Below the pieces are notes generated by a model that saw nothing but the letters and a program-made list of their open reading frames with translations, was not told the DNA's origin and ran no database searches. This document shows, one piece after another, positions 1-55,647 of a DNA stretch of 55,647 nt; within the stretch, counting starts at the first letter, position 1, and every line of letters starts with the position of its first letter. Made by a program: the position numbers and the translations under genes. This stretch comes from Bacteroidota bacterium. Lineage in GTDB: Bacteria > Bacteroidota > Ignavibacteria > UBA10030 > UBA6906. The stretch is taken from assembly GCA_038247945.1 (NCBI GenBank), contig JBBRUI010000002.1, positions 1 through 55,647 on the forward strand, in the 5' to 3' direction.

Positions 1-1
1 A

Positions 2-1054
2 ACATACGTGCGCGCAAATCAGTTGGATGAAGCGCTGAAAATATATGCAGAGCTCTCTGAACGCGACCCGCAAAACCTCGGATACGTCGCGGAAATGGGC
101 GGTGTATATCTGATAATGAAAGAGTACGCCAAGGCTAACGAGAAATTTAACCGCGTGCTCGCTCCCGATTCAGTAGAGGTAGATGCCAAGCTGAGGATCG
201 GGCAAATGTATTTCAGCCAGATGGAAAAAGATTCCACCATTGCACCGTATGCCCAATCCATCTTCGAACGCATAAAGAAAAAACACCCGAAGGATTGGCG
301 GCCGTATTGGTTCCTGGGAGCGATCGGAGCAGTAACGCGGAACGATTCTCTTTCTCTCAACAATTTTAAGAAAGTCACCGAGCTTGCGAGCTGGAATGCC
401 GATGGCTGGGTTTATCTCTCGTCTGTTTTTTTGGAGAAGAATGATTTCCAATCGGCTGTGAAGATTCTCGAGTCGGCGTTGAAAACATTGCCGGAGGATT
501 CCCGGGTTAACTCAATCCTCGGCGTTGCATATAACCGTCTGGGTAGAAATGAAGATGCAATCCGTGTGTTGGAGAAAGCGCGCACGCTCGATCCGAAAGA
601 CATGAACACGATCTCGCAGCTTGGACTCATCTACGACGGAATGAAAATGTACACAGAGTCAGATTCGCTGTACGAAGAAGCGTTGCGTCTCGATCCCAAC
701 AATCATCTTGTCCTGAATAATTACGGCTACAGTTTGTCCGAACGGGGTTTGCAGTTGCAGCGTGCGCTTGAGATGTCGAAGAAAGCTGTTGAGCAGCAGC
801 CGGACAACCAATCGTACCTCGATACCATCGGCTGGGTGTATTTCAAACTTGGAAAGTACGGTGAGGCGGAGAAGTTTATAAAGAAGGCGATTGAAAAAGG
901 GAGTGCGAATTCTGTTCTGTTTGAGCATCTCGGCGACATTTACGAACACATGAACGATACGGAGCGGGCCCTTGAACAGTGGAACATTGCGTTGAAGCTG
1001 GACGCCGGCAATACTTCACTGAAGGAAAAAATTCAACGCTCGACCCCCCGATGA
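2..1054 (+). CDS. TPR-repeat protein, 5' partial (reading frame is open to the window edge)
   Basis: Repeated 34-aa TPR-like units (e.g. ALKIYAELSERDPQN, AIRVLEKARTLDPKD, ALEQWNIALKLDAGN). No stop codon lies upstream of the GTG at 8 in this frame, so the gene probably starts outside the window. Its stop overlaps the next ATG (ATGA at 1051-1054). Confidence 0.75.
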   Translation, partial: TYVRANQLDEALKIYAELSERDPQNLGYVAEMGGVYLIMKEYAKANEKFNRVLAPDSVEVDAKLRIGQMYFSQMEKDSTIAPYAQSIFERIKKKHPKDWRPYWFLGAIGAVTRNDSLSLNNFKKVTELASWNADGWVYLSSVFLEKNDFQSAVKILESALKTLPEDSRVNSILGVAYNRLGRNEDAIRVLEKARTLDPKDMNTISQLGLIYDGMKMYTESDSLYEEALRLDPNNHLVLNNYGYSLSERGLQLQRALEMSKKAVEQQPDNQSYLDTIGWVYFKLGKYGEAEKFIKKAIEKGSANSVLFEHLGDIYEHMNDTERALEQWNIALKLDAGNTSLKEKIQRSTPR

Positions 1055-1824
1055 CGCGTTTCCACATTTGGTGCCTTCTTGCCTGTTTCCTGAGTTCCTG
1101 TGCACCCCGCCGTACTGAAATTCTTTTGAACACACGGGAGACTCCTCCCGAAGCATTGATGAGCGCCGTTGAAGAACAGCGTTCAAAAATTGTTTCCCTC
1201 ACAGGCAGCGGCGTTCTCTCGTTTGACAGTCCCGAACTTTCCGGCACCGCGTCGTTTGAATCGACGATGAAGAAACCGGACTCGCTTCTCGTTACGCTGG
1301 AAGGCCCGTTCGGTATCGACGTCGGCACTTTTTTTCTGTCGCGAGATAAATATTTGCTCTACAACAGTCTGCAGAACACCGTCACGACCGGTACTCCGGG
1401 CGGCGTGTATATTCGCTCGGTTATTCCGTTCGATCTGACGTACGAGCAGATCCTGGATGCGTTCGCCGGGGTGTTCAATCTTCCTGTGTCCGAAAAGGAT
1501 TTGCGAAACTATGTAATAGAGGAAGATCAGTTTTTTCTTGTCTATGCATGCGGTTCGGATACGTGCAAGTATTGGGTCGACCCGCGCTACTTGCTGGTCT
1601 CACGTTGCCAGATCATCAACCGAAACAATGAAGTGGTAATGGAAGGGAAGGCTTCTTCTTTTACAGAACAGAATGGCATCGTGGCGGCACGACGAATGTC
1701 GCTCCGGTTTCCCCGCGACGAACGCGAGCTTTCCGTTGCATACAGCTCGTTGCAGTTGAACCCGACGGAAACAAATTTCCGATTTACAGTTCCATCCGGA
1801 GCCCGGAAGATTCTCAAACCCTGA
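1051..1824 (+). CDS. DUF4292-like (LolB-fold) outer-membrane lipoprotein
   Basis: I place the start at the ATG at 1051, not the ORF-track start at 979. This gives MTRFHIWCLLACFLSSC, a signal peptide with a lipobox Cys. The block VSLTGSGVLSFDSPELSGTASFESTMKKPDSLLVTLEGPFGIDVG resembles DUF4292. TPR / DUF4292 / M23 is the usual Bacteroidota gene order. Confidence 0.6.
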   Translation: MTRFHIWCLLACFLSSCAPRRTEILLNTRETPPEALMSAVEEQRSKIVSLTGSGVLSFDSPELSGTASFESTMKKPDSLLVTLEGPFGIDVGTFFLSRDKYLLYNSLQNTVTTGTPGGVYIRSVIPFDLTYEQILDAFAGVFNLPVSEKDLRNYVIEEDQFFLVYACGSDTCKYWVDPRYLLVSRCQIINRNNEVVMEGKASSFTEQNGIVAARRMSLRFPRDERELSVAYSSLQLNPTETNFRFTVPSGARKILKP

Positions 1825-1825
1825 T

Positions 1826-3025
1826 ATGAGACGAACACACTTTTACACGTTTGTCATTCTCCTCGTTGCGCTTCCGCTCGTCGCAGGGCCGGTTGACCAG
1901 GACGAACTCCGGAAACGCCAGACTGAACTCCAGAATATCCGGAAGCAAATTAAGGAGTACGAGCAGAAGATCAAGAAGCAGCAGACGAAAGAGAAGGCAA
2001 CGCTTGAACTTCTGGATTCCTATGACCGCAAAGGGACGTTGGTCCGCAAGCTCATCAGCAAACTGCGGGCTCAAGAGTCGGAACTTATCGTAACAACGGA
2101 CCGGACGCGCTTTGACCTGCAATCACTCGACGGACAATTGAAATATCTGAAGCATCATTACGCCAGCTATGTAAAGTCCGTGTACAAGTCCGGACGGGTT
2201 CACGACATCGAGCTCTTACTCTCCGCGCAATCCATCAATCAATTCTATATTCGTTCATATTACCTGCGTCGTTTCACTGATCAGCGCAGGCGCGATGCAG
2301 ACAAGATCGATACGAAGAAAGATGAAGTCGAGCAGGTGCAGTATCAGTTGCAGACACAGCTTGCGGAAGAACGGCGTTTGATCGCGGAAAAAGGAGCTGA
2401 GGAAGACAGGCTTGCAGCGCTGGCAGCAGCGCGGAAACGAGCTTTAACCGATATCAGAAAAGATAAGACGTCGATGCAGCGCGAGATTGATCGCCAGACA
2501 AAAGCTGCCAAAGAACTCGAGAACGTCATTGCCAATTTGATTGATGTCGACCGGCTGAAGAAAGAGAAACGCGACTCGGATGTGAAGGAAGGAAAACTGC
2601 CGCAGCCTCCGCCGATGACGGGCAACTTTGCATCGAAGCGCGGCAAACTTCGCTGGCCTGTAAGTGAAGGCACCGTTGTCGCGAAGTTTGGCAACCAGGT
2701 TCACCCGCGCCTTAAAACAATCACCACAAATACCGGCATCGATATTCAGGTGAAGCCGGGGTCACCGGTCAGCAGCGTGGCAGAAGGCGAAGTCTCGACA
2801 ATTCTCTGGTATCCATCGTACGGCAATCTTCTCATCATCAACCACTACAGCGGTTATCGCACAGTGTACACGCATCTTGCCGACATCTCGGTGACGGAGG
2901 GGCAGAAGTTGAAGGAAGGCGAACGCATCGGGACAAGCGGTGAAGCAATTGACGGCCCGCGTTTGCATTTTGAAGTCTGGAAAGAACGCGAGAAACAAAA
3001 CCCTGAACTCTGGCTCGGCAGATGA
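1826..3025 (+). CDS. M23 family metallopeptidase with N-terminal coiled coil (EnvC-like murein hydrolase activator)
   Basis: Signal peptide, a long charged coiled-coil region, and a C-terminal LytM/M23 core (GIDIQVKPGSPVSSVAEGEV...YGNLLIINHYSGYRTVYTHL...GPRLHFEVW). Confidence 0.85.
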   Translation: MRRTHFYTFVILLVALPLVAGPVDQDELRKRQTELQNIRKQIKEYEQKIKKQQTKEKATLELLDSYDRKGTLVRKLISKLRAQESELIVTTDRTRFDLQSLDGQLKYLKHHYASYVKSVYKSGRVHDIELLLSAQSINQFYIRSYYLRRFTDQRRRDADKIDTKKDEVEQVQYQLQTQLAEERRLIAEKGAEEDRLAALAAARKRALTDIRKDKTSMQREIDRQTKAAKELENVIANLIDVDRLKKEKRDSDVKEGKLPQPPPMTGNFASKRGKLRWPVSEGTVVAKFGNQVHPRLKTITTNTGIDIQVKPGSPVSSVAEGEVSTILWYPSYGNLLIINHYSGYRTVYTHLADISVTEGQKLKEGERIGTSGEAIDGPRLHFEVWKEREKQNPELWLGR

Positions 3026-5655
3026 AAAAATACATTGTCCCCATCGTTATTGCTTTTCTCTCGTTCCTCATCGCATTACTGCTCAGTTCTCCGCTGTCGC
3101 CTCTTGAAGATCAACTCACGGCGTTGAAGTATCGCGTTCGCGGCGACGAGAAGGCAGACTCCAATATCGTGCTCATCTATATCGACTCAGAAGCGATCAA
3201 AGATCTTCAGTGGCCTGTCCGTCGCAATTATTACGCGCTCATGATAAATGCCATCACTGATTTGAAAGTACGCGCCATCGGGATTGATGTGTTCTTTGAA
3301 AATCCAAATAACGAGTATCCTGAATACGATCAGCTCCTTGAACATGTTATCGCCCGCGCGAAGAATGTTGTGCTTAGCGCGTATTTTGATAAACTGATTC
3401 TTGGGGGATGGAAGCTTGCGCGCGTTGAAGGAGGTGACACCCTGTACGATGCGTTCGATTATCCGCAGGTTTCCGATGTGTTCCGTTTGGGCGACGGACT
3501 GCATCTTCCGCTGCCGGCTCTGCTTAAGAGCGCAGCAGGGGTGGGACATGTGAACGTGGAAGAAGACCGGACGCTATCGCTGTTCATCGGAAGCGATAAA
3601 CTCATCGTCCCGTCATTCGGAACCGAAGTGTTGCGCGTTGCAAGCGGCGCGAAACGTGAGAACCTTCGCTACGATCACGAAACGCTTGCGTTGCGAAAAG
3701 AGGGAAAACTACTCGAGATTTCCGCGCCTGAGGGAAGAGTTGATTTGAATTTTCCCGGCCGCATTACTTCATTCACCACATATCCTTTTCTCGAAGTACT
3801 GAAATCCTACGATGCGCTGCGTGCCGGGCGTACGGCCGGGATCCAGGTTCAAAATCTGGAAAATAAAATCGTCCTGCTCGGAGTGATCGCCGAAGGAATA
3901 AGCAAGACGTGGACAACGCCGGTCGATCCGCGGTTTCCTTCGTTGGGGCTTCATGCAGTTTTTCTTGATAACGCGTTGCGTTCGGGTTTTCTCCGCACTG
4001 CGCCGGGCTGGATTATCTATTCGACCGCTCTTCTGTTTGGATTTTGCTGTGCGTGGTTTGTTCTTCTGCGAGGCTCGAAGCCGGCATGGCCCGTTCCCGT
4101 TCTTGTTTTCGTGACGATTCTGATAATTTCATTCCTCTCCTTTACCGTCTCTGCACTGCTGATACCGCTGTCTCCGTTTATTATTGTTGGATTGATAGCA
4201 TCGACTTCGTCACTCTTTTATAAGCACCGCTTTTTACGTGAACAGCTCCAATCCGCACAATCTGAAAAAGAAAAAATAACGATGGAGTTGCGGGATAAGG
4301 AAGCAAAAGTCGCCATGCTGGAGCGCGAACTGATCTCGATCGAATCAAAGAAATCGGAAGACCGGACGAACGAGCTTCTGGAAGACATTCGGAAATACAA
4401 GGCTGAGATTCACGCGCTGAATGCCCGGAAGGACGACATGGAGGAAGCGCTTGTTGCCGATGCGGGCGCAATTTCCACCATGAAGAACTTCGAAGGTATA
4501 ATTTACGAATCCGGCGGTCCGATGCAATCCGTTGTGGATTTCATTGCGAAGATTGCGCAAAGCGAGGCATCGGTGCTGATACTTGGCGAAAGCGGAACCG
4601 GAAAAGAGATGATCGCCCGGTCGATTCACAAGCTCAGCACCCGCGCAGAGAAAACATTTGTTGCGGTGAATTGCGGCGCGCTCTCGGAGGGTCTGCTCGA
4701 AAGCGAATTATTCGGTCACGAGAAAGGCGCGTTCACCGGCGCAGTGAAAGACAAGCTGGGACGGTTTGAACTTGCCGACAGCGGATCCATCTTTCTTGAT
4801 GAGATAGGCGAGGTGAATGAAGGTTTCCAGTTAAAACTGCTGCGCGTGTTACAGGAGGGTGAATTTGAACGGGTCGGCGGCACGAAAACAATCAAAGTCA
4901 ACGTGCGGGTTATTGCAGCGACCAATAAAGATCTGAAACAACTTGTGAATGAGAAGAAGTTCAGGGAGGATGTCTATTATAGATTGAATGTCCTCTCAAT
5001 CAAGCTGCCGTCGTTAAGCGAACGCCCGGGAGATATTCCCTTGCTGATAAATTATTTTCTCAAACGGGAAGGCAGCGAGACAAAAGTTTCCAGAAATGTT
5101 TTGGATATGCTTCAACATTATTCATGGCGCGGAAACATCCGCGAGCTGGAAAGCGTGATTACGCGGGCTGTGTTGCTCGCCAAAGCCGACAAGCGCTCCA
5201 TGATCACGATGAAGGACTTATCCGATGAAATTATCTCCGCAGCAAACAGTTCGATAGCAATCGAAGATCAGATTCTTGAATCCTTACGTGAGAAAGGATT
5301 TTCACGCAGCGCCATTTCAGAAACTGCGGCGGAATTGGGAAACCTGAACCGCGGCACCATTGCGGAATATTTGCGGGGCCAATGCCTGAAAGCGTTCGTT
5401 GAACATACGTATGATCTTGAAACGACAGTCCGTTACATCTCCCTCTCATCCGACAAGGCCGTGAACGACCGTGTCCGGAAGAAAATGATGGAATATCTCA
5501 CCAACCTGGCTGAGGCCGTTGATGTCTCCAAGTCATGGGAAGAAATGAAGCCTGCGCTTCGGTCGAAGATGAAGAACCTTCCGCAAAAATATCATCCGTA
5601 CCTTGAACAGGTGTCGGAGGCATACTTCCGTGGTGTCTGGAAGCCGGAGGGATAG
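3022..5655 (+). CDS. Membrane-bound CHASE2 sensor fused to a sigma-54-dependent AAA+ transcriptional activator (EBP)
   Basis: N-terminal TM helix plus a CHASE2-like block (IVLIYIDSEAIKDLQWPVRRNYYALMINAITDLKVRAIGIDVFFENP), then three TM helices and a coiled coil. The sigma-54 interaction domain follows (VLILGESGTGKEMIARSIH, the signature ESELFGHEKGAFTGA, RVIAATN, RGNIRELES), then a Fis-like HTH (ISETAAELGNLNRGTIAEYL). The start overlaps the upstream stop (ATGA at 3022). Confidence 0.85.
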   Translation: MKKYIVPIVIAFLSFLIALLLSSPLSPLEDQLTALKYRVRGDEKADSNIVLIYIDSEAIKDLQWPVRRNYYALMINAITDLKVRAIGIDVFFENPNNEYPEYDQLLEHVIARAKNVVLSAYFDKLILGGWKLARVEGGDTLYDAFDYPQVSDVFRLGDGLHLPLPALLKSAAGVGHVNVEEDRTLSLFIGSDKLIVPSFGTEVLRVASGAKRENLRYDHETLALRKEGKLLEISAPEGRVDLNFPGRITSFTTYPFLEVLKSYDALRAGRTAGIQVQNLENKIVLLGVIAEGISKTWTTPVDPRFPSLGLHAVFLDNALRSGFLRTAPGWIIYSTALLFGFCCAWFVLLRGSKPAWPVPVLVFVTILIISFLSFTVSALLIPLSPFIIVGLIASTSSLFYKHRFLREQLQSAQSEKEKITMELRDKEAKVAMLERELISIESKKSEDRTNELLEDIRKYKAEIHALNARKDDMEEALVADAGAISTMKNFEGIIYESGGPMQSVVDFIAKIAQSEASVLILGESGTGKEMIARSIHKLSTRAEKTFVAVNCGALSEGLLESELFGHEKGAFTGAVKDKLGRFELADSGSIFLDEIGEVNEGFQLKLLRVLQEGEFERVGGTKTIKVNVRVIAATNKDLKQLVNEKKFREDVYYRLNVLSIKLPSLSERPGDIPLLINYFLKREGSETKVSRNVLDMLQHYSWRGNIRELESVITRAVLLAKADKRSMITMKDLSDEIISAANSSIAIEDQILESLREKGFSRSAISETAAELGNLNRGTIAEYLRGQCLKAFVEHTYDLETTVRYISLSSDKAVNDRVRKKMMEYLTNLAEAVDVSKSWEEMKPALRSKMKNLPQKYHPYLEQVSEAYFRGVWKPEG

Positions 5656-5679
5656 ACCTCTTCCGCCTGAAAGCCTTCG

Positions 5680-5713
5680 TTCCCGCACTTCTTCCGCATA
5701 TTCCCGCACTTCT
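5680..5713 (+). promoter_or_regulatory. Two perfect 13-nt direct repeats TTCCCGCACTTCT (5680-5692 and 5701-5713), start-to-start spacing 21 nt; candidate activator-binding site (UAS)
   Basis: Read directly from the sequence. The repeats lie about 100-125 nt upstream of the TGGCAC element at 5805, which is the usual distance for enhancer-binding-protein sites. Confidence 0.4.
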
Positions 5714-5804
5714 CCCCATCTCCACAATCAAGTAGTTTTGATAATATCCCTTGTTTCCCGCCCGATTGACTAGATCCGACGTTTAATTGCGCTTGAACTG
5801 TGAC

Positions 5805-5820
5805 TGGCACGTGGATTGAA
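5805..5820 (+). promoter_or_regulatory. Candidate sigma-54 (-24/-12) promoter TGGCACgtggaTTGAA
   Basis: Perfect -24 TGGCAC and canonical spacing to a -12 TTGA (consensus TTGC, one mismatch). It sits 88 nt upstream of the ATG at 5908 and directly downstream of a sigma-54 activator gene. Confidence 0.45.
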
Positions 5821-5907
5821 CTATTCTTGCCAGAACTTAACTGAAAAACCGGTAACGCTGTCAAACAAAACACATAATCAACAACACAATCACACAAGGA
5901 GGAAGCC

Positions 5908-6885
5908 ATGAAAAAATCTCTTGCAATGCTCTGGACGATCGCGGCGCTCGTGGGAACGCTGCTCGTCGGCTGTACCAAGAACACCAATGGTCCGGAAGAT
6001 GAAACTGCACCGGCGGGCGTCACCGATGAACAAAGCGCAATGAAGGTCGCTGCGGAAAACGACGAGTTCGTTAAGAACGATGAGCTTTCGTTTGCCGACC
6101 AGGAAATTACAGCGACGGATTATATCTATCTCTCCGGTCGTATCGAAGCATCGATCACTCCTATTCGATGGGGGCGCTTCATCAACAGCGTTACGCGAAC
6201 AGTGACAACAACCATTCAACCGGGTGATACAATTGCCATAGCACGTGTTCACAAGGCGATCAACGGGACATTAAAGATCAGAGCGATTCGCGGCATTGAT
6301 ACAGTTCTTGTTGAAAAGCAATTCGCAGATCAATCGGACAGGAATGTAATATTCCGACGCGTCGACCGCAGTCCACGCTACTGGAGAAACTGGATTCCGG
6401 TTGCGACCTCTCTTGTCGACGGCGGCACGGTGAATGGTCAAATCGATATCACAGCGCTGACAGTAATCTCCGGCACCGACATCATCACGGTGACAGACCC
6501 TCTGAACTTCTATCTCCGCTATCGCTGGTTAAAGGCATTGCATGGGAACAAAGATCTTTATCATCGCAACCGCGACATGATGGAATTCACCGGCGGCGGA
6601 TCCATGACGGTTCGCGTAACCCTGCAGAGCTCTTCGCCTGATACAGATATCGTTGCACTGCGCCATGGTTTCAACGCGCAATATAAGAACCGCGCACGGA
6701 TGTTGTTGGTCAGCCAGACTCCGAACGGCGGAGGATTCCTGAAGGTATACGAGAAAACATTCGTCGTGCAAAATCGCCCCGGACAATTCCACGCAGCAGT
6801 GGAAGCAATGACCAAAGCGACATTGTATGACGATACCGCGGCGTACAACGTGAGCTGGTGGGGAGTTCCATACCGGGTATTCTGA
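5908..6885 (+). CDS. Hypothetical lipoprotein
   Basis: Strong RBS (AAGGAGGAAGCC before the ATG). Signal peptide with lipobox (LVGTLLVGC). No recognisable catalytic motif. An intrinsic terminator follows. Confidence 0.7.
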   Translation: MKKSLAMLWTIAALVGTLLVGCTKNTNGPEDETAPAGVTDEQSAMKVAAENDEFVKNDELSFADQEITATDYIYLSGRIEASITPIRWGRFINSVTRTVTTTIQPGDTIAIARVHKAINGTLKIRAIRGIDTVLVEKQFADQSDRNVIFRRVDRSPRYWRNWIPVATSLVDGGTVNGQIDITALTVISGTDIITVTDPLNFYLRYRWLKALHGNKDLYHRNRDMMEFTGGGSMTVRVTLQSSSPDTDIVALRHGFNAQYKNRARMLLVSQTPNGGGFLKVYEKTFVVQNRPGQFHAAVEAMTKATLYDDTAAYNVSWWGVPYRVF

Positions 6886-6907
6886 CTCATGGGGAAGTGA
6901 TGATGGG

Positions 6908-6945
6908 AGTCGCCTCTCGCGGGACGGGGAGGCGACTTGGTTTTT
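6908..6945 (+). terminator. Rho-independent terminator
   Basis: 9-bp GC-rich stem AGTCGCCTC / GAGGCGACT (6908-6916 and 6929-6937), followed by TGGTTTTT. Confidence 0.75.
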
Positions 6946-6995
6946 GACGGGAGTTGATATTGAAATTCGATTTGAACTAATTATCGGTGAATACT

Positions 6996-7841
6996 ATGAA
7001 GACACGATTACTATATGCGGCGGCACTGGCACTTCTTCTTGCTGCCTGCCAAAAACCAACGGAAGTTCAGGTAACCGAAGACGCCCTGTTTGAGGTTGAG
7101 AGCATTACGGAATCGGATCCCGCGATTGAACGGCCCAGCGTAGATTCGACCGGCTTGCTTCCCCGTGAACAGGACAAGTTTGCCGGACTCATCACGGTTG
7201 CCTCTGTGAAAACGGACAATGGCGCAGGGATAGAATCGAAGTCTTTTGTGCACGCAGTTTTTGAGAACAGAAATAACTCCATTATTGCCGGCGGGTTTAA
7301 GAGGTTCTTCCTTTTTCCGCTCGGTCTCCCGAGAGTAACCATCGGGGGAAACACGGTTTTGCTTTTGGCGAGAGATGTAAGATTCGGAAACCAAGTGATC
7401 GGTTCTGAATACGTCAGGGAAATCCCATTCACCCCGGAAGCTAATTACCAGTTTGAAGCGGCGGGGAGCGACAGTGTCAGCGCGTTCTCTGTTTCGATAG
7501 CGTCTCCGGACAATATCCTTGTTCAGTCCCCGGTCGGCGGTCAACGGATTGCGCGGGAGAACGACCTACCGTTGCGTTGGAGCGGACGTGGAGAGATTTT
7601 CCTGATCGTCAGTGCACGGACAGCACAGGGCAGGCTCATCCCGATATTGAATATCAAGCCCCGCAAGAATGAAGGCCATGTTCTGCTGACAAAAAAAATC
7701 CTGAATGCACTCCCGCGCGGAAGTTACATCTTCACGTTTGGCTTGTCGAAGAAGAATGAAAATTTTATGGTGGGGAGATTTAGAGGACGAGTTCTTGTGC
7801 GGGGAGTGTCGGTCTACAATGTCCGGGTTGAGTTGATCTAA
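6996..7841 (+). CDS. Hypothetical lipoprotein
   Basis: The ATG at 6996 gives MKTRLLYAAALALLLAAC (lipobox). The ORF-track GTG at 6987 is an alternative start. No family recognised. Confidence 0.65.
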   Translation: MKTRLLYAAALALLLAACQKPTEVQVTEDALFEVESITESDPAIERPSVDSTGLLPREQDKFAGLITVASVKTDNGAGIESKSFVHAVFENRNNSIIAGGFKRFFLFPLGLPRVTIGGNTVLLLARDVRFGNQVIGSEYVREIPFTPEANYQFEAAGSDSVSAFSVSIASPDNILVQSPVGGQRIARENDLPLRWSGRGEIFLIVSARTAQGRLIPILNIKPRKNEGHVLLTKKILNALPRGSYIFTFGLSKKNENFMVGRFRGRVLVRGVSVYNVRVELI

Positions 7842-7855
7842 CGTTCACGAGGTTT

Positions 7856-9856
7856 ATGGCGAAACGTTGTCTTATTTTTTCCTTGATGTTTGCTATGACA
7901 ATCGAGTTTACATATGCGCAGTCGTTGCTCAGTGCACGCGCCATGTCGCTCGGAGCGTACGGCGGTTTGGTGAAGGATAGCCGGAGCTTCGAAAGCAATC
8001 CCGCAGGCATCATCAACATGCGCGACTGGGAATTCGCGTCCTCGACATATTCCGGTACCCAGAACAGCGGATTCGTTTTTCAAAGTTTGACTCTCGGAAA
8101 ACGTTTTCTCGGCGACGAAGCTGTGGCGGTTGCATATGCCCCCGGTGCGCTGTTGGAGTTTGCACTGCCCGCGGTGGTAATTACCAGCGATTCGGGAGTT
8201 CCGGCAACAATCCAACAAAGAATTTCGTACGAAGAGAATTTTCTTTTTGCATTCGCCCATCGTTTTTCTCCGTCTCTTTCTGTGGGAATAACGGGACGTT
8301 TCCGGCAGGATAAAGTAACAGACACGAAGTACGAATTGGTCGCGCAGGGTTCGGGATACGTTTCAAAAGTTACCCCTCGCACTGAAACTGCAAACAAGAC
8401 CGCCTTCGATCTCGGTGTTTTATGGAAACCATTAGCAAACTTCACCCTCGGTTTCGTTGCGCGGAATCTTGTCGCGGCAGAAGAAAACCTTCCCGCTGAT
8501 TTTCAGATGTATAATATCTCAGCGAAGAGGTCGGCTGAATTGAGCGCTAGCTTTAACATTGCCACACAATGGAGCCTTGCAGCCTCGGGAAGCACGCTCG
8601 GCTTCGGCGCTGTTGGAACAGAGATCTCCGCCGTGAATAATTTGGTAGTGCGGGCAGGTACATATATAAATAAAGATGAAACACCAAAGGTCTACGCGTT
8701 CAGTCTGGGCATTGGGTGGGCATACGAGTTTGTTGAGATCGACGCAGGGTATCTCCGGTTCTTCGGGCGCGGAAAACATTCTGCTAACAATACGGTGAGC
8801 TCCATCGATATCTCAAGAATCCATAATTTGGATCTCAACCCGTACTCGTCCGACCGGATTATGTTGTCCGTGAAAGCAATTTTTGGAAACACGCGGGAAA
8901 GTCTGGCCCGCATACAGAGCGTAGAAATGCTAAGCGGCGTTTATCCATCTTCCTACGAACTCTTTGCCTTTCGTCCTATCGGTAAAGTAAGAGTAAAGAA
9001 TGTTTCGGAGAAACCTATTCAGGCGAAAGCAAGTTTTTTTGTCGACAAGTTTATGGATGCGCCAACCGAATCGCCCGCTGTATATTTAATGCCGGGCGAG
9101 GAAGCGGAGATTCCCTTTAGCGCAGTACTGAACAATCAGGTCAGATCGGTGTCGAGCCTGACAGTCCGGGAAGGCAATGTCTTCGTAAGTGCCAGCCCAA
9201 CGGACGAGCCTGATGATCGCTTTCAAGTAAAAATGCTGATTCATGGACGTAACGATTGGGACGGAGATGTTCATTCGCTCAGGCATTTCGTTACCCCGGA
9301 CGATCCTGAAGTTCTCCGGTACACACGTGACATACTTTTGCGGACGAGAGATTCACTTGCCGGAGTTCCGCGCGAGCTTGAGCAATTAGCGAAAGCCAAG
9401 TTGTTGTTCAACGCGTTCGCAGGAAAGCTGGTTTATGTGGGCGACCCGAAACAAAGCAGTGATTATGTTCAATACCCGACTGAAACCCTCGCAATGCAAA
9501 GCGGGGATTGCGATGACATGGCTGCATGTTTCGTTTCGCTGTTAAGCAGTGTGGGTATCTCAACTGCATTTGTAGACGTCGTTCCGCCCCAACATCCGGA
9601 GCGAAGCCATATCTACCTCATGTTTGATAGCGGAGTTGAACCAAAATTTGCAAACAGAATTTCAGAAAACCCGAAACGGTATGTTGTACGGAGAGATTCA
9701 AAGGGAAAAGAAACGGTCTGGCTCCCCATCGAAACGACAGTGATTACAAAAGGATTCGAGACGGCATGGGCCACCGGTGCGCAACAGTACCTTGAAGATG
9801 TTGAGATCAATCTGGGTATTGTAAAAGGGTGGGTTCGTATCATCGATATCAATTAG
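7856..9856 (+). CDS. Secreted two-part protein: N-terminal outer-membrane beta-barrel-like region and C-terminal transglutaminase-like cysteine-protease-fold domain
   Basis: Signal peptide (FAMTIEFTYAQ). The N-terminal motif ARAMSLGAYGGLVKDSRSFESNPAGI is typical of PorV/FadL-like barrels. The C-terminal Cys-His core is QSGDCDDMAACFVSLLSSVGISTAFVDV...SHIYLMF...VWLPIETT. Confidence 0.5.
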   Translation: MAKRCLIFSLMFAMTIEFTYAQSLLSARAMSLGAYGGLVKDSRSFESNPAGIINMRDWEFASSTYSGTQNSGFVFQSLTLGKRFLGDEAVAVAYAPGALLEFALPAVVITSDSGVPATIQQRISYEENFLFAFAHRFSPSLSVGITGRFRQDKVTDTKYELVAQGSGYVSKVTPRTETANKTAFDLGVLWKPLANFTLGFVARNLVAAEENLPADFQMYNISAKRSAELSASFNIATQWSLAASGSTLGFGAVGTEISAVNNLVVRAGTYINKDETPKVYAFSLGIGWAYEFVEIDAGYLRFFGRGKHSANNTVSSIDISRIHNLDLNPYSSDRIMLSVKAIFGNTRESLARIQSVEMLSGVYPSSYELFAFRPIGKVRVKNVSEKPIQAKASFFVDKFMDAPTESPAVYLMPGEEAEIPFSAVLNNQVRSVSSLTVREGNVFVSASPTDEPDDRFQVKMLIHGRNDWDGDVHSLRHFVTPDDPEVLRYTRDILLRTRDSLAGVPRELEQLAKAKLLFNAFAGKLVYVGDPKQSSDYVQYPTETLAMQSGDCDDMAACFVSLLSSVGISTAFVDVVPPQHPERSHIYLMFDSGVEPKFANRISENPKRYVVRRDSKGKETVWLPIETTVITKGFETAWATGAQQYLEDVEINLGIVKGWVRIIDIN

Positions 9857-9881
9857 AGTGTATGCATCATCAGGAGGAATT

Positions 9882-10586
9882 ATGAAAGGCATCCGGAGTT
9901 TGATTGTTTTCATCTTGTTGTTATTGGCTGCGGGCTTTGCAGTTGGAGGAGAATATATAACTTTGCAAAAAATTCAGGGCGAGGTGAGCGTTCGTCCCGG
10001 TGTTACGGAAACCTGGATCAAGGCCAGGTCCGGCGATCTGTTAAAAGCAGATGCGACTGTAAGAACCGGACAGGTAAGTTCGGCGCTTATTGTTCTTTCC
10101 CCAACGAACAAGAGAATCTCATTGCCGGCTAATGTAATAGTGGATATCTCCGACATTCGCGATTTGACGCAGGAAGAACTGATGCTGAAACTGACGATGG
10201 AAAAGGTACGTGCCTCGTCGTACGAGTGGAAGAATAAGGAAATGAACACTCCCAACACAACCATCAATCATGGCGATCCGAAGGATAAAAAAGAATCTCT
10301 GGCAGAAAGCAATACAGAACTCGGCATCCTTCAGTTGAATGGGACGAGGGTCTTGTACCAAAATGGATTTTATTCGACGAGTGCATTGAAGACATTGGAG
10401 ATACTGCGGCAGTACCCCCCGTTGGCAGCTCAATACAAGAACCGCATTCTGGTGGCAGAAGCATTGGAAAAAGCGAATCTCAAAAGCGAGGCGATGAACG
10501 AATATGTGGTTATCTCCTCTCTGCCTAACATCAGGAAAGAGGAAAAAGAATTTGTGCAATCAAAAATCGCCCAATTGAAAAAGTAA
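9882..10586 (+). CDS. Secreted hypothetical protein with a FecR-like beta-rich N-terminal part and a helical (TPR-like) C-terminal part
   Basis: AGGAGG Shine-Dalgarno 5 nt before the ATG at 9882. Signal peptide MKGIRSLIVFILLLLAAGFAVG. The segment IQGEVSVRPGVTETWIKARSGDLLKADATVRTGQVSSALIVL is FecR-like. Confidence 0.5.
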   Translation: MKGIRSLIVFILLLLAAGFAVGGEYITLQKIQGEVSVRPGVTETWIKARSGDLLKADATVRTGQVSSALIVLSPTNKRISLPANVIVDISDIRDLTQEELMLKLTMEKVRASSYEWKNKEMNTPNTTINHGDPKDKKESLAESNTELGILQLNGTRVLYQNGFYSTSALKTLEILRQYPPLAAQYKNRILVAEALEKANLKSEAMNEYVVISSLPNIRKEEKEFVQSKIAQLKK

Positions 10587-10616
10587 TGATCTTTGAATAA
10601 TCACTCCGGAGGTTGT

Positions 10617-10934
10617 ATGAAGAAAAGTTTCGTTATGATTTTATCTTTTATTTTCATGTACGGGATTGCAGAAGCACAAACCGCAACACCCGGGGTGCGC
10701 GAACGGCAAATCAACCAGCAACAACGGATCAAACAGGGTGTGCGCAGTGGTGAATTAACAAAGGGCGAAGCCCTACGAATGGAAGCGCGTCAGGCGAAAA
10801 TTCAACACGATAAGAAAGTCGCAAAAGCCGACGGCATTGTTACTCCCCAAGAACGCGCAAAATTGAACCGTGAGCAAACTGCCGCCAGCAGAAAGATATA
10901 CCGGCAGAAGCACGACGCTCAAAAAAGAAAATAG
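10617..10934 (+). CDS. Small secreted, highly basic helical protein (105 aa)
   Basis: GGAGG Shine-Dalgarno before the ATG at 10617. Signal peptide MKKSFVMILSFIFMYGIAEA. The remainder is K/R/Q/E-rich. Confidence 0.55.
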   Translation: MKKSFVMILSFIFMYGIAEAQTATPGVRERQINQQQRIKQGVRSGELTKGEALRMEARQAKIQHDKKVAKADGIVTPQERAKLNREQTAASRKIYRQKHDAQKRK

Positions 10935-11131
10935 CACAGAGTGTCGAGGACATCGGCCTTCCTTTTGGCTGATCTGCTGGTTTTATATTTGATTTTCCCC
11001 CATTGATCTTTGATGCCGCCTGATTCTTAGTGACGGCAAACACCCGTCATATTGCCTTTCTAACCCATCTTTATTACTATAATACCAACACCAAAGGTTT
11101 TCCCTGCGGTTTTCCGTACGCCATTAATGCC

Positions 11132-14017
11132 ATGGAGGTTTTTGTGACGAGGATTCTTACCATCTACCCTCTACTGTTTTTCATTTTCTGCTCGGTCTCG
11201 TTTGGCCAAGAACCGGGCGGGGGAATTATCTCCGACCTCGTTTTTTTCGATGATCAGATAAATGCCCCACTGACAGAATTTGCTTACTACTCAATTGGCA
11301 ACTTCGGACCAACCAGTGCGCAGGTAAAAAACGGAACTGCAAGTCTCGGGGCAGATTGGTACAGTTGGGCGGGTCTCATACCGCGCACAGTGAATCGCGA
11401 TACATCTGTATTCTGGGTGCAACCGAACAGTCGTTTGCAGTTTTGGACTCGAGCAACGGTCGCTGATCAACCGATTCGAATTTACATCCAACCGCAGTAT
11501 CGTTCCGTAATGCTCGTCAGGGATTATTTTGTTCCGGGACCAAACGCTGATACATGGTATTTCGTTGATATTCCACTTGATTCGACTTTTCGAAATTTGC
11601 CCATGACGGGATTCGAAATGAATGGGCACGTCGCCACACACACAAGGTATATTGACGATCTGAAAATTACAAATGTCCGTCTCTATGCTGGTCCGGGGTT
11701 GCCTCAATCCGCGCCGATGCCATATATCGCCGCGTCGCAAATTGGGTATGCACCAAACATGAGAAAACAGTTCTCCTCTCCAGTAGACTTTTCATCGTTT
11801 CAAATTGTGCGAATGAGTGATTCCGGTGTCGTGTATGCCGGTGGCGCGTCGGTTAACAGAATTACCAGCGGCATCATTAATGGTACAACCGTCTGGGTGG
11901 GAGATTTCACGGGTTTTACAACTCCAGGCCGATATAAAATAGTCGCGGGCGGGAGAGAAAGTTATCCGTTTAACATTGGAACAGATATCTTTGATCAGCC
12001 CGTGCGTGCAGCGCAACGTATGCTGTATTACCAGCGCCTCTTTACTGCGATAACGATGCCGTATGCAGAAGGACCATGGGTTCATTCATCGACGGCCTGG
12101 CTTGCTCCTCAGGGAATTGAAGGAGGATGGCAGGAAGCCGGCAACTATCCTCTTCATCTTGCTATCGTCGCACAAACACTTCAACATCTCCTCTCGGCAT
12201 GGGAGGACTTTCGTCCGATGAGCGACACAACAAATATTCCGGAGAGCGGAAACGGTACACCGGATATTTTAGACGAAGCCCGATGGGGCCTGCGTTCCGT
12301 TCTTACAATGCAGGATACTTCGGGAGGCTTTTGGACAACCGTCTGTCCCAACAACGGGGTCGATAGTTATCCTTACGGAACGGATCCACCACTTAATGGA
12401 ACAAGACCCGAGGATCTCACACAATACATCAAAATTCTTATCGGCACGCCGGCAACCGCAAAAGCAGTCGCGGTTCTGGCATACGCCTCAGTAGTTTATC
12501 GGGAGTTTGATTTGCCCTTTGCCACTCAATGTTTTCTCGCTGCGCAGCGAGGCTGGATCTGGCTGCAAAATCATCCCGAGATAACTCCGGACAATCTGCC
12601 GTGCATTGCATACGCAACAAATGGAGATCCGAATGCGATGGCGTCACAGCGCATGTGGGCCGCTGCCGCCATGTTGTATGCAACGGGAGATCCGCAATAC
12701 AATACAGCATTCGAAGCGAACTACGTAAACATCGATTGGATTCCAAGCTACAGTCAAACGCAAGCGTTTGCCGCGCGGTTGTATTTGCGATCGCCAGCAG
12801 GACTCGCTTCGCGAAAAGACATTATCCTTTCTCAAATGTCCGCTCAAGCCTCTATTGCTATTAACGGCGGTGCCGGTCATCCATTTGGAGCTGCGATTGC
12901 GTACTACTGGGGGTCGTTGAACAACGCATTACAAAGTTCCGGAAGCTATAGCTGGAAATTTTATCTGGATGATCACTCGCGAACTGCAGACCAGAACCAG
13001 GCGCTGGAAAATCTTCACTACATATTCGGAAGAAATTTACTAAACAAATGTTACGTCTCCGGACTGACGGGTGCAACAAACGGGCGTGTGGAAGGATTCC
13101 ACGTCTGGCTGAAAGCTATTCACGTTACTCCGTTCAGTTATCCGGGAATTTTAGCCGGGGGACCTAGTACCGAGCCGGACCCCAATGATGTGACCTGGGT
13201 GCCGTATTTGTTTGGTTACCGCGGCGACCCGCGCTACCCGCGCGATGCAAGCACTCCGATTGATGGACGGTATACGGACAACGACAGTTGGTCGACGAAC
13301 GAACATACAATTGGATGGAACGCCGTTCTTGTGTACAATTTGTATGCGGCACAAGCTGTTGCAAAGAACCAGTTCATTAGCAGCACAAATCCTTACTCAC
13401 GGGCAAACGTCAAAGTGCTTCTTGGCGGAGCGTTCAATGCAGCCACCGGTTTGATGGCAACGTCGCTCAAGACAACCGGAGTGCTTGCAAGCCACTTTGC
13501 CGCGTCCGCAATCCCAGCAAATGCGGTCGATAGTATCAACATCGAAATCCGAAACTCTGCTGTTGCCGCCACAGCAGGAATCCGGATGTATCAGCCGGCT
13601 TGGCTGCTTTCTGACGGAACGATCCGCAGTTTTGCTGACACGGCGAAGGCATATGTTGAGTTTCCGACTCCTGCGGGAGATTATTACCTGGTGGTTCGTC
13701 ACCGCAACCATCTTCCTATCATGTCTGCCCCCGTGCAGGCGCTTAGTCCAGCGACTCCCGGTGCGTACGATTTTACGTCAAGCCAGAATTCTGCGTTCGG
13801 CGTGAATCCGATGCAACCGGTTGGATCAAAATTCGCCCTTTATTCCGGTGATGCTAATTCTTCAGAGAATATTTCCACGACGGATGCAAATGCCGTTTTA
13901 GGACAACTCAATGTGCCCGGATATCGTCAGAACGACATAAATTTGAGCGGCATTGTTTCTTCGGCTGACGTGAATGTCGTTTTCGGAAATTTGAATAAAG
14001 CATCCCAGGTTCCGTAG
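11132..14017 (+). CDS. Glycoside hydrolase family 9 (endoglucanase-like) with N-terminal Ig-like CelD_N domain and C-terminal dockerin-like repeats
   Basis: CelD_N-like segment (ASQIGYAPNMRKQF...GDFTGFTTPGRYKIVAGGRESYPFNIG). A near match to the GH9 active-site signature (YTDNDSWSTNEHTIGWNA). The tail has two D-x-N...D repeats (GDANSSENISTTDANAVLGQL and NDINLSGIVSSADVNVVFGNL). I place the start at the ATG at 11132, which gives a signal peptide; the ORF-track start at 11030 is less likely. Confidence 0.75.
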   Translation: MEVFVTRILTIYPLLFFIFCSVSFGQEPGGGIISDLVFFDDQINAPLTEFAYYSIGNFGPTSAQVKNGTASLGADWYSWAGLIPRTVNRDTSVFWVQPNSRLQFWTRATVADQPIRIYIQPQYRSVMLVRDYFVPGPNADTWYFVDIPLDSTFRNLPMTGFEMNGHVATHTRYIDDLKITNVRLYAGPGLPQSAPMPYIAASQIGYAPNMRKQFSSPVDFSSFQIVRMSDSGVVYAGGASVNRITSGIINGTTVWVGDFTGFTTPGRYKIVAGGRESYPFNIGTDIFDQPVRAAQRMLYYQRLFTAITMPYAEGPWVHSSTAWLAPQGIEGGWQEAGNYPLHLAIVAQTLQHLLSAWEDFRPMSDTTNIPESGNGTPDILDEARWGLRSVLTMQDTSGGFWTTVCPNNGVDSYPYGTDPPLNGTRPEDLTQYIKILIGTPATAKAVAVLAYASVVYREFDLPFATQCFLAAQRGWIWLQNHPEITPDNLPCIAYATNGDPNAMASQRMWAAAAMLYATGDPQYNTAFEANYVNIDWIPSYSQTQAFAARLYLRSPAGLASRKDIILSQMSAQASIAINGGAGHPFGAAIAYYWGSLNNALQSSGSYSWKFYLDDHSRTADQNQALENLHYIFGRNLLNKCYVSGLTGATNGRVEGFHVWLKAIHVTPFSYPGILAGGPSTEPDPNDVTWVPYLFGYRGDPRYPRDASTPIDGRYTDNDSWSTNEHTIGWNAVLVYNLYAAQAVAKNQFISSTNPYSRANVKVLLGGAFNAATGLMATSLKTTGVLASHFAASAIPANAVDSINIEIRNSAVAATAGIRMYQPAWLLSDGTIRSFADTAKAYVEFPTPAGDYYLVVRHRNHLPIMSAPVQALSPATPGAYDFTSSQNSAFGVNPMQPVGSKFALYSGDANSSENISTTDANAVLGQLNVPGYRQNDINLSGIVSSADVNVVFGNLNKASQVP

Positions 14018-14101
14018 CCGGTTTTGTCATAACCGTCGCTCGTCATGCCGGGGATCGTACTCCCCGGCAGAATTTTTCCTGCTTCTAACTCTCACTCCCT
14101 C

Positions 14102-15787
14102 ATGATATCCATCTCGCGCTTTCACATTATCGCAGCCTCGGTTTTTATTTTTGTAGCTACAGTAATGACATTCGTGAATTCTGTAAATGCTTCGTTCGTC
14201 AACTGGGATGACGATGTGTATGTCACTGAGAATCCTCACGTTCAATCTCTTTCATCAGAAAACATCCGTTGGGTATTCAGCCACTCGTACTATTATTCAT
14301 GGTTACCGCTAACACTGTCTTCCCATTCCCTTGATGTAGCATTGTTTGGATTGAGACCCCAAGGTCATCATTTCACGAATGTTTTTCTCCACGCGGTGAA
14401 TGCCGTCCTTTTCTTCCTTGTGAGTTTAATTCTGATTATCGCCGCAAAACGGGCCGGTCGAAGCGACAGGGGAAATGAACCGTTGTCCTCGTCTATTTTT
14501 GTGGGGAGTGTGATCGCAGCTCTGTTGTTTGCAATGCATCCGCTGCGTGTTGAATCTGTTGCATGGGTTTCCGGCAGAAAGGATTTGTTGTGTGCGATCT
14601 TTCTTCTTCCAAGCTTTGGATTGTATCTCCTCTGGAAGATCGGCGGCCGGAAGCGTTACCTGTTTGTATCGGTGTTGCTGTATGTGCTCGCAATTCTCTC
14701 CAAACCCATGGCAATGCCGTTTCCTCTTATTCTGATTCTGACCGACGTTTGGCTCATTCGCAGACGTGATGAATCCCGGCTTTCGCTGAGCAGTTTGTTT
14801 ATCGACAAACTTCCCTTCATTCTCATTGCGGTAGCAGCGGCCGTTATTACCGTCCGGGCTGCGTCAGGGGGAAGCGGGAACGTCATTGGAGAACTCTCGA
14901 TGATAGAACGATTGCTTCTGCCCGGGTACATGGTGGTTTTTTATGCGGTGAAGCTTCTTGTTCCAACCGATCTTTCTCCGATCTATCCTGAATTGAACCG
15001 AACGATCCTGTATATCTCACCCTTGGTTTTAATCGCCGGGGCATACGGTTGCATTCTTCTGCTGAAAAAGAGATATGGCGTTGTTGTTCTCGCAGTATTG
15101 AGCTACGTACTGATTCTCCTGCCGACATTTCTTGGGCTTTCCTCCGGGTTACAGCCTCTCGCTGACCGCTACACGTATCTTTCCACATTGAGTATTTTCT
15201 TCTTAGGCGGAGGAGCAGTTGAAATTCTCTGGCGGAGATCGTCTCTTTCACGCGGGAAAAAATATCAAAGAGAGATGTTTATTTTCCTGTTGTTGATCGT
15301 CTGCGCAGCAAGTTCGTACAGAACAATCCGCCACATTGCAATCTGGAGAAACTCGGTTTCCTTATGGACCCAGGCTTTGTTGTATGCACCATCGACCCGG
15401 GCAGAGTTTGAAGAGCGCAAGCCCTACATGAAGCCGGATTATGTGGACGCACATGTGAACCTTGGCGTTGCATACCTCGAAGCAAATAATCAGGACAAAG
15501 CACTCGAACAATTTGACAAGGCCTTGCGCCTCGATTCGTGTCGCGCATCTGTACATGATAACCGCGGCATTGTCTTGTATGAGAAGGGGGAAACGGAGCT
15601 TGCGATGGCGAGTTTCCGTCGCGCCATTGCGTGCGATCCGGGTTATGCAAAAGCGTACTACAACCTCGCCATTTTGCAATCAAACGCGGGAAATATTCCC
15701 GCTGCTGTTGAATCAATGCAGAAGTCTGCGCGGCTTGGATATCCGGATGCGCAATCAGCATTGAAATCCCGGGGATATGGCTGGTAA
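14102..15787 (+). CDS. Polytopic membrane protein with C-terminal TPR repeats (TMTC / GT39-like O-glycosyltransferase family)
   Basis: About 10 hydrophobic helices. The N-terminal FVNWDDDVYVTENPHV motif is typical of TMTC/DUF1736-type proteins. C-terminal TPRs are present (AHVNLGVAYLEANNQDKALEQFDKALRLD...). Start ambiguous (14045 or 14102). Confidence 0.65.
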   Translation: MISISRFHIIAASVFIFVATVMTFVNSVNASFVNWDDDVYVTENPHVQSLSSENIRWVFSHSYYYSWLPLTLSSHSLDVALFGLRPQGHHFTNVFLHAVNAVLFFLVSLILIIAAKRAGRSDRGNEPLSSSIFVGSVIAALLFAMHPLRVESVAWVSGRKDLLCAIFLLPSFGLYLLWKIGGRKRYLFVSVLLYVLAILSKPMAMPFPLILILTDVWLIRRRDESRLSLSSLFIDKLPFILIAVAAAVITVRAASGGSGNVIGELSMIERLLLPGYMVVFYAVKLLVPTDLSPIYPELNRTILYISPLVLIAGAYGCILLLKKRYGVVVLAVLSYVLILLPTFLGLSSGLQPLADRYTYLSTLSIFFLGGGAVEILWRRSSLSRGKKYQREMFIFLLLIVCAASSYRTIRHIAIWRNSVSLWTQALLYAPSTRAEFEERKPYMKPDYVDAHVNLGVAYLEANNQDKALEQFDKALRLDSCRASVHDNRGIVLYEKGETELAMASFRRAIACDPGYAKAYYNLAILQSNAGNIPAAVESMQKSARLGYPDAQSALKSRGYGW

Positions 15788-15926
15788 AAGTCTTTAGCAT
15801 CAATGCCATCAATGGTCAGCCGGAAGTATATTAAAGCAAGACATCCCGATCACAGAGCATTCAAGCGACCGATGTATCGAGCACTCAGTGTCGAAGAGCG
15901 ATAGCTTCGATTCATCCATTGTGCCG

Positions 15927-15998
15927 ATGCAAAAAGCGGCGCGATTGGGATTGGCTGAAGCACAAACTGTTCTGCGGCAACGCGAACAATCGCGGTAA
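15927..15998 (+). pseudogene. Relic of a TPR-protein C-terminus (MQKAARLGLAEAQTVLRQREQSR*), paralogous to the end of the upstream gene
   Basis: It aligns with the last residues of the 14102-15787 product (MQKSARLGYPDAQSALKSRGYGW*). The frame is open back only to a stop at 15795, and there is no RBS. Confidence 0.4.
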
Positions 15999-16023
15999 TT
16001 CTCACTTACGATAGGCTACGTTA

Positions 16024-17595
16024 ATGCATTTGATAGTCAGTTGTGGAGTTCTCTTGAGCATCGTCTCCGTTGCGGCTGCTCAGACATCTGTGGATAGGAA
16101 CATTTCGAACACCGCTGGGTTCGATGCTGAGCCATCGCTTGGAATCAATCCATTGAACTCCAACAATATTGTTGCGGCATGGATGTCAACCTTCAATTTG
16201 AAGGTCGGAATAAAGACGCGTCATTCAACAGATGGCGGTGCAACCTGGGGCACGATTCAACAAGTCGGGCACCTTGTCACGTCATATCAATCTGCCGATC
16301 CATCACTGACCTTCAACAAGAACGGCGACGCTTTTCTGTCCTATGTGGACTACAAGACGACGTTCGACTCCGGCGCAGTGTGTATCCGCAAATCTACTAA
16401 CGGCGGTGCGACGTGGGGCGCGCCCATTGTTGTGCGTGATATTCACGAAACATCCAACATGGCAATCGACCGTCCCTGGATCGCCATTGATCGTTCCGCC
16501 ACAGCAACAAGCGGAACAATTTATGTCACGACGAAGCCGGCAAAAGAGAATATCAATCGGGCACATACATACATGAAGCGTTCGACGAATGACGGCGTGA
16601 CATGGAGCGCCGATATTCTTGTCGACGATTCGACATCATTTCCTTCCGTCAACGGTTCGATGGGCGTTGTTGGCGTCGGACCGTCGGGGCGATTATTCGT
16701 TGCGTACACGTCACCGCAAGGAGTAGTCAACCGGCTCATTCTCGCGTCGTCCACAAACGGTGGACAAACATTCCAGCGAACAGTCATACAGAACTCGTTC
16801 AGCAGTCTTGATACGAATTACCAGAACGGATACACACTCGCGGTCAATCCCTCCGTTGATGGAAACATTGTAGTAGCGTCAACGGATGTCCGTTTCGGCG
16901 ATCCCGACATTCTGCTTTCATACTCGACCACCTTCGGAACGCAATGGTCTTCACCGCGCAGGATCAATGACGATGTGCAAAGTAATGGAGTCGGGCAAGA
17001 TATGGTGTGGGCAGATTTTTCTGCGAACGGCACGCTTGGCATTGCATGGCGCGATCGACGATTGAACGGTCCGACGGCAACAGTGCCATTCGATGTGTAC
17101 ACAACGATCTCAACGGACGGCGGAGCGACCACGCGCCCGAACAAAAAAATCAGTTCAGCAAGTTCGACGTTTTCGTCGCTCACCAGCGGCAACGATTTCC
17201 TCGGCATCGCACTCGATAACCAACGACTTCATGTGGCGTGGGGAGATTGGCGGAACTCCAATTGGGAAATCTATTTCAATACAGAGTTATTCTCGACCTA
17301 TACGTTTGTGCAAGAGTCCGGCACTGTCCCAGGCGCATTTGGTCTTGAACAGAATTTCCCGAACCCGTTTAATCCGTCAACAACGATCGTGTTTCGGTTG
17401 CCGATGCAGACCCGAGTACGGTTGATCGTCTCGAATATTTTGGGAAAAGAGGTCGCGGCACTTGTCAATGAAACGCTTCCTGCTGGGATACATTCGGTAC
17501 GGTTCGATGGCATCAATCATCCGAGCGGAGTATATTATTGCACGCTTGCAGCCGACGGCTTTACTCAGGCGAGAATGATGGTACTCATCAGGTAA
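16024..17595 (+). CDS. BNR/Asp-box (sialidase-fold) repeat protein with T9SS C-terminal sorting domain
   Basis: Signal peptide. Asp-boxes STDGGATWG, STNGGATWG, STNDGVTWS, STNGGQTF and STDGGAT. C-terminal sorting domain LEQNFPNPFNPSTTIVFRLP...GVYYCTL...MMVLIR. Confidence 0.8.
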   Translation: MHLIVSCGVLLSIVSVAAAQTSVDRNISNTAGFDAEPSLGINPLNSNNIVAAWMSTFNLKVGIKTRHSTDGGATWGTIQQVGHLVTSYQSADPSLTFNKNGDAFLSYVDYKTTFDSGAVCIRKSTNGGATWGAPIVVRDIHETSNMAIDRPWIAIDRSATATSGTIYVTTKPAKENINRAHTYMKRSTNDGVTWSADILVDDSTSFPSVNGSMGVVGVGPSGRLFVAYTSPQGVVNRLILASSTNGGQTFQRTVIQNSFSSLDTNYQNGYTLAVNPSVDGNIVVASTDVRFGDPDILLSYSTTFGTQWSSPRRINDDVQSNGVGQDMVWADFSANGTLGIAWRDRRLNGPTATVPFDVYTTISTDGGATTRPNKKISSASSTFSSLTSGNDFLGIALDNQRLHVAWGDWRNSNWEIYFNTELFSTYTFVQESGTVPGAFGLEQNFPNPFNPSTTIVFRLPMQTRVRLIVSNILGKEVAALVNETLPAGIHSVRFDGINHPSGVYYCTLAADGFTQARMMVLIR

Positions 17596-17835
17596 CGACG
17601 ATGCGATAGTTCCACGATTACTGCTTCGCGACACACACTTCCGGTTTGAAAAATCATTCTGCATACTTGATTTGGATCGTGTCGTTCGGCGGGACAAACA
17701 GACGGCAGAAAAACATTCCCCGTTTCGCGACAATCATTGCCAACCATCAGCAATTCCGATTGCATAACGAACCGGCTCGCGATGTGCGTAACAGATGTAG
17801 AGTTTGTTTTCGAATCTTGCTCAAGGAGCGATGCG

Positions 17836-19905
17836 ATGAAGGGCAATGCTGCCTTTTCTGTTTTTGTGATTCTCTTTCTTTTTCTCCCCCCAGTTCTGAT
17901 TGCACAATGGCAGCAAACAAACGGTCCGGGCGGAAGGCAGGTGAATGCAATCGTGTACGATGGAACGCGTTTTCTTGCGGGAACTGCGGGCGGAGTTTTT
18001 CTTTTCGGAACCGATAGTGCATGGCAGCCGCGCAACGCAGGACTTACGAACACCTTCGTGAATGCGCTGATCGTAAAAGATTCTCTCCGCTTCGCCGGAA
18101 CGAACGGAGGCGTTTTTGTTTATACAGATATCGGGGCGAATTGGGCGTCCGTAAATAACGGACTGGGCACTCTCGACGTACGGGCATTTGCTCGAATCGG
18201 CACATCGTTGTTTGCCGGAACGCTGGATGGCGTATATCGCACTACAAACAACGGTGGAAACTGGGTAGCTGCAGATTCGGGACTTGTCTTTCCGAAAATC
18301 CAATGTCTGGCAACCAGCGGCACAACATTGTTTGTCGGCACTGCGGGAAGCGGCGTCTATCGCTCGACAAATCTCGGCGTAACGTGGACATCTGCAACGA
18401 ATGGAATTGCAGGCGGTGATGTGACCTCTCTTAGCGTCATTGGTACAACATTGTTCGCGGGAACCGGAAACCGCGGCGTATATCGCTCTACAAATAATGG
18501 AACCAACTGGGCGCAAATAAATTCGGGGCTGACTGATACGTTGATCTTCTCTCTTGCCGTAAGTGGGACCAATTTGATTGCGGGCACGTATAGTAATTGT
18601 TTCCGTTCCTCGAACAACGGTGCCTCCTGGACTTCTATTGATGCAGGATTGCCTAATTCAAACCTTTTGGCAATTGCGTTTTCAGGGGCAGATCTGTTTG
18701 CGGGGACGCGCAACGGAGCGTTTGTTCTTCCCGGCGGAGGGACTATATGGCGCAGCGTCAATTCCGGACTTTCGAGCAGCGATGTCATCACTCTTGCGGT
18801 CCGCACCCCTACCCAAATTTTTGCCGGGGCATACGGTGAAGGAGTTTTCTATTCAACCAATACCGGCTTGGATTGGAATCAGGTGAATGGCGACAGCTTG
18901 ACGAACTTGAACGCCACAAGTTTTGTGTTTAATGGAACGAACACATACGCATCAACGCGGGCCGGGATTTTTCTTTCAACGAACAACGGAGGCAATTGGT
19001 TGGCGCGCAACACCGGTCTGGCAAATACTGATATTGCCGCCTTGACTCAGGTGGGCACGATTCTTCTTGCCGGAACGAACGGTTCCGGTATCTATCGTTC
19101 CACAAACAACGGAACAAATTGGACGGCGGTAAATACCGGACTCACACCACGGTCAATGACATCGTTTGTCGTCGTGGGGACGACCGTGTATGCCGGGGCG
19201 TTGTCGGGTGGTGTGAATCGATCAACAAACAACGGAACAAACTGGGCAAGCGTCAGCACCGGTATGGTCAATAACGATGTGCTTTCCCTTGCAGCATTGG
19301 GAACAATTCTATTTGCCGGAACAGGCGCGGGCGTGTATCGCTCAACGAACAGTGGTGCAAATTGGATCCTCGCGAATAACGGACTTCCTTCACCCTCTAA
19401 CACCTATGCGCTCGCCGTAAGCGGCTCGAATGTCTTTGCTGCGACAGACAACGGCGTATTCAGTACATTCAACAACGGCAACAGTTGGAGTCCTGTGAAC
19501 TCAGGGTTAACGACTCCGCGAATTTTTTCTCTTGTTGTTGCAGGCTCATACGTGCTCGCCGGCAGTCAGGGCGGTGGGGTTTGGCGGCGCCCCTTGATCG
19601 AGGTAATTGTGGGTGTAGAAGAAAACACCGGAAACCCACCAGCAAGTTTTGTGCTCGAACAAAATTATCCGAATCCCTTCAACCCGAACACTGAGATCAA
19701 ATATCAGATATCAGAAGTTAGTCATGTGATGTTGAAGGTGTTCGATGTGTTGGGACGGGAAGTTGCAACGCTGGTGAATGAAGCAAAGGCGTCCGGTGAA
19801 TACGAAATTCAATTCGACGCCCGTGATGTATCCAGCGGTGTATATTTTTACAAGCTTGTCGCCGGATCCTTTGCTCAAACAAAAAAAATGGTTCTCATCC
19901 GGTAG
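17836..19905 (+). CDS. Beta-propeller repeat protein (about 13 tandem ~47-aa units with a YRSTNNGxNW core) with T9SS C-terminal sorting domain
   Basis: AAGGAG Shine-Dalgarno before the ATG at 17836. Signal peptide MKGNAAFSVFVILFLFLPPVLIAQ. The internal unit FAGT..GVYRSTNNGTNW...N.GL is highly regular. C-terminal sorting domain LEQNYPNPFNPNTEIKY...GVYFYKLVAGSFAQTKKMVLIR. Confidence 0.8.
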   Translation: MKGNAAFSVFVILFLFLPPVLIAQWQQTNGPGGRQVNAIVYDGTRFLAGTAGGVFLFGTDSAWQPRNAGLTNTFVNALIVKDSLRFAGTNGGVFVYTDIGANWASVNNGLGTLDVRAFARIGTSLFAGTLDGVYRTTNNGGNWVAADSGLVFPKIQCLATSGTTLFVGTAGSGVYRSTNLGVTWTSATNGIAGGDVTSLSVIGTTLFAGTGNRGVYRSTNNGTNWAQINSGLTDTLIFSLAVSGTNLIAGTYSNCFRSSNNGASWTSIDAGLPNSNLLAIAFSGADLFAGTRNGAFVLPGGGTIWRSVNSGLSSSDVITLAVRTPTQIFAGAYGEGVFYSTNTGLDWNQVNGDSLTNLNATSFVFNGTNTYASTRAGIFLSTNNGGNWLARNTGLANTDIAALTQVGTILLAGTNGSGIYRSTNNGTNWTAVNTGLTPRSMTSFVVVGTTVYAGALSGGVNRSTNNGTNWASVSTGMVNNDVLSLAALGTILFAGTGAGVYRSTNSGANWILANNGLPSPSNTYALAVSGSNVFAATDNGVFSTFNNGNSWSPVNSGLTTPRIFSLVVAGSYVLAGSQGGGVWRRPLIEVIVGVEENTGNPPASFVLEQNYPNPFNPNTEIKYQISEVSHVMLKVFDVLGREVATLVNEAKASGEYEIQFDARDVSSGVYFYKLVAGSFAQTKKMVLIR

Positions 19906-19946
19906 CCCCATTGTTTGTCCCTTCATCCAATCTTCTTGAGATAAAC

Positions 19947-22427
19947 ATGAAATCAGCATTGGTTGGAATTGCAGTTCTTGCCGCGTTTGCTCTCTCGTTG
20001 AATGTTTCTGTTACTTCTCGGGAATTCAAGGAAACGCGCTCCGAATCAATGGAAGCATTGGATATGTGGACGTCCCAGCGGTCATATCCTCATCAAGACA
20101 TCTCCCCGGACGCTTTCTACAAAGCATACACGCTTGCTCAATCCCAGTTACGCGAAGCAGCCGTTTCCGGCGGTGATCAGTGGCGATCAATTGGCCCGAC
20201 GAATTTCTCGGGACGCATGATTTCTGTCGCCTTGAATCCTCTAAACGGTAATACGGTCTATGCGGGCGCGGCAAGCGGAGGTTTGTGGCGGTCGCGTACC
20301 GGCGGATTGGGCGGTGACTGGCAACGCGTGGCGACAGGTTTTCCTGTTCTTGGTGTGAACGCAATCGCAATTCACCCGGCGGATTCAAATACAATTTACA
20401 TTGGAACCGGTGAAGTATATCGCTATCTCGGATCAACCGGTGGTATTGTCATTCGAACAACCCGCGGCAGTTACGGCATGGGAATTCTCAAGACAACAAA
20501 TGGCGGCCTCACCTGGACGAAGAGCCTCGACTGGTCGTACAACCAACAACGGGGTGTGCAAGCCCTCCGCATAAATCCCCAAAATCATCGGATACTTTTT
20601 GCTGCCACCTCGGAGGGAATATTTAAATCCACCGACGCCGGAGGAACGTGGAATCGTACTTTGAATGTGTTGCTCGCTGAGGATATCGTTATTAACGCCA
20701 ACGATACTACTCTCGTTCTTGCGACCTGCGGTAACTTTTCTTCGCCCGGCAGAGGAGTATATCGCTCGACGGATGGAGGCAATTCATTTAGCATCGTCGC
20801 GGGTTTGCCTGCATATTCCGGCAAGGGAATGCTCGAAGTCTACAACACGAATCCGCAAGTCGTATACGCAAGCCTTGCGGACAGCACGACAGGGAATGGC
20901 AGTCTCTGGCGAACAACAAACTTTGGCGCTAATTGGACTTTGGTGAGCAGTGAAGCGCTGTACGGAGTTCAAGGCTGGTATTCCCAATTTGTTGCAGTGC
21001 ATCCCACAGACTCCACGAAAATTGTTCGCGGTGGAGTTAATATTTACAAATCAACAAACGGCGGAACATCCTCAACACAAAAATCCGGTGGATATTATGA
21101 TATGCATAACTACGCGCATCATCCCGCGAACCCAAACATTCTCTATCTCGTGAGTGACGGCGGCGTGTTTCATTCGACAAATTTCGGAGATAGTTATCAG
21201 GACGCGAACACCGGGCTGCTGACATCGCAATTCTACAACGGCTTCTCGAATTCAGCGCAAGACTCCCTTATGGCCTTGGGCCAGGTGCAGGATCATTTTG
21301 GATATAAGTACACGGGATCTCTTTCATGGCCTTCCGGCGGTGTAGATGAAATCGGGTGGACGGCAATCAACCAACAAAATGATATGGTGCAGTATGCCGG
21401 CAACCGGGGAGGGGGAAGCATCTACAAGTCAACGAACCGCGGGATTTCATTTCAAAGTATCACAGGAAGTTTTTCGGGAGCTTCTTGTTGGAATACGCCT
21501 TTTGTGTTATCGCGTTCCAACCCGAGTATTCTCTACTTCGGGCGGAGTGTTGTGTTCAAAACCACGAACGCGGGAACAGCGTGGTCTGCCACGAATGGCG
21601 GCGCTCCGCTCGACGGAAATCCGCCGCTTTGTATGGCGATTGCGCCATCAAATTCAGACACGGTATTCGTTGGAACCGTTCCCGGCAATGTTCGCCCTCA
21701 TCTGTATCGAACGACAAATGGCGGAACATCGTGGACTGATGTAACCGGAACGCTGCCGAACCGGTATTATCTCGACATCGCTGTTGACCCGAACAATTCT
21801 AAAATTGTGTATGTAGCTGTTGGAGGGTTCGATACAACGCGCGTTGCCAAGTCGACAAACGCAGGCATTAGCTGGAATGACATCAGCGGCAGCCTGCCTA
21901 ACGTCCCGACGACTGCGATTGCAATCGATCCCTCAAACTCAAATCACGTTTATGTTGGAAATGATCTTGGCGTGTATGTATCATCGAACGCGGGCGGTAC
22001 ATGGATGAGTTTCAACGACGGATTTCCCGAAGCTGTGATTGTGGGAGATCTTGTTGTCTCGCCTTCGAACCGGATGTTACGCGTCGCGACACATAGCAAC
22101 GGTGTGTACGAACGCAAACTGCTGAGCGGGACAACAGATATTTCAGAGTCGCTGAATCTGCCCGGTGGATTTATTCTTGAACAGAATTATCCAAACCCGT
22201 TCAATCCTACAACTCATTTCAAATTTCGGATTGCGGAATTCGGATTTGTATCATTAAAAGTGTTTGATATGCTGGGGAGGGAGGTTGCAACCCTCTTGAA
22301 TGAGGAAAAGAATCCTGGCGAGTACGAAATCCAATTTAACGCCGGTTCCTTATCGAGCGGAATATATTTTTACAAGCTTGTTGCGGGATCTTTTGCCCAG
22401 TCAAAAAAAATGCTGCTTCTGAAATAG
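19947..22427 (+). CDS. BNR/sortilin-Vps10-like (GH74-like fold) double-propeller protein with T9SS C-terminal sorting domain
   Basis: The ATG at 19947 gives a signal peptide. About 12 Asp-box-like motifs (TTNGGLTW, STDAGGTW, STDGGNSF, TTNFGANW, TTNAGTAW, TTNGGTSW, STNAGISW, SSNAGGTW). C-terminal sorting domain LEQNYPNPFNPTTHFKF...GIYFYKLVAGSFAQSKKMLLLK. Confidence 0.8.
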   Translation: MKSALVGIAVLAAFALSLNVSVTSREFKETRSESMEALDMWTSQRSYPHQDISPDAFYKAYTLAQSQLREAAVSGGDQWRSIGPTNFSGRMISVALNPLNGNTVYAGAASGGLWRSRTGGLGGDWQRVATGFPVLGVNAIAIHPADSNTIYIGTGEVYRYLGSTGGIVIRTTRGSYGMGILKTTNGGLTWTKSLDWSYNQQRGVQALRINPQNHRILFAATSEGIFKSTDAGGTWNRTLNVLLAEDIVINANDTTLVLATCGNFSSPGRGVYRSTDGGNSFSIVAGLPAYSGKGMLEVYNTNPQVVYASLADSTTGNGSLWRTTNFGANWTLVSSEALYGVQGWYSQFVAVHPTDSTKIVRGGVNIYKSTNGGTSSTQKSGGYYDMHNYAHHPANPNILYLVSDGGVFHSTNFGDSYQDANTGLLTSQFYNGFSNSAQDSLMALGQVQDHFGYKYTGSLSWPSGGVDEIGWTAINQQNDMVQYAGNRGGGSIYKSTNRGISFQSITGSFSGASCWNTPFVLSRSNPSILYFGRSVVFKTTNAGTAWSATNGGAPLDGNPPLCMAIAPSNSDTVFVGTVPGNVRPHLYRTTNGGTSWTDVTGTLPNRYYLDIAVDPNNSKIVYVAVGGFDTTRVAKSTNAGISWNDISGSLPNVPTTAIAIDPSNSNHVYVGNDLGVYVSSNAGGTWMSFNDGFPEAVIVGDLVVSPSNRMLRVATHSNGVYERKLLSGTTDISESLNLPGGFILEQNYPNPFNPTTHFKFRIAEFGFVSLKVFDMLGREVATLLNEEKNPGEYEIQFNAGSLSSGIYFYKLVAGSFAQSKKMLLLK

Positions 22428-22477
22428 TATCATATGATACTAACTATAACTAACTATAAATAATCACGGTCCGTTGC

Positions 22478-23272
22478 ATGAAGACAGTTGTTTACCAATC
22501 CTATCGCACTTCCAATGTGGCTCCCTGGATTACCCGATGTATGGAGTCCGTGAAGTCATGGTCGATACTCAATGGATTCGAATATCGTTTTATCGATGAC
22601 AGAATCTTCGACTACGTTCCCTCCTCATATAAGGAAAAGGCAAGAAATAATATGCTGTTGATGACTGATCTGGGGCGGCTTGAACTTGCCCGAGAATTGC
22701 TTGATGAGGGATTCGAACGGACAGTGTGGGTTGATGCCGATGTCATCATATTCAATCCCCCCAAATTCAGCGTGGATATTAAGGAGGATTTTGCGTTCTG
22801 CCGGGAGGTATGGATACATCATCCGAAGCTCTTCGGCGTTACACTTCCGATAACACGGTGTAACTTCAAAGTAAATAACGCAGTGAGCGTATTTACAGCT
22901 TCAAGCACTATGTTGGATTCTTACCGAATGTCATGCCATTCTTTGGTTGAAAACATGCCGCGCGTATTCGACCCCGGTTTCGTTTCTACAACATATCTGA
23001 CATCGCTTCATAAACAAAATCCGCTGCCTCTTCTGACGAACGTCGCGTTATTGAGTCCGCTGGTACTTCATGACCTTGCAAATGGCGGGGGAAGATATGC
23101 ACGCTTGTTTATGGAGAAATTCGCATATCCGGTATACGCCGCCAACCTCTGCAGTACAATGAACAACGGAAAACACATGGGCATAAGAATACATAATGGG
23201 ATGTATGATGGAGTCATCAACCGTTTGCTTGAAACGAAAGGCGGAATCCTCAATCAATACCTTCCGCGTTAA
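22478..23272 (+). CDS. Hypothetical cytoplasmic protein, possibly a DXD-motif glycosyltransferase
   Basis: No signal peptide. The segment LLMTDLGRLELARELLDEGFERTVWVDADVIIFNP resembles the sugar-binding DXD region of Gly_transf_sug/Caps_synth-type enzymes. This is a weak call. Confidence 0.35.
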   Translation: MKTVVYQSYRTSNVAPWITRCMESVKSWSILNGFEYRFIDDRIFDYVPSSYKEKARNNMLLMTDLGRLELARELLDEGFERTVWVDADVIIFNPPKFSVDIKEDFAFCREVWIHHPKLFGVTLPITRCNFKVNNAVSVFTASSTMLDSYRMSCHSLVENMPRVFDPGFVSTTYLTSLHKQNPLPLLTNVALLSPLVLHDLANGGGRYARLFMEKFAYPVYAANLCSTMNNGKHMGIRIHNGMYDGVINRLLETKGGILNQYLPR

Positions 23273-23546
23273 CCTGAATTCATAAAATAGCTGTTGCTAT
23301 TGGCGGGTGCGGTTAGTATTTTGTACTCGTCAAAAACAGTACACCGTTGTTGAGCTTTTACTCTCCGCGTAAGGAGAGGTTTTGCTAGAGTTGTGGTAAA
23401 TAAACCCGTAGCTAAACAAAGTCAATCGCAACCGTGGAGAATTAGACCGGGTTGCGATTTGATGTTAAAAAGGCACATCGAGCTGGCTGTATCATAAGTG
23501 TCCGTTGACGACGGATTTGTTTAACACAACGAAAGGACTTTTTCCA

Positions 23547-23747
23547 ATGGAAAAAGGCACAGTAAAATGGTTTAACGGAGCAAAAGGCTTCGGATTTATT
23601 CAACGCTCGAGCGGTGAAGACGTGTTCGTTCACTACAAGGCAATTGTTGGCGATGGCTACAAGAACCTGAACGAAGGCGATGCAGTTCAATTCGACGTTG
23701 AAAAAGGACCGAAAGGTCTCCAGGCTGCAAACGTAAGCAAAGTGTAA
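23547..23747 (+). CDS. Cold-shock protein (CspA family)
   Basis: [30 protein letters not shown] carries the RNP1/RNP2 motifs. 66 aa counted from the ATG at 23547. A noncoding leader of about 270 nt lies upstream. Confidence 0.95.
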
Positions 23748-23768
23748 TTAGTCACACTCGCTAAACAG

Positions 23769-23811
23769 AATCCCGGTCTGTTTTTATTCAGACTGGGATT
23801 TTTATTTTTTT
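23769..23811 (+). terminator. Rho-independent terminator of csp
   Basis: 12-bp stem AATCCCGGTCTG / CAGACTGGGATT (one G-U pair), an 8-nt loop, then TTTTATTTTTTT. Confidence 0.85.
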
Positions 23812-23984
23812 GACCGCACAGATCAAAGCTTGCCGCTCCCGAGTGGGATGCGCGAAGACTCGAAGGACTTTATAGGTCTCAAAACCATTGGCTTTTGTTT
23901 GTGCAATCGTATAGTCTTCCCTACTCTAGACCAATGAAGGCAGGCAGGACATCTTAGTGGTAAAAAGTTTTTAGAGAGTACAGA

Positions 23985-25406
23985 ATGAAATCAGAATTAT
24001 TGAACTTGAGCAAAGAGATGGTAGCAGTGTTGCATCAACACGGCATCTCCACTCCCACACCAATTCAAAAAGAAATTATTCCGGCAATTTTTGAAGGCCG
24101 GGATGTTATCGCCCAGTCCGAAACGGGCTCGGGTAAAACGTTGAGTTTTGCAATTCCCATCATCGAACGGATGAACCGGCGGGATGGAATGAAGGCGCTC
24201 GTCATTTGTCCGACGAGAGAGCTGGCAGTTCAAATTGCAGCGGAATTTGTGAAATTCTCCACAGGCAAGCATCTGGGTATCACTCCCATTTATGGCGGCG
24301 TATCCATCGGCGAACAAGCGAGAAGGATCTCGCGGACGAACATCATCGTTGGCACGCCCGGACGGTTAATTGATTTGATCAACCGCGGTCTGTTGAAGCT
24401 TGATTCGATCACCACACTCGTTCTTGATGAGGCAGATAGAATGTTGGACATGGGCTTCATCAAAGATATCGAAACGATCATGCGAAAAGTTTCGAAGGAT
24501 CGGCAGACGTTGATGTTCAGCGCGACGATTGCAAAGGAAATCGTAACGTTAAGTAAAAAATATCTCAACGATCCAAAACATGTGCAGATGGCTCCATATG
24601 TAAAGGCGGAGATGCTTCATCAAACGTATTACCAAACAACACCGGATCAGAAACCGCATCTGCTTGTCCATTTGTTGAAAGCCGAACGCGACCTGGCGCT
24701 GGTGTTTTGCAACAGGAAACACATTACGGCGAAGCTGGCAAAACAACTGGCACGGGAAGGGGTTACTGCGCGTTGTTTGAACGGAGACATGTCGCAGAGC
24801 CAGCGTGAACGGACGACAGCGGATTTTCGAAATAAGAAGTTCAATGTGCTTGTAGCGACCGATGTTGCGGCCCGAGGATTACATATAGACGATATCACGC
24901 ATGTCTACAATTACGAAATTCCACGTGACGTTGAATCGTACACGCATCGTGTCGGAAGGACGGCGCGGGCCGGTGCAAAAGGACAAGCGATTTCGCTGGT
25001 GTCAACAGGCGAAGAACGAGGTTTCTTTCAGCGTATTCTTTTTACGCACAAGGGCAACATCACACTTAAGGGAGCAAATGATATCGGGTATGTTAAGGTG
25101 ACTGACCCTGAGAAACTTGCTGCATCAAAAGCACAACCATCGTCCGATCGTCCTCAGGGGCGCAAGAGCGGTTATCCAACCGCTCGCCGCACCGAACGAC
25201 ATACAACGGAGCGTTATCCCTCAACTGAACGCAAGCGCGTCTCCAACGAGCGGCCGGACGACAGGAAGGGTGAGCGCAGAAGCGAACGCATTTCGAATGA
25301 ACGGAAGCCCGAGACTAAGCCGACGGAAAAACGGATTTGGGATAAGCGAAGTTTCGGAGAGTTGCTTCGCCGCAAAAAAAAACAACGCTTCGGCGACACG
25401 AAATGA
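23985..25406 (+). CDS. DEAD-box ATP-dependent RNA helicase with basic C-terminal tail (RhlE/CsdA-like)
   Basis: Q-motif region, motif I AQSETGSGKT, DEAD box (LVLDEADRM), SAT, and HRVGRTARAG. The tail is R/K/E-rich. Confidence 0.92.
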   Translation: MKSELLNLSKEMVAVLHQHGISTPTPIQKEIIPAIFEGRDVIAQSETGSGKTLSFAIPIIERMNRRDGMKALVICPTRELAVQIAAEFVKFSTGKHLGITPIYGGVSIGEQARRISRTNIIVGTPGRLIDLINRGLLKLDSITTLVLDEADRMLDMGFIKDIETIMRKVSKDRQTLMFSATIAKEIVTLSKKYLNDPKHVQMAPYVKAEMLHQTYYQTTPDQKPHLLVHLLKAERDLALVFCNRKHITAKLAKQLAREGVTARCLNGDMSQSQRERTTADFRNKKFNVLVATDVAARGLHIDDITHVYNYEIPRDVESYTHRVGRTARAGAKGQAISLVSTGEERGFFQRILFTHKGNITLKGANDIGYVKVTDPEKLAASKAQPSSDRPQGRKSGYPTARRTERHTTERYPSTERKRVSNERPDDRKGERRSERISNERKPETKPTEKRIWDKRSFGELLRRKKKQRFGDTK

Positions 25407-25413
25407 TAAAGGC

Positions 25414-25452
25414 GATGGGTGAAAATATTGCCTTCACCCATCAACTTTTGTA
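25414..25452 (+). terminator. Probable intrinsic terminator of the helicase gene
   Basis: Perfect 10-bp stem GATGGGTGAA / TTCACCCATC (25414-25423 and 25433-25442), followed by AACTTTTGTATCTTGTT, which is only a moderate U-tract. Confidence 0.55.
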
Positions 25453-25475
25453 TCTTGTTCACGGAAATTTGGAAT

Positions 25476-25554
25476 CGGGGGTCCCGCCGAAGATCGGCGG
25501 GACTTAGCCCGGCTAGAGCGTGACGTCCTTCGGCGCCAAAGTCGCAGGTTCGAA
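25476..25554 (+). pseudogene. Degenerate tRNA-Pro-like fragment (pseudo-tRNA)
   Basis: It shares the D-arm (TAGCCCGGCTAGAGCG) and the variable/T-arm string (AAGTCGCAGGTTCGAA) with the bona fide tRNA-Pro 120 nt downstream. It carries a 23-nt perfect hairpin insert (GTCCCGCCGAagaTCGGCGGGAC) after the acceptor 5' half. It has no anticodon stem and no 3' acceptor strand. Confidence 0.5.
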
Positions 25555-25597
25555 GACATGAAAACAATAGTTTGTAAGATTTTTCAGTTGTATCAAT

Positions 25598-25672
25598 CGG
25601 GGCGTAGCTCAGCCCGGCTAGAGCGCTTGGTTTGGGACCAAGAAGTCGCAGGTTCGAATCCTGTCGCCCCGA
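25598..25672 (+). tRNA. tRNA-Pro (anticodon UGG)
   Basis: Manual cloverleaf: acceptor CGGGGCG/CGCCCCG, D-arm GCTC..GAGC, anticodon stem CTTGG/CCAAG with loop TTTGGGA, T-arm GCAGG TTCGAAT CCTGT, discriminator A. No encoded CCA. Confidence 0.9.
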
Positions 25673-25696
25673 CACTCGCAGTACGATTGAGTTTAC

Positions 25697-25770
25697 GGGC
25701 CCGTAGCTCAACTGGATAGAGCAACAGCCTTCTAAGCTGTAGGTTGCGCGTTCAAGTCGCGCCGGGCCCA
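25697..25770 (+). tRNA. tRNA-Arg (anticodon UCU)
   Basis: Acceptor GGGCCCG/CGGGCCC, anticodon stem ACAGC/GCTGT with loop CTTCTAA, T-arm GCGCG TTCAAGT CGCGC. Confidence 0.9.
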
Positions 25771-25832
25771 CAGCATTTCGGATTGAAGAAGACCAAATGT
25801 GCAATTTGAAACCTGCAATTCAAAATCAAGCC

Positions 25833-25905
25833 GCCCCCATCGTCTAGAGGCCTAGGACACGGGCTTTTCAAGCCTGTAACACGAGTTCGAATCTCGTTGG
25901 GGGCA
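25833..25905 (+). tRNA. tRNA-Glu (anticodon UUC)
   Basis: Acceptor GCCCCCA/TGGGGGC, D-arm GTCT..GGAC, anticodon loop TTTTCAA, T-arm ACGAG TTCGAAT CTCGT. Confidence 0.9.
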
Positions 25906-26019
25906 CAGATTTACAGACAAACAAACCCACCTGCTGACCTTGTACCAACAGTTTTCAAACAGCGGAGTTCAAACGTCTATGGGACAATCACTATTTAGTG
26001 AGAAAGGAAGATTGCTTCT

Positions 26020-26847
26020 ATGCCCGATCGCCTTACCGATCAACAAAAAAATTCCTACCGCGAAAATGGCTACCTCATCGGGTTGCCGCCGGTTCTCGAT
26101 TCGCGGCAGGTGCGGGAGTTGAATGACGGGCTGGATGAATTGATGAAGCTTCTTCATCCAGGAGAAGACTCCAAGGAGATTCGCGAGTGGCATGAGAGCA
26201 GTCGCCACCTGTACGACATTTGCATGAATGACACGATCCTCGATTATGTTGAAGACATTCTCGGGCCTGATTTTTATTTGTGGGGATCGAATTTTTTTAT
26301 CAAACCGGCGCATGGCAATACCACAGTTGGCTGGCATCAGGACAGTTATTACTGGCCTCTCGAACCAAAGATCTCTGCGACTGTATGGCTTGCACTGGAA
26401 GATGTGGACGAACAGAACGCGGCGATGAAGGTAATACCGGGTTCGCACAAAGCCGGATTGCTGAAACATTCACGATCATCCGATACCGATTCCGTTTTAA
26501 CACTCGAGTGCGAGCGCGGACAGTTTCGCGAGGATACGGCAGTCCCGCTCAATCTCAAAGCCGGACAGATTTCGATTCATGATGACAAACTTGTTCACGG
26601 TTCACCGGCAAACCGTTCCGACCGCCGACGCGCCGGTTTGACCATCCGCTATTCAAGCACAGTTGTACAATGCGATCTCTCTGTTAATCCCCATTTCAAA
26701 ACATACCTCTGCCGAGGTATTGATCTCTACAAGCACAACCCGGCTGGTAATGTGCCCACACAGAAATATGGCCGGCTCGAACGAAAGCACGTGAGCGTTG
26801 AAGAGGCCGGTGCGGAAGCCGAACGAAAACTTGGATTAATCCGCTAA
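26020..26847 (+). CDS. Phytanoyl-CoA dioxygenase (PhyH) family Fe(II)/2-oxoglutarate oxygenase
   Basis: The opening YRENGYLIG is typical of PhyH. The metal-binding region GWHQDSYYW (H-x-D) and the distal HGS in KLVHGSPANRSDRRR are present. Confidence 0.8.
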   Translation: MPDRLTDQQKNSYRENGYLIGLPPVLDSRQVRELNDGLDELMKLLHPGEDSKEIREWHESSRHLYDICMNDTILDYVEDILGPDFYLWGSNFFIKPAHGNTTVGWHQDSYYWPLEPKISATVWLALEDVDEQNAAMKVIPGSHKAGLLKHSRSSDTDSVLTLECERGQFREDTAVPLNLKAGQISIHDDKLVHGSPANRSDRRRAGLTIRYSSTVVQCDLSVNPHFKTYLCRGIDLYKHNPAGNVPTQKYGRLERKHVSVEEAGAEAERKLGLIR

Positions 26848-26867
26848 CGCAAGTTTAATCACCGAAC

Positions 26868-28133
26868 ATGAAACCATTACGTTTTGTTGTTGTCGGGCTT
26901 GGCGGGTACGGTCTGGTTCACATCGATGCAGTGAAATGGCTTGCTGATCAGGGATTGGCCAAACTCGTTGGGGTTGTTGCGCTGGATATCGACCGCAAGC
27001 AAAGGCCCGCTCTTGTCGAATCTCTCATCGAGCAAAACGTTACATTCTATGACAGCGTTGAACATTTTACATCCGCCGGTCTCGCAACTGCCGATGTGTT
27101 GACCGTTCCTGTCGGGATTAATATGCATGTGCCGATGAGCATCGCGGCGATGCAGGCAGGGTTACACGTCTATTGCGAGAAACCCGTTGCCGCAACTGTA
27201 CAGGAAGTGAATCGGCTGATTGCGACAGAGAAGAAAACCGGACGACGGATCGCAATCGGATTTCAACATATCTACAGCAACTCAATCTCCCGACTCAAAT
27301 CCCGCATTTGCAATGGAAGGCTGGGAAAGGTTCATTCATTTGTGCTGATATGCGGATGGCCGCGCAGCCATCAATATTATACCCGAAATGAGTGGACGGG
27401 GAAGCTACGAGTGAGAGGAGACTGGATTCTCGACAGTCCCGCCAATAATGCTCACGCCCATTACGTTCTCAACACATTGTATTTATGTTCAACCGTTCCC
27501 GGGAAAGCGGCAAATCCCCGGGAGGTTCAAGCGGAGCTCTATCGCGCAAACAAAATCGAAGGACCGGACACGGTGCAGATGAAGATAGTGACCGATGAAG
27601 GATCAAAAGGATTCATCATTCTCACTCACGCGAACGGCAGACCGAACGATCCGTACATGCAGCTTGATTGCGAAAACGGAACAGCATACTGGCAGACGGA
27701 CAATGGCAACACTTTTATCCGCTACAAAGACGGCAGCACTGAAGAGTTTGATAACGTGATTCATGAGAAGTGGCGGTACGAGGGGTTCAGAGATTTTGTC
27801 TCAGCCATACTCGATGAACGATCTCCGCTTTGCACTCCGGAACTTTCACGTTCACACACTCTGACCATCAACGCGATGCATGAAAGCTGTCCCGAGATAC
27901 ATTCAATCCCGGATGAATATATTTCGGAAACGGAAGATTGGGAGATGTTCCCGCCTGATACGAAAGGAATGTTTCGTCGCGTTCGGCTTCTGGATGAGCA
28001 CATGAAGATTGCGTTGAACGAGAGAAGCTTCTTCAGTGAACTCGGAATTCCATGGGCTAAAGTTTCTCCGCCAACTCCGTTCAACGTTGAAAAATACGAT
28101 CATTTTCCGTCGCCGCAGACAAGAATACCATAG
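26868..28133 (+). CDS. Gfo/Idh/MocA family NAD(P)-dependent oxidoreductase
   Basis: N-terminal Rossmann motif RFVVVGLGGYG and the family-typical VYCEKPVA motif. Confidence 0.8.
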   Translation: MKPLRFVVVGLGGYGLVHIDAVKWLADQGLAKLVGVVALDIDRKQRPALVESLIEQNVTFYDSVEHFTSAGLATADVLTVPVGINMHVPMSIAAMQAGLHVYCEKPVAATVQEVNRLIATEKKTGRRIAIGFQHIYSNSISRLKSRICNGRLGKVHSFVLICGWPRSHQYYTRNEWTGKLRVRGDWILDSPANNAHAHYVLNTLYLCSTVPGKAANPREVQAELYRANKIEGPDTVQMKIVTDEGSKGFIILTHANGRPNDPYMQLDCENGTAYWQTDNGNTFIRYKDGSTEEFDNVIHEKWRYEGFRDFVSAILDERSPLCTPELSRSHTLTINAMHESCPEIHSIPDEYISETEDWEMFPPDTKGMFRRVRLLDEHMKIALNERSFFSELGIPWAKVSPPTPFNVEKYDHFPSPQTRIP

Positions 28134-28195
28134 TTGGCCCGGATACCGATCGGCTTCCGGATAGAATTATTTCCCAACCTCGCGCCGCCTCCCTC

Positions 28196-29665
28196 ATGTC
28201 AGCATCAAAATTTCTTGCAGTAGATTTCGGATCTGAGACCGGAAGAACTATTGTTGGTATTCTGGAAGGGGACAAGATCTCTCTTGAAGAGGTTCACCGG
28301 TTTCCCAACGTTCAAAGAAACGTAGACGGCCACCTGCATTGGGACATTCACTATCTGTTTGCAGAGCTGAAGAAAGGATTGTCACTCGCCGTTCAAAAAG
28401 GGCACGGCGACATTGAATCAATCGGAATCGACACGTGGGGTGTAGACTTTGGATTGCTGGACAAGAATGGTGCGGTGATCGGGTCTCCGTTTGCCTATCG
28501 CGATGCACGAACGAATGGAATGATGCAAAGAGTGTTCGAAAGGATTCCCCGCGAGGAGATTTATTCTTTGACGGGAATTCAGTTCATGCAAATAAACTCG
28601 TTGTTCCAGCTATATAGCGTTGCCCTGAATGATGCAACGACGCTGGAGAATTGTGAGACGCTGCTGTTCATGCCCGATCTGTTCAATTATTTTCTGACCG
28701 GCAAAAAAGTTTCGGAATACACAATCGCGTCAACTTCTCAACTGCTGAATGCCCGGACAAAACTTTGGGATGAAACCCTCTTTACAAAACTTGGATTGCC
28801 TCCACACGCAATGGCGCCGATTGTACATCCCTGCACCGTCATCGGGAAGTTGCTCCCGGAAATTGCGGACGAAGTTGGGTTGAACGAAGATGTTGATGTT
28901 ATTGCCGTGGGATGTCACGATACAGCAAGTGCGGTTGTTGCTGTTCCTGCCGCCGGCATCGATTGGGCGTATCTAAGTTCCGGCACATGGTCACTGCTTG
29001 GTGTCGAATCTGATCAGCCGATAATGAATGAAGAATCGCTTCGGTATAATTTTACCAACGAAGGCGGCATTGGTAGTTCAATCCGCTTTCTTCGGAACGT
29101 GATGGGGTTGTGGTTGCTGCAAGAAACCAGACGAAGTTGGGCGAAACAAGGCAAATCGTATAGCTATGCTGCGCTCGCTGCAATGGCAGAAGCATCGCCT
29201 GCGTTCAGAAGCATCATTGATCCGGATGACGACTCATTTTTGAACCCTCCCGATATGCCGCAAGCAATTCAGGCGTTCTGCAAAAAGACCGGCCAACTTG
29301 TGCCCAAACATGAAGGAGAGTTTGTCCGGTGTATCTTCGAAAGTCTCGCATTCAAATTCAAAATCGTGCTCAACCGGATATCTTCCATTACAAAAAGAAG
29401 TATCCGGACACTTCACGTTGTTGGCGGCGGCTCGCACAGTGATCTGTTGAACCAATGTACCGCCGATGCGTGTGGAATTTCCGTCGTGGCCGGGCCGATT
29501 GAAGCCACAGCTCTGGGAAATATTTTGGTTCAGGCAATTGCCAAAGGGAAAGTGGAATCGCTTGAGAAGGGGAGAGAAATGGTTGCCCGCTCGTTCCCTC
29601 TTAAATCATATCAGCCGCAGAATTCTCAGCAATGGAATGATGCTCTTCAACGCAACCAAAGTTAA
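28196..29665 (+). CDS. rhaB: FGGY-family carbohydrate kinase, rhamnulokinase-like
   Basis: FLAVDFGSETGR (phosphate-1 loop), IGIDTWGVDFGLLDKNG...YRDARTNG and VVGGGSHSDLLNQ are close to the RhaB pattern. No rhaA or rhaD is nearby, so the substrate is uncertain. Confidence 0.7.
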   Translation: MSASKFLAVDFGSETGRTIVGILEGDKISLEEVHRFPNVQRNVDGHLHWDIHYLFAELKKGLSLAVQKGHGDIESIGIDTWGVDFGLLDKNGAVIGSPFAYRDARTNGMMQRVFERIPREEIYSLTGIQFMQINSLFQLYSVALNDATTLENCETLLFMPDLFNYFLTGKKVSEYTIASTSQLLNARTKLWDETLFTKLGLPPHAMAPIVHPCTVIGKLLPEIADEVGLNEDVDVIAVGCHDTASAVVAVPAAGIDWAYLSSGTWSLLGVESDQPIMNEESLRYNFTNEGGIGSSIRFLRNVMGLWLLQETRRSWAKQGKSYSYAALAAMAEASPAFRSIIDPDDDSFLNPPDMPQAIQAFCKKTGQLVPKHEGEFVRCIFESLAFKFKIVLNRISSITKRSIRTLHVVGGGSHSDLLNQCTADACGISVVAGPIEATALGNILVQAIAKGKVESLEKGREMVARSFPLKSYQPQNSQQWNDALQRNQS

Positions 29666-29770
29666 GCGTCAATCCTTTCTCTATAGAACTCCATACACGC
29701 CACTGTTGTCTCAATTGAACCTCTGATTGTTTTTCGCCTTGCGGTTTTTTAGATTAAGCGAGAGGAGACG

Positions 29771-32041
29771 ATGCCCGCTGTTCATCGAAATAGCCTATCA
29801 TATTCAAAAGCGACGGCGTTCCTTGCCGTATTTCTGCTTCTCACCGCATCGCAATTCAATCTTCTCGCACAGAATTCAAAGCCCCGATTTGACACTCTGG
29901 TCGCTCTTGCCAACAACAAGCTGATAGCCCGACAAATAGACAGCGCACGAGTGATCTTCGAAGCGATGCTTGAAACCGACAAGAGGAATGTAGCGGCGCG
30001 AGCGGGACTCGGGAAAATATATGTTGCTGAAAAGGAATGGCGATCCGCAAACAATGAATTCGAGACTGTCCTTGATGCTTCACCCGGTGATATCGAAGCC
30101 CATTACTATTCGGCTATTTGTTACAGAGAGTTAGGGAAATCCCGCGGTTCCATCTTTCGCGCTGATGCGTGGCGGAAAGCGGGAAGGCATTTCCAGGCTG
30201 TCGTGGCAAAAGACTCCTCGTATCAGGACGTCCTTCATCAATATTCTCTCCTTGAGCAATATGATAACGAGTTTATCCACGCGCTGGAATTAGCACACGC
30301 CGAGCTGCGATTACGCGGAGACCTCGTCGATCCTCCGCTCAATCTCTTTCATCTGTACAACCATTTCATTTCTGCTTCGGACACAGGAGAAGCGTTCACC
30401 TGGCTGCGTTCGCATCCATCTCCCTATACGCAATTCTTTACCGGCGAGATGTTCCGTGCCGCTGACAAGTTTGAGCAAGCATCAGGCATTTTTGAGAACA
30501 TGCTTCACCTCGATCCTCTCTTCCCATACCAGGCTGCTCTTCTGTCGATTGTAAGAATGAAAGTATTGCGTGGAGAAATGCGCGCGGCTGAACAGTGTTA
30601 TTGGCACGCGGTGGATAGTGTTCATTCGGATCTCGGGGCTGATCTCGTCTTCGAAGACATAAAATATATTATGAGCGACGAGGAATTGAATTTGTACAAA
30701 TCCCTCACATCGCTCGAAAGGAAGCGATCCTTCTTTCGCGCGTTCTGGAACATTCGCAATCCAACGCCGGGCAGCTATTCCAATGCGAGACTCGTCGAGC
30801 ACTATGGTCGCATGTTGTACGCGGAAAAGAATTTTATTTTTTACGGATTCCGGATTTGGTTTAATAGCCCCGATAAGACCTCCATTCTCCATTTTCCGCA
30901 ATCGTATTCACTGAATCAGCGATTCAGCGACAAAGGTCTTATTTATTTACGTCACGGACCGCCTAATCAGATTGAGCAGGCGGCGGGACTGGGACCTGAC
31001 AATGCCGATCCAAATGAATCGTGGTTGTATTATCCTACTGCGGATTCTCCGCAATGGATTTTCCATTTCATTTCCGTCGGTGGCATCTGGCGGTTGGCTC
31101 CGCTTCCCACTGATTCACGTATGTTTGAGACCCTCGCGTCGTGGGATCCGCGGTACGGACGTCTGGGTAGCAGGATCCAACTGGAAAAATTGAACACGAG
31201 CGAAACGCTCATGGACGCATCACGCGAGAACGTAACGCTTGCGCTTTCTACCGATGAGCACGATGTGGAGCGTCATACACAACGGTTCCGCATACCTTGT
31301 TCCGTCGATGCCTTTCGGAGCGAAGGTGGACGATCGCTGCTGAACATCAGTTATGGAATTCCCATGCCGGTCATTGCACGTCTGCTTCCGCCCAACACAT
31401 CGCAGGCAAGTTGTGAAGTAGGCGTGTCCATTACCAATCTGACCTCGCAAACTGTTTCCAACAAGCTGGATACGATTTCGTTTCCGATCAGCCGTGCTTC
31501 TTCCGGATTTATTACCAGTCTGTTACGATATGCCGTCAAGCCGGATTCGTACGCTATTGCCCTGCATGTCCGTCCGCTCGGCATTGATGCGCTGGGTCGG
31601 TGGAACACCCGCACGCGCGTAAGAGATTTTTCTACGCGGGAGTTTCTTGTCAGCGATCTGGAATTTCTTATGCCATCCAATTCAAAGAGCAGCATAGAAA
31701 TAAACGGAATGAAAGTGATTCAGACTCCGTTCAGTGTTTATCATCCCCGGAATCCGCTGTACGTGTACTACCAAATATATAATCTGGCCGCTGATCTTGA
31801 CGGTCGAACGTCCTACATCACCGAGTACTTCCTGACTCCTGAAGGTGACTCAGGAAAAGAAAACCGCAATCTCTTGATGAAGTCTGAGCGTGAAGGCAAG
31901 GAAGAATCTTCAGCAGAATTTGAAACGCTCAACGCGGCGAACATCATGCCCGGAAAATATACTCTGAATGTCCGTGTCACCGATCGTCATCGCGGCAGTT
32001 TTGTCGAACGATCTAGATCGATTGATCTTGTAGATAGATGA
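29771..32041 (+). CDS. Secreted TPR protein with a GWxTD-like domain
   Basis: Signal peptide, N-terminal TPRs, and a central segment FSDKGLIYLRHGPPNQIE...ESWLYYP that resembles the GWxTD domain family common in Bacteroidota and Ignavibacteria. Confidence 0.55.
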   Translation: MPAVHRNSLSYSKATAFLAVFLLLTASQFNLLAQNSKPRFDTLVALANNKLIARQIDSARVIFEAMLETDKRNVAARAGLGKIYVAEKEWRSANNEFETVLDASPGDIEAHYYSAICYRELGKSRGSIFRADAWRKAGRHFQAVVAKDSSYQDVLHQYSLLEQYDNEFIHALELAHAELRLRGDLVDPPLNLFHLYNHFISASDTGEAFTWLRSHPSPYTQFFTGEMFRAADKFEQASGIFENMLHLDPLFPYQAALLSIVRMKVLRGEMRAAEQCYWHAVDSVHSDLGADLVFEDIKYIMSDEELNLYKSLTSLERKRSFFRAFWNIRNPTPGSYSNARLVEHYGRMLYAEKNFIFYGFRIWFNSPDKTSILHFPQSYSLNQRFSDKGLIYLRHGPPNQIEQAAGLGPDNADPNESWLYYPTADSPQWIFHFISVGGIWRLAPLPTDSRMFETLASWDPRYGRLGSRIQLEKLNTSETLMDASRENVTLALSTDEHDVERHTQRFRIPCSVDAFRSEGGRSLLNISYGIPMPVIARLLPPNTSQASCEVGVSITNLTSQTVSNKLDTISFPISRASSGFITSLLRYAVKPDSYAIALHVRPLGIDALGRWNTRTRVRDFSTREFLVSDLEFLMPSNSKSSIEINGMKVIQTPFSVYHPRNPLYVYYQIYNLAADLDGRTSYITEYFLTPEGDSGKENRNLLMKSEREGKEESSAEFETLNAANIMPGKYTLNVRVTDRHRGSFVERSRSIDLVDR

Positions 32042-32056
32042 ATGTAAGCAGCGCGA

Positions 32057-32911
32057 TCATCGGTTGTCCGTTTCGAACGTCACTTCGTCGAAATAGTCAG
32101 CGGCAATTTCCCAACCATCTCCTTTGCGGCCAAACCGCCCGATTACATTGAATCCAAGATCCCGCGCTCTCTTCGCAACCACGAAAGGAAGTTTTCCCTC
32201 CGGCGTACTTTTGTCAAGGCAGCCTTCACCGGTCACCACAGCCTCGCATCCCATGCAGTGATCATCAAAGTTCACAACGTTCAAAATTTCCTCCGCCCCC
32301 GCCACCAATGTTGCACCGAGCGAAAGCAGTTTCCCGCCCAAACCTCCGGCTGCACCGGTAAACTCTCCATCCGGAAGTCCTAACGACAACAGCCGTTCGT
32401 TCAACAATGGAATCTCCTTTTCCTTGGCTCCCTTTTGCGGACCAAATAATTCTGCCGCCCTGCTCAATCCGGTCCGCACATCACAAAAGACTGTTGTGGG
32501 AGGAAGGAGAAGTTCAGGCCACGACATTCCGCCGTCGACCGTTGCTGTTCCACCAAGACCAATCCAGAGGCGGGAAGAAGATTGCAGAGTTTGAAGAAGT
32601 TCGCCAAGTCCCCGACTGCTTGCTCTGAGAGGATCTAACGTATCAAGTCCGGCGAGGCCAATGACTTTTGCACTTTCTACAGCGACAGTTCCATCGGGCA
32701 ACTCGAGAACGGGAACCATACGCACGCGCCCAAACGGATCTGTGGCTGGATATTCCCGGAATGTTCCACCGAGTGCATATTGCAAACACTCAAGAAATCC
32801 ATCGCCGCCATCGGAAAGCGGCAGCAAACGGTCACCCGGTAACGCAAGATGACGCGCTGCTTCCAACGGCGACATTGTCCCTTTGAAAGCAGTCGGTGCG
32901 ACAAGCCTCAT
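32057..32911 (-). CDS. Glycerate kinase family protein, short form (285 aa)
   Basis: N-terminal FKGTMSPLEAA...PLSDGGDGFLE and C-terminal VVTGEGCLDKSTPEGKLPFVVAKRA are the glycerate kinase hallmark blocks. I place the start at the ATG at 32911, which overlaps the upstream stop (ATGA), not the ORF-track start at 33025. Confidence 0.7.
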   Translation of the reverse strand: MRLVAPTAFKGTMSPLEAARHLALPGDRLLPLSDGGDGFLECLQYALGGTFREYPATDPFGRVRMVPVLELPDGTVAVESAKVIGLAGLDTLDPLRASSRGLGELLQTLQSSSRLWIGLGGTATVDGGMSWPELLLPPTTVFCDVRTGLSRAAELFGPQKGAKEKEIPLLNERLLSLGLPDGEFTGAAGGLGGKLLSLGATLVAGAEEILNVVNFDDHCMGCEAVVTGEGCLDKSTPEGKLPFVVAKRARDLGFNVIGRFGRKGDGWEIAADYFDEVTFETDNR

Positions 32912-33885
32912 CTCTGTTCTTTCATTGTTCCATTTTTTAGGGAGTCGTGCAGAGAGTGTTTCTGAATTTGAATCAACGCGCTGGCGATGCGAAGTCTCAA
33001 CGCCTCGCCGGAGTCGGGCGTCCATTGATAAAACCCTTTTCCGGTTTTTGTTCCGAGTTCTCCTTTTTTCACCTTGTCTTGCAAGAGCGGCGAGAGTTCC
33101 ATTGACGAAGAGATCGCCGGTAACAGGTTGAGCGCGATTTCCTGAATCAAGTCCCAGCCGGCGATTTCAAACACCTCAAACACGCCGGCTGTTGAGAGGC
33201 GTCGGCCAAAGCTGTTCTTGATTACCACATCCACGTCTTGAGGGGAAGCGATGTCTTGCTCGACCAGGAACAACGCTTCGCGAAGCAATGCCATCTGAAG
33301 GCGGTTCCCGATGAAGCCGGGAACTTCTTTCTGCACGAGTGCGGGACTCTTTCCTATCTTCTTTAAAAAGTCAATGACTGTAGTGATCGTCTCGTCTGAA
33401 GTTTGTTTTCCTCGTACAACCTCTACAAGAGGAAGCAAATATGGCGGATTGAAATAATGCGTCACCAGAAATTTATCCGGTCGACGCGTGGCGGAAGCTA
33501 AAGCACTCGGAAGTAACGTCGATGTGTTACTCGATAGAATTGTCCGCGGAGGACAAATCGCATCCAACCTTGAAAAAATTGATCGCTTTAGGTCGAGATT
33601 TTCAAACACTGCCTCAACAACGAAATCTGCATCGCCGACTTCCTCCAGATTCAAGATCAGATGAATATTCTGCATTGCCTGTTCGGCCTGATGTGGTGTG
33701 ATGAGATCAGCCCCGGCGAGCGTTGAAAGATCTTTCCGGATGTTTGTCATCGCCGCGTCTAATCTCTTCCGGCTGACATCGTGGAGGCGAACGTTGAGCC
33801 CGGCAAGCGCGAACTCCATTGCAATTCCGTGTCCCATCAACCCCGAGCCGATCACTGCAACCGTTTTGATTTCATCAGGCGTCAT
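32908..33885 (-). CDS. 3-hydroxyacyl-CoA / 3-hydroxybutyryl-CoA dehydrogenase
   Basis: NAD-binding motif VAVIGSGLMGHGIA, and HFFNP-like YFNPPYLLPLVEVV with a C-terminal dimerisation domain. Confidence 0.88.
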   Translation of the reverse strand: MTPDEIKTVAVIGSGLMGHGIAMEFALAGLNVRLHDVSRKRLDAAMTNIRKDLSTLAGADLITPHQAEQAMQNIHLILNLEEVGDADFVVEAVFENLDLKRSIFSRLDAICPPRTILSSNTSTLLPSALASATRRPDKFLVTHYFNPPYLLPLVEVVRGKQTSDETITTVIDFLKKIGKSPALVQKEVPGFIGNRLQMALLREALFLVEQDIASPQDVDVVIKNSFGRRLSTAGVFEVFEIAGWDLIQEIALNLLPAISSSMELSPLLQDKVKKGELGTKTGKGFYQWTPDSGEALRLRIASALIQIQKHSLHDSLKNGTMKEQR

Positions 33886-33990
33886 AACATTTCCTCAATG
33901 CTTGTGGCGAAAGCTGGCTGCTGAGTTTATTGATTTGAGTAACGGAAAGCAACAACCACGGGGGAGTGTTGCAATCGGAGTGCGGGAGTC

Positions 33991-35094
33991 TTAATTGCCT
34001 TGCGGTAGTTCGGACTTCTTCCAGCATTCCCATCCGGAATGAGCCAGTTTATTTTTTGCACGTCCGAATCGCGGCGGGCGGTAAAGAACGTATACGCCAT
34101 TGCTCATCGCCGGGAGTGTGTATGCGGGGTCGTCCGCGCAATCGCAATGCTCTGTAGGCAAAGTCGGCGCATTTTGCATTGATGCGAGCGCCTCCGCGTA
34201 TGGATTTTTTACTGCTTGAATATATTCCTGCACGCGTTTCACGTCGTACACCGCGACAGTGATTGCTGTTTGGATCTCGGGAGCTAACCGGTCGAATGCG
34301 TGTTGAGCAAATTGCCCGGCGAAATCCGAAATGTTTTCTTTGGCCAGAACTGTTTCCAGTCTCTTGAGTGATGCAACATCGAAATATGATAAGTGCAGAT
34401 TATCGGGAGATGCGATGATATAGCGGGCGTAGTCACTAAGATTTGCGACTGTGTAAGGAGTACCGTTAAAGCATGTGGAGAGGACGACAAGATCAAATTT
34501 TGTTGAGTCGGATGTAAGCTGCGCGAAGCTCGCCTTAAAATCCTGAATGGTAAAAGATCTTTCGGGATAAGAAGCATCGTAACCTTCGCCTCCCGCTTCA
34601 GGGATTTCATGTCCAAAGTAGAGGAAGAGTTTTACCGCGTTCCGTTGGGTTTGCTGTCTGTCTCGATGATACAGTTGTGCCTCGGTTACAAAACCTGTAT
34701 TGTCCCGGCGGTATGATTCATTGGTGATGAGTTTTCCGTTTTGAAAATAGTAGAACTCTCCATCGGGACGAGGGAAAAAAAGCAGGAAGCGGCTCCGGGG
34801 TTTTTCATGAAATATGAAAACCTCAGCATGCGGATTTTGGATTGCAACGGCTGTAGCCTCTGCAAGCATGCGCTCATCCGCCCGATACGCGTTTCCCCTC
34901 CGGTCGTGGTACAGGTAATCCCCATCGCCATGGATGACGAACACAAGTGAATACAAAACCGGAAGAGTATCGGAAGGAGCAACCGTGGTGGGAACTGAAC
35001 TACAGGAGAAAACAAGCATTGCTGCCATGCAGCCAAGCAGACTCGTGGAGTATTTCAGTTCCTCCGCGATCTGCTTGATGTGCATGTGCCTCAT
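33991..35094 (-). CDS. Hypothetical lipoprotein, possibly clostripain (C11)/caspase-fold peptidase
   Basis: Lipobox (MLVFSC). A candidate His-Cys dyad in the expected order and context (LVFVIHGDGDY ... DLVVLSTCFNG). Weak call. Confidence 0.3.
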   Translation of the reverse strand: MRHMHIKQIAEELKYSTSLLGCMAAMLVFSCSSVPTTVAPSDTLPVLYSLVFVIHGDGDYLYHDRRGNAYRADERMLAEATAVAIQNPHAEVFIFHEKPRSRFLLFFPRPDGEFYYFQNGKLITNESYRRDNTGFVTEAQLYHRDRQQTQRNAVKLFLYFGHEIPEAGGEGYDASYPERSFTIQDFKASFAQLTSDSTKFDLVVLSTCFNGTPYTVANLSDYARYIIASPDNLHLSYFDVASLKRLETVLAKENISDFAGQFAQHAFDRLAPEIQTAITVAVYDVKRVQEYIQAVKNPYAEALASMQNAPTLPTEHCDCADDPAYTLPAMSNGVYVLYRPPRFGRAKNKLAHSGWECWKKSELPQGN

Positions 35095-35106
35095 TTTGAC
35101 GCTGAG

Positions 35107-35544
35107 CTACTTCACAATGAGGATAATGAGGATAAGAATCAGGAGCAGCGTAACAATACTAATGGTGATGTATTCAGCGGCCTGTTCCGTATCCTGCACC
35201 ACGTAATCGGAAAAGTCATTCAACCGTTCGTCGGAGACGCGTTCAAATCCGTTGCGGCCCGCGAGCTCATCCTGCTTTTCCTGAAGAGCTGCTTTGTAAC
35301 GATCTATCCCGGTCTTCTCCGTCACGGTAATGAGGGGAGAATCCTGAGCCATGTCCAATGCCTTGGTCATGGTCTGTAATGACGTGGAAAGAATCTCGCG
35401 CTTTTCAGTTGGATCCGAAGAGGCTTTTACTTTAGTGGCAGCATCGTTAAAAAACTTTTGAAGGTCTTCTTTTCCTCCTGCTTTTCCTGCCACAGTAAAG
35501 ATTACTAGAGCTGTGAAAATTCCCAAGATTGTTCGAACCGACAT
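35107..35544 (-). CDS. Hypothetical protein with N-terminal signal/anchor and C-terminal TM helix
   Basis: The ATG at 35544 is preceded by AAGGAGGAA. MSVRTILGIFTALVIFTVAG at the N-terminus, a helical middle, and ITISIVTLLLILILIILIVK at the C-terminus. Confidence 0.55.
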   Translation of the reverse strand: MSVRTILGIFTALVIFTVAGKAGGKEDLQKFFNDAATKVKASSDPTEKREILSTSLQTMTKALDMAQDSPLITVTEKTGIDRYKAALQEKQDELAGRNGFERVSDERLNDFSDYVVQDTEQAAEYITISIVTLLLILILIILIVK

Positions 35545-35668
35545 GGCTTCCTCCTTAGTTGAGTGGTAACATTCTCTTTGGTAGAGAACACGAACACGCG
35601 GCACAAGGTTCCCTACACGCGGTCGAGGGATCAAAGGAGGGGACCTCGCGGGTATTAAGGAGGAGATT

Positions 35669-36112
35669 TTAGTGTGGGCTCTGGCTGACCCGGAGGTTGT
35701 CCTGATTTGTCATATCTAAAAGCTGAAAATGTGCGGTCAAATTTTTATTGGGGGCAGCGCTACAGTTCGATTCGAGCCATACATATTCACCGCTTGCCTT
35801 CCGAAATCTGAACTTCGCGTGACATGGCATGCCCGTCTTGATCGAAATATCGAACGCGATGAGAACTGCGTGAACATCATCCGGGTGCACATACTCGAAT
35901 ACCGGTTTACCGAGCAGTTCAAAGTAATCGTAGCCCAACATTCTTCTAAAGGATGGGCTGGAGAATGTGAAAATGCCGTTTGCATCGCATTCTATCGAAA
36001 GATCGCCGGTGGCTGTTTGAAAGCCGGATTTCCCCGGAACTTTTACTCCAACCTCCGCCCGGATGCAGCCATTCTCCGTCGTCTGTTCGTGTGCGTAATA
36101 AGCAGTTTTCAT
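35669..36112 (-). CDS. Stand-alone PAS-domain protein
   Basis: FTFSSPSFRRMLGYDYFELLGKPVFEYVHPDDVHAVL...KFRFRKASGEYVWLE is a canonical PAS fold signature. Start placed at the ATG at 36112. Confidence 0.7.
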   Translation of the reverse strand: MKTAYYAHEQTTENGCIRAEVGVKVPGKSGFQTATGDLSIECDANGIFTFSSPSFRRMLGYDYFELLGKPVFEYVHPDDVHAVLIAFDISIKTGMPCHAKFRFRKASGEYVWLESNCSAAPNKNLTAHFQLLDMTNQDNLRVSQSPH

Positions 36113-36312
36113 AATTGCCTCGTTCTTAAAAAAATTTTTACCTGCATAAATTTGATAGGAGCTAATTCTTACCAGAAAATATAGCGGGATATAATGGAAT
36201 GCGGAATAACACATTTAGTGAAATTCATATCAAACAAATGTGGATGAAGGATGTGGGGTAATCATGGAGCAGAAGCGAGGCATTACGGCGAAGAAGTAGG
36301 AAGGCGGATTTG

Positions 36313-36945
36313 CTAAAGCATAAGGTTATTCAAATAGGCGTATTGAACAATATCTGCATTGGTCTGGAGATGCATCTTCTCCAAAATATGGCGCCGATGC
36401 GTACTTACCGTTGCCACACTGAGAGAAAGTTCGTTTGCGATTTCACCGGCGGTTTTTCCTTTTGCGATCATATGGAAAACCTCATGCTCACGTTCTGAAA
36501 GAAGTTCGTGCGGAAGTGCAGTGTTACCCGATTGCAGTTCATCCGCCAGCTTCTCCGCCAGATTGGTGCTTACGTACTTTCTTCCGCCGGCAATTTTTCG
36601 TATCGCGAGTGCCAGTTCTTCAGGTGCACTCTCTTTTGTCATGTAGCCCGATGCGCCTTCTTTCAATGCGCGGATTGCAAACCGTTCTTCGGGATGCATA
36701 CTCAGGATAAGAACTTTTATATTCTTGTTGATGCGTAAGGTATCTTGCAGGAGAGAGAGCCCACTTGCGCCAGGCATTGAGATATCAAGGACGAGTACGT
36801 CAGCCGGGTGGTCACGAACGACGGAATGCACTTCTTGAGCGTTTTTTGCTTCGCCCACTACTTGTAAATCTATTTCTTCGCTGAGCGTCCTTTTCAACCC
36901 TTCGCGCACAAGAGCATGATCATCCGCAATAAGGATACGTATCAT
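36313..36945 (-). CDS. NarL/FixJ-family response regulator (REC + LuxR HTH)
   Basis: MIRILIADDHALVREGL, phospho-acceptor context VLVLDISMPG, and the C-terminal LSEREHEVFHMIAKGKTAGEIANELSLSVATVSTHR. The start overlaps the kinase stop (ATGA). Confidence 0.92.
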   Translation of the reverse strand: MIRILIADDHALVREGLKRTLSEEIDLQVVGEAKNAQEVHSVVRDHPADVLVLDISMPGASGLSLLQDTLRINKNIKVLILSMHPEERFAIRALKEGASGYMTKESAPEELALAIRKIAGGRKYVSTNLAEKLADELQSGNTALPHELLSEREHEVFHMIAKGKTAGEIANELSLSVATVSTHRRHILEKMHLQTNADIVQYAYLNNLML

Positions 36946-39464
36946 ATTTTCCCGGCGAGGGTGATTGGTTGTTGTTGGAACGGCAGGCGGACGAACACGG
37001 TTGTACCCTTTCCTTCGTTTCCGATTACGGATGCCATGCCCCCGAGCATCCGGGCCCTCTCGGAAATACCAAGCAAGCCCAACGATGCATGCGTTTGAAG
37101 TTGCTCTTGCGTAATCCCACGCCCATTGTCTTCTATCTGCAATTCAATATTTCCATCCGCCAACTTCACGGAGAGCGCAACATGCGTAGCCCCCGAATGC
37201 CGCGCAATGTTGGTGAGGGATTCCTGAAAAATGCGGAAAAGCGTGATAGCGATTTCTTCAGGGAACTGCGTATCGGTTATATCGGTCGTGAGAACACAAT
37301 CGATGTCTGTTCTCTTCTTGAACTCCTGGACCTGCCATTGAAGAGCGTCCATCAATCCCAGTTTGTCCAACACGCCCGGCCTCAGGTCTGTTGCAATTCG
37401 CCGCACGGTGGCAATCGCCATGTCAATGGTGGAAGAAAGTGCCCGTGCACGTTCAAGAAGCGGCCCGGTTTCGATCATCTTATCAAAGCGCAATGCCGCT
37501 TTTTGAACAAGAGCCGCTTCAATCTTGAGCACGGTCAATTGCTGCCCGAGCTCGTCATGCACTTCGAGTGCAATTCGTTTCCGTTCTTCCTCCTGGACTT
37601 TTTGCAGGTAGCCCGAAAGTTTTCTTAGTCGCTCTTCTGATTCTTTAAGAACCTCCTCCGCCTGCCGTCGTTCCGTAACGTCATTCATCAACACCAGCAG
37701 GCGCGATTCATGCGCGTATTGAAAAGGAACAAACCGGCAGGAGAGCCAGACATCTTTCCGTGTTGGGGAAGCGGTGTGAGTTTCAATCGCATGTTCGCGG
37801 CCGGTCTCAAGGGCGGCCAATGCAGAGTCCAGCAATCCAAATTTCTTCCACGATTCCAGTTGCTGGAATTTCTGTTTCCGCAATTGTTCGAGTGGAACAC
37901 CGACAATTTTCGCCTGCGCCTCGTTCACCGTAATCAGTTCTCCGGACGCTTTGTACGTCGTAATTCCAACCGGAGACTTCTCGATGACGGTGTTTGCATA
38001 TCCGAGGGCGCCGGAAAGTTCCTCCTCATATTTTTTTCGTTCGGTGATGTCCTGTACCATCGCCATCGTCCCAGTATACTCACCATACTCGTTCCGCAGC
38101 GGAGTATCAAACCAATCACAGAGTATTCTCCGGCCGTCTTTCGTGATATTTTCATTGATTCCATTCACTGTCGCATCGCTTGTCTTCAACTGTGCAACTA
38201 GGTTTTCGATCACCTCTTTCAATGGTTCCGGAATGATTAAGCCATACGGTTGTCTGCCGAGAACATCTTGTTTCGAGTAGCCGAAAATCTTCTCGCTCGC
38301 CGGGTTCCACTCGCGGATCCTAAACTGCTCATCGAATAGTATGTACCCTATGGGCATCCGCTCAAATTGAAGCTGAAGTTGTTTGAGAATTCTGTCACGC
38401 TCCTCGGCAAGGTAGCCCTGATCAAGTTCGGCGAGTTTCAGCGTTGTTATGTCCAGCATCGAACCAAGCATGCGTGTAGGATTTCCGTTTTCGTCACACA
38501 CAAGATATTCCCGGTCCAGCACATATCCATACGACCCGTCGACATGCAGGAAACGGTATTCATGAGACCAGGTGGGCATCTTGCTTGTGAAGGCTGCTTG
38601 GAAGCTTGCCTTGACCTTCTCGCGGTCGTCCGGATGAATTCGGGATTCCCAGGCCTCGAGTGTGGCAATTGCATTCTCTTCGTACCCATATCTCCTTGTC
38701 AACGTTTCATTCCACCATAACCTGTTGTTGCGGATATCCCAGTCCTTGACAGCATCATTTGTCGCACGCGCGATAAGTTGAAATCGCTCGCTGGACAAGC
38801 GCTCCGCTTTCTCCGTTCGTTTCTGTTCGGTGATATCAGACGAAACTCCGATGATGCCGACGAGATTTCCGCTTTCGTCATAAATAGGTGAGTCGGTGAC
38901 CGCCGCAGGAAATGATGTGCCGTCACGGCGTTGAACTTCGAACTCACCCGACCAACTGTTCCCGGCTTTCACCTTCTCCATCACTTCGGCGGCCTGCTCT
39001 TTCGAGGGGCCAACGGGGACGAGCATGGTGATATTTTTGCTGATAGCTTCCGGGGTCGGCCATCCATACAGAATCTCTGCGGCGCGGTTCCAATACTTGA
39101 TACTACCGTTGACATCGGTGGCGATGACTGCTTGCTCGATAACGTTGAGAAGGTGTGCCTGAAAAATAATTTGTTCATCGGCGCGATTTCGTTGATCTTC
39201 AACTTTCATTCGTGCCGTAACATATCGTTGTAATACAGCAAAGAGGAGCGTTGCTGTCACAATCACGAATACCCAGCCTTTTACCGCCGATAGTTTTATG
39301 AATACATCTCCATTGGCGGCAAACAGAGAAAGGAAATAGTCGGAGAGTGTAATCCAACTACCGGCGAAGATAAGGTAGAGGAGAGCGATGTTTATGGGGA
39401 GGCGGGAACCCTTTTCTTCCCCTGAGGGCTTGAGATTCATAATATCCGGGGTTCGTTCAATCAC
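36942..39464 (-). CDS. Multi-PAS sensor histidine kinase (HisKA_3 / HATPase_c, NarX-LiaS type)
   Basis: Two N-terminal TM helices and about five PAS/PAC units. The H-box is EEERKRIALEVHDELGQQLT, followed by an ATPase region (FRIFQESLTNIARHS...DNGRGI...GLLGISERA). Confidence 0.9.
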   Translation of the reverse strand: MIERTPDIMNLKPSGEEKGSRLPINIALLYLIFAGSWITLSDYFLSLFAANGDVFIKLSAVKGWVFVIVTATLLFAVLQRYVTARMKVEDQRNRADEQIIFQAHLLNVIEQAVIATDVNGSIKYWNRAAEILYGWPTPEAISKNITMLVPVGPSKEQAAEVMEKVKAGNSWSGEFEVQRRDGTSFPAAVTDSPIYDESGNLVGIIGVSSDITEQKRTEKAERLSSERFQLIARATNDAVKDWDIRNNRLWWNETLTRRYGYEENAIATLEAWESRIHPDDREKVKASFQAAFTSKMPTWSHEYRFLHVDGSYGYVLDREYLVCDENGNPTRMLGSMLDITTLKLAELDQGYLAEERDRILKQLQLQFERMPIGYILFDEQFRIREWNPASEKIFGYSKQDVLGRQPYGLIIPEPLKEVIENLVAQLKTSDATVNGINENITKDGRRILCDWFDTPLRNEYGEYTGTMAMVQDITERKKYEEELSGALGYANTVIEKSPVGITTYKASGELITVNEAQAKIVGVPLEQLRKQKFQQLESWKKFGLLDSALAALETGREHAIETHTASPTRKDVWLSCRFVPFQYAHESRLLVLMNDVTERRQAEEVLKESEERLRKLSGYLQKVQEEERKRIALEVHDELGQQLTVLKIEAALVQKAALRFDKMIETGPLLERARALSSTIDMAIATVRRIATDLRPGVLDKLGLMDALQWQVQEFKKRTDIDCVLTTDITDTQFPEEIAITLFRIFQESLTNIARHSGATHVALSVKLADGNIELQIEDNGRGITQEQLQTHASLGLLGISERARMLGGMASVIGNEGKGTTVFVRLPFQQQPITLAGKI

Positions 39465-39762
39465 TCGACAATGACCATAGCATACTGTGTGGAATATGTT
39501 CGCTCAATTCTTAAGTCGAACATGTGGATTGGAGGGAAATCGGCCACATTGGAGAGTTCAGTATGTGTACGAATGTAGAGAAAACCTCTGCGCAATACAA
39601 ACTGGCAGTGCTCAAGTTTGAATCGAGTCTGCCACTTTGCCGGACGAGATAGTGTCCTAATTTGAAAAAAGAGGAAGCGGGATTGGCACAAAACAAAAAT
39701 CTTCGGGAGCGAATTTTCCGTTCATCGCTTAAACGTTCGATTGTGGCGGTGGTGGAGTGAAA

Positions 39763-39794
39763 TAAAAAAGCCGGAGTGGTTAGCTCCGGCTTTT
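39763..39794 (-). terminator. Intrinsic terminator downstream of hicB (bidirectional-looking hairpin)
   Basis: Stem GCCGGAG / CTCCGGC with a 7-nt loop. It is flanked by AAAAAA on the plus strand (a U-tract for the minus-strand transcript) and TTTT on the other side. Confidence 0.7.
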
Positions 39795-39816
39795 ACAGTA
39801 GAGGCGATCATCCTAC

Positions 39817-40227
39817 TTATGCTGCTTCAAGTTCGGTTTTTTCTTCTGCGAGTTCGTTTTCCAATGCAGAAATCGTTTTCACGCCTCCGCCAGTATCTTT
39901 CGTATCCGCATTTATTTTAGATGAGTCGGCGAAAGACCATCGTTCGTATGGAGTTACTATCCAAGCATCTCTAACGACAACCGGAGATGGTGTTGGTCCG
40001 GGTATTTCGTTTCCCCTCTCCATTCGTGCGGTGATATATTCGTCAAACAATTCTTGGACGTTAGCTACAGCTTCGGCTTCTGAAGTGCCGTCCGTTTTGC
40101 AGCCACGGAGTTCAAGATACTCCGCAGTCCAGTATTCACTGCCATCAGAATCTTTGACAAGATCTGTGCGTAACGTATAGGGTAAACGTCTATAATCCTG
40201 TAATGTCTTCTTTGTCGTCGTGTCCAT
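39817..40227 (-). CDS. hicB: HicB-family antitoxin-like protein
   Basis: YWTAEYLELRGCKTDGTSEAEAVANVQELFDEYITARMERGNEIPGP matches the HicB/UPF0150 N-terminal fold pattern. I prefer the ATG at 40227 because GGAGGA lies 5 nt upstream; 40239 is the alternative. No obvious RHH/HTH in the C-terminal part. Confidence 0.65.
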   Translation of the reverse strand: MDTTTKKTLQDYRRLPYTLRTDLVKDSDGSEYWTAEYLELRGCKTDGTSEAEAVANVQELFDEYITARMERGNEIPGPTPSPVVVRDAWIVTPYERWSFADSSKINADTKDTGGGVKTISALENELAEEKTELEAA

Positions 40228-40495
40228 CGTGTCCTCCATTACTAGTTGGTGACCGTTTTATCAGGTCGTCTATTAACTTAACCGCCTCACGTGCTACATA
40301 TTCCTTCAGTTTATTGTGCCGAGGAACGCTAATCCATAAATCACTAAATGTTGGGTGCCAATAAATTGCGTGTTTCCCTTGTTTACACTCAAATCCAAAT
40401 CCAATAAGTAGACGTTCAAAATCTTTTTGTCCCCATCCCGATGACGAGCTACGCATTTGTTCGAGTATTTTTTGCGCGGCTCTACCACCATTCAT
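40190..40495 (-). CDS. hicA: HicA/YcfA-family toxin-like protein
   Basis: FERLLIGFGFECKQGKHAIYWHP...WISVPRHNKLKEYVAREAVKLID matches the HicA pattern (GF...G.H......vP.H..l....v..i). It lies toxin-first relative to hicB, as is canonical. It overlaps hicB by about 38 nt, and its ATG overlaps the upstream stop (ATGA). Confidence 0.6.
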   Translation of the reverse strand: MNGGRAAQKILEQMRSSSSGWGQKDFERLLIGFGFECKQGKHAIYWHPTFSDLWISVPRHNKLKEYVAREAVKLIDDLIKRSPTSNGGHDGHDDKEDITGL

Positions 40496-40902
40496 CCCGC
40501 CCCAGCCTCTCTAAGCTGTATAACAGTAAAGGGAATCCTCCCTAAAAATCGTTCGTTGATGAACATAACAAACTCATAGTGACCAGCTTTCATAAACGGG
40601 ATGTCCTGTAGCTTGGTTACCATCCCAGCCCTAACAACAGACTGACTCGCTGGAGAAGGGTTCAACACTATTTTCTGTTCGAATGACGCGAGTTTGGTTG
40701 CCTTGTTGTCGCGTAATTCCATCGACAGAGTATGGTCACCTTTTTCTGCTGCTACACCTTCTAGATCGACAACGATAGTCATGTCCCTGTGAACGCTTGG
40801 GAGTTTTCTAGCGAAAATTATATCGAAAATTCCCATAGCATTCACTTTCCTATTCTCGTCTAATGTTGCAGAATCGGCAAGGAACGCATATCTAACAAAC
40901 AT
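40492..40902 (-). CDS. Unknown 136-aa protein, first gene of the hicAB operon (possibly DUF6941-like; assignment from memory only)
   Basis: It is translationally coupled to hicA. It is predicted beta-rich, with no signal peptide and no catalytic motif recognised. The N-terminal pattern YAFLADSATLDENRKVNAMGIFDIIFARKLPSVH recalls small DUF-type proteins. Confidence 0.55.
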   Translation of the reverse strand: MFVRYAFLADSATLDENRKVNAMGIFDIIFARKLPSVHRDMTIVVDLEGVAAEKGDHTLSMELRDNKATKLASFEQKIVLNPSPASQSVVRAGMVTKLQDIPFMKAGHYEFVMFINERFLGRIPFTVIQLREAGAG

Positions 40903-41335
40903 AGCTTCGGCGACATCAATGTGGCTTTGAGGCAGGACGTGTCTTTAGGTGACACTCTTTACTGCAAAACAACTTGACAAAGTTACACTTCCGCCTCTGC
41001 AATGTCAACACCGTATAAGAGATTATCGACACTTCCTGCACAATATATATAACGCTGCTTTCCTGAACTTTGTTGCGTAACACACAATTGTGCTACACTA
41101 TCAATAGTCCTCGAGGGTAACTCACGGTCATATCAAGTAACACGCAAGGCATTCATTCCAAATTGGGCACTTCTTTAAGATCTCGAATGCGATTTGCGGG
41201 ACTATATTTTTCCCGTTACTTTTACTCGTTTCCAACCGCGCAATTTAGAAAATCCCTACACTTAAGCACTACCTACAAACTTGATGACTTCCACCTTGTG
41301 TTGTATACCGGATTCCATTATCTTTTTGCGCACTG

Positions 41336-41893
41336 ATGAAAGAAAGGATTCTCCGGTTGGCCCCAAAAGCTTCGTACGTACTTTCCAAAAATGAGTTAAG
41401 GCATCGTGCCCGCAACATCAAACTCGTTCTCTCTGATTGCGATGGTGTATTGACCGATACGGGTGTCTATTATTCCCAAGCTGGCGAAGCAATGAAACGA
41501 TTCTCCATACGTGATGGAATGGGGACAGAGTTGCTTCGTAAAGCTGGAATTGAAACAGGCTATATCTCCGGAGAGACTTCTCCCGGATTGAAGAGACGTG
41601 CAGAAAAATTGAAGTTGGTCCATCTCTATTTGGGGATCGATGACAAAGCCGCAACCCTGCGGAAAATCCTTTCGAAGACAAAACTCTCTGCCGCAGAAAT
41701 TGCGTACATTGGAGATGATGTCAACGACCTTGATATACTGAAAGAAATAGGCAAAGCAGGTCTTACTGCAACGCCGGCAGACGGAATGCCGATCGTCAAG
41801 AAATCGGTACACTACGTATGCAAAGCTAAAGGCGGCTACGGGGCATTCAGAGATTTTGCAGATTGGATTCTGCAACTTCAGGCTGGCCAGTAA
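41336..41893 (+). CDS. kdsC: KDO 8-phosphate phosphatase (HAD-IIIA, YrbI/KdsC family)
   Basis: IKLVLSDCDGVLTD (DxD nucleophile motif), FSIRDGMG, and AYIGDDVNDLDIL...PADG. Confidence 0.85.
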   Translation: MKERILRLAPKASYVLSKNELRHRARNIKLVLSDCDGVLTDTGVYYSQAGEAMKRFSIRDGMGTELLRKAGIETGYISGETSPGLKRRAEKLKLVHLYLGIDDKAATLRKILSKTKLSAAEIAYIGDDVNDLDILKEIGKAGLTATPADGMPIVKKSVHYVCKAKGGYGAFRDFADWILQLQAGQ

Positions 41894-41927
41894 ACCTCAT
41901 TACTCACATTTCAAAAAGGAACTTCCG

Positions 41928-42497
41928 ATGAAAAAGATTTTTCCGGCGTTACTCGCAATTATCATTCTCGCTTCGTGCAACAAACAAAAGGTCGAACCTC
42001 CCAAGGAGGTGCAGCAGAGTCAACCCGCAGAAAGCAGTGTGAGCTCTGCGGCGGGTGTCCGTTGGGATGTCCCTTCATCCTGGACGGTTGCCCCGGCAAA
42101 ACAAATGAGAGTCGCCACGTATAGCATTCCCGCGGCCAAAGGGGATGGCGAGGGAGCTGAATGCGGCGTGTTTCATTTCGGGAGCGGGCAGGGCGGAGAT
42201 GTAGAGATGAATATAGACCGATGGGTAAAACAATTTGAAAATGCGGACAAACCCGATCGCTCGTCGAAAGAAGTGAACGGAATGAAGGTTGAACTTGTGG
42301 AGATTGCAGGAACGTATCTTGCACCAAGCGGCCCTATGATGCAATCAAGCGGGAAAAAAGATAACTACCGGTTGCTCGGCGCGATCATTTCAGCTCCGGC
42401 AGGATCCGTGTTCTTCAAACTGACCGGGCCGGCAAAAACTGTTGGCGATGCCGAAAGCGACTTTGATTCCCTCGTAGATTCTATCACGAAGCAATAG
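41928..42497 (+). CDS. Hypothetical lipoprotein
   Basis: The ATG at 41928 gives MKKIFPALLAIIILASC (lipobox). The ORF-track start at 41856 would overlap kdsC. Confidence 0.65.
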   Translation: MKKIFPALLAIIILASCNKQKVEPPKEVQQSQPAESSVSSAAGVRWDVPSSWTVAPAKQMRVATYSIPAAKGDGEGAECGVFHFGSGQGGDVEMNIDRWVKQFENADKPDRSSKEVNGMKVELVEIAGTYLAPSGPMMQSSGKKDNYRLLGAIISAPAGSVFFKLTGPAKTVGDAESDFDSLVDSITKQ

Positions 42498-42509
42498 CCG
42501 AAAATAAAA

Positions 42510-42538
42510 AACGCCTTCCCTTGTCCGGGGAAGGCGTT
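42510..42538. terminator. Bidirectional intrinsic terminator between convergent genes
   Basis: Stem AACGCCTTCC / GGAAGGCGTT with a 9-nt loop. The A-tract upstream gives a U-tract for the minus-strand transcript. Confidence 0.7.
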
Positions 42539-42561
42539 GTAGTAAACTCTTGCCGCACAAC

Positions 42562-42852
42562 CTATTCCAACAAGCTCTCCACCTTTTTCGCAAACTCCGC
42601 GTCCAGGTTACTGATTCCCCCCACGTCATGCGTTGTCAAGTCAATGATGACCTTGTTGTACACATTGAACCACTCCGGATGATGGTTGATGCTTTCGGCG
42701 ATCAGGGCAACACGCGCCATGAATCCGAATGCCTCAACAAAGGATTTGAACTTGAATTCCTTGTGCAGCTTCGCTTTCTGAAGTTTCCAGCCTGCAAGGG
42801 ACTTCACCGTTGCGGTGATTTCTTTCGGAGATAATTTCTTTGCTTTCGTCAT
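42562..42852 (-). CDS. phhB: Pterin-4-alpha-carbinolamine dehydratase (PCD/DCoH)
   Basis: [63 protein letters not shown] is the classic PCD signature. Confidence 0.9.
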
Positions 42853-42870
42853 GACATTCCTTTCTATGCA

Positions 42871-44001
42871 TCAATTTGATGTAGGGGCGTTCCGTTGTTT
42901 TTCGTACGTCAACAATTCTCTGCATTCCGAGCTCATTGGCTTCGGCCCTTCGCCGGATGTGTGCGCCCTGATTTTCGATGCGTCTCCCCGGCGCGGCAGA
43001 TACACTTTGCCGATCGGCATCATATTCAACTCCTTCAAAACGGAAGCGACCTCGAACGGAAAATCGATGAAGCCAAAATTCCCTACTGTTGTTTCGACTA
43101 CAATCGAGAGTCTGCCTTTCGGTTTAAGGATGCGAACGCCTTCACGCACGATCGTTTTCAGTTTCATCATTGTCTCGGCTTTCGCGGCGTTCACCGAGAA
43201 ATCCGAATCCTCTGATCTCGGATAAAAATCAGAAGGCGGATCGAGGAACACATAGTCCACCGTTCCCGATTGTTCAGGAATTCCCGTCTGCACGATATTC
43301 GCCCGTTGAATCCCTTCACTGCTCGGATCGATATCGTACATCTTGAATGTACGGTTGCTGAAATGAGGTACTGAAGTAATAATGTCGCCTGTCGTTCCGC
43401 TTCCTGCCATCGGGTCAACGATGCGCCAGCCGGGCTCAGTATAATAGAAAAGCGCATTGGCGATAATCTGTCCCGCCAGCCTTCCCTTGTAGCCTGCCTT
43501 TCCGAACCGCGGGTCAGGCGCGTCGAACGACCAGACGTTGCGCTCTTTCAGGTCGAATCCAAATTTCGTCTTCTCATCCTCACGCCGCGTGAGATCATCC
43601 TCGCGAATTTTCTTCTGCAGATCGGAGATGGTCCACCTGTTCGCTATCGCATTTTTTTCGTACTCTGTTCGTTTTCGGCTGTCGTCAACTTTTGTGGCGA
43701 GATCGAAATAAAAAATTTCCGGCAACGCACGCTTCTCCACATCGGGATAGTACGTGTAGAACATCTGACATTGCTTCAGCATACTGAATGGGAATTTAAA
43801 TCCCGGCACGTCCGCCATTCGTTTCAAAATCTGTTCTCCGAAAATTCCTTCCTTCAGCGCGGTAGGGATTATTTTTTCCACAAGAAATTTTCCGAGATCC
43901 CAATAATTATCGGCAGAGAATGAATTGAGCTTTTCGATGAGCGGATCGAGAGACGAGACTTTGCCTGACTTTGGTTGTGCAACGGGGGCGGTCTTGGCCA
44001 T
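42871..44001 (-). CDS. Atypical SAM-dependent (DNA?) methyltransferase with a YhcG_N/DUF1016-like N-terminal domain
   Basis: The ATG at 44001 is preceded by GGAGGAATC. SAM-binding motif I is IVDPMAGSGTTG. It is preceded by NVWSFDAPDP...LAGQIIANALFYYTEPG, which resembles the region before motif I in N4/N6 MTases. The motif IV position reads FLDPPSDFY, i.e. DPPS where (D/N/S)PP(Y/F/W) is expected. The N-terminal YWDLGKFLVEK...GFKFPFSMLKQCQMFYTYYPD resembles the DUF1016 N-terminal domain. Confidence 0.6.
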   Translation of the reverse strand: MAKTAPVAQPKSGKVSSLDPLIEKLNSFSADNYWDLGKFLVEKIIPTALKEGIFGEQILKRMADVPGFKFPFSMLKQCQMFYTYYPDVEKRALPEIFYFDLATKVDDSRKRTEYEKNAIANRWTISDLQKKIREDDLTRREDEKTKFGFDLKERNVWSFDAPDPRFGKAGYKGRLAGQIIANALFYYTEPGWRIVDPMAGSGTTGDIITSVPHFSNRTFKMYDIDPSSEGIQRANIVQTGIPEQSGTVDYVFLDPPSDFYPRSEDSDFSVNAAKAETMMKLKTIVREGVRILKPKGRLSIVVETTVGNFGFIDFPFEVASVLKELNMMPIGKVYLPRRGDASKIRAHTSGEGPKPMSSECRELLTYEKQRNAPTSN

Positions 44002-44185
44002 GATTCCTCCGGCGTAAATGGTTGAGGGCTGAGTTGATCGCGCTTCTGCAAGGTTGCAGTCCGCGTTCAACTGAAATGTTGATGAACAATACTATAAAAC
44101 TGTAAGGAATGCAAGGTAAGAACCACGCCGCGTTGATTTTTGGGAGAAGATTTTCATTGTTAGTAGGGACTACATAAGGAGCAAC

Positions 44186-46186
44186 ATGATGAAGAAGTTG
44201 ATAATTATTGCGATGATGTTTTTTCTGGGACATGAATCGCCTTCACAGCAATGGCTGAGGGTAGATTCTGTGTTCAACCCTTCGGGTGTGGCCGTGCAAA
44301 ATTTTTCAGCGCCGGAATTTGCAGACCTGAACGCTGACGGAAACCCTGACTTGCTACTGGGAAATGGATCGTCGGCGAGGGTTGGTTACTTCCGGAATCT
44401 TGGCCCGGTCGTTCCTCCGAAGTTCCGGTCGGACACATCCATGCTTTCATCCATTTACGCGGGTGGCGGGACGAATTCCGACTACCCCGCAACGTGCGAC
44501 CTGGATGGCGACGGCGACCTCGACTTGGTCGTAGGTGGATATAATGGCATCCTCTTTTATAAGAATATTGGCGACACGCTTCAGCCAACCTGGCAACGCA
44601 TTGATACCGTTTTTACTTCGGTCAATTCTCTGATCGGAACGGATGCTAAGCCTGCGTTTGCCGACCTGGACGGGGATGGCGACTTTGATCTTCTGGTGGG
44701 AATCGGCGAGTCGCTGTTTGGCGGCCCGACTCCCGGCACCACGATGGGATTCCGGAACACAGGCACCCGCAACCAACCGCAATTTGTGCAGGATAACACG
44801 CTTGTCGCAGGCATCCCCGACATTGGGTTGAATTCCTATCCAACACTCAAAGATATCGACGGCGACAACGACTTTGATCTTCTCCTCGGCCGCGACCTGC
44901 AAACGTTTGTGTACTTTCGAAACACCGGCAGTGTTTCATCACCCATCTGGACTGGTAATTCAACAACATTCAACGTCGTGGAATCTGGTACGTATTGGAA
45001 AGACCCGACGTTTTTCGATCTCGACAAGGATAATGACTACGACCTTATCTACGGAACATCGGACGGAACGATTTATTATTATCAGAACATCGGAACGCGG
45101 ACGGCGCCACAGTTTCAATATAACCCCAACTACTTTCCTGTTATCCGTGCTTCGGGAAATGCCGCGACAGCTTCGGTTGCAGATTTTGATAATGATGGTG
45201 ACGTTGACATGATCAGCGGAGATTGGCTTGGCGGATTTCAGTATTTTCGGAACGACGGGACGCCGTTCGCTCCGCGCTTCACAAAAACAACTTCCAGTTT
45301 CACATCATTGAATGTTAGCAGTTACAGCTCTCCGGTTTTTGTAGACCTGGATAATGATAATGACAAAGACATTGTTGCCGGTGCGCTGAACGGAACGGTG
45401 TACTGCTACATCAATAACGGAAGCAGCTTCACACAGAACACGACAATGTTTGCAGGGATTGATGTCGGGTGGATCAGCGCCCCTGCGCTTACCGACATCG
45501 ACAACGATGGAGATAAAGACATGATCGTCGGAGCGGAAGATGCACCGGTGCTTCAGTTTTACAAGAACCAGGGTGGAAACGTGTTTGTTCAGGATAACAG
45601 TTTTATCGCCGGCGTTACGTCGGTGCGGAACGGTCAGCCGGCGTTTGTGGATCTGGATCGTGACGGCGACTTTGATCTCGTGATCGGCGGGATAAACGGC
45701 CGCTTGCTGTATTATCAAAATACCGGCACTGCAATTTCACCCTCGTGGTCGCGCAACGATGCGATGCTTGCAGAAATTTCCGTGCGTCAGGATGCCGCCC
45801 CCGGTTTCGCCGACTTTGATGGCGACGGAAAGGCGGATGTCATACTCGGTGAGTATAACGGGAACTTCAGCTACTATAAAAACCAAATGCCGACTTCCGT
45901 CGTGGATCGGCGTGAAGTGCCGGAATCTTTTTCCCTCCACCAAAATTATCCTAATCCGTTCAACCCATCTACCCAAATACAATTTGCAATTCCCACATCA
46001 GGATTCGTTGAACTGAAAGTTTTTGATCTGCTGGGAAAAGAAGTCGCAACACTTGTTAATGGACAACTGGAACAAGGGAACTACAGTGAGAGTTTTAATG
46101 CGGCAGGACTAACAAGCGGTGTGTATTTCTATCGACTCAAAGCCGGAAGTTTTGTACGAACGATGAAGATGGTTGTTGTGCGGTAA
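44186..46186 (+). CDS. FG-GAP/VCBS repeat (integrin-alpha-like propeller) protein with T9SS C-terminal sorting domain
   Basis: Many DLDGDGDLDLVVG / DIDGDNDFDLLLG / DFDNDGDVDMISG calcium-binding repeats. C-terminal sorting domain LHQNYPNPFNPSTQIQF...GVYFYRLKAGSFVRTMKMVVVR. Confidence 0.85.
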   Translation: MMKKLIIIAMMFFLGHESPSQQWLRVDSVFNPSGVAVQNFSAPEFADLNADGNPDLLLGNGSSARVGYFRNLGPVVPPKFRSDTSMLSSIYAGGGTNSDYPATCDLDGDGDLDLVVGGYNGILFYKNIGDTLQPTWQRIDTVFTSVNSLIGTDAKPAFADLDGDGDFDLLVGIGESLFGGPTPGTTMGFRNTGTRNQPQFVQDNTLVAGIPDIGLNSYPTLKDIDGDNDFDLLLGRDLQTFVYFRNTGSVSSPIWTGNSTTFNVVESGTYWKDPTFFDLDKDNDYDLIYGTSDGTIYYYQNIGTRTAPQFQYNPNYFPVIRASGNAATASVADFDNDGDVDMISGDWLGGFQYFRNDGTPFAPRFTKTTSSFTSLNVSSYSSPVFVDLDNDNDKDIVAGALNGTVYCYINNGSSFTQNTTMFAGIDVGWISAPALTDIDNDGDKDMIVGAEDAPVLQFYKNQGGNVFVQDNSFIAGVTSVRNGQPAFVDLDRDGDFDLVIGGINGRLLYYQNTGTAISPSWSRNDAMLAEISVRQDAAPGFADFDGDGKADVILGEYNGNFSYYKNQMPTSVVDRREVPESFSLHQNYPNPFNPSTQIQFAIPTSGFVELKVFDLLGKEVATLVNGQLEQGNYSESFNAAGLTSGVYFYRLKAGSFVRTMKMVVVR

Positions 46187-46199
46187 CCAAATTGAATTG

Positions 46200-47876
46200 T
46201 CAATTGACAATTAGAAAGCTATTCCAACCGCCTAACCCATCAGGCTCTTTCAATTTATTTGCAGGATCTTCCAGCCAAACGGCCTCGTCGATTATATACT
46301 TGTAACGGTATTCACCGGGGCGCGGCTTGGAAAGCCAACCGCTCCACCAACCTCCGTGCGATTCTTCCAGCCGTAAAGATTGTTTGTCCCAGTTGTTGAA
46401 CGTGCCTGCAACGGCGACCGTCCGTGGCACGCGGTTGCGGTACACAAACAACAAGCGTCCGTCAATCGCGTGAACGCCGGGAGTGAACTTCTCGTGCCGC
46501 CTTTCGAGCGCACGCTCCAATGCCGCACGAGGTACGAGCACGCCGCGGCCTTGTTGTTCCTCAGTTGCATTCGTTAACGGCTCGGCAGTATCCATCAGTA
46601 TGTGCTTCACTTCGGCGGGCGATAAATCCGGATTTGCCTCAAGCATCTGCGCGATGACCGAACTGACAATCGGCGCGGCGAATGAAGTCCCGTCCACGTG
46701 CTTGTAATATGGTGCGATGTATTGCATTTCCTCAATGCGCTTTCGTGCCCACGATTTGTAATCTCCCTTTATCAAAGTTTTTGGGGCTGAAGGTAAGTCT
46801 TTTCGGTGACGTTCAAAAAGTTTCTCCGCCGTTCGCTGGTTTGAATTAACAAGCTTGAAAAGTATCGGCGACTCTTTGAATTGATCCGTGCCGGGAAGAA
46901 TTGGACCCGCAACCCATATTGCAGGCGCAATCAGCTCGGGCTTCGTATGGCCGTCGACTGTTTTGCCGTAGGTGGAGTGGAACATCTGTCGCCACTCTTT
47001 CCACATTTCATTCCGGTCATCAAGTCCGCCCACCGTAATTGCCGACGGTGAACTTGCCGGCGGAATAACCGGCTTCGACGGATTGTTGCCCACCGCGGTT
47101 ACGACAACAATTCCCTTCTTCACGGCATCTTCGACTGCCTGATCGACCGGACTGTCATTGAGAGATGCAGGCTCATCATCTGCAACAGAAAGGCTGATGA
47201 TACGGATGCCGTATTTGTCCGCGTTCTGAATTGCCCAACGCAACCCGCGGGTTATATCCTCCGTGTTGATGTGGTGCGTTGTGGTGTTCATAACTTTTAT
47301 CAATACCACATTCGCCGCCGATGCGATACCGCGGTACATCTCCGAGGAGAGATAGCCGTTTCCCGTTGCGGCAACCGAAGTCATCATGCCATGCCAGCTC
47401 TCTCCGTGTGGTTCATCGAAATAGCGGCGATCCCGTTTCTGATCTGTTACATCCACAATTCTCTTGATACGGTTCTTCGGCTTCACAAGATCGGGATGGG
47501 GATAGAATCCGGAATCGATGAACGCAATCGTAATTCCCTTTCCTCTAAACCGTGGATCGGCATTCAATCGGAGATGAGTCGGGAGTAGCGCAAATTCATT
47601 TTGCACTCGCTCACGAAACAATGTACTGCGTACGGCACGGCCACCGCTTTGGGATTCAACATCGGGCAGGTCGGGGTCCGGCAAAAAGTGTTCATCGAAC
47701 GAATCAAACTCATTCAGATACAAACAACGCTCGCACATTCCCTGGAAAATCGACCATAAGGGAAAGCGCTTTTGCATTTTTCCGACGACAGCTTGCGCTC
47801 CCGGACTTTTGAAATCATGCAGAAGCTGTTCAACGTATTGCCTGCACAGCGGACATTTAGGGGAGAATATGGTCAT
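46200..47876 (-). CDS. Subtilisin-like (S8) serine peptidase without signal peptide, with an N-terminal Cys-pair region and a C-terminal CBM48/AMPK-beta-like glycogen-binding module
   Basis: Catalytic triad contexts IAFIDSGFYPHPDL (Asp), HGMMTSVAATGNG (His) and GTSFAAPIVSSVIAQM (Ser). The N-terminus has CPLC...(36 aa)...CERC. The C-terminus TVAVAGTFNNWDKQSLRLEE..GGWWSGWL...GEYRYKYIIDEAVWLEDPAN is CBM48/E-set-like. Start placed at the ATG at 47876; the ORF-track start at 47936 is a TTG. Confidence 0.8.
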   Translation of the reverse strand: MTIFSPKCPLCRQYVEQLLHDFKSPGAQAVVGKMQKRFPLWSIFQGMCERCLYLNEFDSFDEHFLPDPDLPDVESQSGGRAVRSTLFRERVQNEFALLPTHLRLNADPRFRGKGITIAFIDSGFYPHPDLVKPKNRIKRIVDVTDQKRDRRYFDEPHGESWHGMMTSVAATGNGYLSSEMYRGIASAANVVLIKVMNTTTHHINTEDITRGLRWAIQNADKYGIRIISLSVADDEPASLNDSPVDQAVEDAVKKGIVVVTAVGNNPSKPVIPPASSPSAITVGGLDDRNEMWKEWRQMFHSTYGKTVDGHTKPELIAPAIWVAGPILPGTDQFKESPILFKLVNSNQRTAEKLFERHRKDLPSAPKTLIKGDYKSWARKRIEEMQYIAPYYKHVDGTSFAAPIVSSVIAQMLEANPDLSPAEVKHILMDTAEPLTNATEEQQGRGVLVPRAALERALERRHEKFTPGVHAIDGRLLFVYRNRVPRTVAVAGTFNNWDKQSLRLEESHGGWWSGWLSKPRPGEYRYKYIIDEAVWLEDPANKLKEPDGLGGWNSFLIVN

Positions 47877-47917
47877 TGATTTACGAGCTGATGTTAAGCA
47901 AACAGCAAAAATAATAA

Positions 47918-48027
47918 TTTGCCACAAAGACACCAAGGCACGAAGTTCATTTTGATCTCACAAATTTGGGGCGTTTTTGCCAAACTGTTCTTGGTTCTTC
48001 TTTGTGTCTTCGTGCCTTCGTGGCAAA
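47918..48027. repeat. Imperfect inverted-repeat (REP-like) element built from TTTGCCAC and AAGGCACGAAG motifs
   Basis: Left arm TTTGCCACAAAGACACCAAGGCACGAAG (47918-47945). Right arm CTTCTTTGTGTCTTCGTGCCTTCGTGGCAAA (47997-48027). GTGGCAAA and CTTCGTGCCTT are exact complements of left-arm blocks. The element lies in the intergenic space between two same-strand genes. Confidence 0.55.
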
Positions 48028-48050
48028 AATCTCTTTGTGCGTAACATGAG

Positions 48051-48764
48051 TTACGAGAATACTTGTGCCATCAGTTTGCGTTTCGCGATGGGTAGAATTG
48101 TTTCTGTGTACGGAAAATCCAAATCTGTCTCGCACATGAACGTTGCAGGATTCGGGAGATCGTGAAATTGTTCGATCAGGTTCAGCTTGATGGATTCGGG
48201 AGTCTGCACAATGGATTTTTGTTCGATGTCGCGGATGTTCTTCGTCTTCAGGCTGCGGAAATTTTCGTTCGCAGACGTGAAAAGCGAAACTTCGTATCGC
48301 AACAAGTGCAGTAGCGCCGCCTTATGTTCCGGCACGAACCAATAACCTTCCTCGCGGTACATCGGCAGTAGCCCGACCTGCTCAATCTGGATGTGCTCGT
48401 CGACGAAGTTGTAGATGTTCGCTCCCTCATCGATTGCCCGTTCGATTCTCGGGAGCGCCCACGCGATTAGCTCAGTAGCCCGCAGAAAATCTTCATCATT
48501 GACACCCGCTGTCTGGTAGACGAGCTTGCCGTGTTCGATATCGACTTCTTTTAATTCGTGCGGGAGGTGGCCTTGTATGTCGCTCATGCCATTGAGGATG
48601 TTGACGAGCGCGGTGTGGAGCCCGACAAGTTCTGCAAGCGAAGGGTAGAGCCGGTTGTGTGTGAACTCCGCGTAATTGTGTTTCAATCCTTCGAGCACAT
48701 GATATTGCCGGAGTTCAGAGTCGGCAGTTCCGGTGAGAAACGTATCAAGCGTGAGCCTATGCAT
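48051..48764 (-). CDS. Conserved-looking hypothetical cytoplasmic protein (237 aa)
   Basis: Long ORF with normal-looking, non-repetitive amino-acid composition. No family recognised. Confidence 0.6.
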   Translation of the reverse strand: MHRLTLDTFLTGTADSELRQYHVLEGLKHNYAEFTHNRLYPSLAELVGLHTALVNILNGMSDIQGHLPHELKEVDIEHGKLVYQTAGVNDEDFLRATELIAWALPRIERAIDEGANIYNFVDEHIQIEQVGLLPMYREEGYWFVPEHKAALLHLLRYEVSLFTSANENFRSLKTKNIRDIEQKSIVQTPESIKLNLIEQFHDLPNPATFMCETDLDFPYTETILPIAKRKLMAQVFS

Positions 48765-48935
48765 CCGTCATCTCCTCAATGTTCGCGTTAGAAAAGAACG
48801 TGGTACAATTAGTATAAAAATCGAGCCAAGAATCAACATCGGTTCGGATTTATTTTGAGAAGAGGACGACGGGACGGTTTTGTAGTTTGTAGAAAAGTTA
48901 GACAACTTTAGACGGACTTCACTATATTTTTCCCA

Positions 48936-50093
48936 ATGCTTATGGCCTCTGACCAACAAACCCAATTGCTCGCCGAACCGAAGGAAGTCGATGTAGTTGC
49001 CATCGAACGTGAACTTCTTTCCCTCTGGAAGAATGCATCGGAAGGCACGAACGGAGATGACTCATACGTGCCTGTCATGCGCGCATGTTCGCTCAACTTC
49101 ATCGTGGTGACGGAAGATGAACACGAAAGCGAAGATCTGGCAAATCTCGCAGGCGACGTTACGGTGGAACATCCGGCCAGAATTTTCCTTATCACCGCCA
49201 ACCGGGGAAGCGCAACGCCGAAGCTTGAAGCGTGGATCTCTGCGCGTTGTTCGCTGCCTGTGCCCGGCGGGAAGCAGGTTTGTTGTGAGCAGATCAACCT
49301 GACTGCGCAAGGACCTGAAGCGAACAAAGTTCCGAGCATCGTTACTTCGCTGCTCGTGTCCGATGTGCCGGGTGTTCTTCTCTGGAAAATTCGCGTTGAC
49401 CCGAACGACGGGATGTTGCAATCCCTCGCCCACGTTGTTAATCGCGTTCTGATCGATTCATCTGAAGATCCGACCCCGGAACCGGCTCTCCTTGCCTGGC
49501 ACGATTTCATTGCGAAGCATAACGCGTTTACCACGTTTGGCGATCTGGCGTGGACTCATTTAACATCGTGGCGATCGCTGATCGCCAACGCATTCAATCC
49601 GCCTGACATGCGTCCCCTTCTTGGTTCCATCGACAAAGTCGAGATAGAATATTCCTCCACCACTCAACCCCGTCATTCCGGTACGAGCCAGGCATTGCTT
49701 CTTGCCGGATGGCTTGCGCGAAAACTTTGTTGGGTTCCTGTCAAACCGTTCCACAAAACGGATCGGGACGAGTACATCGCCAAACTGCGGCTCGCCGAAC
49801 AAGCAATCAACATCCAACTCCGCAGAGTGGAATCGAGGAAAGGATTTCCGGGCGGCATCGAATCGATCACCATTCACACAAGCGCGGGCGTAACGCTCAG
49901 ATTCAAATCTACCGAACACCGCGATTGCGTTCTTGCGTTGCACGAACAGGCGGGAAACAAATCCGAAGAATTGCTTTCAATACTCAGCGACAAAAGTGAA
50001 GCCCGACTTGTCGCACAGGAGCTGGAGTTAATCCACCGCGACGCCGGCTACGAAGCGGCGCTCGAAACTCTGACCGGACTTTTCAAATCGTGA
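48936..50093 (+). CDS. opcA: OpcA-like glucose-6-phosphate dehydrogenase assembly protein
   Basis: VMRACSLNFIVV...PARIFLI in the N-terminal half and DLAWTHLTSWRSLIANAFNPPDMRPLL in the C-terminal half match my recollection of OpcA conserved blocks. It lies directly upstream of, and is translationally coupled to, pgl. Confidence 0.6.
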   Translation: MLMASDQQTQLLAEPKEVDVVAIERELLSLWKNASEGTNGDDSYVPVMRACSLNFIVVTEDEHESEDLANLAGDVTVEHPARIFLITANRGSATPKLEAWISARCSLPVPGGKQVCCEQINLTAQGPEANKVPSIVTSLLVSDVPGVLLWKIRVDPNDGMLQSLAHVVNRVLIDSSEDPTPEPALLAWHDFIAKHNAFTTFGDLAWTHLTSWRSLIANAFNPPDMRPLLGSIDKVEIEYSSTTQPRHSGTSQALLLAGWLARKLCWVPVKPFHKTDRDEYIAKLRLAEQAINIQLRRVESRKGFPGGIESITIHTSAGVTLRFKSTEHRDCVLALHEQAGNKSEELLSILSDKSEARLVAQELELIHRDAGYEAALETLTGLFKS

Positions 50094-50818
50094 GCGAACA
50101 AACCATAGATCGCTTTGCGACTGCGTCCGAACTTCATCATGCGGCCGCCGTTTCCATCGTCAGGTTTCTGGGAGATGCGGTCAGCCATCGCGGTCGTGCG
50201 ACCCTGTGTCTATCCGGGGGTTCAACTCCGAAAGCAGTGTACGAACTTCTGGCGGGCGAACAATCTGTAGATTGGGCGAAGGTTCATTTTTTTTGGGGAG
50301 ATGAACGGTGCGTTCCGCCAACGCATCCTGAGAGTAATTTCCTGATGGCGTCTGAGGCGTTCCTTCAAAAACTTTCTATCCCCGATGCAAACATCCATCG
50401 CATTGAAGCGGAGCGTCCCCCGGCTGAAGCAGCAGAACGGTACGAGAGTGAGTTAAGAACTTTTTTCGGTTTGATGGAAAACGAAATACCGCGGTTCGAT
50501 GTAACATTGTTGGGATTGGGAGAAGACGGACACACGGCATCACTTTTTCCCGGCACGACAATCCTGAATGAGTCAAAGCGGCTTGTCGCCGAAGTGTATG
50601 TGGAAAAATTCAAAGCGTATCGCATCAGCATAACGTATCCGCTCGTCAACAATTCCAAGGTCATAATGTTTCTCGTTTCAGGTTCGGGCAAAGCAACCAT
50701 CCTGCACGAAATTTTAGAGGGCGAGCCCGGTCGATATCCTGCACAGCAAGTACAACCAACAGACGGAACCGTCTACTGGTTGATCGACGAACACGCAGCA
50801 TACCATCTAACAACATGA
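50090..50818 (+). CDS. pgl: 6-phosphogluconolactonase
   Basis: LSGGSTPKAVYELL, FWGDERCVPP and LLGLGEDGHTASLFPG. The GTG start overlaps the opcA stop (GTGA). Confidence 0.9.
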   Translation: MSEQTIDRFATASELHHAAAVSIVRFLGDAVSHRGRATLCLSGGSTPKAVYELLAGEQSVDWAKVHFFWGDERCVPPTHPESNFLMASEAFLQKLSIPDANIHRIEAERPPAEAAERYESELRTFFGLMENEIPRFDVTLLGLGEDGHTASLFPGTTILNESKRLVAEVYVEKFKAYRISITYPLVNNSKVIMFLVSGSGKATILHEILEGEPGRYPAQQVQPTDGTVYWLIDEHAAYHLTT

Positions 50819-51792
50819 TACTCGCAGGCGACATAGGCGGAACGAAAACCAATCTCGCGTATTTTACTCTGAAGAACGGAAAACTTGTTCCGGAACTTAT
50901 GAAAAGTTATGCAAGCAAGGAGCACGGCTCATTCACCGAGATCATCAATCTGTTCCAGCAGGAATCGCCGCACACAATCGAGCACGCGGCATTCGGGATC
51001 GCGGGACCTGTTGTGAACGGACGAAGCGAAGCGACGAACCTGCCGTGGGTCGTGAACATTCGGGAGGTTGCCCCAAACTTTGGATTGAAAAACGCCGGAC
51101 TCATTAACGACCTTGAAGCGACAGCGTATGGAATACTCCGGTTGGAGGAGAAAGACACGCTTAAACTGAACGCCGGAACGCCGCGGTTGCAGGGAACCAT
51201 TGCGGTAATCGCGGCGGGGACCGGACTTGGAGAGGGCGGGTTGGTGTGGAACGGCTCGCGCTATCAAACGCTTCCTTCTGAAGGCGGGCACACGGATTTT
51301 GCGCCGCGCAATGAACTGGAAATGGAGCTGCTTCGATTTCTGTTGACGAAGTACAAACGCGTAAGCTACGAGCGCGTTGTTTCCGGTATGGGCATCGTGA
51401 ACCTCTATCAATTCTTCAGGACGATGGTGAAGTATACCGAGCCGGCCTGGCTGACGGAACAATTGTCGGGAGATGCCGCCGCCGCGATCTCCCACGCGGC
51501 GATGAATGGAAAAGATGAAGCTTCAGTAAAGACGATGGAATTGTTTGTCTCGTTATACGGCGCCGAAGCGGGGAATCTGGGACTCAAATTATTGTCCACC
51601 GGAGGTTTGTATATTGCCGGTGGTATCGCTCCCAAAATTCTCCCGAAAATTCAGCAGGCAACATTTATGGATTCCCTAACGGACAAGGGACGCTTGTCGC
51701 ACATCTTGAAGAACATGCCCATATCGGTTATACTGAACGACAAGATTGCTCTCTACGGCGCGGCCCACTATGCTTTGATGATGAATGATTAA
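50815..51792 (+). CDS. glk: Glucokinase (Glk family)
   Basis: ILAGDIGGTKTNLA, INDLEATAYG and SEGGHTDFAPRNELE. The start overlaps the pgl stop (ATGA). Confidence 0.88.
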   Translation: MILAGDIGGTKTNLAYFTLKNGKLVPELMKSYASKEHGSFTEIINLFQQESPHTIEHAAFGIAGPVVNGRSEATNLPWVVNIREVAPNFGLKNAGLINDLEATAYGILRLEEKDTLKLNAGTPRLQGTIAVIAAGTGLGEGGLVWNGSRYQTLPSEGGHTDFAPRNELEMELLRFLLTKYKRVSYERVVSGMGIVNLYQFFRTMVKYTEPAWLTEQLSGDAAAAISHAAMNGKDEASVKTMELFVSLYGAEAGNLGLKLLSTGGLYIAGGIAPKILPKIQQATFMDSLTDKGRLSHILKNMPISVILNDKIALYGAAHYALMMND

Positions 51793-52033
51793 CGTGACAT
51801 TGAAATTGTTCGGACCTTTGCGCGATGTGATGCAACGGGATGAATTGCAACTCCAGGTTCCGCCGCCATACAAGGGCGACACCGCATTCGAACTGCTGAC
51901 CCTCAGTAACCCGTTGCTTCTCCGCTGGCGGCCGAGCGTCCGGTTGGCGGTGAACATGGAGTATACATCGTTCGATCACGTGTTGAAGTCCGGCGATGAG
52001 ATTTGTTTTATTCCTCCGGTCAGCGGGGGTTGA
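51785..52033 (+). CDS. moaD: Molybdopterin synthase sulfur-carrier subunit MoaD
   Basis: 82 aa, ubiquitin-like, ending in the diagnostic PPVSGG. It overlaps the glk 3' end by 8 nt. Confidence 0.8.
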   Translation: MINVTLKLFGPLRDVMQRDELQLQVPPPYKGDTAFELLTLSNPLLLRWRPSVRLAVNMEYTSFDHVLKSGDEICFIPPVSGG

Positions 52034-52076
52034 AGTCGCGGGGTGATTCTTTTTTTTTCCGAACCACTGGCTGCGA

Positions 52077-52161
52077 CTGTCATTCCCGAATGCTTCTATC
52101 GGGAATCCAGAGTGGGAAATGCCTTGACTGGATTCCCGCTAACAACGTGCGGGAATGACAG
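52077..52161. repeat. REP-like double-hairpin element inside the moaD-moaE spacer
   Basis: CTGTCATTCCCG-aatgcttctat-CGGGAATCCAG ... CTGGATTCCCG-ctaacaacgtg-CGGGAATGACAG. These are two ATTCCCG/CGGGAAT hairpins, and their outer halves (GTCATTCC/GGAATGAC and GGAATCCAG/CTGGATTCC) also pair with each other. Confidence 0.7.
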
Positions 52162-52214
52162 AAAACAGTGTTTGATTATGCGTGAGGGTTAGTCTATTTT
52201 CAGTCGATTGGTTT

Positions 52215-52655
52215 ATGGTTTCCATCATTCAAACCCCGATACAAGTTTCTCAAATCCTCGCCGGGATTTCATCGCCCATCTCCGGAGGCACCGACGTTTT
52301 CATCGGCACTGTGCGCAATCACTCGCATGGATTGCGGGTTGAATCGCTTGAGTACACAGCATACATCCCGATGGCGGAGAAACTGATGGCGGCAATTGAA
52401 GATGAGATGCGGAAGAAATGGATGCTGCACAACATCGTTCTCGTCCACCGCGTCGGGGTTCTTCACGTGGGGGATGTTGCCGTTGTTACCGCCGTCTCCG
52501 CCTCGCACCGCAATGAAGCATTCGAAGCGTGCCGCTTTGCCATCGACCGCATCAAAGAAGTTGTCCCCATCTGGAAAAAAGAATTCTACGAAGAAGGGAC
52601 CGCGTGGGTGGTTGGCCAGCACGATATCGACCTGGCCGGCGGGATGAAGGAATAG
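52215..52655 (+). CDS. moaE: Molybdopterin synthase catalytic subunit MoaE
   Basis: FIGTVRNHS...LEYTAYIPMAEK...VHRVGVLHVGDVAVVTAVSASHRNEAFEACRFAIDRIKEVVPIWKKE. Start placed at the ATG at 52215. Confidence 0.88.
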   Translation: MVSIIQTPIQVSQILAGISSPISGGTDVFIGTVRNHSHGLRVESLEYTAYIPMAEKLMAAIEDEMRKKWMLHNIVLVHRVGVLHVGDVAVVTAVSASHRNEAFEACRFAIDRIKEVVPIWKKEFYEEGTAWVVGQHDIDLAGGMKE

Positions 52656-52660
52656 TAACG

Positions 52661-53650
52661 ATGAACCGTCTTACCGATTCGTTCGGCCGCACCGCGACCA
52701 ACGTGCGCATCTCCGTTACCGACCGCTGCAATTTCCGCTGCACCTACTGCATGCCCGAAGAAGGGATGCAATGGCTTCACAGGGACCAGCTTCTCACGTT
52801 TGAAGAGATCACGCGCCTCGTCCGCATCTTCGCATCGCTCGGCGTCACGAAAATCCGATTGACGGGGGGCGAGCCGCTGATGCGGAAAGAACTGTGGCGG
52901 CTTGTAAAGATGCTGCGCGGCGTTGAAGGGATTGACGATATCGCAATGACAACGAACGGATTTTTTCTCAAGGAGCAAGCGGGTGAACTGATCGACGCCG
53001 GACTCAACCGGATCAACATCAGCCTCGATTCGCTTGACCCGCGGGTGTTTGCTGAGATGGCGCGCCGCGATTATTTCCGGCAAACATGGGAAGGGATTGA
53101 AGAAGCCGAACGACTCGGCCTGAAGCCGATCAAGCTGAATGTTGTGTTGGTGCGTGGCGTGAACGACGGCGAGATACTGAAGTTTGCCCGGCTTGCGCGC
53201 GAGCGTTCGTTTGTCATCCGCTTCATTGAGTTCATGCCGATAGGAAAAGACGACGGCTGGTCCAATGACAAAGTCGTGACGACGCAGGAAGTGCTGGAAA
53301 AGATCAATGCGTACGCGTCTCTCATTCCCGTACAATCAACAAACGAAAAAGCCCCTGCCGAAAAATACGTCTTCGCCGACGGTAACGGAGAGATCGGATT
53401 TATCAGCTCGGTGAGCCGGCCGTTTTGCGCTGACTGCGACCGTGTTCGTCTTACGAGTGAAGGCAAGTTCCGCACGTGTTTGTTCTCTCTCGTTGAAACC
53501 GATCTACGCGCACTTTTGCGGGGCGATGCCGGCGATACGGAGATCTCCGATGCCCTGATATGTGCGGTATCAAAAAAAGAAGAAGGCCATCTCATTAATC
53601 GTCCCGGGTTCATCCGGCCCGAAAGAACGATGAGCGCGATTGGTGGGTGA
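52661..53650 (+). CDS. moaA: GTP 3',8-cyclase MoaA (radical SAM)
   Basis: LRISVTDRCNFRCTYCMP (the CxxxCxxC cluster), LTGGEPL, and the C-terminal FCADCDRVRLTSEGKFRTCLF. Start placed at the ATG at 52661; the ORF-track start at 52529 overlaps moaE. Confidence 0.93.
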   Translation: MNRLTDSFGRTATNVRISVTDRCNFRCTYCMPEEGMQWLHRDQLLTFEEITRLVRIFASLGVTKIRLTGGEPLMRKELWRLVKMLRGVEGIDDIAMTTNGFFLKEQAGELIDAGLNRINISLDSLDPRVFAEMARRDYFRQTWEGIEEAERLGLKPIKLNVVLVRGVNDGEILKFARLARERSFVIRFIEFMPIGKDDGWSNDKVVTTQEVLEKINAYASLIPVQSTNEKAPAEKYVFADGNGEIGFISSVSRPFCADCDRVRLTSEGKFRTCLFSLVETDLRALLRGDAGDTEISDALICAVSKKEEGHLINRPGFIRPERTMSAIGG

Positions 53651-53716
53651 GCGCGAGAGGATCGCAGAAGAGCAGGGAGGCATCAGAATAGGGCAAACAC
53701 TAAAAAGCTGAAAAAC

Positions 53717-53953
53717 TCAAGCCGCTTCTAATTTCCTGACGTGAAGGATTTCATCATGTTTGAGGGGTTCGATATTCCCTTCATCGACAACAACCAGTGC
53801 AACGGTTTCTCCAGCCGCAGTAAAGAACTCCACTGCATATCCGGTTTGTTGTCCACGTGACAACTTCTCGACAACAGTTCCGATATCACCCTTACGCAGC
53901 CGCTGTTGAGGAATGTCTTTTGTCAACGCAACTTCTTTATAGATCTCTGTCAT
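53717..53953 (-). CDS. DUF4926-family small protein
   Basis: VALTKDIPQQRLRKGDIGTVVEKLSRGQQTGYAVEFFTAAGETVALVVV matches the DUF4926 pattern. The ATG at 53953 overlaps the stop of the upstream DUF6883 reading frame (ATGA). Confidence 0.7.
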   Translation of the reverse strand: MTEIYKEVALTKDIPQQRLRKGDIGTVVEKLSRGQQTGYAVEFFTAAGETVALVVVDEGNIEPLKHDEILHVRKLEAA

Positions 53954-54286
53954 GACAGCGACCTCCATTTTGTGGGTACAAGCGTAATGAACTGTGTTTT
54001 CCCGGTATCGAATCGTTCAATCCAGAATGTTGTCACATCAAGGTTGCCCCTGGCACCTCCCAAAACGCCACGTACGGAATGCACGCGCCCATATTTTGTA
54101 TCTTGAGAAGAGTGTACATCGTTGTGCGAGATAATCTTTCGGATTGCGAATTCCAGCTCTTTTCCGATTCTCGCGGGTAAATCCGATCCTTGCAAGCAAC
54201 TTTGATTTATCATTTCTTTCACGTGGCAACAACAAATAGTCCGTTAGTTTCGATTCAGCAATTATTGAATCTTCAGGCAGCTTCAA
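53950..54286 (-). pseudogene. DUF6883-like gene split by a 1-nt frameshift in an A4 run
   Basis: The N-terminal half (LKLPEDSIIAESKLTDYLLLPRERNDKSKLLARIGFTRENRK) is in the frame of ORF 54038-54397. The C-terminal half (ELEFAIRKIISHNDVHSSQDTKYGRVHSVRGVLGGARGNLDVTTFWIERFDTGKTQFITLVP) is in the frame of ORF 53950-54222. The frames switch at GGAAAAGAG (plus-strand TTTT at 54160-54163). The start is uncertain; TTG at 54286 is one candidate. Confidence 0.6.
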
Positions 54287-54369
54287 ACAGTTTCCCTTGT
54301 TCTTGTTTATCTGTAATAATGTAAGATTCAGCAGCGTAAAAGTACAGTCAGCGGGCAGGGCCGAAGTAA

Positions 54370-54474
54370 AAACGCGTTGCGAAATCAAAAAGAGCACATC
54401 TCATTAACCGTCCAGGTTTCGTCCGGCCTGAAAGGACGATGAACTCGATTGGGGGTAGCGATGCGTTGGTTTGA
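54370..54474 (+). pseudogene. Displaced relic of a moaA 3' end (encodes ...AKSKRAHLINRPGFVRPERTMNSIGGSDALV*)
   Basis: Positions 54397-54456 align without gaps to 53588-53647 (moaA codons HLINRPGFIRPERTMSAIGG). I count 10 mismatches in 60 nt, and 8 of the 10 fall at third codon positions. An in-frame stop at 54367-54369 cuts the relic off from any upstream ORF. Confidence 0.7.
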
Positions 54475-54502
54475 TTTTCTTCTGATGAATATTTCCTGAA
54501 GA

Positions 54503-54529
54503 GTCCGACAGTGTCGGGCTTTTTCTTTG
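54503..54529 (+). terminator. Rho-independent terminator following the moaA relic
   Basis: Stem GTCCGAC / GTCGGGC (one G-U pair), loop AGT, then TTTTTCTTT. Confidence 0.7.
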
Positions 54530-54654
54530 ATGCCAATCTCAATCTTTCTATATTTCCCACCAGATTTTCAGGTCTGTCCGAAGGACTCCTTTGGAGAAGC
54601 CCGGTCTTTGCAATTCATTTTTTATCCCTATCCTAAATGATGGGGTTATCACTC

Positions 54655-55647
54655 ATGCCAACATTCGCTGCCATCGATGTCGGTTCAAACGCCATCCGCC
54701 TCGTCATCGGGACGGTGGATGGAGAACGCAATCTTCACATCGTCGAGAACATTCGCGAGCCTGTTCGTCTGGGCCAGGATGTGTTCACGAAAGGAACGAT
54801 CGCCGAAGAGACAATCGAAAAAGCCGCAGAGGCATTCTCCCGTTTCAAGAGCAAGATCGAAGCGCATGACGCGAAGTGGACGAAGGCCGTTGCAACGAGC
54901 GCTACACGCGAAGCGCAGAACAAAGAGATCTTCATCGACCGCATCGAGCAGGTGAGCGGAATTGAGATCAACGTTATCAGCGGCGAAGAGGAGGCACGCC
55001 TCATCCATCTTGCCGTTTCGTCGAAAATCAATTTGAAGGGCAAGCACGCCATGCTTGTCGATATCGGCGGCGGCAGCGCGGAGATCACGCTCACGTCGGA
55101 CGGACAGATTCTTTCCACCGAAAGCTACAAGATGGGATCTGTCCGCTTGCTGCAAGTGCTCGAAGAAAAAAAGCACGGCGAGAAGCACTTCAACCAGCTT
55201 GTGAATGAGTATGTGGATGCGACGCAAAAGCGGATGAAAAAAGAGTTGGGCAAAGAGAAGATAGATCTCTGCGTCGGCACCGGCGGCAATATTGAATCGC
55301 TCGGAGATTTACGAAAAGAGCTTTTCAATAAAGATAAGAACACGGTCATCACAACTGAAGAGTTGGATATTCTTGTCAAGAAGCTGCAGAGCCTGACGTA
55401 CGAAGAGCGCGTGCAACAGCTTCGCTTGCGTCCTGACAGGGCCGATGTCATCGTCCCCGCGTCGATTGTGTTGCAAAAAATTGTCAAGCAGGCAGGCGTG
55501 AACGAAGTCGAAGTTCCGGGAGTTGGCCTGAAGGACGGCCTCCTTGCGGATATGGTTCAGGAGTTGTACGGCGAGAAAAAAACTTCATCCCGCGACCAGG
55601 TGATGACTTCGGCGCTGCAACTCGGCAGAAAATATATGTTCGACGAA
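54655..55647 (+). CDS. ppx: Exopolyphosphatase / guanosine pentaphosphate phosphohydrolase (Ppx/GppA), 3' partial. Absent from the supplied ORF track because it runs off the window.
   Basis: My translation from the ATG at 54655 is open for 331 codons to the window end. It reads MPTFAAIDVGSNAIRLVIG...VATSATREAQN...ISGEEEARLIHLAV...MLVDIGGGSAEITL...GTGGNIESL...LRPDRADVIVPA, which carries the ASKHA/Ppx-GppA motifs. Confidence 0.9.
   Translation, partial: MPTFAAIDVGSNAIRLVIGTVDGERNLHIVENIREPVRLGQDVFTKGTIAEETIEKAAEAFSRFKSKIEAHDAKWTKAVATSATREAQNKEIFIDRIEQVSGIEINVISGEEEARLIHLAVSSKINLKGKHAMLVDIGGGSAEITLTSDGQILSTESYKMGSVRLLQVLEEKKHGEKHFNQLVNEYVDATQKRMKKELGKEKIDLCVGTGGNIESLGDLRKELFNKDKNTVITTEELDILVKKLQSLTYEERVQQLRLRPDRADVIVPASIVLQKIVKQAGVNEVEVPGVGLKDGLLADMVQELYGEKKTSSRDQVMTSALQLGRKYMFDE

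What the first reader, a model, noticed from the sequence alone, without database searches (positions are those of the whole stretch)
39763..41335. Three-gene operon in an AT-richer islet: an unknown 136-aa protein translationally coupled to hicA-hicB
On the minus strand, an uncharacterised beta-rich ORF (40902-40492) ends in an ATGA overlap with a HicA-like toxin gene. That gene in turn overlaps a HicB-like antitoxin gene by about 38 nt. A clean terminator follows (39763-39794). Canonical HicAB is a two-gene module. An obligatorily co-translated third component upstream suggests a tripartite variant, such as a sensor, chaperone or accessory specificity factor, or a defence-type trigger. The HicB-like protein also seems to lack the usual C-terminal RHH/HTH. 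It carries an acidic or unstructured tail instead, so autoregulation may be delegated to another component. The block, plus the 430-nt upstream spacer, looks compositionally foreign. Sampled 60-nt lines give roughly 37-40 % G+C, against about 58 % in one sampled line of the adjacent kinase gene. The block sits between a two-component system and kdsC.
Basis: partly seen in the sequence, partly recalled or inferred. Interest (0 to 1): 0.62.

Follow-up and report, generated by a model that had tools for sequence, protein, structure and literature searches.

The report
Three-gene HicAB toxin module with DUF6941
A small, self-contained operon carries a HicA/HicB toxin-antitoxin pair behind a third, uncharacterised beta-sandwich protein (DUF6941); the same trio recurs in distant bacteria, so this looks like an undescribed three-part version of a known two-part system.

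Summary
Three overlapping minus-strand genes, a strong terminator and a lower-GC patch sit at the stated coordinates. The 136-aa protein is Pfam DUF6941, modelled with high confidence as a beta-sandwich with no close solved relative. It is not SecB. The 101-aa protein is a HicA-family toxin with the conserved His and an extra N-terminal helix. The 136-140-aa protein has a HicB N-domain, no DNA-binding domain, and a patterned 45-58-aa tail.

The order DUF6941-hicA-hicB, mostly with the ATGA overlap, recurs in about 30 loci. These come from Ignavibacteria/Bacteroidota, Marinimicrobia, Chloroflexota and Gemmatimonadota, in unrelated flanks. Searching from the HicA side found DUF6941 upstream in 3 of 3 picks. 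Related DUF6941 genes also precede ParE and YafQ toxin pairs whose antitoxins likewise lack a DNA-binding domain. Other branches of the family stand alone.

Best reading: a mobile tripartite toxin-antitoxin module in which DUF6941 works on the antitoxin's extension, much as SecB does in TAC systems. That role is inferred, not shown. I found no paper mentioning DUF6941, but earlier notes of this scan describe the same module in other genomes. I rate it a new variant of a known kind, of moderate to high interest.

The parts
40978..41008 (-). Promoter-like element: TTGACA (41008-41003), 17-nt spacer, TAACTT(TG) (40985-40978). It lies about 75-105 nt upstream of gene A.
   Evidence: Read from the sequence. 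A similarly placed TTGACA/TTGATA-N17-TA..TT element lies upstream of DUF6941 in homologous cassettes L007, L011, L086/L087 and L093, and similar ones in L088 and L090, all in unrelated flanks. The stricter sigma-70 scan did not score it. Function is inferred.
40492..40902 (-). Gene A: 136-aa DUF6941 protein, an all-beta sandwich and the third component.
   Evidence: Pfam PF22091 at 92.1 bits against a cut-off of 27. AF2 model with pLDDT 96.4 and 10 strands. Only generic Ig-like or jelly-roll PDB neighbours at TM about 0.5. Phage proteins of the same fold reach TM 0.79.
40190..40495 (-). Gene B: 101-aa HicA-family toxin. Its ATG overlaps A's stop as ATGA.
   Evidence: Pfam HicA_toxin at 27.6 bits (cut-off 27). 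PHROG 353 'toxin', E 3.5e-5. PADLOC HicA-like, weak. AF2 shows helix a0 followed by a-b-b-b-a. The best meaningful structural neighbour is B. pseudomallei HicA 6g26, TM 0.64 on the target, rmsd 2.3 A. H42 of the G-x-K-H motif and R59/H60 of PRH are nearly invariant or invariant in 80 homologues.
40433..40495 (-). N-terminal extension of HicA (residues 1-21, helix a0, motif A.KLLE.MR.S.SGW).
   Evidence: A7, K9, L10, L11, E12, M14 and W21 are nearly invariant or invariant in 80 homologues. Predicted helix at residues 3-16. This conservation supports the ATGA-overlapping start over the internal Met14 start used by the public gene call (P0350, 88 aa).
39817..40239 (-). Gene C: HicB-like antitoxin, 140 aa (136 aa if it starts at 40227). 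It overlaps gene B by 50 or 38 nt.
   Evidence: A profile of 11 orthologues hits solved HicB antitoxins: 4p78 at E 4.7e-4, then 6g1c, 6g1n and 9svk. PHROG 497 'HicB-like', E 1.2e-6. The window protein itself is below the Pfam cut-off (16.6 and 13.8 bits). Orthologues in L052 and L030 pass it (29.1 and 32.8 bits).
39820..39993 (-). C-terminal tail of HicB (residues about 83-140), with no DNA-binding domain. It holds a hydrophobic strand (VVVRDAWIVTP), a (D/E)T.(D/E)T motif, and a nonpolar C-terminus (..ELEAA).
   Evidence: No RHH or HTH hit in Pfam. The same three elements recur in the tails of 17 orthologues, 10 of which end in Ala. The degron-like reading is inference.
39757..39794 (-). Intrinsic terminator: 11-bp perfect stem, 7-nt loop, T-run.
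   Evidence: repeat I4.

Best explanation
This is a self-contained, horizontally mobile, three-gene type II toxin-antitoxin module with its own promoter and terminator.

Gene B encodes a HicA-family RNase toxin with an extra conserved N-terminal helix. Gene C encodes its HicB antitoxin. That antitoxin has lost the DNA-binding domain and instead carries a patterned 45-58-aa tail: a hydrophobic strand, a Thr/acidic motif and an Ala-rich nonpolar C-terminus. Gene A encodes a DUF6941 beta-sandwich protein, made first and translationally coupled to the toxin.

The most likely role of DUF6941 is to bind the antitoxin's extension and so set the antitoxin's folding, stability or availability. Functionally this resembles the SecB-like chaperone that binds the ChAD tail in toxin-antitoxin-chaperone (TAC) systems, but with an unrelated fold and a different gene order.

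Shown here:
- the three genes and their coupling;
- the family assignments;
- conservation of the trio across phyla and flanking contexts;
- recruitment of the same DUF6941 clade by ParE and YafQ pairs whose antitoxins also lack a DNA-binding domain.

Inferred, not shown:
- toxicity and neutralisation;
- any physical contact of DUF6941 with HicB (or with HicA);
- the direction of its effect, protective or triggering.
For: Anatomy: the ATGA overlap, the B/C overlap and the terminator are in the sequence.

Family assignments: DUF6941 at 92 bits. HicA is supported. HicB is supported.

Conserved trio: DUF6941-HicA-HicB occurs in L002, L004, L007, L010-L015, L021, L067, L085-L088 and L091-L093, each with different flanks. 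It also occurs in more distant lineages: L016 Gemmatimonadaceae, L052, L063 and L064 in Chloroflexota-type contexts, and L029/L030.

Reverse test: 3 of 3 HicA-subfamily members chosen only for contig length have DUF6941 directly upstream and HicB downstream.

Other toxin families: the same DUF6941 subclade precedes antitoxin-ParE pairs (6 loci) and an antitoxin-YafQ pair (1 locus; a second locus has the same antitoxin type but no detected toxin). Those short antitoxins have no Pfam DNA-binding domain. All TA-linked members fall in one 29-row clade (SH-aLRT 91). The window sits in a 12-row clade that is entirely HicAB-linked (SH-aLRT 99).

Tail: the HicB tail shows three conserved elements.

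Mobility: DUF6941 is present in 5 of 401 genomes of the window's phylum and in none of the 5 same-genus genomes. GC3 is low. A promoter-like element travels with the cassette.

Toxicity hint: in L090, an ISL3-like transposase interrupts hicA and hicB is gone. This is what one expects for a toxic gene.

Precedent: TAC systems include HicAB pairs with a C-terminal ChAD extension on HicB (PMC5105189).
Against: No experiment or complex model links DUF6941 physically to HicB or HicA.

The fold is a generic beta-sandwich with no known chaperone relative. It is not SecB.

Many DUF6941 genes stand alone or sit next to unrelated genes. Examples are L017, L018, L024, L028, L034, L037, L040 and L062. So the family is not intrinsically a toxin-antitoxin component.

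The Gemmatimonadaceae variant (L016) has an 85-aa HicB with no C-terminal tail, and its HicA-like protein lacks the G-x-H motif.

The strongly conserved extra helix is on HicA, so the contact could be with the toxin rather than the antitoxin.

HicA support is borderline at the sequence level: 27.6 bits against 27, no PDB HicA hit with the profile, and a Foldseek E-value that is not significant.

The window's HicB is below the Pfam cut-off.
Confidence: 0.5

Rival explanations
1. DUF6941 is a sensor or trigger of an abortive-infection-type defence system. It would recognise a phage protein or an infection cue and then release or activate the HicA RNase, for example by pulling on the HicB tail or the HicA N-terminal helix.
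For: HicA modules are often proposed to be defence genes (PMC10865869). The module is sporadic, mobile and low in GC. Some relatives lie next to restriction-modification or TIR genes (L026, L063). Ig-like sandwiches are common binding modules. Phages encode proteins of the same fold at TM 0.79, which could be mimics or decoys.
Against: PADLOC has no model matching DUF6941. The window's neighbourhood is housekeeping or regulatory, not a defence island. DUF6941 is well conserved in sequence (59 % mean column identity within the clade), unlike fast-evolving sensors. The window's clade was not found in viral contigs, phage records or plasmids.
Confidence: 0.2
2. DUF6941 is the missing autoregulator. 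Because these antitoxins lack a DNA-binding domain, the first gene would supply operator binding, as omega does in omega-epsilon-zeta or PaaR in paaR-paaA-parE.
For: The gene order, with the putative regulator first, matches omega-epsilon-zeta. All DUF6941-linked antitoxins seen here lack a recognisable DNA-binding domain. Gerdes 2024 notes that regulation of DBD-less hicAB is unexplained. One weak Foldseek neighbour is the DNA-binding Ig-like domain of AlkC.
Against: There is no DNA-binding motif and no Pfam DBD hit. I found no conserved palindromic operator upstream of the cassettes. Many stand-alone family members have no toxin-antitoxin pair to regulate.
Confidence: 0.1
3. DUF6941 is a functionally unrelated passenger gene that merely shares an operon with a compact, DBD-less hicAB pair.
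For: The wider family is mostly not linked to toxin-antitoxin pairs and its function is unknown. About 27 % (9 of 33) of context-blind Chloroflexota and Bacteroidota loci are tightly TA-coupled.
Against: The ATGA coupling and gene order are kept in about 30 loci across at least four phyla and in unrelated flanks. 3 of 3 HicA-side look-ups recover DUF6941. The same clade has joined three toxin families. A passenger gene would not be retained this way.
Confidence: 0.1
4. The pair is not an active toxin-antitoxin system. The HicA-like protein would be a non-toxic RNA-binding protein, and the three proteins would form some other RNA-related complex.
For: HicA and HicB scores are borderline. In L016 the catalytic motif is absent.
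Against: The G-x-K-H histidine and the PRH motif are nearly invariant in 80 homologues. In L090 an IS element disrupts hicA and hicB is lost.
Confidence: 0.05

Closest known systems
Toxin-antitoxin-chaperone (TAC) systems, e.g. M. tuberculosis HigB1-HigA1-SecB(TA) and Methylomonas methanica HicA-HicB-SecB(TA) (Bordes et al. 2016, PMC5105189)
   Same: Both are three-gene type II modules. HicAB is one of the TA families involved. The antitoxin carries a variable C-terminal extension with a short hydrophobic or aromatic element, and a dedicated small accessory protein is encoded in the operon.
   Different: The third protein is a DUF6941 beta-sandwich, not SecB: no PF02556 hit and no SecB among fold matches. 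It is encoded first rather than last. Here the antitoxin has no DNA-binding domain at all. Chaperone dependence is untested.
Class 1 compact hicAB modules of Gerdes 2024 (mBio 15:e03293-23, PMC10865869)
   Same: The gene order is hicA then hicB, with overlapping genes. HicB lacks a recognisable DNA-binding domain. HicA has the a-b-b-b-a fold.
   Different: Class 1 is bicistronic, with HicA of 60-85 aa and HicB of 60-90 aa. Here HicA is 101 aa with an extra N-terminal helix, HicB is 136-140 aa with a patterned tail, and a third gene is translationally coupled upstream. None of the paper's 14 contexts includes DUF6941.
Three-component TA systems with a separate regulator (omega-epsilon-zeta; paaR-paaA-parE)
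   Same: The extra gene comes first in the operon, and the antitoxin itself lacks a DNA-binding domain.
   Different: Omega and PaaR are RHH/HTH repressors. DUF6941 has no DNA-binding signature.
Pfam DUF6941 (PF22091), family of unknown function
   Same: Gene A is a clear member (92 bits).
   Different: The family entry carries no function. No paper in the searched library mentions it. The TA-linked subclade found here is a specialised part of a wider family with about 2,200 cluster representatives.

Membership tests
DUF6941 (PF22091) | Match to the family HMM above the gathering score | tested here: met
   92.1 bits against 27, covering profile positions 2-124 of 125. The genome-wide search gave 91.7 bits and a single copy in the genome.
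HicA toxin (PF07927) | Match to the HicA_toxin HMM above the gathering score | tested here: met
   27.6 bits against 27, so borderline. Orthologues score 31.5 (L030) and 24.3 (L052). PHROG 353 'toxin' at 3.5e-5. A profile of 12 orthologues found no solved HicA at E<=1.
HicA toxin (PF07927) | [quoted passage not shown] | tested here: met
   The AF2 model has H23-32, E36-39, E43-46, E54-57 and H65-81, plus an extra helix H3-16; core pLDDT is 84-91. The nearest meaningful PDB chain is B. pseudomallei HicA 6g26_E: TM 0.64 on the target, rmsd 2.3 A over 56 columns. The Foldseek E-value is not significant for so small a domain.
HicA toxin (PF07927) | Conserved catalytic histidine in a G-x-H motif | tested here: met
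   G40 and H42 are nearly invariant, and R59 (nearly invariant) and H60 (invariant) form the PRH motif, in 80 homologues. That H42 is the catalytic His of solved HicAs is my reading of the motif, not a superposition.
HicA toxin (PF07927) | mRNA interferase activity and growth arrest | not testable with these tools
   The only hint is indirect: an IS element disrupts hicA in L090.
HicB antitoxin | N-terminal HicB (partial RNase H-like) domain | tested here: met
   The orthologue profile hits HicB3 4p78 (E 4.7e-4), HicB 6g1c (1.2e-3), 6g1n and 9svk. PHROG 497 at 1.2e-6. The window protein alone is below the Pfam cut-off (16.6 and 13.8 bits). Orthologues score 29.1 and 32.8 bits. The fold was not modelled.
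HicB antitoxin | C-terminal RHH or HTH DNA-binding domain (classical classes 3 and 4) | tested here: not met
   No DNA-binding family appears at E<=1. The tail alignment shows no such domain.
TAC (toxin-antitoxin-chaperone) | Third gene encodes a SecB-like chaperone | tested here: not met
   No SecB Pfam hit. The fold is an all-beta sandwich, and SecB is absent from the PDB matches.
TAC (toxin-antitoxin-chaperone) | Antitoxin with a C-terminal chaperone-addiction extension | tested here: inconclusive
   A 45-58-aa tail with a conserved hydrophobic strand is present. Whether it causes dependence on gene A is untested.
TAC (toxin-antitoxin-chaperone) | Gene order toxin-antitoxin-chaperone | tested here: not met
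   The accessory gene comes first.
Gerdes Class 1 hicAB | Bicistronic, HicA 60-85 aa, HicB 60-90 aa, no DBD | tested here: not met
   The no-DBD feature and the hicA-hicB order are met. The sizes (101 and 136-140 aa) and the gene count (three) are not.

The most novel reading that the evidence does not exclude
DUF6941 defines a second, SecB-independent class of accessory proteins for type II toxin-antitoxin systems. In this reading a small beta-sandwich has been recruited by at least three toxin families (HicA, ParE, YafQ) whose antitoxins have swapped their DNA-binding domain for a strand-containing extension. DUF6941 docks on that extension, perhaps by beta-strand augmentation, and gates access to a C-terminal Ala-rich degron. 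Antitoxin lifetime, and therefore toxin release, would then be set by a third protein rather than by the antitoxin alone.
Probability: 0.35. Interest if true: 0.75.

Novelty: new variant of a known kind. Interest (0 to 1): 0.58.

Why it matters
Tripartite toxin-antitoxin systems are rare. The only well-understood helper is the SecB-like chaperone of TAC systems.

A second, structurally unrelated helper, shared by HicA, ParE and YafQ modules in several phyla, would do three things:
- show that making an antitoxin depend on a dedicated partner is a general solution;
- give a function to a Pfam family of unknown function with about 2,200 cluster representatives;
- bear on an open question raised by Gerdes (2024), namely how hicAB modules whose HicB lacks a DNA-binding domain are controlled.

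All of this can be tested directly with three small genes in a laboratory host.

Tried and rejected
- **SecB-like chaperone idea for gene A.** Rejected: the fold is an all-beta sandwich with no SecB match.
- **Informative domain fusions of DUF6941.** P0032 (2431 aa, 7 apparent repeats) is an EF-hand false positive. Other long forms carry no second Pfam domain. Long open frames in Chloroflexota are mostly GC-rich read-through artefacts.
- **Empty-site comparison.** kdsC orthologues in 5 same-genus and 4 of the same-family genomes searched have neither the kinase nor the downstream lipoprotein gene within 1.5 kb. No synteny is left to compare.
- **Plasmid, phage and viral-contig searches.** No match with the window's protein, a near-consensus member or the clade alignment.
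- **RNA evidence.** Only two DNA metagenomes hold the sequence, and no RNA runs were found.
- **Rfam.** Nothing in 39400-41500.
- **Conserved operator palindrome.** None is shared among cassettes. The window's GTGTC-N7-GACAC repeat (40955-40939) is not conserved.
- **28-nt imperfect inverted repeat flanking the islet** (39593-39620 and 41276-41303). It rests on a seed of about 9 nt, which chance alone would give several times in 2.1 kb, so I do not read it as a transposon end.
Full report
**What is in the sequence.** The minus strand carries three genes.
- Gene A runs 40902..40492 (136 aa).
- Gene B runs 40495..40190 (101 aa).
- Gene C runs 40239..39817 (140 aa). It may instead start at 40227 (136 aa), an ATG preceded by GGAGGA that gives an N-terminus matching the homologues.

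A's TGA stop and B's ATG form ATGA. B and C overlap by 50 or 38 nt. A perfect 11-bp hairpin with a T-run follows at 39794-39766.

The block 39763-41335 has 43.8 % G+C against 49.6 % for the window. That is in the lowest 1 % of same-size windows. The three genes have GC3 of 44, 32 and 40 %, against 54.5 +/- 3.9 % in the 28 large ORFs.

The flanks are a PAS/HisKA_3 kinase with a LuxR-type regulator on one side, and a HAD (kdsC-like) gene on the other. A T9SS-tailed FG-GAP protein and a subtilase lie further on. This is not a defence island.

**The three proteins.**

*Gene A* is a clear member of Pfam DUF6941 (92 bits) and the only copy in the genome. An AlphaFold2 model built on 134 homologues is very confident (pLDDT 96.4) and is a ten-strand beta-sandwich. 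Solved structures give only generic Ig-like or jelly-roll neighbours at TM about 0.5: the Wzt carbohydrate-binding domain, UNC119/PDE6D and TEAD. It is not SecB-like. Predicted viral structures include two same-size uncharacterised phage proteins at TM 0.73-0.79.

*Gene B* just passes the HicA_toxin threshold (27.6 against 27) and hits PHROG 353 'toxin'. Its model has the alpha-beta-beta-beta-alpha core plus one extra N-terminal helix. The nearest meaningful PDB chain is Burkholderia HicA (TM 0.64 on the target, rmsd 2.3 A), although the E-value is not significant for so small a fold. In 80 homologues the G-x-K-H histidine, the PRH motif and the N-terminal A.KLLE.MR.S.SGW helix are nearly invariant. 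That conservation also supports the ATGA-overlapping start over the shorter public gene call (P0350).

*Gene C* alone is below the Pfam cut-offs. A profile of its orthologues, however, hits four solved HicB antitoxins (best E 4.7e-4) and PHROG 497 'HicB-like', and two orthologues pass Pfam HicB_lk_antitox. No DNA-binding domain is detectable.

After the domain-ending IPEP/IPGP motif, the tail of gene C has three recurring elements:
- a hydrophobic strand, V.[DE].WIIVP (VVVRDAWIVTP in the window);
- a (D/E)T.(D/E)T motif;
- a nonpolar C-terminus, which is Ala in 10 of 17 orthologues (..ELEAA in the window).

**Is the third gene a real partner?** Every close homologue of gene A (46-82 % identity) that I could place lies in the same A-B-C order. 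Most keep the 4-nt A/B overlap. The flanks are unrelated: SecD/SurA, cobalamin adenosyltransferase/TPR, acylphosphatase/IspF, tgt and others.
- Nine further metagenome loci all have A-B. Seven also have C, one is cut by the contig end, and in one (L090) an ISL3-like transposase interrupts hicA and hicB is gone.
- More distant DUF6941 proteins (28-35 % identity) head the same trio in Marinimicrobia (L067), Chloroflexota-type contigs (L052, L063, L064), an unassigned contig (L029/L030) and, in a degenerate form, Gemmatimonadaceae (L016).
- Searching from the other side, the HicA subfamily with the extra helix has 562 members. The three I chose only for contig length all have DUF6941 immediately upstream and HicB downstream.
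- A promoter-like TTGACA-N17-TA..TT element sits 75-105 nt upstream of gene A in the window (41008-40978), and at the same place in several homologous cassettes. The unit therefore seems to travel with its own promoter and terminator.
- The module is rare and patchy. DUF6941 is found in 5 of 401 genomes of the window's phylum and in none of five same-genus genomes.

**The wider family.** DUF6941 has about 2,200 cluster representatives. It is common in the phylum of a Chloroflexota MAG, at 166 of 401 genomes. Many members stand alone or sit next to unrelated genes.

Among 33 loci taken without regard to context, nine are tightly coupled to a toxin-antitoxin pair:
- one to HicAB;
- six to a short antitoxin plus a ParE-family toxin;
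- two to a DinJ-C-like antitoxin, one of them followed by a YafQ toxin (107.9 bits).

Two more loci lie beside VapBC or BrnTA pairs. The ParE- and YafQ-linked antitoxins also lack any recognisable DNA-binding domain. They begin with strand-like segments such as IKFTNVRW and IKITNIRISL.

On a tree of 50 DUF6941 proteins, all TA-linked members fall in one clade of 29 (SH-aLRT 91). The window lies in a 12-member clade that is entirely HicAB-linked (SH-aLRT 99). The context labels are far more clustered than shuffled labels.

**Mechanism.** The evidence shows a conserved, mobile, translationally coupled trio built around a HicA/HicB pair whose antitoxin has exchanged its DNA-binding domain for a patterned tail. 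A specialised DUF6941 clade has joined at least three toxin families with similarly DBD-less antitoxins. The most economical reading is that DUF6941 acts on the antitoxin's extension, controlling its folding, stability or availability. That is the logic of TAC systems, where SecB(TA) binds the ChAD tail of HigA, MqsA or HicB (PMC5105189).

The Ala-rich nonpolar C-terminus suggests a protease degron that such a partner could mask or present. This is inference only. The equally conserved extra helix on HicA means the contact could instead be with the toxin. Sensor/trigger, autoregulator and passenger readings remain possible and are scored as rivals. No complex model could be made with the tools at hand.

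**Comparison with what is known.** No paper in the searched library mentions DUF6941 or PF22091. Gerdes's survey of 14 HicA contexts has no such three-gene class. The nearest is Class 1 (compact, DBD-less, bicistronic), and that paper explicitly leaves the regulation of such modules open. TAC is the closest functional analogue, but its defining SecB component and its gene order are not met here.

Earlier notes of this scan describe DUF6941 with HicA/HicB in at least eight other genomes, in several gene orders, and reach similar ideas. I used them as leads. I independently verified the recurrence of the trio and the link to non-HicA toxins. They are not independent evidence for the mechanism.

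**Verdict.** This is a new variant of a known kind (a tripartite type II toxin-antitoxin system), of moderate to high interest and readily testable.

Noticed in passing
L090:1363-2755: In one homologous cassette, an ISL3-like transposase gene interrupts hicA after about residue 66 and hicB is absent, while DUF6941 stays intact. This looks like inactivation of a toxic gene.
   Followed up: partly
L039, L041, L042, L043, L048, L055 (ParE); L045, L049 (YafQ type): In Chloroflexota genomes, DUF6941 is followed by a 75-83-aa antitoxin-like protein with no DNA-binding domain, and then by a ParE-family toxin (37.5 bits) or a YafQ toxin (107.9 bits). L049 has the antitoxin type but no detected toxin.
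   Followed up: partly
L094:843-1904 and L098:541-1971: A GNAT-like (RimJ/RimL-type) acetyltransferase region lies in frame directly upstream of DUF6941 with no stop between them. This is either a fusion or adjacent genes. A GNAT gene also precedes DUF6941 in L020.
   Followed up: no
L026:928-2667; L063:1-2045 and 4871-5261: Some DUF6941 loci sit beside restriction-modification genes (MethyltransfD12 with RE_SacI; an MmeI/Eco57I-type methylase) and a TIR-WD40 protein. That gives these loci, unlike the window, a defence-like neighbourhood.
   Followed up: no
window:40457-40495: The public gene call for the HicA-like protein (P0350, 88 aa) starts at the internal Met14. The conserved N-terminal MNG..A.KLLE argues for the 101-aa form, whose ATG overlaps gene A's stop.
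   Followed up: yes
window:22150-23300: This is the only other patch in the window with G+C as low as the islet. It covers the 3' end of an 838-aa secreted repeat protein (its C-terminus resembles the T9SS sorting domain seen at 44186-46186, but was not scanned) and a 264-aa ORF (22478-23272) of unknown function.
   Followed up: no
window:42871-44070: A 399-aa ORF combines a weak DUF1016_N match with a C-terminal region carrying methyltransferase-like motifs (..DPMAGSGTTGD.., ..FLDPPS..). It may be an orphan DNA methylase.
   Followed up: no
window:39593-39620 and 41276-41303: An imperfect 28-nt inverted repeat (79 % complementary) brackets the whole islet. It rests on a seed of about 9 nt, so chance is the likelier explanation.
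   Followed up: partly
L012, L013, L092, about 60-100 nt upstream of DUF6941: One subclade of cassettes shares a direct repeat, GGCTCA(A/G)TTTG, twice, 21 nt apart start to start. It is a possible operator and is absent from the window.
   Followed up: no
BFVD A0A2P1JU14 (Anoxybacillus phage A403) and A0A2H4JCJ7: Uncharacterised phage proteins of 134-138 aa match the DUF6941 model at TM 0.73-0.80. Their genomic context was not examined, because tblastn could not reach them.
   Followed up: no
window:40094-43404 in run X2: A second metagenome (sand), besides the sediment sample the window probably came from, holds near-identical pieces of the cassette and of the kdsC side. The same strain or a close one therefore occurs in a second sample.
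   Followed up: partly
P0032: A 2431-aa EF-hand repeat protein scores as seven 'DUF6941' stretches with the clade profile. It is a false positive caused by the GK.NA.GIFD-like motif.
   Followed up: yes

Follow-up and report, generated by a model that had tools for sequence, protein, structure and literature searches.

In the stretch of DNA analysed here (55,647 nucleotides, called the window throughout), the end of moaA occurs twice, on either side of a small gene pair read in the opposite direction, and the second copy lies ahead of ppx. The question raised by this locus is how the tail of a housekeeping gene came to flank such a cassette on both sides. The sequence-only reading saw in it an att-like insertion scar and named three possible origins: a decayed island, a cassette delivered by recombination, or an uncharacterised way in which two-gene modules move. 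The results described below indicate a real but fairly ordinary recombination scar, which recurs at moaA in related bacteria. The origin that we tentatively favour, and regard as quite possible, is that recombination brought in about 1.1 kb, one end of which entered through a homologous crossover inside moaA and the other through a non-homologous join 29 codons before the end of that gene (codon -29). The features of the locus are collected in Table 1.

Table 1. Features of the moaA-ppx locus (positions are those of the window)
Feature	Position	Strand	Basis or remark
moaA, intact, 329 aa, GTP 3',8-cyclase	52661..53650	+	Pfam Radical_SAM 7.9e-38, Mob_synth_C 1.8e-37; canonical ...IGG stop
moaA 3' third, discordant with the 5' part; putative import	53280..53650	+	left limit approximate, +/-50 nt
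Repeat copy 1, working tail: last 29 codons of moaA, stop and 3 nt	53563..53653	+	
66-nt spacer, moaA and the DUF4926 gene converging	53651..53716	.	no terminator
DUF4926 gene, 83-aa ORF	53717..53968	-	Pfam PF16277, E 1.9e-17
DUF4926 gene, public gene call: 78-aa form, start MTEIYKE	53717-53953	-	
DUF6883 gene, TTG start near 54285, frameshifted	53950..54285	-	comparison with the L161 homologue
Cassette upstream (promoter-side) region, conserved with L161	54286..54347	-	blastn and alignment
Junction segment, ends with in-frame TAA at 54367	54348..54369	.	
Relic moaA tail, KRVAKSKRAHLINRPGFVRPERTMNSIGGSDALV and stop	54370..54474	+	homologous part 54378-54460
Intrinsic terminator: 12-bp stem, GUG loop, U tract	54498..54527	+	centroid -15.1 kcal/mol
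ppx promoter-like motif CTTTGA-N19-TTCTATATT, conserved	54525..54555	+	promoter-like match 54527-54554
ppx (Ppx/GppA phosphatase), runs past the window end	54655..55647	+	Pfam 4e-50

As had been claimed, positions 53588-53647 and 54397-54456 agree at 50 of 60 sites without gaps (at most 21 of 60 in any other register), and similarity continues upstream to 53563 and 54378, respectively, across one 6-nt (two-codon) gap, giving an extended repeat of 91 nt versus 83 nt with 78% identity. Formal comparison by blastn within the window yielded E values between 1e-11 and 1.4e-14. Apart from intragenic protein repeats this pair is the sole direct repeat in the window, where no further copies of either tail were found, and its longest exact identity is 11 nt (CATCTCATTAA). 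Seven of the ten differences are synonymous, as stated before, and seven, not eight, are at third codon positions. A diversity-generating retroelement was rejected as a source of the differences, as only two of the ten mismatch positions are an A in either copy.

The downstream copy had been taken for the remnant of a different moaA allele and not for a recent duplication. When the differences in the window were pooled with those of a second moaA-tail duplication (locus L028, see below), 16 of 20 were at third positions, far from what neutral decay would give (P = 2.5e-5). This excess favours the allelic origin, but it can also be accommodated by an event in situ, for which a third-position fraction of 0.65 is expected (P = 0.12). 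In such an event, insertion of the cassette would have duplicated about 90 nt of the target, either as a long target-site duplication or by local templated duplication, and divergence would have followed, constrained by purifying selection in the working copy and neutral in the relic. Identity over the last 60 nt was powerless for deciding which tail is native: compared with L001, the single close relative, the intact tail scores 50 of 60 and the relic 49 of 60, and any two moaA genes of the group share 38-50 of 60.

In the downstream copy, both the in-frame TAA at 54367 and the extended ending IGGSDALV were confirmed. Since the C-terminus is IGG in all of the approximately 160 intact MoaA proteins examined, the longer ending looks like the result of a lost stop codon (GGT-AGC versus GGGTGAGC). 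The first 21 nt of the relic are decayed, with a two-codon deletion and without the EEG of KEEGH, and its last 60 nt look like a functional allele, encoding only residues seen in functional MoaA proteins. The downstream copy is a dead moaA tail, and should not be annotated as a gene. Its best match among all loci is the moaA tail of L001 (82.5% over 63 nt), which counts in favour of displacement of a resident end. The relic is separated by 68 nt from the conserved ppx promoter motif downstream of it, and in relatives without an insert the stop codon of intact moaA is 53-108 nt from the motif, which supports the view that the relic occupies the resident position. The same motif is found upstream of ppx in L005, L010, L014, L017, L055, L057 and L086, and in L001 the promoter region is 83% identical over 35 nt. 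The good terminator that had been noted after the relic is indeed strong; it was overlooked by a simple consensus scan and became apparent by folding, and is probably the resident moaA terminator. That the intact moaA has no terminator of its own was also borne out, the fold of the 66-nt spacer being insignificant (z of -0.28 and -0.10). In alignments the spacer shared no more than about 8 nt with the sequence following the relic, and a search of 50500-55647 against Rfam returned only sub-threshold chance matches.

The cassette between the two tails had been described as a DUF6883/DUF4926 pair. DUF4926 was recognized by Pfam, but in the case of DUF6883 only the C-terminal part was matched, with an E value of 1e-3 that is below the gathering score. 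A feature that had gone unmentioned is a frameshift, caused by one extra nucleotide in the T run around 54160-54163 (plus strand): ORF 54038-54397 has the frame of the N-terminal part (KLPEDSIIAESKLTDYLL...), ORF 53950-54222 that of the C-terminal part. Judged by the reading frames, the DUF6883 gene of the window is probably a pseudogene and should be flagged as frameshifted in annotation. Because of this frameshift the toxin-antitoxin-like pair is partly decayed. The cassette has a GC content of 42-47% (46.8% in the DUF4926 gene) as compared with 52-55% in the flanking genes, a difference that counts for delivery from outside.

The only close relative of the cassette was found in locus L161, likewise upstream of ppx. 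The shared unit (window 54347-53721 versus L161 1251-1879) is 77.5% identical by blastn, the DUF4926 protein is 83% identical to P0002 of L161, and the DUF6883 homologue of L161 is intact (111 aa, Pfam DUF6883 5.1e-14). The two genes, both small and co-oriented, overlap by 19 nt in the window (53950-53968) and by 4 nt in L161, and the pair recurs on plasmids and chromosomes, as type II toxin-antitoxin pairs do. DUF6883-DUF4926 bicistrons with the same gene order and overlapping genes are also present on cyanobacterial plasmids. One of these has parAB as a neighbour, on a mobilizable plasmid, and another is embedded in a type I restriction-modification operon; addiction or defence modules are typically encountered in such surroundings. 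The cyanobacterial proteins, however, share only 39-48% of their amino acids with those described here, and the copy in the window is chromosomal and has a frameshifted DUF6883; a toxin-antitoxin role is putative in both. Searches of PADLOC, NCBIfam and PDB gave no matches for DUF6883 or DUF4926, a word-indexed search none for DUF6883, and exact-sequence look-ups none for the MoaA of the window or the 83-aa form of DUF4926. The AlphaFold2 model of DUF4926 was too poor for a fold search (pLDDT 54).

It had been suggested that moaA and ppx should be contiguous in relatives. In at least 15 related Ignavibacteriota loci (L005, L010, L014, L015, L017, L018, L055, L057, L085, L088, L090-L093 and L095) the two genes are adjacent and free of the cassette, and L001, whose MoaA and Ppx are 88% and 95% identical in amino acids to those of the window, also lacks its cassette structure. 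A metagenome scan for relatives closer to the window found none (best MoaA identity 82%), so that no exact empty site was obtained. In relatives the interval between moaA and ppx holds Oxidored_molyb, nitroreductase, aspA-like or REP/RayT inserts, or nothing; it is a region in flux.

Duplications of the moaA tail with different cargo were found in two other lineages. In L028 the copies enclose a DUF4258/PBECR2-like gene and a DUF2283 gene, and in L107 a hairpin-rich insert of 155 nt. The 5' edge of the relic is at codon -29, within 2 nt, in the window and in L028, and fuzzy, within a few codons, in L107 (n = 3); in the three cases the identity blocks between the copies are only 8-11 nt long. 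In a screen of 1.44 Mb of loci, in which repeats shorter than 45 nt were undetectable, moaA tails were enriched among gene-end duplications: with the discovery case excluded, 2 of 159 moaA genes had one as against none of about 1234 other ORFs (P = 0.013, a rough estimate from the counts); Fisher's test with all three events included (3 moaA genes positive and 156 negative, compared with 0 of 1234) gave P = 0.0015. Duplication of gene tails is not a general trait of the toxin-like module family found in L028, no duplicated fragments of flanking genes being seen around five homologues of its toxin-like gene (L162-L166). In the same five loci, repeated upstream sequences were observed in cassette arrays.

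Comparison of the window with L001 showed that moaA itself is mosaic. Codons 27-205 are 83.6% identical in nucleotide sequence (third positions 59.8%), codons 206-300 only 72.3% (43.2%), and ppx 87.8% (69.8%). In none of the other pairs among the 40 closest for moaA do the two segments differ by as much as the 10.2 points seen here, and the divergence of moaA is 1.69 times that of ppx, the mean ratio of 55 pairs being 1.10 (sd 0.11). In codons 206-300 the nearest relative of the window is L002, that of L001 the L081 group. Relative to L001, moaA codons 206-329 are thus discordant with codons 27-205 and with ppx, although, this being a single close relative, a change in the L001 lineage could give the same signal. 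The discordant part reaches about 370 nt upstream of the stop codon, well past the 90-nt repeat.

Mosaic moaA pairs exist elsewhere, such as L081 and L082, with one segment 84.7% identical and the other 100%, and these could include assembly chimeras. As the DNA of the window comes from an uncultured Ignavibacteriota-like organism, a chimeric join of the moaA tails of two strains in a metagenome-assembled contig was considered for this locus too. Such an artefact is extremely improbable: the copies have no exact run of more than 11 bases in common, much less than the k-mers used by assemblers, they are on one contig with a coherent gene pair between them, L161, an independent assembly, also has the cassette upstream of ppx, and analogous structures are present in other assemblies (L028/L109 and L107).

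The context of the cassette in L161 bears on the remaining explanations. There it follows Oxidored_molyb and adjoins a duplicated internal fragment of that gene (97 nt, 95% identical), which argues that the process is not specific for moaA. The lengths of the four duplications are similar (91, 90, about 70 and 97 nt), and the differences between the L161 copies fall at all codon positions, as expected if the copies had arisen in situ. On the other hand, only the left copy in L161 continues into the rest of the host gene, which is incompatible with a simple target-site duplication. Duplication in situ followed by neutral decay is also difficult to reconcile with the last 60 nt of the relic in the window, and the 17% divergence of the copies implies an age at which L001 should share the structure, which it does not. 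To our knowledge, no transposition mechanism yields target duplications of 90 bp. Taken together, we consider an event in situ very unlikely.

The junction between cassette and relic (54348-54378) shows no homology between cargo and moaA. A tentative stub of 16-19 nt in 54348..54369 resembles the start of the L161 Oxidored_molyb fragment (11 of 16 positions by eye, right-justified on GAAG, a likeness that is not formally significant). An ATAT(N)TGCG motif seen where the moaA and the Oxidored_molyb duplications have their 5' edges was found too weak in a register-by-register comparison and was dropped.

A more serious competitor is a site-specific scar. Some integrative elements have the 3' end of a protein gene as their target and bring a surrogate for it, for instance e14 and phage 21 at icd and ICESt1/ICESt3 at fda, the latter type with integrase-less derivatives (cis-mobilizable elements, CIMEs). 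At moaA, small integrative elements carrying a surrogate tail would have used the conserved, KEEGHLIN-coding moaA tail as attB, the two copies being attL and attR, and would either be mobilised in trans or be decayed remnants comparable to CIMEs. The architecture is identical: the sequence at the end of the working gene is putatively element-borne, the insert stands between direct repeats of the gene tail, and native downstream sequence comes after the displaced native tail. The common 5' edge in the window and L028 despite unrelated cargo, with L107 as a third case, and the enrichment of moaA in the 1.44 Mb screened speak for such a scar, as do the 11-nt identity, which is core-like and too short for RecA-mediated exchange if the divergence predates the event, and the hybrid-like appearance of the relic in the window, decayed at its 5' end and allele-like at its 3' end.

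Here, however, the cargo is only 0.16-0.75 kb, and no integrase was found in cis or nearby. In line with the sequence-only reading, which saw no integrase or transposase, no tyrosine recombinase was detected in the window, nor in the 6 kb that follow moaA in 156 loci, by phmmer searches of limited sensitivity seeded with XerD, lambda Int and gamma-delta resolvase. The sole recombinase near any of the cases, a large serine recombinase, lies 3.5 kb past the L028/L109 relic, with ordinary-looking genes between, and belongs to a class that does not make 90-nt repeats. No large or full-size element occupies the moaA site in the 156 loci. IMG/VR held neither a moaA relative nor the degenerate tail pattern, and thus gave no sign of a phage-type element with a surrogate tail; in a literature search combining moaA with attL/attR, no case of attachment at this gene was encountered. 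No inverted repeats bounding the cassette, as in an integron or att core, are visible. In L161 the same cargo accompanies a fragment duplicated from another gene, and the discordant part of moaA measures about 370 nt, not 90 nt. Considering these results we regard a site-specific scar as unlikely, although of some weight. What stands of the att-like interpretation is an insertion with a replacement 3' end that displaced the resident end; an att site or an integrase-type mechanism did not emerge. Of the three origins proposed, the recombination-delivered cassette fits the L161 context and the 370-nt discordance better than a decayed integrase island.

For delivery by recombination we infer the following direction and sequence of steps. 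A related Ignavibacteriota lineage would have been the source of about 1.1 kb that entered the chromosome, consisting of the last approximately 370 nt of the donor moaA, the 66-nt spacer and the DUF6883-DUF4926 bicistron, with an insert proper of about 0.8 kb. The left end would have been joined by homologous exchange within moaA, at about 53280, and the right end, at resident codon -29, by a join that was either non-homologous or based on microhomology. As a result, moaA would now read into the imported tail and stay functional, and the last 29 resident codons, the terminator and the ppx promoter would have been shifted 809 nt downstream, where the untranslated tail would decay, having lost its stop codon and two codons. 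The toxin-antitoxin-like cargo may oppose its own loss, and the 83%-identical tails would be too short and too diverged for efficient recombinational loss of the cassette. An element-encoded recombinase would be unnecessary.

Two observations count against delivery by recombination. A random non-homologous join does not predict the shared start of the relics near codon -29 in the window, in L028 and approximately in L107, an objection softened by a survivorship window in which long repeats are deleted and those under 45 nt escape detection; nor does it account for the enrichment of moaA among gene-end duplications. In addition, homology-facilitated illegitimate recombination is described as normally replacing, not duplicating, resident DNA.

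C-terminal displacement at Rhs, CDI and T6SS effector loci is attributed to homology-facilitated illegitimate recombination in PMC5361080 (Jackson et al. 2009 as cited there). The likeness to the delivery proposed here is as follows: incoming DNA is anchored in a conserved part of the gene and brings a new 3' end with a small linked gene, the old 3' end stays downstream as an orphan with a conserved stub, and no dedicated recombinase is involved. In contrast to the polymorphic toxins described there, moaA encodes a radical-SAM enzyme with a housekeeping function, in which the tail has to be preserved, and the cargo is a toxin-antitoxin-like pair instead of an immunity gene. The new and old moaA tails encode nearly the same peptide, so that nothing is diversified.

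The recurrence at moaA in three lineages poses the question whether an unusually conserved tail beside a variable interval has given rise to a hot spot of recombination, or whether this is the mark of an unrecognised site-specific system. In the latter case, small modules without a recombinase would, in Ignavibacteriota, home repeatedly to the conserved final 29 codons of moaA by means of a surrogate tail and a host-encoded or trans-acting site-specific activity. This seems distinctly unlikely, but if true, toxin-antitoxin-like gene pairs and the hairpin-rich 155-nt element would be the modules seen so far of a new class of miniature mobile cassettes that target gene tails and are flanked by repeats of about 90 nt. 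If the cassette was delivered by recombination, the locus provides a case in which a two-gene addiction-type module can enter at the end of a gene of an essential pathway, leaving the gene undisrupted and using no mobility gene, and would mean that 3'-end displacement, which is known at loci of polymorphic toxins, can also happen to a housekeeping gene.

The sequence-only reading had described a repeat of the moaA tail, and the match of 53588-53647 to 54397-54456 was reproduced without gaps at 50 of 60 positions, other registers giving at most 21 of 60. Similarity runs upstream to 53563 and 54378 over a single 6-nt gap, blastn matches the two copies with E = 1e-11 to 1.4e-14, and they are the sole direct repeat in the window apart from intragenic protein repeats; no further copies of either tail were found in the rest of the window. 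Seven of the ten differences are synonymous, as had been counted, and seven, not eight, fall at third codon positions. The protein end encoded by the intact upstream gene (Table) is shared by all ~160 MoaA proteins examined. The downstream copy (the relic) lies behind the in-frame TAA already recognized at 54367 and reads KRVAKSKRAHLINRPGFVRPERTMNSIGGSDALV followed by a stop, an extended tail that looks like the loss of the stop codon by a 1-nt indel. The terminator ascribed to the relic is present as a 12-bp stem with a U tract, and the spacer after the intact moaA, where none had been seen, is unstructured by fold analysis. The topology of the locus is a 3'-end displacement; an assembly artefact is a very improbable explanation.

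The source organism is an Ignavibacteriota-like uncultured bacterium. As anticipated, moaA and ppx are contiguous in relatives: the cassette-free order glk-moaD-moaE-moaA-ppx was found in the comparison loci L005, L010, L014, L015, L017, L018, L055 and L057 and in several metagenome loci, with a moaA-ppx distance of 15-234 nt. A promoter-like CTTTGA-N19-TTCTATATT precedes ppx in each of these cassette-free relatives with a long enough spacer (L015, with 11 nt, does not have it), 53-108 nt past the intact moaA stop. In the window the motif has a similar spacing, 68 nt past the final Gly codon of the relic, so relic, terminator and ppx promoter appear to be the resident arrangement and the 809 nt that precede the relic to be the insert. 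The moaA-ppx interval is variable within this group: it holds Oxidored_molyb and nitroreductase genes in L013 and L011, Oxidored_molyb alone in L086, and a lipoprotein gene, a RayT-type Y1 transposase gene accompanied by four repeats of ~100 nt, and a nitroreductase gene in L001, the closest relative (MoaA 88%, Ppx 95%). The four L001 repeats bracket each inserted gene in a REPtron-like arrangement, and a similar RayT gene flanked by palindromic repeats is found in L009. Straight after the moaA stop of L005, the frame MKLFEGRDKS, closed by two stops, resembles the Oxidored_molyb start in L013 (MKLFEGAPKI...) and is likely the remnant of a gene that has been lost.

Comparing the last 60 nt was of no use for recognizing the native tail, since conservation there is so high that 38-50 of 60 positions agree between any two moaA genes. 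Between the window and L001, identity is 83.6% over moaA codons 27-205 (third positions 59.8%), 72.3% over codons 206-300 (43.2%) and 87.8% over ppx (69.8%). None of the 40 closest moaA pairs shows a larger gap between the two segments than these 10.2 points, and at 1.69 the moaA/ppx divergence ratio is the highest in 55 pairs (mean 1.10, sd 0.11). The nearest relative of the moaA 3' segment is L002 for the window and the L081 group for L001, and the best match of the relic across all loci is the L001 moaA tail. Taken together, these comparisons with one close relative suggest that the resident sequence comprises ppx, the relic and moaA over its 5' two thirds, and that about 1.1 kb was imported, made up of the rest of moaA (from ~53280 through its stop codon), the spacer and the cassette. 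Duplication of the tail in situ is improbable. The moaA genes of L081 and L082 are 84.7% identical over codons 27-205 and 100% over codons 206-329, which reflects either recombination within the gene or a chimeric assembly.

The cassette, a DUF6883-DUF4926 gene pair, has a GC content of 42-47% compared with 52-55% in the flanking genes, and is partly decayed: DUF6883 is spread over two reading frames and is probably a pseudogene, because it carries a 1-nt insertion near 54160-54163 relative to the intact 111-aa homologue of L161 (Pfam 5.1e-14). A search of 1.84 billion proteins gave 688 representative homologues of DUF4926, the best of them 55% identical, and the AlphaFold2 model was too poor for use. 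Overlapping DUF6883-DUF4926 bicistrons occur on cyanobacterial plasmids, one beside parAB and one within a type I restriction-modification operon, sites typical of addiction or defence modules. PADLOC, NCBIfam and PDB gave no match for either family and essentially no literature on DUF4926 was found, so the label of putative toxin-antitoxin pair comes from context. The terminator-like hairpin that coincides with the cassette's promoter-side edge adjoins the relic junction; the fold does not reach significance (z -0.97).

The sole close homologue of the DUF4926 protein among 5.8 billion proteins is on L161, where the order, in window orientation, is moaA end, Oxidored_molyb, 98 nt, cassette, ppx; the cassette has 77.5% nucleotide identity to window 53721-54347, and ppx 75.9% to the window's ppx. 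The moaA relic is absent there. What adjoins the cassette on its promoter side is instead a 97-nt internal fragment of Oxidored_molyb, with 95% identity to the intact gene of that contig. The cassette thus accompanies a moaA piece in the window and an Oxidored_molyb piece in L161, so it appears to be associated with a duplicated piece of whatever gene sits upstream, and not to be bound to moaA. Tentatively, the window may still keep, beside its cassette, some 16-19 nt that resemble the start of the L161 fragment.

Other small elements were seen. The 52077-52161 hairpin resembles a palindromic MITE/REP-like insert, is single-copy in the window and fills the space between moaD and moaE, which measures 148 nt here and 3-13 nt in relatives. 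In the second small-gene cluster the 140-aa ORF has no Pfam match and is HicB-like by eye; no gene-fragment repeat was seen flanking this cluster. L163 and L165 carry arrays of toxin-antitoxin-like small cassettes (HicAB, DUF4258-like/DUF2283, Fic, AAA_14) with the same 35-70-nt sequence, containing a short hairpin, ahead of each, an arrangement that may be integron-like or based on a shared promoter.

Table. Positions of features in the window and in comparison loci
Locus	Position	Strand	Feature	Remarks
Window	39817-40902	minus	second small-gene cluster	DUF6941 (E 4e-26), HicA-toxin-like (E 3e-6), 140-aa ORF
Window	52077-52161		near-perfect 85-nt hairpin	DNA fold -30.3 kcal/mol, z -4.9
Window	52661-53650		moaA	Radical_SAM + Mob_synth_C; protein end ...IGG, stop
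Window	53717-53968	minus	DUF4926 gene	Pfam E 1.9e-17, solid
Window	54348-54364	minus	terminator-like hairpin	TCGGCCCTGCCCGCTGA + T-rich tail
Window	54498-54527		terminator behind relic
L001	2703-3254 (in 1156-3434)		RayT/IS200-like Y1 transposase
L005	6991-7030		MKLFEGRDKS frame
L107	6399-6553		three-hairpin insert	GACCCCC/GGGGGTC at its ends, -64.6 kcal/mol
L109	12241-13494 (= L028 5507-6772)	minus	serine recombinase	Resolvase + Recombinase + Zn_ribbon_recom
L163	1368-1421, 1935-2051, 2999-3108		cassette array
L165	2654-2777, 3906-3977, 4663-4707		cassette array

Gene-fragment duplications flanking small inserts were found, in 1.44 Mb of loci, only in the window, L028/L109 (identical to each other), L107 and L161, with a screen blind to repeats below 45 nt. 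The L028 relic (90 nt, 89% identity, 9 of 10 differences at third positions) is preceded by a DUF4258/PBECR2-like and DUF2283 gene pair, and that of L107 lies behind an insert of 155 nt with three hairpins (fold z -5.75), of which no second copy was found across the loci compared. With the discovery case left out, 2 of 159 moaA tails and 0 of ~1234 other ORFs are duplicated (P = 0.013, a rough estimate); a Fisher test with three events (3 with, 156 without, against 0/1234) gave P = 0.0015. This enrichment at moaA would fit a site-specific att system whose recombinase was lost or is supplied in trans, as would the 11-nt maximum identity block between the window copies and the 5' edges of the window and L028 relics, both within 2 nt of codon -29, the 29th from the moaA 3' end (the 5' part of the L107 relic is too decayed for its edge to be placed). 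A survivorship window takes weight from the edge coincidence, because repeats much longer than ~100 nt would be deleted by homologous recombination and those under 45 nt are invisible to the screen, and the Oxidored_molyb piece beside the L161 cassette is hard to square with a moaA-specific integrase; we regard such a system, the main rival, as unlikely. No recombinase had been noticed in the window, and phmmer searches seeded with XerD and lambda Int likewise gave no match there or, in 156 loci, in the 6 kb that follow moaA; a second search, for which gamma-delta resolvase and RayT joined the seeds, covered all ORFs of the window and every locus and again gave no tyrosine recombinase. The sole recombinase match, a large serine recombinase, lies 3.5 kb past the L109 relic; the genes between look ordinary, and any link of the enzyme to the moaA scar is hypothetical. 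A 199-aa ORF after the recombinase may be its detached C-terminal part. IMG/VR held no moaA relative and no moaA-tail pattern.

Of the att-like insertion scar originally proposed, the scar is real and well defined, and for its origin we favour, tentatively, delivery by recombination over an att system. The left end of the imported DNA would have been fixed by a homologous crossover within moaA and the right end would have joined the resident gene without homology at its codon -29. T6SS effector, Rhs and CDI loci show this same outcome, which has been ascribed there to homology-facilitated illegitimate recombination (PMC5361080). The point of interest is the recurrence at one moaA codon with unrelated small cargo.
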